Assembly (NCBI RefSeq): GCF_001194135.2
Contig: NC_068986.1
Span: 82,969,993 to 83,003,173 of the forward strand
Origin: Octopus bimaculoides
Taxonomy: Eukaryota
Direction of reading: 5' to 3'
DNA length: 33,181 nt
How positions within the stretch are numbered: position 1 is the stretch's first letter; each line of letters opens with the position of its first letter. The notes beneath the pieces are model-generated. The model was not told the DNA's origin and did not search any database. It saw nothing but the letters and a program-made list of their open reading frames with translations. Below are positions 1-33,181 of the stretch, one piece after another. The translations under genes were made by a program, and so were the position numbers.

Positions 1-199
1 AAATGAATCACCAAAATTGGCCTTTCATTATTTATAATCTGTACCTGTTTGTTTGGTTATTAAATAAAATACACAAAACGTGTTTCTGAATTACATGTAT
101 TTACTTTATATACATATGAGTTGAAAACTTTCTTCTAGCATTCCACTTAATATCTATGTTCCATGCTGGCATGGATTGGAGAGTTATTAATGTAGAAAT

Positions 200-301
200 A
201 TGGTATTGTAGCTACTAACAGTTGAGGGTTGCGTAGTCTAGACAGCGTTTTTAGATTTCATTATTCTCTTTAACCCGGGCAACGCCGGGTATTTCTGCTA
301 G
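200..301 (+). mobile_element. Possible Helitron-type 3' terminus (5' boundary not identified)
   Basis: GC-rich hairpin ACCCGG-GCAACG-CCGGGT (273-290), then 7 nt, then CTAG (298-301) followed by T. This is the canonical Helitron 3' architecture. No Rep/Hel coding sequence seen. Confidence 0.45.
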
Positions 302-365
302 TATATATATATATATATATATATATGTGTATAATAATAATGGTAATAGTAATAGTAATAATATT

Positions 366-503
366 TTATAAGCAATCACTGCGTAATGACTAAAGAAAAT
401 AGTCTAATATTGGGCCATATAAGCCCTTGATAGAAAAAAAGAGGGCTTATATGCCTCAATATTAGACTACTTTCTCTAGTCATTACACAGTGATCACTTA
501 TAA
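366..503. mobile_element. Short fold-back/MITE-like hairpin element, superfamily unassigned
   Basis: 62-bp inverted arms 366-427 and 442-503 (ttataagcaatcactgcgtaatgactaaagaaaatagtctaatattgggccatataagccct vs reverse complement ttataagtgatcactgtgtaatgactagagaaagtagtctaatattgaggcatataagccct) with a 14-bp spacer. TA/TATA at both ends could be the TSD. Confidence 0.7.
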
Positions 504-1634
504 GCTATAAGCTTATAAAGTATTATTATTATTATTGTTTACAGAATTGTAAAAATCAACAGTGCTTATCAAAAACCATCATATATATATATGTATATTA
601 TATATATATGCATGTACAATACTTATAAACAGAAGCTTTTATATGCATATTCAAAATGTTTTCCATAAATGAACTTAAATGATATATATATATATAAGAA
701 AAGAGCATGGGCTTGAATTTGGTATTCCTTTATTTCATCTGTTACACAGGAAAAGGTCACTTGCAAGGCCTCCATGATGATGGGAAGACAATTTAGTCAA
801 GCATTTTAGGTTGGTGGAAAAGAATGTAATCAAGTCAGAATTGGAAGCACATTGTGACCAGTGGTGTATAACAGCATTTGATGGTCTATTTGATACTGTG
901 ACATAGAAATACCAAGTTCAAGCCCAAGTTCTTTTCTCTTATCATTGATGTGCTCTTTATGTTACACTAGTCATTACCTATTGCTATACTTCTGAGTAAT
1001 GACCTAGTCAAGGTGACATAGATCCTTCAGCGGAAGCCTACAACAATGATCACATTGATATGCTCAACAGCAATGTTTTTTTTTTTTTCTTGAAACAAAT
1101 TTTAATTCTATCTTTCACACACTCTCTCTCAACAACAACCTGTCATTATAGTGAAAGTCTGTGTTGCATCTATATGCTGAAAAACATACAGAAACACACA
1201 CAAACAACATGTATTATATATAAACATACAGTTAGCTTTTTGAAGTCTGTTTTGTGTTGTGTTGATGACTTGCACATAAAATTCCCATGGTAACAACACT
1301 ACCTATCTTTCACACAAACACACACTTTCTCACAATTATTCTCCTCCCCTTATAAATATGTTGTGACAAGGGTTATCTCCCCTTTCAATTCCTCTCTCTC
1401 CCTTTAATAGGTGTTGTGACAGACAAACAGTGATCAGCTTCTCTTTTATAATATAAGATTATACAGCTCTCCTCAGACCCCATTAAACTCTGTGATCACA
1501 CAAAGACAGGAGTTTAATGTGGGTCACAATAAGAGCTGAAACTTTAGCAGTAAAATTGTTGCATCCAATTCTACTCTCTTACTTTCTCTCTCTCTCTATA
1601 TATATATACATACATATATATTCACACACACACA

Positions 1635-1850
1635 TCCGCATCATTTTTTAACAGTCACTTTTCCATGCTTCTGTTGGGTCAGATTTTCTATGGCCAGATG
1701 CCCTTCCTGTTACCAACCTTTGCTTGTTTCCTCAAAAAGTAATACTTCCCTATAGCTGGACATGTTTTCATGGAAGATTGGTATCAAATGACACTACTTG
1801 TGTGACAAGGATGTTTGTTTTCAACTATCATGTTATGTCAAGACTAGAAG
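1635..1850 (-). mobile_element. RTE-type 3' tail fragment
   Basis: Begins catcatttttaacagtcacttttccatgc...gatgcccttcc. It shares terminal motifs with the RTE tails at 27973 and 30236 and is the reverse complement of the copy at 4830-5006. Confidence 0.55.
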
Positions 1851-1887
1851 ACAGTCACCCAAATAAAAACATATATATACATAAAGA

Positions 1888-2035
1888 ACTTCTCTCAGCT
1901 TCCATGTACCAAATCCACTCACAAGGTTGTGGTTGGCCTGGAGCTAAACTTGCTCAACATACCACTTGGTGGGACTTAAAATTGAAACCACATGGTTGAA
2001 ATGCAAACTTCTTAAACCACACAGCCACATCTGCA
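1888..2035 (-). mobile_element. tRNA-derived SINE, partial
   Basis: accaaatccactcacaagg...aaccacatggttg...cttcttaaaccacacagccac matches the reverse complement of the SINE at 29378-29510 and the segment at 30615-30700. Confidence 0.55.
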
Positions 2036-2058
2036 TCTTATGCTTATATATATATATG

Positions 2059-3140
2059 TACAAGGTACATTCCAGAAGGTTAGAGACGTTCATTAATTTT
2101 GAAGAAGTACAAAACTTTCATCTCCTTCAATGTAGGATCCTCTGACTTCAATACATTTGTCATAGTGCTCCAGCCACTTCATGAAGATCCCATGGAAGTC
2201 CTCCAAAATAAAAATATCCAGGATCCTTGTCACATCCACCTTCATCTTCTGTCTTGAAAACAACTGCCCATGGTTCTCCTTCAGCTTGAGGAACAACCAA
2301 ATGTCACAGGGAGCAAAGTTTGGACAGTGGGGAAGGTGAGAGAGAGTTTTGATGCCCATCTCTGTCAAGTAGTTGATTATCAGGACGGAAATGTGGATTA
2401 GTGCAAGTGCCAATGACCATAGTAGGAGAGCTTTGGCCTTTTACAAAATCTCTTCCTGAACTCCCTCAAAATCTTCACAAAATACTCTTTGCTGATCATC
2501 TGGCCAGAGCGAACCCAGTAAATGTAGATGATGCCCTTGCTGTTGAAAAAGGGGATTATCGAGTGCTTCCCAATGGACTTGCTTTTCCTGACCATCTTGG
2601 ATTCGGGGGAACTAGGATGCTTCCATTGGACACTCTGTCTCTTGGTCTCTGGATCATAACAGCAGATCCAGCTTTTGTCACAGGTCACCTGAGATTCAAG
2701 TACTCTTGGACTGGAGGTTAATGACCCTGCTATCACCAAAGCAACTTTTCCTTCTGTTATTCTAGGAACAAACTTTGTACATGTTGAGATCTTCATGAAT
2801 AATTTGTTGTACAGATGCCACACCAACTCCAAATTGTATGTTTATTGTCTTTGATGTACAAAGGTCTTCATTCAGAAAATTGCAAAATTTTTCAACCAGT
2901 TTTTATGTTCTGACACCCCTCACTTTCCCCCACTTTTCATTGTCTCCCACTTCCTTTCTACTGTCCTTGAGCCTCTTGTGCTAGAGAAAAACAGATGTTC
3001 ACAAGTTAATCCATAAGTAGTCTGGAGGATTTCATAAGTTTTCATAGCATTCTGCAAGCTAGTCAACTATCATAAGCAGTATTTACTAGGGTAAAAGTGT
3101 TCAAAGTGCTGTTACAGCCATCTCCTTCAATCTGATATAC
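2059..3140 (-). mobile_element. Degenerate near-full-length mariner (DD34D-type) transposon; transposase broken by stops and frameshifts
   Basis: Minus-strand fragments: NAMKTYEILQTTYG (HTH region, ~3050), VTCDKSWICCYDPETKRQSVQWKH (ORF 2398-2832), HLPHCPNFAPCDIWLFLKLKE (ORF 2093-2413; cf. mariner HPPYSPDLAPCDFWLF). TA-CAAGG... terminus-like sequence at 2059. Confidence 0.88.
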
Positions 3141-3369
3141 TAAAATTACAATGATTTGTCTCTCCTCTGTCTTAAAACATAAACTTCCTATGTGACAGGT
3201 GCACTAGAGTAGTACATACTGTGAACACACCAGATATAAACTCCTTTGATTGCCTGGATGTCTCACTAGAAGTAGTTAATAGCTTTTGTTACTGAGGAAA
3301 TATAATTAACAGGGAGGGTTGTTGCTCTGAAAGTATAGTAGTGAGAATAAGAATGGGCTGGAGAAAGTT

Positions 3370-3830
3370 CAGGGGGCTACTTTACTGTTAGCAACAAAGG
3401 TCTTTTCCCACAGATCAAAGGGGAAATTGAAGGATACTTGTGTTTGAATTGCAATGCTGCATGATACTGAGACATGGGCTTTGAATGCAGAAGACTGGAA
3501 AGAAATGAAGTGAGCATGCTTTGTTGGATGTGCATGAACAACAGTATACATGTTTGGAGAGAAACACTGAGCATAAGAGGAATCAGGTGTAGCGTACAAG
3601 AAAGAAGACTGCACTGGTGTGGATATGATGTGCATGGATGAGGATAACTGCATAAAAAAAGTGCTGATCGTTTAATGTGGTTGGATTTCATGGAGGAGGA
3701 AGACCCGGGAAGATATGAGATGAAGTGGTGAAGGCTAATCTCAGGATCCTGTGCCTCATTGAGATGACAAAGAACTGAAATATCTGGCAGTATGAGGTTC
3801 TTGAGTAGACCCACCCATTTCAGGGAAACT
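3370..3830 (+). mobile_element. RTE-clade LINE, degenerate ORF2 C-terminal fragment
   Basis: Frame-broken translation gives AMLHDTETWALNAED...ERNEVSMLCWMC...VQERRLHWCG...MDEDNCIKK...DEVVKANLR, matching the RTE C-terminal ETW / W-GHV-RM / RP region. Confidence 0.75.
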
Positions 3831-4299
3831 GAGTTCTAGAAGCACCAGATATATTCTCTCCACCCATACATTACAGTGATTCATTCCATCCACCACCCAA
3901 CGAAATCAAATTACCTCTGACCATGTGCAATGCTTGCCTCTTTCCTTAATACTCCTGCAGCCTACCCAAGCATGTCCTATTTCTTGTCCTTCCCCAGTTA
4001 ACTATAGCATTACTATCCTGCCACTCTGCTCTCTTCTGCATCCCTCTATCTTCCTCAACTCATGACTTATCAGTTATCCACCCTTCGGCCCCACCCAATT
4101 TCTATAATTAGTTTGCTTTGCCATCACCTCAACTCCTACTCCCCATACAATCTTGCAAATCCCCACCCATCCCATCTACTCACCTTGTGTCTTGAGGAAC
4201 CACCTAGACACTTCATCACCATAATCTATCTCATTGCAGCACCTGCAGACCATTTCTCTCCCTCACCTGATAAATATCAGCAGCTATGCAACTTCAATA

Positions 4300-4430
4300 G
4301 TGCTGGAGGCATGAAAAACAAACACTCAGGACTCACTCTAAAATGGTTGGTGTTAGGAAGAACACCCAACTGTAGAAACCATGCCAAAGCAGGCACTGGA
4401 GCACAGTGCTGTCCTTGGATCGTGTCAAAC
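4300..4430 (+). mobile_element. RTE-type 3' tail fragment
   Basis: ggttggtgttaggaagaacacccaactgtagaaaccatgccaaagcag resembles the reverse complement of 28060-28130. Confidence 0.5.
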
Positions 4431-4440
4431 CATATATATA

Positions 4441-4519
4441 NNNNNNNNNNNNNNNNNNNNNNNNNNNNNNNNNNNNNNNNNNNNNNNNNNNNNNNNNNNN
4501 NNNNNNNNNNNNNNNNNNN
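4441..4519. other. Assembly gap (79 N) between (TA)n and (CA)n microsatellites
   Basis: Directly visible N run. Confidence 0.98.
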
Positions 4520-4574
4520 CACACACACACACACACACACACATCAATATATTTGTATCAATCACTGACAGATA

Positions 4575-4720
4575 GACAGATATGGTGTCTGGTTAAGAAG
4601 TTTGCTTCCCAACCTTATGGTTTTGGGTTCAGTTCTACTTGGATAAATATCTTTTATTAAAGGTCTGTACCAAACAAATCTTTGAATGAATTTGGTAATC
4701 AAAAACTGAAACAAGCTTAT
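4575..4720 (+). mobile_element. tRNA-derived SINE, 5' part
   Basis: tggttaagaagtttgcttcccaacc...gggttcagttc (B-box-like) is homologous to 29390-29445. Confidence 0.55.
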
Positions 4721-4829
4721 CATATATACAAGTGTGTGTGTGAGAATGTGTGAAGGTGTGTTTTTTTTTTATATCTCCTTGTCTTGGCATCACACAATAG
4801 TTGTAAAACAACTATTGTTGTCATACAAG

Positions 4830-5006
4830 CATTATCCTTTGTTTCCAAACTTCAAAGGAAACATGCCCAGCTCTAGAGAAATATTACTTGAATTGGAATC
4901 AGGAGGCTTGGTGACAGGAAAAGCACTCAGCCATAGAAAATTTGCCTAAACTAATTCCATTTGAGTCATGCAAGCATGGAAATGTGGACATTAAAATGAT
5001 GATGGT
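4830..5006 (+). mobile_element. RTE-type 3' tail fragment ending in (ATG)n
   Basis: Ends gcatggaaatgtggacattaaaatgatgatggtgatg, the reverse complement of the terminal motif at 1635, 27973 and 30236. Confidence 0.55.
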
Positions 5007-6428
5007 GATGTAGATACATGTGTGTGTGTGTATGGAAGTTTACATTCCACATATCCTTGCACGATGGTGCTTGAGCAAAACTGTAATGTCATGTCTATAT
5101 TCCTTGTAAACGATACATTCTGCAGTTGTAATTCTATACTTGTGAAGACCAGTGGAATTTTTTTTAAACCCCTTACTTGAAAAAAAACAGATACGGGTTG
5201 GTGACATGATGGGTATCTGGCCATAAAGTACTGTCTCATCTTCCAGCAACCCATACCAGTATGGGAAAGCAGATGTGACACAAATGAAATGTACGTATCA
5301 CTGTGTCATGTTTATCAGCATTGTTTTCATTTATATCAAAGCCTAACTTAACAATTCAATAAATATAGATTGATAAAGTAAGTACTGGGTTTGATGTAAT
5401 TGACTAAAACCCATAGAAACAGTGTCCTAATTTAGTAAAAGGATAAAACAATGTATGGTTTCTTTTATTACTATACACATATATTGGTCAACACTAACTG
5501 TTCTATAGTATTTTAATCATAAATAATATCAGATGTTGTTTTATTCATGTCATGTTATCTTCAGACAATGTTCATATTTCCACAATGCTTAAAGTAAAAG
5601 TTTTACCCTTGAGTAGAACAAACTGTTTCAGATTTCACAGTTATCTTTTCAGAAATTTTTATGGCTATCACTTTCTTCTAAAGGTCTATTTATTTGTAAT
5701 GTTTAATGTCCACTCTACAATGCTAGGATTCGCACATGTCATAAAACTGACTTTTTCCTATCATAATATTCAACATAATATCTTTGGACAACAAAGCATG
5801 CCATCTCCTCAGCTTGAAGCAATTTATGTTAAATATGAATGTATTTCTTAAAAAATAAATTTTCCCAATATAATGATACTCTATTTAGCTCAATTCCTAG
5901 AATCAATATATTCAGGAAACATTTTCCTGTCAATACAACAATGCTGCTAGATTGTATTTTCAATATAAATCATTTCCATAGGCTGTAGCTCCAACGCATC
6001 ATCAGATTTAACAAAACCCACTTGCTGGTTGCCCTTAGCACAATTCATCTGTTGCAAACATTAAAACCATTCTCTCACCACCAAGATTTTTCCTCCAGAT
6101 GTTCTAGCTAGAACATCAGCCACATTTGATTGGTGGTGGTGGTGGGGGGGGGTGAATAGCTTATTTTTTAAAATGTTTAATTGAGCCATTTTCTTTAAAA
6201 GCATTTATGAAAGATTTCACAAAGGTGGAGTTTCTCTCCGATAGGAACCACATGACAGAAAATGTAAACAATCTTACAAGATCTCTAGCTGTTCATTAAA
6301 CCAAATTTGCAGCCTGGGTTGTAGCTAATCAACATTGATTCTGTAAATGCCACAGAAAGAAATAAACATAAAATCTCATTTCATTCTTCTTCTCATGGAC
6401 GGATACCTATAATTATAATAGTCCATAA

Positions 6429-6959
6429 CTATGGATTTTCTCTAATGTGAACCATTTTATGCCTAGTTACACCATATCTTCTAGAGAATGCTTTACCACA
6501 TATGTCACAGCGGTATGGTCTCTCTCCAGTGTGGACCATTTTATGTTGTTTCAAATCACCATTATATGAGAAAGTTTTACCACAAATTTCACACTGGAAT
6601 AGTTTCTCCCTTGTATGAACTATTTTATGTCTTGTTATGTCACTACTACTTGCAAATGTTTTACCACAAATATCACAGTAATAAGGTCTCTCTTCTGAGT
6701 GAACCATTTCATGTCTCTTCAAATGTACATTGCATGAATAACCTTTACCACAAATTTCACAGCGATACGGCCTATCTCCAGTGTGAATAGTTTTATGCTT
6801 TTTTAAATTAAAATTAGATGAAAATTCTTTCCCACAAAATTCACAGTCGTATGGTTTCTCTCCAGTATGAGTTCGTTTATGTCTCCTTAAATTACTGTTG
6901 TTAGAGAATGTTTTATCACAAATATCACAGCAGTATAGTTTCTCTCCAGTATGCATCAT
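6429..6959 (-). CDS. C2H2 zinc-finger protein, 6 tandem fingers, 176 aa from first ATG; N-terminus probably eroded
   Basis: Six C-x2-C-x12-H-x3-H units with TGEKP-like linkers. The ORF track start at 6974 is TTG and the first ATG is 6959 (MMHTGEKL...). An in-frame TGA lies six codons upstream of 6974. Confidence 0.8.
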   Translation of the reverse strand: MMHTGEKLYCCDICDKTFSNNSNLRRHKRTHTGEKPYDCEFCGKEFSSNFNLKKHKTIHTGDRPYRCEICGKGYSCNVHLKRHEMVHSEERPYYCDICGKTFASSSDITRHKIVHTREKLFQCEICGKTFSYNGDLKQHKMVHTGERPYRCDICGKAFSRRYGVTRHKMVHIRENP

Positions 6960-7444
6960 TTTCTCTTTTAACAATAATTCCCTGGACGTTCACAATAACA
7001 TAACAGCGTGTATCAACAATTCTAAAAATTGCTTTCATATAAATCTCGTATACCTTGACTGAATGACCTGTCACAATTTTCAAAGTAGGTGTTTTCTTTA
7101 GTCAGTGTGACATCTTCCTCTAGAAAGCCAGTTTCGAAAATAAAAATAATTCCTGAAATACAACAAGATCAATCTTAATATGGAGTAAATGAAACTTCAA
7201 GAATAAAAAATATATATATACTAACGCGAAATATTCACAATTTAGGGTAATTTAACAGTGAATAAAGCATAGATGATTTCCCAAACCCCTTCAATAAATT
7301 AAACACGAATACATACACACTGTATACTCCCATACACTGGAGCACCAATTAGTTGATATACATTCACAGGTAGAAAAGTGGTTAGAATTTGATTGTAAGT
7401 TTCATTGCTCACTAACATTCTAATTTATACAATGATCTTTTTTT

Positions 7445-7864
7445 GGCACTGTCATGGTATTAGCTGTCAGAAGTGAAAGTAGAACTGACAAGGAACGTTA
7501 CTGCTGGTTTGAGTTGATTCTTTGGCTGCTGACTAGCCGGAGCTATCTATCTGTCTGTCTATCTCACTATCTATCTCTCTCTATCTATCTATCTATCTAT
7601 CTATCTATCACTTGTTCACCTCTGTGTCCGTAGAATTTATCAAATTAGAAAACGCAAATTTAATATAAAAATATATTTTCTGAAATTGCATATTATTTAA
7701 AATATAATTTTCAACAGAGAGAATTTATCAAAATAGAAAACAAATGAAGTTTGAAGTTTAAAAATAATAGGATCGACCACTCACGACTAGCCCTGCTCGG
7801 ACGCGCGACTGCGCGTTCGGGACCATGGATATAGGTGTCGAATTTGTTCCAATAACTTTCGAGT

Positions 7865-7898
<34 letters not shown>

Positions 7899-7917
7899 CA
7901 GAGAGAGAGAGAGAGAC

Positions 7918-7952
<35 letters not shown>

Positions 7953-8069
7953 TAGCTCGCTCCGGCCAGTCATGGTATTAGCTGTCAGTAGCCAAAGAAT
8001 CAACTCAAACCAGCAGTAACGTTCCTTGTCATATTTTTCTACTTTCACTTCTGACAGCTGACAGTGCCC
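7445..8069. mobile_element. Fold-back element with ~110-130 bp terminal inverted repeats (TIRs) plus inverted (TCTA/TCTG/TC)n microsatellites
   Basis: The left arm ggcactgtca...gaagtgaaagtagaa...tgacaaggaacgttactgctggtttgagttgattctttggct matches the reverse complement of 7955-8069. T7 (7438-7444) and T10 (8070-8079) flank it. Confidence 0.85.
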
Positions 8070-8630
8070 TTTTTTTTTTACCCGACAACAATATGTTTCA
8101 TATTTTATCAACATATTTTTACGAGAAGGAAAAGAACATTAAAAGTATATAAGATCAAATTATCAACTACCTCACCAAGGAAAAGGAAAAAAGGAGTTGG
8201 GGGAATTAAGCAGCAGAAGAAAGAGTGGAGTGAGAAACGGGTTCTACACTCCGGACCAATGGCGTGTTTAGCCTCTCGCACACGATTGCCAAGGCGTTGC
8301 CGCTGAGAATGGCTAGTGACACTCGCTGCAGCAACTATCCCAACTTCGCAGTGCTCAGTTCTCAGACGGCGGCAGTCATCTCGATTTTTCAGAGGAAATC
8401 GGCAGTGCGGGGTCGAGAACACCTGAGGTCTCGATGGCGACCCGCAAAAACTGATAGCGGCCGGTCAGGCTCCTGTGTTTATTTACTTTTCTCTCCTCTA
8501 TGTTACAGGCGACGATACCTGGGTTTGCAACCGATGCAGCAAGACTGGAGCCGAAGAACGTGTCGCAGCACGTTGCGTCCTAGATTAGGGACCTGCCTCC
8601 CACGTATGCAAAGAGGGTTATGCCGTCTAT
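8070..8630 (-). mobile_element. CRE-clade non-LTR retrotransposon 3' end (restriction-like endonuclease region, 3' UTR, A-tail)
   Basis: Minus-strand translation IDGITLFAYVGGRSLI*DATCCDTFFGSSLAASVANPGIVACNIEERKVNKHRSLTGRYQFLRVAIETSGVL, then after a frameshift LLQRVSLAILSGNALAIVC. Pyrimidine-rich 3' UTR and A10 tail (T run 8070-8079). Confidence 0.8.
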
Positions 8631-8686
8631 GTATTTATTCACAAGATAATATTATTGAAACGCACTTAAGTCGCAAGGTATCTTAC

Positions 8687-8860
8687 CTTAACATACCGCC
8701 CCTCTGTCTTCTTTCTGCCTCTCCTTGAATACACCTAGGTTGTTATACATGTCCCTTCTATATCCTATATATACATATGCTGAAACTACGTAGTATATAT
8801 GTTTAAAGTCGAGGCGATACCAATAATGTGACAACAGCATGGCATGACTGACCGGAAGTT
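8687..8860 (-). promoter_or_regulatory. Candidate non-coding first exon/promoter of the 6-finger ZNF
   Basis: ETS-like CCGGAAGT at 8852-8859. Minus-strand donor AAG|GTAAGA at 8687/8686. Minus-strand acceptor ttgttgtatttcag|GAA at 7153/7152. Motif evidence only. Confidence 0.25.
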
Positions 8861-9459
8861 GAAAACAAACTAACAGACGAAGACAAAATTAGCAAAACAT
8901 GGTGATAAAGGGCACAATAATTGTTACAGACAAAAACAACATTAAATTATCCATACGTTAAATTTTTTGACACTGCTTTATTTTTTATAATCAATTTACG
9001 CCTGTCGAAATACAAGAAAAATTAATGAAGGAACTTTCAAGGGAGCTAACTCCTCTTCTCTTATAAAATGTTCTCTGAATTTCATGTTTCGAAAAATATT
9101 TCGCTGAAGTTTTTTAGTTTAATGATACTTTAAAACAAGTTTTCAATATCATTTTATTACTTTTTAACGAGTTGAAAACTCCAAAGTTTTACCAGTAAAC
9201 CCGTGCTTCCATCGAGCACCCAGAAGCTAATATGGATGTATATAAATTCAAACTCTTCAGGTTAAACAAAATTACACACATTCACCTAAAACACCTAAAG
9301 CTAAAAGCACTCATCAATATCTGCAATTACTCGTGCCAACCCCACCAAATTGATACAACCTGGAAAATAGATCAAATATATATTTGTGTGTAATCACAAT
9401 TTTAAAGCCCCACAAATAGTCATCAACAAATAGTGGTACACCCTTAAAAGGGCGACGAA

Positions 9460-10560
9460 AATAGAATCAGTATGGTTTAGCAAAGAAATAGCGATAGGAA
9501 AATATATATTAGAGGTAGACCTAGATAGAAACTTAAAAGAGGCCGTTAGGAAAGTATTCGTAACCAACGTGCTTGCGGCAAGAAAGGCTGCATTGTTAAA
9601 GTTAAAGCATGTGCACTAAGGCACAAGGAGGCGAAAAAGGTGAATGGACCCAAATGAGAGAGGTGCAACGGGGCATATACCCATTATGGTCTTCGATGGA
9701 TCATAATGGGTATATGCTACTTGAGCTCGAGCAAATGTGTATGACTTAGCAGTTTTTCGCTCGACGAACTGAGATGAATGTTGAACGGAAATGCGATTTC
9801 AGTGTCCACATCAACGGCCTGCTGCACCTCTAGGTAAGGGGTGCGGATTGTTGCGAAAAGCCAATAACAACCGTAGAAATACGGGAAGTTATGATTGGCT
9901 GCACGGAGGGCTTGTGGTTTTGATAGTCTGCCCTACGAGTTTTACTTTTATAAGCCTGTCTTGTTTCGGAGGCCGCTTGGCAGATATCTACTGTAACTGG
10001 CAGCAGAAAGGAAGAATTTCTAATTCTGTGTTTTGAGGAACGGTGATACTGCTGAGAAAGAACCCGAACAAAGAAGGTGAATAAATAAATTTTAGGCCCA
10101 TTTTCAAAACTATTATAGATTGCAGATTTCAAAACTTTGACTAAGTTGTTAGCGAAGAGGTTTGCGCTTGTCATCAAGGATCTGATTAGTGCTGCGCAAA
10201 TATGCGCCATCCCAAGTAGGTCTATTCTTGACAACCTTACCTCATGCGATACATCATAGAAAGAGTGTGTAAAGAACCTGACATAGTTGGAGTCCTAATT
10301 AATCAGAAGCTTTAAATAAATTCAACAATACTTGTCAGCTGTTCTCATGTTGGCTGGTTTCAGTCCTGTCTTCTGCGACTGGATTATCACAATGTTCAGC
10401 TACATCTGCTGGGTACTTCAGGTGAATGGTCACTTATCAGAACTTTCTTGTATTATGCACTGGATCTTCACGATTTTCCCCTCTCTTCTCGTCTGCTTAT
10501 ACTAACTCTAGTCATTACTACGGAAACTGGGGACGCTAAGGAGCATTCTGCATGAACTAG
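9460..10560 (+). mobile_element. L1/Tx1-clade LINE ORF2 fragment (RT N-terminal half), degenerate
   Basis: Frame-broken motifs CEKPITTVEIREVM, GFDSLPYEFY, GTVILLRKNPNK, NFRPI, DFKTLTKLLAKRF, AQICAIPSRSILDNL, MRYIIERV, LQVNGHLSE. Confidence 0.8.
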
Positions 10561-10663
10561 AACGTGCTTCCAATAGGTGGTAGTAATTACTTTTTATAAT
10601 TTATAGATCCAGGGGAAATTGTTGTGACTGAACTCTCCCAAGCTTCTGTTACATTGCAATGTC

Positions 10664-10870
10664 GATACTACTAAAGCAGCGCGGACCCGAACGCGCAGTC
10701 GCGCGTCCACACTAGCTAGTCGTGAGTGGTCGATCCTAACCCTAACCCTAACCACGTATTCATTTGCACACGCGGGTTAGGGATAGGGTTAGGGTTAGGA
10801 TCGACCACTCAAAACTAGCTAGCGCGGACGCGCGACTGCGCGTTCGGGTCCGCGCTGCTTTAGTAGTACC
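10664..10870. mobile_element. 207-bp MITE with 9-bp TSD (Mutator-like by TSD length) and internal telomeric repeats
   Basis: TSD TGCAATGTC at 10655-10663 and 10871-10879. Arms of ~90 bp begin G(A/G)TACTACTAAAGCAGCGCGGACCCGAACGCGCAGTCGCGCGTCC. Inner ends read (CCCTAA)n at 10735-10753 and (TTAGGG)n-like at 10774-10799. Confidence 0.9.
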
Positions 10871-11039
10871 TGCAATGTCTATGTTCACAGACCTCTCTTT
10901 GAGCTAGCTCTGCGAACTATATTTTCATTCTTTTTTCTTTGATCATTTAAATAGTTTAATACAAAACCACATTAAATTACAAATCGTAAACAATAGTCAT
11001 GTTTCTTCCATAATTTTGTACAAAAGAAAGACAACGAAA

Positions 11040-11415
11040 AGAAGGAAAAAGGAGAGAGGAGAAAAAATGAGGAAAAAAAACATCAATGCAGCGCCAAATG
11101 CTTCAGTCGGTCGCACACCACAAGGTTCAACGGAACATACTGAAGCAAGCCAGCACCCACGCAGTATTACCACGGGTGATGGCGAGGCTAAGACGTTGGA
11201 AAAGCTAAGCGTGAGCCGCCAACTACAAGAACTTCGCCGTTAGAACTTCATTACAGGCCGGAAGAAATGGTTCATTAACAGGTCCCGATACATAAGGATT
11301 TTGTTCCGTTCGGCTACGGAAGCAGTGAGCCTCCCATTTACTGCAGCATCCAGGATTTGAGAGGGAGCAAAGGGGTCACAGACTGTGACATCCCAGATGA
11401 GGCACCTACCTCTTA
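11040..11415 (-). mobile_element. CRE-clade non-LTR retrotransposon 3' fragment (endonuclease region)
   Basis: Minus-strand VRGRCLIWDVTVCDPFAPSQILDAAVNGRLTASVAERNKILMYRDLLMNHFFRPV, then after a frameshift FQRLSLAITRGNTAWVLAC. Confidence 0.8.
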
Positions 11416-11943
11416 CCTAAGCTTTTCATGGCAGTCGAATAACTCCAATTCAACAGAAATTTGAACACACCTATGGTAAAAGACTTTCTTGCCATCATCA
11501 TCCGGTCTTTATTTATACACTGTCAAATGTGTCTTTCAGCATGTGATTTGTTGGTACCGAAGAAGGAAAAAAATATTTAAAAAATTTTGCCCGTAAATCT
11601 ATTCTAGCATATTAAGTTCCTTCATAAAGGCTCCCTTGTTGATAAATAATAGTTATATTGGATGTTTTTTTTAAATTTCATCATGCGTTTGATATAAATT
11701 GGAGGAAGTAAATTATGATTGAAGGTGTTTCTCAATTAAATTGTGTTAGGGACTTTTAGCATGTCACCGGTGTCATTTTGACAAGGGAAGCATTGTTATT
11801 GACACCGTGTACTTAATATCCCAATGTTTTGTTCAGTTAATTGATTTATATTGTATAAACTCACAAAAAAAATTCTTTTAACAATAATAGATTGTATTCA
11901 CACACACTTCTCAGTTTTTCAGAATTCCTTGTAACTTGATAAT

Positions 11944-14769
11944 ATGGAAGACGTTGATCACGTAGACACTTCAAATACAGCAGTTTTGAATGCTATAGAT
12001 TCAGATACAAGGACATACAACAGTGAGAAATTTTTACATAGTGAAACATTTACTAAACAAAGATCATTACAGAAAAACATTACTGAATATTGTTGTGAGA
12101 TTTGTAAGAAAAGATTCTCTTTAGAAGAGGAAGTCATCATACACAAAAAAATACACAACGAAAAATCTTACCAATGTGAAACATGCAGAAAATATTTTGT
12201 CAATAAGCGTTCTTTGACAAGGCATAAAAGAATACATACTGAAGAAAATCCCTGTCACTGTGAAATATGCGGGAAATCATTCTCTGTTAAGTCTAGTCTT
12301 GTAGTTCACAAACGTAGACACACTGGTGAACAACCATTTCAATGTGAAATTTGTGGGAAATCTTTTGTCGCTAACACTGATTTAACAAGTCATAAACGAA
12401 TTCACACTGGAGAAAAACCATATCCATGTGAATTATGTGGGAAATCGTTTACCAATAACAGCAATTTACACAGACATGAACGAATACACACTGGAGAGAG
12501 AAAATGTTCCTGTGAAACATGTGGAAAATCTTTTGTCAATAATAATGATTTAAGCAGACATAAAAGAACACATACTGGAGAGAAACCATATTACTGTGAA
12601 ATATGTGGAAAATCATTCACTAATGATTTTAATGTTGTCACTCACAAACGTAGTCACACAGGAGAAAAACCCTATAATTGCAAAATATGTGGAAAATCTT
12701 TTGCCAACAATAATGATTTAAACAGACACAAAAGCATACACACTGGAGAAAACCCTTTTAATTGTGAAATATGTGAGAAATCCTTTGTCAGTATTGGTAA
12801 TTTAAACAGACACAAAAGTATACACTCTGGACAAAAACCCTATCCTTGTCAAGTATGTGGAAAATCTTTTGTTAATAATAGTGATTTAAACAGACATAAA
12901 AGCATGCATACTGGAGAGAAACCATATCACTGTGAAATTTGTGGAAAATATTTTGTGAGTATAGGTGATTTGAACAGGCACAAGAAAATACATACTGGAG
13001 AAAAACCCTATCCTTGTGAAATATGTGGAAAATCTTTTGTCCATAATAGCTATTTAACAAGGCACAAAAGAATACACACTAGAAAAAATCTGTATCACTG
13101 TGAAATATGTGGAAAATCTTACACTGATAATACAAGATTTATTATCCACAAACTTAGTCACAGTGGAGAAAAGCCTTACTCTTGTGAAATATGTGAAAAA
13201 TCATTTGTCACTTTTTACGATAAAAAAAGACACAAACGAATACACCTTACAGAAAAACCATTTTGCTGTGATATATGTGGGAAATCTTTTATTCAAAATG
13301 CTCATCTTGTTATCCACAAATTTAGTCACACTGGTGAAAAACCTTATTATTGTGAAATATGCGGGAAAGCTTTTGCTAGTACTAGTCTTATGAAAAGGCA
13401 CAAAAGAATACATACTGGAGAGAAACCTTATCCCTGTGATATATGTGGAAAATCATTCTCTGTTAAGTCTAGTCTTGTAGTTCACAAACGTAGACACACT
13501 GGTGAACAACCATTTCAATGTGAAACTTGTGGCAAATCTTTTGTTGATAATACTGATTTAACAGGTCATAAACGAATTCACACTGGAGAAAAACCATATC
13601 CATGTGAATTATGTGGGAAATCGTTTACCAATAACAGCAATTTGCACAGACATGAACGAATACACACTGGAGAGAGAAAATGTTCCTGTGAAATATGTGG
13701 AAAATCTTTTGTCAATAATAGTGATTTAAGCAGACATAAAAGAACACATACTGGAGAGAAACCATATTACTGTGAAATATGTGGAAAATCATTCACTAAT
13801 GATTTTAATGTTGTCACTCACAAACGTAGTCACACAGGAGAAAAACCCTATCATTGCAAAATATGTGGAAAATCTTTTGTCAACAACAGTGATTTAAACA
13901 GACACAAAAGCATACACACTGGGGAAAAACTTTTTAATTGTGAAATATGTGGGAAATCTTTTGTCAGTGTTGGTAATTTAAACAGACACAAAAGTATACA
14001 CTCTGGAAAAAAATCCTATCCTTGTCAAATATGTGGAAAACCTTTTGTTAGTAATAGTGATTTAAACAGACATAAAAGCATACACATTGGAGAAAATCCT
14101 TATCCTCGTGAAATGTGTGGAAAATCTTTTGTCAGTGATAGCTTTTTATGCAGACATAAAAGCAGACTCAATGGAAAAATAGTGTTTCACTGCGAACTGT
14201 GTGGGAAATTATTTCTCACTAATAACAGTAGAAAAAGACACAAACTTATGCACCTTACAAAAAGACCATTTCATTGTGAAATATGTGGGAAATCTTTTAT
14301 TCAGAATTCTCATCTTGCTATCCACAAATTTAGTCACACTGGTGAAAAACCTTATCATTGTGAAATATGTGGGAAAGCTTTTGCTAGTACTAGTCTTATG
14401 AAAAGGCACAAAAGAATACATACTGGAGAAAAACCTTATCCCTGTGATAGATGCAGGAAATCATTCTCTAATAAATCTAGTCTTATTGTTCACAAACGTA
14501 GACACACTGGAGAACAACCATTTCATTGTGAAATTTGTGGAAAATCATTTGTTGATAATAGTGATTTAACAGGTCATAAACGAATACACACTGGAGAAAA
14601 ACCATATCCATGTGAATTATGTGGTAAATCGTTTACCAATAACAGCAATTTACACAGACACGAACGAATACACACTGGAGAAAGAAAATGTTCCTGTGAA
14701 ATATGTGGAAAATCTTTTGTCAGTAATAGTGATTTAAACAGACACAAAAGAATACATACTGAGTTATAA
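11944..14769 (+). CDS. Poly-C2H2 zinc-finger protein, 941 aa, 32 finger units (31 intact, finger 25 broken), no recognisable KRAB/SCAN/BTB/ZAD domain
   Basis: Uninterrupted ORF: 48-aa leader, then 28-aa units with TGEKP-like linkers. Acceptor ctcagtttttcag|AATTCC lies 21 nt upstream of the ATG with an in-frame TAA between them, so that intron is in the 5' UTR. Confidence 0.95.
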   Translation: MEDVDHVDTSNTAVLNAIDSDTRTYNSEKFLHSETFTKQRSLQKNITEYCCEICKKRFSLEEEVIIHKKIHNEKSYQCETCRKYFVNKRSLTRHKRIHTEENPCHCEICGKSFSVKSSLVVHKRRHTGEQPFQCEICGKSFVANTDLTSHKRIHTGEKPYPCELCGKSFTNNSNLHRHERIHTGERKCSCETCGKSFVNNNDLSRHKRTHTGEKPYYCEICGKSFTNDFNVVTHKRSHTGEKPYNCKICGKSFANNNDLNRHKSIHTGENPFNCEICEKSFVSIGNLNRHKSIHSGQKPYPCQVCGKSFVNNSDLNRHKSMHTGEKPYHCEICGKYFVSIGDLNRHKKIHTGEKPYPCEICGKSFVHNSYLTRHKRIHTRKNLYHCEICGKSYTDNTRFIIHKLSHSGEKPYSCEICEKSFVTFYDKKRHKRIHLTEKPFCCDICGKSFIQNAHLVIHKFSHTGEKPYYCEICGKAFASTSLMKRHKRIHTGEKPYPCDICGKSFSVKSSLVVHKRRHTGEQPFQCETCGKSFVDNTDLTGHKRIHTGEKPYPCELCGKSFTNNSNLHRHERIHTGERKCSCEICGKSFVNNSDLSRHKRTHTGEKPYYCEICGKSFTNDFNVVTHKRSHTGEKPYHCKICGKSFVNNSDLNRHKSIHTGEKLFNCEICGKSFVSVGNLNRHKSIHSGKKSYPCQICGKPFVSNSDLNRHKSIHIGENPYPREMCGKSFVSDSFLCRHKSRLNGKIVFHCELCGKLFLTNNSRKRHKLMHLTKRPFHCEICGKSFIQNSHLAIHKFSHTGEKPYHCEICGKAFASTSLMKRHKRIHTGEKPYPCDRCRKSFSNKSSLIVHKRRHTGEQPFHCEICGKSFVDNSDLTGHKRIHTGEKPYPCELCGKSFTNNSNLHRHERIHTGERKCSCEICGKSFVSNSDLNRHKRIHTEL
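12253..14769 (+). repeat. Higher-order tandem repeat of finger blocks (1176 bp, 1008 bp, partial 333 bp)
   Basis: Finger series A-N (12253-13428), A-H plus one broken finger plus L-N (13429-14436), A-D (14437-14769). For example YPCELCGKSFTNNSNLHRHERIHTGERK occurs at 12421, 13597 and 14605. Confidence 0.92.
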
Positions 14770-15400
14770 ATTGGCTGTGAAATTTCCACTAGACTGGAAA
14801 TCTTAACTGAAATGTAACAAACACTTTTTTGTCAAATCTAAACTTAAAATCCACCAAAAACACCTAGAGAAATATTTAGGGCAGTGAAATATGTCAGAAA
14901 TTTATTTGAATTTTCATATTTTAGTCTAGAAATGTGTTTTTGTTTAAGGGAAATCTTTTCATTAAAAATATTTGGAAAATGCTTATAAACTTGACAAATG
15001 AATACATATTAGAAAAAGATCTGTATTAATGTGAAATATATAATAATTCATTTAGTCTAAATTAAGTCTACACTTCTGATTCACAGATAAATACAAACTA
15101 GAGAAAATATAAGTTGAAATATGTTGAAAATCATTCTCTCTGTGTCCTAGTCTTGTAATTTATAAACACACATTGAAGATCTATTCATAGATATTTGTTA
15201 ATTAAGTTCCTTACTCAATCACAATTACGAGTGGAAAAACACTTTACAGAAGTGAAATTTGTGGTAAATTATTCAAAAGCCATGTTAAACATATATAAAC
15301 TGGAGGATAATACTGTAGTGATCATGTATTGAAAACAATGTCTATAAATAAATGTTAAAAAGAAAACAAACTACTGAGAGATTCATGTAAAATCTTACTG
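14770..15400 (+). pseudogene. Fossil zinc-finger remnants downstream of the stop codon
   Basis: Around 15080-15170 a broken reading gives HR.IQTREN...EIC*KSFSLCPSLVIYKHT. Also gaaatttgtggtaaattattc (EICGKLF) at ~15254. Confidence 0.6.
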
Positions 15401-15422
15401 ATATTTGTTACAATATTTATTT

Positions 15423-15596
15423 CATCTGCCGTTATCTGAGTTCAAATTCCACCAAGGCCAACTTTGCCTTTCATCTTTTCAGGGTCGATTAAATAAGTAC
15501 CAGTTATGCACTGGGGTCGGTGTAATTCACTGAATCCCTTTGTCTGTCCTTGTTTGTCCCTTCTATGTTTAGCCGCCTGTGGGCAATAAAGAAATA
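15423..15596 (+). mobile_element. tRNA-derived SINE, 5'-truncated
   Basis: B-box-like gagttcaaattcc and core ctttgcctttcatcttttcagggtcgattaaataagtaccag, shared with the copies at 15610 and 16118. Confidence 0.75.
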
Positions 15597-15609
15597 GATA
15601 TTTTTACAT

Positions 15610-15832
15610 AAGGCAGCGAGCTGGCAGAAACGTAAGCACGCCAGGCGAAATGCTTAGCGGTATTTTGTCTGTCTTTACGTTCTGAATTCAAATTCCGCCG
15701 AGGTCGACTTTTCCTTTCATCCTTTCAGGATCAGTAAAATTAAGTACCAGTTGCATACTGGTGTCGATCTAATCAACTGGTTCCTTCCCCAAAAATTTTG
15801 GACCTTGTGCCTATAGTAGAAAAGAATATTTA
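15610..15832 (+). mobile_element. tRNA-derived SINE with conserved central core
   Basis: aaggcagcgagctggcagaa head, ttcaaattcc B-box-like, core gacttttcctttcatcctttcaggatcagtaaaattaagtaccag. Confidence 0.8.
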
Positions 15833-16117
15833 TTTTTACATGTAAATTAAAATCATTTTACTGTAATATTTGTTGGATATTATTTTTTGGACAGTTGAAT
15901 TAGTTGTTTTAACACAATTTACCATAAAAGACAACAACATTTTTTTATAAAACTGTTGCTGCATATAACTTGTACAAACCTAAAGATAGTGGCTTCCACA
16001 TCTTGGTAAAACATGAGGTAGTCAGAACATTTCAATAGCTTGATCATAATAATAATAGTAGTCATCTTGAATAGAATTTTGCAGAACATTTTGATATTTC
16101 CAATATTTTGCTAGTTT

Positions 16118-16293
16118 AGGGCAGCGAACAAGCAGAACTGTTAGCAGGTCAGGTAAAGTGCTTAGAATTCCGCTGGGGTTGATTTTGCTTTTCCTTTTGG
16201 GGTCAATGAAATAAGTACCAGTTGAGTACAGGGGTCAATCTAATTAACTCCCCTCCAAAAAAAAAATTGCTGGCCTTGAGTCAAAATTTGAAA
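16118..16293 (+). mobile_element. tRNA-derived SINE (internally deleted) with 18-bp TSD
   Basis: TSD ccaatattttgct(a/g)gttt at 16100-16117 and 16294-16311. Head agggcagcgaacaagcagaa and core aaataagtaccagttgag. Confidence 0.8.
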
Positions 16294-16734
16294 CCAATAT
16301 TTTGCTGGTTTATACTGTTACACATGCTTAGATGCTGGTTTCTTGCCTACACATTTTTATTTATTTGTTGCTGGCGTTAAGGTCAATTCTGCTAACTCCA
16401 TTCTCAGTTATTTTGAATAAATATTGCTAGGACTGTTGTATCACGAACAAAGATTCAGTCTGAGAGACTGTTATCTTTTAACCATATAAAGACACCAATT
16501 CATAGCTACTTCAAGCTATAACAGTAAATAAATTGTAATAGCAGAAGAGGAAGATGAGTTCATAACTGCTGTACTTCGGTGAGGATTTACAACCCACTGC
16601 TATTGTAGCTGTTTTATTGTCTCCAGTTCATTCAGTATGAAATGGGACACATTCTCAGTGTGGATCTAGATTGTACCAAATTCTTAGCTCAAAATATTCA
16701 TGGCATTCTATTCTGATGTATCATGATTTAAAAC

Positions 16735-16880
16735 TTGCTGGAGCACAGCCTTGTAGGGTCTTTAGTGAAACAAACCACCCTAGTACTTATTTTTAAGTTT
16801 GATATTTATTCTATTGGTCTCATTTGCCAAGCTGCTAAGTTACAGGGATGTAAACAAACCAACATCAGTTGTCAAGCATA
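16735..16880 (-). mobile_element. SINE 3' part
   Basis: ctaagttacagggatgtaaacaaaccaacatcagttgtcaagc is the reverse complement of 29553-29600. Confidence 0.6.
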
Positions 16881-17059
16881 ATTGATATGGCTGAGATATA
16901 TATTTGTCAGTACATTTTCACATTTTCACACTATTATCAGCAGGTCACATTCACTCTTTCTTTGCTGTGGATGTGTAGTGAGTGCTTTTACGTGCCACTG
17001 GCATGAATTAATCATGCATTATCTTGTAGCTTTGGGATACTGTCTTGCTCAGTAATGAG

Positions 17060-17785
17060 GAAGAGATAGCAGTTCTCTAGGCCACTAAGATAGAAACAAG
17101 AAATTGGAAAGGTCAAACCTTAAACATGGTGATATAAGGAACGAAAGAAATAATTGAAGAATTGCCAGAAATAATAGCATTTGACAATATCGAAATGGTA
17201 GTCAGAGTAGAGGGCACGACCCCCCCAGATGCTACAAGTGTGGCCAGAAAGGTCACACTAGAGCAAACTGCCCTCTACAAGACAAAAGGGGAAAGGAAGA
17301 ACTGACAAGAGAAAAAGAAAAAATACTACCACTACCAGCAGCAGAAATAGAAGAAGGCGAATGGGAGATGCCTGGCAAGAAAAGGAAACGAAAAAGGAAG
17401 AAACTAGGTAAAACAAATACAGAACCCCACCCACTCCCTCCAACACGCATACAAATACATTCAGATACAAGCCATTCAACCTCCCCACCTCCCGAAAAGA
17501 AGTAACTATGCGATCATGTATGACAATACCAATGAGGGTCTGTGTGAAGAAATAAAAAAGTGGAAAAATTTAAGATCGGTGGACACTTGCAAATTCGACA
17601 ATGTGCAAGGGTGGCATTGCTGCTTGTTGCTAAACGAAGATCAGAAGAAAAAATTCAAAGGCAGATTTAAAATGTGGGAAGTGGAACTAGACATTGAAAA
17701 GTTACCATGGAACATGGATTACATGCAACTACTAAAGGAGTACGGGTTCGACATCTTTGAAGGCACCAAGTACAAAAAAAAAAAA
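17060..17785 (+). pseudogene. Gag-like (LINE ORF1-type) relic with CCHC zinc knuckle, ending at an A12 run
   Basis: EMVVRVEG, frameshift in a C7 run (17220-17226), RCYKCGQKGHTRANCP (CX2CX4HX4C, 17230-17271), basic tract GKKRKRKRKK, then ORF 17516-17788 ending in A12 (17774-17785). Confidence 0.65.
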
Positions 17786-17899
17786 TGAAGTAACTCAGAG
17801 GTGGGGCTGAGAAAACTTTCATTTCTTCTCTCATTTTCATTTTGTCATTCATTGTAACATACGCTTTTGGTTCTTTTTCTTCTTTCATTGTTTTTTTAA

Positions 17900-19004
17900 T
17901 TTGTTCGATTTTAAGTTATTTTTTCAAAGCTATAATAGGAGTGACAAGGAGCATATTAAGCATATTTTGCTTTATGAGTTCAATAAAGGCAACAACGCAA
18001 TGGAAAGTGTGAGGAATATTAATGCAGTATATGGGGATCGGACAGTAAACGTAAGCCAGTGTCAATGGTGGTTCCAGAAATTCTGAGCCGGTAACTTCAG
18101 CCTGTACGCTACACAAGCCTCATTGTGGAAGATCTGTAGAGTTCGACAAGGACGTCCTGCAAACCCTGGTGGAATAAAATCCCATTGTAACTGTTGAGGA
18201 ACTAGCAGAGAAGCTTGGATTTGGTCATTCAACCATTCATCGACATCTGTATGCCACTGGAAAAGTCAGCAAATTGGATCAATGGGTTCCTCACAAATTT
18301 TCTGAGTCTAATTGCATGCAGAGAGTGAATGCGTGCTCTACTTTGCTGTCACATCTCACGAATGAACCTTTTTTGGACCGAATAGTGACTGGTGATGAGA
18401 AATGGGTTCTCTATAGAAATGTCAAGCGCCGATGACAGTGGGTAGGGAAAGGAGAAACACCGACACCCCAGGCTAAAGAAGGTCTTCACTCATGTAAGGT
18501 GTTGTTATCTGTTTAGTGGGATATGAAAGGTTTAGTCCACTTGGAACTCAAACCAAACGGTAACAAAGGAGATCTACTGCGAGCAGCTTGAGCAGTTTAA
18601 GTCAGTGCTAGATGAAAAACGACCATCTTTGGTTTTGAGACGGAAGGTGTTCTTCCATCAGAATAATACTTGGCCATATACAGCAAGGATGACATTTCAA
18701 AGGCTGGAGCAGTTTGAATGAGGAAACAATGCCCCCACCCACCATATTCGCCGGACATTGTCCCCATCTGATTATCATTTATTCCGCAATCTCCAGAATC
18801 ATTTGGATGGAAAAAATATGAATTCTGTAGACGAGATCAGAACAGTACTGGAAGAATTTTTCCGTCATGGACAAGTGAATTTTGGAAGAGCATTGTAGAA
18901 AATGAACGAGAATATATTTTAGATTAAAAAAGAACTTTGTGTATCTTAATTTTGAGAGATAAAAGAAATTTTTAAAAAGCCCACATTATTTTTGGGATAA
19001 CCCT
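17900..19004 (+). mobile_element. Degenerate mariner (Mos1/SETMAR-like) transposon; left TIR not seen
   Basis: HTH DKEHIKHILLYEFNKGNNAMESVRNINAVYGD, RIVTGDEKWVLY, FHQNNT, HPPYSPDIVPSDYHLFRNLQNHL. TIR-like cattatttttgggataaccc at ~18983-19003. Many stops and frameshifts. Confidence 0.9.
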
Positions 19005-19319
19005 GTGTGCGTGCGCGCGCCTATGTGATAATTTCTCTTAAGCATAGCGATACTAATAACCAGTTGTTAGAACTCAATACGAGTACAGAGTGTAATGTTA
19101 ATTATTAAATGACACGGGAGCAGGGATCACATAATCTACTTCATTAACTTACATCTGTTTCTGCTATAAGAAACAGTGCACTCAGAGCCGAGTGCTTGTG
19201 CAACATCTTATAGCTTCCTTGAAACCATTATATACACAAACACACACACGTAGGTAGGTATGGATGTATGGTTATGAATGCTCATTGATCAGATCACTGT
19301 ACATTTATATTTAATTAGT

Positions 19320-19667
19320 GGCTATTCGTTTTGAATTTTCGATTCCCAGACCGGGCGCTGTGAGTGTTTGTTGAGCGAAAACACCTAAAGCTCCACGAGG
19401 CTCCGGCAGGGGATGGTGGCGAACCCTGCTGTACTCTTTCACCACAACTTTCTCTCACTCTTACTTCTGTTTCTGTTGTGCCTGTAATTCAAAGGGTCAG
19501 CCTTGTCACACTGTGTCACGCTGAATATCCCCGAGAACTACGTTAAGGGTACACGTGTCTGTGGAGTGCTCAGCCACTTGCACGTTAATTTCACGAGCAG
19601 GCTGTTCCGTTGATCGGATCAACTGGAACCCTCGACGTCGTAAGCGACGGAGTGCCAACAACAACAT
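19320..19667 (+). mobile_element. SINE-like element with (CAA)n tail
   Basis: B-box-like ttcgattccc at ~19339. GC-richer body ending ...cgacggagtgccaacaacaaca. Confidence 0.6.
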
Positions 19668-20162
19668 TCGTTTTGAATGAAATATACGCCAAGACGAAGT
19701 TGTTTGATCTCTAGTGAACGCGATCCGGCAAACTATAATACTGTTGCATTTATTTTTATTATCGAGAACTACTCTGTCGAATCTTTTATTCCCACCCCCA
19801 TCACATTTTTTAAGATGCAAGGGCACAATTTGAAAGGAATTTGGCTGATACTTTTATAGGGTTTCAGATCCTCTGTCGTTGATACGTAATAAATATGTTG
19901 AACCATGTTTTATAATGAGTTGAACATAACTGACGGTATTTTGAATGTATTAAATTATGTTAGGAACTTTTAACCTATGTCACCGGTCTTATTTTGTTGA
20001 GCGAAATATTGTCACTGATACCGCTTACTTGATTGTAATTAATTCAGTCAATTCAATTGTATCATGTAAACACAGTATCATGAAATCTATGAACCATAAT
20101 AGATTATTTTAATAGACATTTCGTAGTTTTTTTTTTTGTTTAAGAATTCCTCGAGAACTAAT

Positions 20163-21245
20163 ATGGAAGACGTTGATCGTTTGGACTCTTCAAACATGAC
20201 AGTTTTAAATAATGTAGATTCAGTCATGCAGACACACAGTGAGAAACCTTTACATAGTGAAACATGTACTATACAAAGATTATTACACAGGAATGTTAGT
20301 GAATATCATTGTGATATTTGTAGGAAAACATTCCCTTCAGAACAAGAAGTCTTCACACACAAAAAAGTACACAATAAGGAAAAATCGTTTCACTGTGAAA
20401 TTTGTGGGAAATCATTTATTCAGAATTCTCATCTTATTATTCATATACGTAGTCACACTGGAGAAAAACCCTTCCACTGTGAAATATGCGGGAAATCTTT
20501 TGTTAATAACAGTATTTTAAAGACGCACAAAAGAATACATACTGGAGAAAAGCCTTATCTTTGTGAAATATGTGGGAAATCTTTCCCCTCAAACAGTAGT
20601 TTAACAAGTCATAAAACAATGCACAATGGAGAAAAACTCTTCAACTGTGAAGTCTGCGAAAAGTCTTTCATGAAGAACTCGAATCTTATTATCCATATAC
20701 GTAGTCACACTGGAGAAAAACCGTTTCACTGTGAAATATGTGGGAAATATTTTGTCGATAGTAGCTATTTATCAAAACACAAAAAAATACATACTGGAGA
20801 AAAACCTTTCCACTGTGAAACATGTGGAAAATCATTTATCACTAGCAGTCTCTTAAAAAGGCACAAAATTATACACACTGGAGAAAACCCGTTTCATTGT
20901 GAAATCTGTGGGAAATCGTTCAATGTTAATTCTCATCTTATAGTTCACAAACGTAGTCATACTGGGGAAAAACCATATCATTGTGAAATATGTGGCAAGT
21001 CGTTCGTCGATAAGAGTAATTTAACAAGACACAAAATAATACACAGTGGAGAAAGACCTTTTCATTGTGAAATCTGTGGTAAATCATTCTCTGATAATTC
21101 TAATCTTGTCGTTCACAAACGTAGACACACTAGACAAAAGCCTTATCATTGTGAAATATGTGGGAAATCTTTTCTCACCAAGAGTCACTTAAAAAGACAC
21201 AAACAAATGCAAACTAGAGGGAAGCCTTTTATTTGTGAAGCATAA
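20163..21245 (+). CDS. C2H2 zinc-finger protein, 360 aa, 11 finger units (last lacks second His), paralog of 11944-14769
   Basis: The ORF track start at 20136 is TTG within the polypyrimidine tract, so the ATG is 20163 (MEDVDRLDSS...). 47-aa leader, 11 x 28-aa units, finger 11 ends HKQMQ, truncated 12th unit FICEA*. Acceptor tttgtttaag|AATTCC 18 nt upstream. Confidence 0.92.
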   Translation: MEDVDRLDSSNMTVLNNVDSVMQTHSEKPLHSETCTIQRLLHRNVSEYHCDICRKTFPSEQEVFTHKKVHNKEKSFHCEICGKSFIQNSHLIIHIRSHTGEKPFHCEICGKSFVNNSILKTHKRIHTGEKPYLCEICGKSFPSNSSLTSHKTMHNGEKLFNCEVCEKSFMKNSNLIIHIRSHTGEKPFHCEICGKYFVDSSYLSKHKKIHTGEKPFHCETCGKSFITSSLLKRHKIIHTGENPFHCEICGKSFNVNSHLIVHKRSHTGEKPYHCEICGKSFVDKSNLTRHKIIHSGERPFHCEICGKSFSDNSNLVVHKRRHTRQKPYHCEICGKSFLTKSHLKRHKQMQTRGKPFICEA

Positions 21246-21800
21246 AAATCGCTTTGCTGCAAATCGGAACTAATACTAAACCAACAAGTACACCAAGAAA
21301 AACATTTAGCATGATGAAATATTTTGTGACTTCTCATATAATAGTCTAGAAATGTGTTCTTGTTTGAGAAACAACATTTCATTAAAAATATTTGTGAATT
21401 ACAAACTTGTTGACAAATGAATACACAGACAAAAATCTGTACTAATGTGTGAAATATACTGGAATTCATTCAGTGGTAACTGACCATAACACTTCTAATT
21501 CACAGGTGACTACAGATTAAAGAAAACAAGTATGAAATATGGGAAACATTTTGTGTTCTTGTGTATTCCACAAATAGACGCCAGAAAAAGATCTATTTGT
21601 AGTATTATACAGAGGTTCAATCTGGTATTGTGACTGGAAAAACACTTCTCAAGTGTGAAATTTGTGGTAAATTTTCTCGTTTAAAAGCCATGTTAAATAT
21701 ATATAGGAGGAAATTGAGATGATTATCGAAAACTTTGTAAACAGACGTATAAAACAAAACAAGAAATTACTGAGGAATTCATGTAAAATCTTTTTAATGA
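21246..21800 (+). pseudogene. Fossil zinc-finger remnants downstream of the stop codon, homologous to 14770-15400
   Basis: tagtctagaaatgtg, tgtgaaatatactgg, acttctaattcacag and gaaatttgtggtaaatt occur collinearly in both 3' regions. Confidence 0.6.
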
Positions 21801-22899
21801 TATTTGTTAAAAATTATATTTATGTGTAAATCCAAATCTTATAATATTTATTAGATATTATTTTGGTGGCAGGGGCAGTTAAATATTATTTTACAAAATC
21901 GATTACTACAGAAAACACTATGAGAAACTAGTGTTTAATAAAACTGCTTCCATACTTAACTTGTACGAGCTTAAAAATAGTGGGTCTAGTAACCTGAGAC
22001 AGTTAAGTAACTTGGTTTTAGTGATAATGCTCATATAACTTCTCAAATAAAATTCTGCAGGCCAATGGACGTTTTGATATTTTTTAGTCATTTGTTCAAT
22101 GTTGTCATCTATGCTTGCATAGTGGCTGCCTAGCAAAGACCAACTCCATTCTTGCCATTATAAATTATTTTGAATAGCTATTGCCAGAAGAGCAATATTA
22201 CAGGCAAAGATTAAATGAATGACTATCATTATACCTTATAAAAAGATCAATCCCTTGTCCTAAGTTATAATAGTTGCTGAATTGCCATAGTTGATGAGAA
22301 GATGGGTTTAACCCTGTTGTACTACCAGCTGCTATAGCTATTATATTATATAGCTCAAGTTCATGATAATCTTTTACATCTTCAAGAACTTCAGATGTTT
22401 AGTTGGCACTCAGTTTGGTGTGAGACTCAACTTGTGGAACTGCAGATTCTACCAAAGTCCATGAAACTAATTGTAACACCAAGTACTACTGGCACTTCAT
22501 TATGATATATATCAATATATATAATCTTTGGGGTCATATCATATATATAGCTCTACCATTATTATCAGAATAATTTTTCTCTAATTGTCTCATTCACTCA
22601 GGTTAACTGCAATTGATAACTACACTTTTCTTTCCCTCTGCAGGATTGTTAAGATTGATAAAAAGATTAAAAGTAGAATAGGCAAGTAGGGCACAGAGAA
22701 TGTTACTAATTTATTGTCTAAGAGTATTGTTAAAGTTATGATATATCTTCATTTGCTATTCAACATATTAACTTGCATCAATTAAACTTGTTAGTAGTTC
22801 ATATTTCAAATCATTGGTTCTCTGTGATAGATAATGCTATTCGCCATTTTGATATATGGAAATAAACTCATATTAATATTACTAAAATTGATAGATTAA

Positions 22900-22985
22900 A
22901 TTAAGCTGGCAGAATTGTTGGCACACCAGGCTAAGCAATATTTTGTCCGTCTATGTTCTGAGTTCAAACTCCATCAGGATCAATG
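22900..22985 (+). mobile_element. tRNA-derived SINE head fragment
   Basis: aagctggcagaattgttggcacaccaggc...gttctgagttcaaactcc is homologous to 15618-15700. Confidence 0.55.
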
Positions 22986-23609
22986 TAAGCCATTCAAAAT
23001 TATATTCAGTTTTCTCCCTTCAACTGATCAAGAATTTATAAACTAGAAAATATTGTGTCTGCTTCACTTTGGATCATAATAGAAACTTAATCTCTTTAAT
23101 AACTTCACACTTTTGTAGTAATGTTTGATAAACCACAAATGCTTGCCATATATTCAAAGAAATTTAATTCTCTTGATGTTTATTTTCTGATACTGAAACT
23201 GTTTTGTTGTCTAAACCAATCTTAAATCTACATATAATAAAATAACAACCTTTTGAAAAAGATATCACTTTTACTGAAGATAATGTTAAGCTTTATTCTG
23301 AATACTTACAAAGAATAAACCAAATACTTAAATGTAGATGTTGGTCATAAGACAAGGGGAAAACATCTCATAAATCTCACAATATTATAAATGTAATAGA
23401 ATTTCATGAAATATATTTTATGAAGTTAACATTTTTATATCACTTCAATCTCTCTTGTTGGCTTTAATAACACAGAAAGGTGTCACACCCAAATGCTGGT
23501 GTAGCAATAGCTTTGTAGACTGCTTCTAGCAAAGATGTTTTAAAGAGGAGAGGTTTCATATTGATGGACTAACAAAGGTGAAATTTACACAGAGTTATAG
23601 CAAACTTGA

Positions 23610-23870
23610 TTGTGAAGAACACTACTGATGTCATGCTAGCGAGACAAGTGCAGAAATACTTATCTAGGAACAAGCTCCAATACTTGGCATTTGTTGACCT
23701 GGAAAAAACCTTTGATGGGGTTCATACTTTCACATCTGGCTGTTGCAAAAAGCAATAAGAGCTGGTGGATGGTTTGTGAGAGATGTACAGAAGTGCTGTC
23801 AATAAGGTACAACAATGAATTTAGAATGCAGATAGGGATCCATCAGAGCTCTAGCAAAGTTTTAGTGATG
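23610..23870 (+). mobile_element. RTE-clade LINE RT fragment, degenerate
   Basis: TTDVMLARQVQK, YLAFVDLEKTFD, EMYRSAVNKV, NEFRMQIGIHQSS (RT FVDLEKAFD and GVHQGS regions). Confidence 0.7.
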
Positions 23871-24949
23871 CTCCATGATGGTGAGAAGGTTTATGATGAC
23901 CAGAAAGAAATAAAGCAAACATACTCCACTGAATGTGTGATATCAGAATGCATGAGCTACACCCCAAATGAGCTGAGAGTAAAACTAGATATAAATGGAC
24001 TTAACATAAAATTGAAAAGTTAAGGAAGAACATTGGGATGTGTTATTAAAAAAGAGCTTGTATATTTTAAGATTACTGAAAAGAGGTGTAGTAATGTATT
24101 CCAATTTGTATGCCAATTAACTGAGGTGATTATGTATCTATGAGAATTGAATCCAGTCACATAAGTCATTTTTGAGAGACTAAAATATTTTCTCGTTATT
24201 TCAAACAGAGCCTGAAGTTATATTATTGTATCAGTTTTTCAACAAAACTATCTCATGTATTTTATTGTGTCTGGGAAGAGTCATTATCTTTTAATGCCTT
24301 ATTATTTAACACACCAGTTCGATTTCCACTCATTTACTTATTTATTTTTTCTAAAATTTTTGTTGTGTCTTGCAACCTTTTCAATAGTCATTGACTCTCT
24401 CATATATTCTCTTCAGTTAATTTCACTAAACATCAGTGACATCTACTATATAACATCTTATAAGAGATGTTTCCCCACAAAATTACTAGATTACACTTTA
24501 TACAACTATTGTGATAATGGCTCTGATAATCTGTTAGCAAATAACACGCGTTGACTTTAAGCTCAGCTTCAAAATCTGTTTTGAAGTTGTTTCCAGTGTT
24601 ATTACACTCAGGTGATGGTGAGCAGCCACATTGTGTTTATATCTTGGTCTTGGTCTACAAGAAGAACCCCTCCCTCTCATTTCAGTACTCGGAATTAATT
24701 CAACACTCATCAGTTTCACTTTGCTGTAATCTCTACCAGTGTTGAGTCAACCCATCATGTGGTACCTACATACAGCAAAATGGACAGTGGAATTATATGG
24801 AAACAGGACAGTATTTTTACAGTTGATTCTTCAGATAATTGCTTAGTCTTCTATTTACTCAGTTCTCAGTATGATTAAATGATAAAATTATAACTAGAGA
24901 CATGCACACTCCATTCAATTATTCATCAAAGAGAAGCATTTTTGAGACA

Positions 24950-25560
24950 TCCCTAAAACATAGTATTACTGTGGGTGATGGTGAAGCTGAAGTACTGAAA
25001 CAGTCAGGCACTGTCCCAAGCATCATCTTAATGCATAAGGCTTCCTTGTCAGTGGCCCAGCAATTCACATCTCAAAAGCCAGATTGAATTTGCTGACAAA
25101 TTACATTGTTTTAGTGCCTTATTTCATCCAGTTACTGATATTGTAACCCTCACCTCCATCACAACATTAAGGATGTGTGATGGAGCAAATGTACTGCTAA
25201 CTGCAGTGTCTGTATGAAGTATCTGCTTCAAACCCAAGGGTTAAAGAGTGAGTCCATCAAGCCTCTTCCTATTATCTCTTGACAATCCCAATGACTCTAT
25301 AGTTGAGACAATATTTATCCTGGTTTAGGGCTCATTTAATGATCAAGTTTATCTTGATGCCACAACCAATATTACCTACATCAAGTCTCTATAATAATTC
25401 ATGATGACCTCCAGTATCAAGGGGCTTACCACACTGATATTCTTCAGATGAATTAAGTCAAAGTACAAACATTCTAGTCTAACCTGGAAGGTGAGAGTGA
25501 CTTGAAAAGGAGGATATTACAATATTGATGAAGGGGCAGAAATAATTTTATATTTGAAAC
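24950..25560 (-). mobile_element. Older CRE-clade non-LTR retrotransposon relic (zinc-motif plus endonuclease region)
   Basis: Minus-strand fragments YQCGKPLDTGGHHELL, NLIIK*ALNQ, NIVSTIESLGLSRDNRKRLDGLTL, PWV, STFAPSHIL, LFQYFSFTITHSNT. Confidence 0.7.
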
Positions 25561-26799
25561 CAACAGAAAAAAAGATATGTGATAAAAACAAAAATAAACA
25601 ATTCTCTTGAAGCTACTAAAGGGAAGATAATCCTTATTCCAGATATCCAAATTATAAAATTCAAGGACATGAAAGAACATTTGCACAGTATTAAAAGCAT
25701 CATTTGTAGATTTATTTTATTTTTAGATATAACTATTGTTTTATGCTATTTATTTTTCAGGTGTCTGTTATTTATATGGCCTTGATGAAAAGTGAACATT
25801 TACACCTACATGTGTTAGCTGCAATCAAAGTCTATGTTTTGTTAAAGCTGACTATTTGCTAGCGTATAAGACCCCCGCCCCCTATTTTACAAGTATATTT
25901 AATAAAAAAAAAAAAGAAATTTAGTATGCTTCATCATACACTTATTAAAAGATACCTTAAAATGGTTTGTAGGGGTAAAATATATGGTTCTATGCATGTA
26001 ACTATAATATTGTAACAGTACATTTGAATAAAGTACAAAATCTTACATTTATCATAAATGTTATGGGAGTACTATATTTGAACTTTATCTTCTTTCAGGT
26101 CAAGTGCATAGTTGCTTATATTTTTATCAAAAGAATTGCCATAGAGGATATAAAATTTATATTTTGGGTTGACATTTTTTTTTGTGTAACGGCAGTCAGC
26201 TGCAAGAATGGCACACCACAACTATGGTTTTGCTTTTATCCACTTATTGCAAATACCTGAAAGGCAGATGAAAATTTAATATTTTCCTCTTTCTAGAATT
26301 TTTCACTTGGATAGCTAAAAGGTAACAAAATAATTAAATAATATAAGAGATAAATCAGGTGTAGATTGTGTATGTTGAGGAAGATGGTGTAATGAGATGA
26401 TGTGATTTCCCACATAACTGCTCATGTACTGTAAGCAATTTTTCATAAGTTTATGCTAGCAGGCTGTGATAATTTGGCTTGTTTTCAGTACTTTATTATT
26501 AGTAGCAACTATTGTACCGAGCTGGTGTATGGACAACTAGCTTCTTGGCCTATGGCACTTGATCTCCTGTCCATAATTCAGCCACATTAGATGCAAGGCA
26601 ATTTTTGGATACAGCTGATATTAAAAAGATATGTCTTATACAATACAGTAATTTCTATGATTGAAACTTGGTTACTAGTTGTTAATTTGTATCACAAATA
26701 TTTTTGTAAAAGTGCTATGCATCTTCTCAAAATATAGAAACTGTTTCACAACATATAAAAAAGACTTTACCATTTCCTCCCCTACTTCTCACCCACATC

Positions 26800-26857
<58 letters not shown>

Positions 26858-26872
26858 ACATACACACATATA

Positions 26873-27942
26873 CAGGATGTGATGGGTAAATTGTCACCAT
26901 TTTATATTTTTAATTTCGTGCATGTGCATTGTTTTTGATTTTGTCAACTACACAATATAGTAGGGTCAGTTGGGGCATGGTCTGCAAGGAAAACAGCATG
27001 ACGCAATTCACTCTGCCAGAAATTTGGAAATGACACGCTGTACTGGTTGGCATTTGTGCCGGAAGTTATAAAAATCACACTGAGAGTGAAAAAAAATTGT
27101 GCTGAGAGTGATAAAAGTCAAAACATCCAGTCATCATCATGGTGTTTGAAGTGATCCCTGGTGATGGCAATGTTATGCCTCCATTCATCTTCCTAAACGG
27201 CCTCACACTCAACATGGAGGCCTACATCAAGTGACTGGAAGAGGTACTGCTGTCCTGGGTGAAGAGGGTGGCTATTGGAAGATCCTGTGTCTGGCAAGAG
27301 CTCAGCACCGTGCCACAAGCAAGAGAACCCAGCCATGGCTGTCAGGCAATTTCTGACCCCCCCCCCCCNNNNNNNNNNNNNNNNNNNNNNNNNNNNNNNN
27401 NNNNNNNNNNNNNNNNNNNNNNNNNNNNNNNNNNNNNNNNNNNNNNNNNNNNNNNNNNNNNNNNNNNNNNNNNNNNNNNNNNNNNNNNNNNNNNNNNNNN
27501 NNNNNNNNNNNNNNNNNNNNNNNNNNNNNNNNNNNNNNNNNNNNNNNNNNNNNNNNNNNNNNNNNNNNNNNNNNNNNNNNNNNNNNNNNNNNNNNNNNNN
27601 NAACATCTGGTCACCTAACTCCCCACTCTGCAACCCCCTTGATTATCATGTGTGGGGTACAGTTGAGCAAGAGACCAGTAACACCAAAGATAAGCTGATG
27701 GCAAGGATTATGGCAGCATTCACCAACATAAACAAGGAGACTGTCCAGAAGAGTTGCAGGAGATTCCAAAGTGGTCTGGAAGCCATGGTTGCAGCCTATG
27801 GTGATTTTATTAAATAAATTTACTCATAAGTATTTCAAGATATTTTTATGTAATTTTGATAAATATATCTGTTAAAATGAGATGCCAGTGTTATTTTCAT
27901 TTTTGCATAATTTGAAGGACAGTTTATTCACTGCACACCCTG
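26873..27942 (+). mobile_element. Internally deleted Tc1/mariner element, DD37D (maT-like) transposase C-terminal part
   Basis: TA-flanked imperfect TIRs CAGG(A/G)TGTG...TAAA(T/C)TGTC. Fragments HPVIIMVFEVIPGDGNVMPPFIF and NIWSPNSPLCNPLDYHVWGTVEQETSNTKDKLMARI...RFQSGLEAMVAAYGDFIK. Confidence 0.8.
27369..27601. other. Assembly gap (233 N) inside the transposase relic
   Basis: N run directly after a C homopolymer. Confidence 0.98.
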
Positions 27943-27972
27943 TATGTATATACATATATATATATATATATA

Positions 27973-28900
27973 TCATCATCATCATCATCGTTTAACGTCC
28001 ACTTTCCATGCTAGCATGGGTTGGACGATTTGACTGAGGACTGGCAAGCCAGAAGGCTGCACCAGGCTCCAATCTGATCTGGCGGAGTTTCTACAGCTGG
28101 ATGCCCTTCCTATCGCCAACCACTCCGAGAGTGTAGTGGGTGCGTTTACGTGCCACTGGCATGAGGGCCAGTCACACGGTACTGGCAACTGCCACGCTCA
28201 AAAAGGTGTTTTTTACATGCCCCCTGCATAGGAGCCAGTCCAGAGGCACAGGCAACGATCTCACTCGAATGATTTTCTAAGGTGCCACCAGAACAAGTGC
28301 TAGAAGGCAAAGCTGGTAACGATTATGCTCAAATGGTGCTATTTACGGGCCACTAGCACGGAAGCTAGGCAGCTGCTCTGGCAATGAAGACGCTCGACAG
28401 TGCTGTTAGTGCTCCACTGGCGCAGGTGCCAGTCATCAAGTATGGTTCAATTATGATTTCACTTGTCCCAACAGGTCTTCGCAAGCTGAGTTTAGTGTCC
28501 AATGAAGGAGAGGTTGGCATGGGTGCCAGTCGTTGGATTCGGTTCAATTTCGTTTTCAAATTCCAAATTCACTTGCCTCAACAGGTCTTCGCAAGCAGGG
28601 TTTTTAGTGTCCGATTAAGTAAAGATACGAATTAGTGAGCTGGCTACCCTTCTGGCAGAAGTCACAGATTATGCTCTCACTTGCCTTGTCGGGTCTTCTC
28701 ACGTACTGCATATTTCCAAAGGTCCTGGTCACTGGTCATTGCCTCGGTGAGGCCTAAAGTTCAAAGGTAATGCTTCACCACCTCATCCCAGGTCTTTCTG
28801 GGTCTACCTCTTCCACAGGTTCCCTCAACTGTTAGGGTGTAGCACTTTTTCACACAGCTATCCTCATCCTCATCCATTCTTGCTACATGTCCATACCAGA
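27973..28900 (-). mobile_element. RTE-clade LINE 3' end (ORF2 C-terminus, long 3' UTR, (ATG)n tail)
   Basis: WYGHVARMDEDEDSCVKKCYTLTVEGTCGRGRPRKTWDEVVK (ORF 28761-28952) and (CAT)n at 27973-27990. Confidence 0.88.
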
Positions 28901-29377
28901 TAATTTTATTTTGTTTCTTACTGATATTATCTGCAATAATAGGCATTATCAATTCACATAAGAGAAGTATACAAAGTCATTTTTCTTACCTACACCCGCA
29001 CATATCTTTTAATACCCAGGCAAACTAAATTCACACCCAACCTATTGCTGAATTTTATATTTCACATTTTTGGTCTCAAATGCTAGCATTTTATTCTCCT
29101 GCAACATTGTTTACCTGATATAAGTTATGGTTAATGACAATCTCTATTTTTATCAACTTTATTTGGTCAATTTCAAATATATCATTTGTTAGTATTTAGA
29201 TAATTTCCCCCATGATCACTGTAGAAATGGCCTAAAACACAACTGGATTTGTTATCAGTACACAACAGATTTGCAAATATTAATTATAAACTGTTATTCT
29301 AGATTTTAAAATTTGTGTAGCTAAAGAACAAAAACAAAAAGAAATATAGATAAATAGATATATAAATACATATAACT

Positions 29378-29720
29378 GGCGCAAACATGGATGTGGTAAG
29401 AAGCTTGCTTCCCAACCACATGGTTCCGGGTTCAGTCCCACTGCATTGCAGCTTGGGCGAGTGTCCTCTACTATAGCCTTCTGAGTGGATTTAGTAGATA
29501 GAAGAAGTCCGTTGTATATATATATATATGTGTGTGTGTGTGTCCCCTCCACTGCTTGACAACCAGTGTTGGTGTGTTTGCATCCCTGTAACTTAGTGGT
29601 TCAACAATAGAGACTGACAGAATATGTCCAGGTTGAAAAAATAAAAATACTGGGGGGTCAATTCATTTGACTAAAAATTCTTCAAGGCGGTGCCCCAACA
29701 TGTAATGACTGAAAAAAGAT
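29378..29720 (+). mobile_element. tRNA-derived SINE with internal (TA)/(TG) microsatellite
   Basis: Head ggcgcaaacatggatgtggtaagaagc, B-box-like gggttcagtccc, 3' part homologous to 16735-16880 and 30003-30200. Confidence 0.75.
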
Positions 29721-29739
29721 ACCCACCTTTTAAAGACGT

Positions 29740-30000
29740 ATAATTGTTCATGTACAAACATAAATCCACTTTATACATACCTAGAACTCTGCATGTAAAT
29801 ACATGTACCCACTTTCTACATACACCCATATACAATTGTACATGTACATACATATACATCCACCTTTTACACACCTACACATTTAGAACTCTACATGTAT
29901 ATAAATGTAGAATATACATCTTTTACATATCTACACACACATATATAGAACTGTACAGGTACAATTATATATTCACCTTTTATATACACCTACACATACA
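29740..30000. repeat. Degenerate minisatellite, unit roughly 45-50 bp
   Basis: Recurring (t/c)ccac(c)tttta...acatac...tagaactct(g/a)catgta. A further unit resumes at ~30710-30778, after the SINE/RTE insertion. Confidence 0.55.
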
Positions 30001-30002
30001 GT

Positions 30003-30705
30003 CTTTTGTTTCAGTTATTTGACTGTGGCCATGCTGGAACACCACCTTAAAGGGGTTTTGTCAAAGAAATCGATTCCAGGACTTATTCTTTATATGCCTA
30101 GTAATTATTCTATCAGTCTCTTTTGCCAAACCACTAAGTCACAGAGACATAAACACACCAGCATTGGTTGTTAAGTGATGGCAGGGAGACACAAACACTC
30201 ACATACATACACACCTGTGTGTGTATATATATATATCATCATCATCATCATCGTTTAACGTCCGCTTTCCAAGCTAGCATGGGTTGGACGATTTGACTGA
30301 GGACTGGTGAAACCAGATGGCTACACCAGGCTCCAATCTGATTTGGCAGATTTTCTACAGCTGGATGCCCTTCCTAACGCCAACCACTCAGAGAGTGTAG
30401 TGGATGTTTTTACGTGTCACCCGCACGAAGGCCAATCAGGCGGTACTAGCAACAGCCACGCTCAAAATGGTGTATTTTATGTGCCACCCGCAGAAGAGCC
30501 AGTCCAGGAGCACTGGCAACGATCTCGCTCGAAAATCCTTACACATGCCACGGGCACAAGTGCCAGAAAGGCGACGCTGGGCACAGGTGCCATCACAATA
30601 CATACATACACACGATGGGCTTCTTTCAGTTTCTGTCTACCAAATCCACTCACAAGGTTTTGGTTGGCTTGAGGCTATAGTAGAAGACACTTGCCCAAGA
30701 TGCCA
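30003..30705 (-). mobile_element. SINE (same family as 29378) interrupted by an RTE 3' tail at 30236-30600
   Basis: 30003-30200 is the reverse complement of the SINE 3' part and 30615-30705 of its middle. 30236-30600 is collinear with 27973-28300, starting at (CAT)n. Confidence 0.75.
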
Positions 30706-30960
30706 CAAAACTCTGCATGTACATACATATGTTCACCTGTTACATACCACCACCCAACACTCACATGTATAGAACTTCTTTAACTAAGCAGGGTTAATAA
30801 TATAAATAGTAATGCACTGTAAATCTACAACAGCATGTAAAACCATATTTTATTCCATAAAATGTTTCTTTTTTCACAATTTACTTCAGGTAGCAGTTGT
30901 TACAGATCAAAAAGTCACCACTTCATATTGCATTTTAACTTTATTATCATTTCATACTGT

Positions 30961-31890
30961 TCATAGGCCATCATAGCAAGCTTTCCCACGAGTGTGGATA
31001 CGTTTGTGAGAAGATAAATTACAATTTTGAGAAAATGATTTCCCACAGACATCACAGCAGTATGGTTTTTTCCCTGTATGAACAAGTTTATGGTAAGACA
31101 AGCCACCACTCTGAGAAAATGTTTTACCACAAATATCACAATAATACGGGTTCTCTCCAGTGTGGATCCGCCTGTGAGATATCAAGCTACCATTCTGCGA
31201 AAATGTTCTACCACAGATATCACAGTGATATGGTTTCTCTCCTGTGTGAATACGTTTGTGAGAAGACAAACTGCCACTGTGAGAGAACATTTGACCACAG
31301 ATATCACAGTGGTATGGTTTCTCGCCAGTGTGAACGAGTTTGTGGTAAGACAAACCACCACTCCGGGAAAATGATTTACCACAGATATCACAATGATATG
31401 GGTACTCTCCCGTGTGTATACGTTTGTGATAAGATAAACTACCATTCAGAGAGAATGTTTTACCACAGATATCACAATGATATGGTTTCTCCCCTGTGTG
31501 TATACGTTTGTGATAAGATAAACTACCATTTACAGAGAATGATTTACCACAGACATCACAGTGATATGGTTTCTCACCTGTATGTATACGTTTGTGGGAA
31601 GATAAATTACTATTTTGAGAAAATGTTTTACCACAGATATCACAACAGTGTGGTTTCTCTCCTGTATGAATATGTTTGTGGAGAGACAAGGAACAATTTG
31701 TAGTAAACTTTTTACCACAAACTTCACAGTGGTACAGCTTGGAGACTGAGTGATTTAATTTATGTTGAATCAAATTCTTTCTTGTTGTTAATGATTTTCT
31801 GCATATATCACGAGGGTAGGATTTCTCTTTTGCATTTTCCTGTGTCTGGGTAGATGAATCAATATACTCAAGCCTTGCTTTCTTATTCAT
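30961..31890 (-). CDS. C2H2 zinc-finger protein, 309 aa, 10 finger units (first broken: YPRDIC)
   Basis: The ORF track start at 31905 is GTG and the first in-frame ATG is 31890. Nine intact 28-aa fingers with TGEKP-like linkers. Minus-strand acceptor tctttctatttcag|ATAAG at 32020/32019. Confidence 0.92.
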
Positions 31891-32233
31891 AACTTTGTGT
31901 TCCACATCTATCCAAACTTGAGTTATAAAAAACAGGTTGGCATCAGTTTGATGAATGAATTAGTTTTAGTCTTCAAAAGTTGATAAACATGTTGATCATT
32001 TTCAGTGAAATATTCTTATCTGAAATAGAAAGATATAAGGGACAATGAAGTATAAGCATGAAAATTATTGGAGAGAAGATATCTGACCATAAATACTACA
32101 AGTTAGATTAACAAAAAGACACATATTTACAGAGAGAAAAAAACAAGAAGCAATTACCTTACAGTCAATTCATTGGAGTAATCCCAAAACCCAACACCCT
32201 CCCCTCCCAATTCTACGGCCTTGGCCTTTAAGG

Positions 32234-33120
32234 AGGCTATCCACATGCTAGAAATAACAGCCAAATCTCACAAAACTGCGATAACATAACGAAAGAAATA
32301 TGTAATCAATCTACTCACCTTTCTGCAAAAATTTCTTTCAGAGAAATTTCCTGCAGTAATATGACAACTGGAGTCGATAACAAAACCACAATCCAGTGGT
32401 ATGAGTTTTGTAGAGAAGTGTGTTCGGGGAAGATGCTTCTGGACAAAGCTCCGCTCGGTGGTCCAGGTCACGAAGTAGAAATAGACGAGAGTTTGCTCTT
32501 TAAAAGGAAAAACCACGTCGGGAGAGTAAGCCATCAAACGTGGGTTGTTGGATGTTATGACATCACAGTGAAGAAAGGGTTTCTTCAACGTGTTCCTGAT
32601 CGAAGCGCAGCAACACTTGAGGCAGTAATTATTGAGAATGTGTTACCGGGTACTGTAGTACATACCGACAAATGGGCCAGCTACAGGAATTTAGAACAGC
32701 TGGGTTATATTCACAGGACGGTGAACCATTCAACAAATTTCGTCGACCCTGAAACTGGCGCTTGTACGAACCATATTGAGGGCTACTGGTCCCGAATCAA
32801 AAGACGGCTGAAATATGTGACTGGATCATCGGGTGACATGAAATGGTCCCGCGTTGATGAGTCAATGCATCGAGAAATGTATGGATTTACTGCGAAGAAA
32901 AGCTTTGAGAATTTCTATACATTTATCGAACACATTGCGGAAGTTTATCCTCCCTAAACTCCATCAGCGCGGCTTCCCCGAACAAACTTATCGACGAAAT
33001 TAGGAAATTACTCTGAAAGAAATCTCTGCAGAAAGGTGAGTAGATTGATTACACATTTCTTGTTTTATTTTATCGCCTTTTTATGAGATTTGGCTGTTAT
33101 TTCTAGCATGTAAATAGCCT
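32234..33120. repeat. 119-bp inverted repeat pair flanking the Merlin transposase (32234-32352 and 33002-33120)
   Basis: Ungapped manual alignment gives 13 mismatches in 119 bp (~89%). Each arm contains GCAGAAAG|GTGAGTAGATTG, pointing outward. Confidence 0.92.
32361..32957 (+). CDS. Merlin-superfamily (ISXO2/IS1595/IS1016-like) DDE transposase, 198 aa, apparently lacking the N-terminal region
   Basis: GGPGHEVEIDES, KRKNHVGR, DRSAATL, PGTVVHTDKWASY, GYIHRTVNH, FVDPETGACTNHIEGYW. The three acidic catalytic positions (IDE, TDK, IEG) are present and there are no internal stops. Confidence 0.88.
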   Translation: MTTGVDNKTTIQWYEFCREVCSGKMLLDKAPLGGPGHEVEIDESLLFKRKNHVGRVSHQTWVVGCYDITVKKGFLQRVPDRSAATLEAVIIENVLPGTVVHTDKWASYRNLEQLGYIHRTVNHSTNFVDPETGACTNHIEGYWSRIKRRLKYVTGSSGDMKWSRVDESMHREMYGFTAKKSFENFYTFIEHIAEVYPP

Positions 33121-33181
33121 GTTTGGGGGGGGGGTAACAATCATAATTTACGTGTTTTTACGCATATATATATATATATAT

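Follow-up and report, generated by a model that had tools for sequence, protein, structure and literature searches.

A probable Merlin transposon remnant with mirrored splice-donor-like motifs beside a zinc-finger gene of Octopus bimaculoides

Genes around the element

The window analysed here, a stretch of 33,181 nucleotides, was traced to chromosome CM046606.1 of the Octopus bimaculoides assembly GCA_001194135.2, where the exact product of its zinc-finger (ZNF) gene is on record; adding 82,969,992 to a window position gives the position in the record. We also analysed an extended locus that runs 8.7 kb further than the right end of the window, which brings the sequence examined to 41.9 kb in total. 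Near its right end, the window carries a C2H2 ZNF gene on the minus strand (coding sequence 30961..31890, 309 aa, ATG at 31890, annotated as a single coding exon), followed by a plus-strand transposase ORF enclosed by two inverted arms. The first-pass annotation had described the ZNF product as a 10-finger protein; nine of its fingers are indeed canonical C2H2 fingers, whereas the tenth, N-terminal unit is degenerate.

The right edge of the window coincides with the start of an assembly gap of 4122 N (~4.1 kb), with (TA)n on both edges. Past this gap, where a plus-strand ZNF exon had been suggested as the partner of the right arm, the first annotated plus-strand gene encodes a caspase-3-like protein (XP_052824874.1; Peptidase_C14, 2.3e-60) in a single-exon coding sequence at extended-window 37942-38727. 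This neighbour bears on one of the two origins that had been proposed for the arms, namely that an inverted duplication produced two ZNF genes in head-to-head arrangement, that the arms are their paralogous first exons, and that a transposase fragment came to lie in the promoter they share. The 41.9 kb examined contain four ZNF genes, counting the one beside the Merlin element, and no arm-like sequence was found near the other three (0/3); their 5' regions also showed no similarity to the arms or to the upstream region of the Merlin-adjacent ZNF gene. The gap could in principle conceal another exon, and the arms have no target-site duplication (TSD), both of which would suit an origin as first exons. 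However, with a caspase gene on the right, no arm beside the other ZNF genes, and a repeat that contains transposase coding sequence (see below), we consider this origin most improbable. The same two results, the caspase gene as right-hand neighbour and the lack of an arm at any other ZNF gene of the region, also give no support to the proposed bidirectional cassette driving ZNF genes.

We looked up the exact products of the ZNF gene (309-aa and 314-aa versions), the transposase ORF and the caspase gene, and obtained the genome record only, from a collection that seemingly holds no O. bimaculoides transcript contigs. Since the caspase is likewise known only from the genome record, the silence of these look-ups on transcripts is uninformative. 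A search with the ZNF-specific N-terminus returned one unrelated 76-aa paralogue fragment. In the search with the full-length ZNF protein, generic zinc-finger matches dominated. An Rfam scan of the window detected no RNA family, and nothing addressing this locus was found in the literature on Merlin elements of octopuses or on first exons of ZNF genes.

The transposase ORF and its inverted arms

The transposase ORF (32361..32957, plus strand; 198 aa from its ATG, with the frame open from 32340) matched the Pfam model PF12762 (DDE_Tnp_IS1595) with an E-value of 2.7e-20 and a score of 73.3 bits, against a cutoff of 27, and nearly all of its 160 homologues carry the same domain. Its closest relatives are O. 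bimaculoides proteins named "ISXO2-like transposase domain" (80-87% identity). At least nine such sibling proteins are present in this species, many with differing internal deletions, as expected from the usual decay of a multi-copy DNA-transposon family. Full-length relatives measure ~290 aa, and their alignment with the window ORF begins at residue ~93: the ORF keeps the catalytic two-thirds and is missing ~92 N-terminal residues (zinc ribbon/HTH), and is thus shorter than a full-length transposase (~270-330 aa) with an N-terminal DNA-binding region. No remnant of the N-terminal coding sequence was found anywhere in the 41.9 kb examined. Since the DNA-binding part is lost, the copy is non-autonomous. 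Residues D49 (EIDES), D110 (HTDKW) and E147 (NHIEGYW), numbered from 32340, fall in conserved or invariant alignment columns, which we take to be those of the catalytic triad.

The two arms, each 119 nt long and separated by 649 nt, form a putative 5' terminal inverted repeat (TIR) on the left (32234..32352) and a putative 3' TIR on the right (33002..33120). They are complementary at 89% over 119 nt, and the 13 mismatches comprise 7 transitions and 6 transversions. Since the 26-nt and 27-nt cores of the arms do not recur elsewhere in the window and were matched in 0/100 shuffles, the repeat is far beyond chance; and since the arms have diverged by 11%, a palindromic misassembly is excluded, even though a gap adjoins. 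A sensitive blastn search with the arms detected no further copy in the 41.9 kb, and the arm 24- and 26-mers were absent from metagenome and prokaryote genome contig collections.

These analyses confirmed the inverted arms around a Merlin transposase, each with an outward-facing donor motif, at the positions where the first-pass annotation had placed them, but changed the picture of their ends. That annotation had seen no GG terminus, whereas both arms open A-GGCTAT at their outer ends (ATAGCC-T at the right end, as written on the plus strand). It had also seen a weak similarity continuing outward through a G-rich tract on both sides; the local score of 16 obtained there is at chance level, as 165-185 of 500 shuffles and 127 of 490 randomly chosen genomic segments scored at least as high, and the repeat similarity ends at the outer ends of the arms. 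The reported lack of an 8-9 bp TSD was upheld: the best flanking pair, CTTTAAGG/GTTTGGGG, agrees at 5/8 positions, and a scan of alternative boundaries for a TSD returned two low-complexity near-matches, with about six expected by chance according to our estimate.

PMC8101967, citing Feschotte 2004, describes Merlin elements as the eukaryotic relatives of the bacterial IS1016/IS1595 family and defines them by TIRs of 24-462 bp with 5'-GG, TSDs of 8-9 bp, and a DDE_Tnp_IS1595 domain. The 119-nt arms lie within this length range and start with 5'-GG, and because this start is typical of Merlin ends, they are most simply understood as TIRs. The 44-nt 3' spacer from the stop codon to the right arm (32958..33001, plus strand) points the same way. 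In P0016, another O. bimaculoides copy of the family, the frame continues past the stop and yields KLHQHGFPGQTSRQN, compared with KLHQRGFPEQTYRRN for the window spacer; the spacer is thus common to both copies, which places the sequence as far as the arm within the transposon. With GG termini, a length in the range and a shared spacer, the structural half of the other proposed origin, in which the arms are Merlin TIRs that were taken over as promoter and first exon, was supported. In P0003 and P0004 (Logan contigs; 63% and 59% identity; presumably from other species), no comparable arms were found.

We also considered the arms as rearranged N-terminal coding sequence of the transposase and rejected this, as the similarity was not significant (58/500 and 182/500 shuffles reached the score). 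When the spacer was added to the same comparison, the result was marginal (9/500 shuffles).

The inverted symmetry does not end with the arms. A segment inside the ORF (32406..32432), whose codons FCREVCSGK are conserved across the transposase family, is complementary at 23/27 positions, with a 12-nt exact core, to a partner in the 3' spacer (32973..32999), 2 nt from the right arm. This inner repeat reached a local score of 34, compared with a maximum of 25 in shuffled sequences (0/1000 reached 34), and an exact match as long as its core occurred in 1/2000 shuffled spacers. The two copies are unequally offset from their arms, by 53 nt on the left and by 2 nt on the right. Because P0016 shares the spacer, the inner repeat is a family feature; and because the repeat includes transposase coding sequence, the arms are part of the transposon unit and not host exons flanking a lodged fragment. 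A simple history of TIRs plus internal deletion does not predict the inner repeat, which it leaves unexplained. It could reflect a long degenerate TIR that overlaps the ORF in a short subfamily, a right end that was rebuilt when a left end, truncated beforehand, was copied by foldback, or an mRNA panhandle.

The second of these routes leads to a different reading of the whole element. A 5'-truncated Merlin fragment would have acquired its right end by an inverted duplication of its left flank together with its first ~200 nt; the right end would then have lost 51 nt, and the resulting unit may have been copied elsewhere. A repeat that continues into coding sequence and the absence of a TSD at the arms would both agree with such a foldback, as would the divergence of the arms. 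Set against a family consensus made by eye, the ORF shows only ~12 differences in ~196 aa; on a rough estimate, TIRs that started out identical at insertion would then be expected to show ~6 mismatches, compared with the 13 seen. However, both arms stop exactly at GG, as Merlin TIRs do (PMC8101967), and a spacer with the inner 27-mer in another copy indicates a family feature, which is easier to explain with transposition-competent ends. We regard the foldback as unlikely.

Splice-like motifs and CpG content beside the ZNF gene

The left arm carries, on the minus strand, the donor-like 9-mer AAG/GTGAGT (AAGGTGAGT) at 32313..32321, with the exon end at 32319, and the right arm carries its mirror copy on the plus strand at 33033..33041, with the exon end at 33035. 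The score of this motif, 12.5, is the maximum of the weight matrix, and five sites in the window, counting both strands, score at least 12. The pattern MAGGTRAGT occurs three times in the window (in both arms and at 4178-4186), compared with 1.44 expected, and three or more occurrences were found in 14/100 shuffles. Because the inverted repeat turns a single motif into both arm copies, the independent occurrences effectively number two. On the correct strand, the 1.3 kb upstream of the ZNF gene contain no strong donor other than that of the left arm; judged from the density of strong donors in the window, such a lone donor has a chance of ~8%, which is mildly suggestive.

On the acceptor side, the site cttatatctttctatttcag/A lies upstream of the ZNF gene on the minus strand (32019..32039, first exon base 32019). 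The distance reported from the left donor proved exact: from there to the acceptor-like tctttctatttcag/A at exon base 32019, the putative intron measures 299 nt. The acceptor score of 2.9 is ordinary, and a crude weight matrix finds ~92 acceptor-like sites scoring at least 3 on both strands of the window; an acceptor-like site between the donor and the ATG would thus be unremarkable. The predicted 129-nt leader (32019-31891) contains four upstream ATGs, which speak mildly against its use. At the level of motifs, therefore, the candidate splice sites are not enriched over chance; the order and orientation of donor and acceptor are correct.

The transposase ORF is not depleted of CpG, with an observed/expected ratio of 0.98, compared with a window median of 0.40. 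CpG-rich patches are also found upstream of the other ZNF genes and of the caspase gene, and some of those in the window coincide with other repeats; since other repeat-derived patches are equally undepleted, CpG content is ambiguous as a promoter mark. On the far side of the gap, the segment at extended-window 37,500-38,100 is CpG-rich, and the sequence upstream of the caspase gene, itself rich in CpG, contains a GCGGAAGTGACGTA motif ~350 nt before the ATG.

These features were considered as the regulatory half of the earlier proposal. According to it, transcription would start within the Merlin remnant, antisense to the transposase, and the donor at 32319 would be joined to the acceptor at 32019 to give a non-coding first exon of the ZNF gene; the mirror donor at 33035 might serve the plus-strand neighbour likewise, for which acceptor-like sites lie before the caspase ATG at extended-window 37788 and 37875. 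The donor is perfect, on the correct strand and without a strong competitor in the 1.3 kb upstream of the ZNF gene; the acceptor-like site has a pyrimidine tract and lies 299 nt downstream of the donor and 129 nt before the ATG; the transposase segment, with its CpG ratio near 1, resembles the patches upstream of other genes here; and host genes are known to have acquired splice sites and exons from DNA transposons (bioRxiv 10.1101/2020.05.07.082677). Several points speak against the proposal: the donor frequency is at chance and the acceptor is ordinary, the predicted leader would bring its upstream ATGs, the CpG patches, partly coinciding with repeats, are not specific promoter marks, and the caspase gene has a CpG-rich upstream region of its own, with GCGGAAGTGACGTA. 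We thus judge a first exon of the ZNF gene within the remnant to be decidedly unlikely. The fully two-way module, in which the donors of the decayed Merlin TIRs would splice to the left into the ZNF leader and to the right toward the caspase-3-like gene, we hold to be slightly more doubtful still.

The right arm also contains a strong acceptor-like site on the minus strand, atctactcacctttctgcag/A (33025..33045, first exon base 33025, score 6.4), and because of it the antisense core could equally be a cassette exon. The ZNF transcript would then begin farther to the right, either within the gap or around extended-window 37,600, where the CpG-rich segment lies and where it would share a promoter with the caspase gene. 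The antisense Merlin core would serve as an internal 5'-UTR exon, running from the right-arm acceptor (33026/33025) to the perfect left-arm donor (32319/32318). However, such an exon would be 707 nt long and is defined by motifs only, and 4.1 kb of the interval are unsequenced; we consider it very unlikely.

The preferred reading and related elements

Overall, we favour, with some reserve, an inert Merlin remnant with incidental donors. The segment 32234-33120 (CM046606.1 ~83,002,226-83,003,112) would be an 887-bp, 5'/internally deleted, non-autonomous copy of a Merlin (IS1595-like DDE) element whose terminal inverted repeats are the 119-nt arms. Its ORF would represent the C-terminal catalytic two-thirds of the transposase, ~92 N-terminal residues and any 5' leader having been lost, and the element would be incapable of moving itself. 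It lies in the intergenic region between the minus-strand C2H2 ZNF gene and the plus-strand caspase-3-like gene across the 4.1-kb gap. The outward donors go back to a single AAGGTGAGT motif, which is contained in the repeat and so must appear in mirror image at either end, and are most likely incidental. The repeat, the domain, the truncation, the GG termini, the adjacent genes and the motif frequencies at chance level are shown directly; what we infer is that the element ends with the arms and that the donors are not used. Several features count against this reading: the lack of a convincing TSD, the 27-nt repeat in coding sequence, and arms apparently more diverged than the ORF implies. The lone strong donor upstream of the ZNF gene (~8%), which is mildly suggestive, and the CpG-undepleted ORF speak against purely incidental donors. 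The probability left after the inert remnant, the exaptation and the foldback goes to minor alternatives.

As it stands, the element is a routine case for repeat annotation: the octopus genome is rich in repeats, and this is a further decayed copy of a DNA transposon. If RNA showed the ZNF or the caspase gene starting in or splicing from the element, the finding would be of modest importance. Within the expanded C2H2 family of cephalopods, it would, if true, be to our knowledge the first documented promoter or first exon derived from a Merlin element; the conceptual gain would be small even then, since transposon-derived first exons are well known in other animals. Even transcription from the remnant would add another instance to a familiar phenomenon, since splice sites and first exons supplied by transposons are established. 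The octopus locus resembles the transposon-derived first exons of bioRxiv 10.1101/2020.05.07.082677 in having a transposon directly upstream of a gene, with consensus splice motifs in the right orientation. The host-captured splice sites described there, however, are documented in mRNAs, whereas those of the octopus locus are known as motifs.

With the Merlin superfamily, as characterised in PMC8101967, the octopus element shares the DDE_Tnp_IS1595 domain, TIRs in the 24-462 bp range that start with GG, and small size; it differs in having no recognisable 8-9 bp TSD, in the loss of the N-terminal third of the transposase, and in a repeat that resumes in the coding sequence. A canonical Merlin layout was found in a relative on ENA contig ctg11833_24x_l, whose protein P0010 shows 50% aa identity. 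This element of 1159 bp has TIRs of ~58 nt, starting GGCGTAGG, and is flanked by a perfect 9-bp duplication, GTTTTTACT. Like the octopus copy, it is compact, belongs to the same transposase family and has TIRs that start from GGC; unlike the octopus copy, it has a perfect TSD, the shorter ~58-nt TIRs and an N-terminal zinc-ribbon region in its ORF, and beyond the first three bases its TIRs and the octopus arms have unrelated sequences. The octopus copy is also similar to the non-autonomous, internally deleted transposons regarded as precursors of MITEs, in which both ends are kept and the interior is shortened: its ORF remnant is unable to bind its own ends, and its siblings carry different internal deletions.

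Finally, the long inverted repeat (119 + 27 nt) could form double-stranded RNA in read-through transcripts. The 27-nt inner repeat, with one of its two copies in coding sequence, is a minor structural peculiarity of this element.

Merlin copy and its putative splice donors

Within the Merlin copy, we detected a significant 27-nt inner inverted repeat, in which the transposase coding sequence at 32406-32432 pairs with the 3' spacer at 32973-32999, beside the right arm, and this repeat is common to at least one other copy of the family. For comparison, the related locus L004, on an unrelated ENA assembly contig, contains a textbook Merlin element (2237-3395 of that locus), with 58-nt terminal inverted repeats beginning GGCGTAGG and a perfect 9-bp duplication, GTTTTTACT; its protein cluster comprises 63 member sequences. 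Outside the arms, the third perfect donor 9-mer of the window lies in a stretch at 4174-4186 that shares a 13-nt identity with them (TCTACTCACCTTT), and the blastn E-value of this match was 0.22, consistent with a chance likeness.

Gap and caspase gene beyond the right arm

The right end of the window consists of a (TA)n tract (33164-33181) abutting an assembly gap of 4122 Ns, which spans 33182-37303 in coordinates continued beyond the window (4588-8709 of L003, the locus that reaches past this end) and has (TA)n at both edges. Any splice partner of the right-arm donor within 4 kb would fall in this unsequenced gap. Farther along lies a single-exon caspase-3-like gene, XP_052824874.1 (plus strand, continued coordinates 37942-38727; minus strand, 3164-3949 in L003), with a Peptidase_C14 match at 2.3e-60, and the ZNF gene beside the arms is arranged head-to-head with it. 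The upstream region of the caspase-3-like gene is CpG-rich, with an observed/expected ratio of up to 1.9, and includes GCGGAAGTGACGTA, while acceptor-like sites were found 154 and 67 nt upstream of its ATG.

ZNF genes and their upstream regions

All four ZNF coding exons have a CpG-undepleted patch 0.1-1.5 kb upstream, and the observed/expected ratio in these patches (8100-9000, 10500-11400, 19200-20100 and 32400-33100) is about 1, versus a window median of 0.40. The patches may be promoters or young repeats, since at least the one at 10.6-10.85 kb includes a repeated element. The two plus-strand ZNF paralogues share the N-terminus MEDVD…, and some 25 nt upstream of the ATG both carry the acceptor-like sequence …cagttttt(c/t)…ag|AATTCC (11500-11990 and 19720-20210), with homology extending upstream of this common site. 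In the 941-aa ZNF ORF (11944-14769, plus strand), a multi-finger block including THKRSHTGEKPY is present about three times, a sign that units of several fingers have been duplicated in tandem within the ORF.

Other repeats and transposon remnants

A sequence of about 54 nt, probably a small transposon of the inverted-repeat type, occurs in three copies with 89-91% identity (7768-7821, 10686-10738 and 10796-10848), two of which lie close together in opposite orientations near 10.7 kb. The ORF fragment at 2398-2832 (minus strand), with a match to the mariner-type Transposase_1 partial DDE domain (Pfam, 2.3e-06), is another decayed DNA transposon. Short N runs inside the window occupy 4441-4519 (79 nt) and 27369-27601 (233 nt), the latter breaking the apparent C-terminal end of a further transposase-like ORF (…PLDYHVWG…), for which Pfam gave no match. 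The segment at 30237-30600, just 3' of the ZNF gene beside the arms, looks like an interspersed repeat; it comprises a (CAT)5 microsatellite and then some 350 nt of higher GC content, in which spurious ORFs occur on the plus strand.
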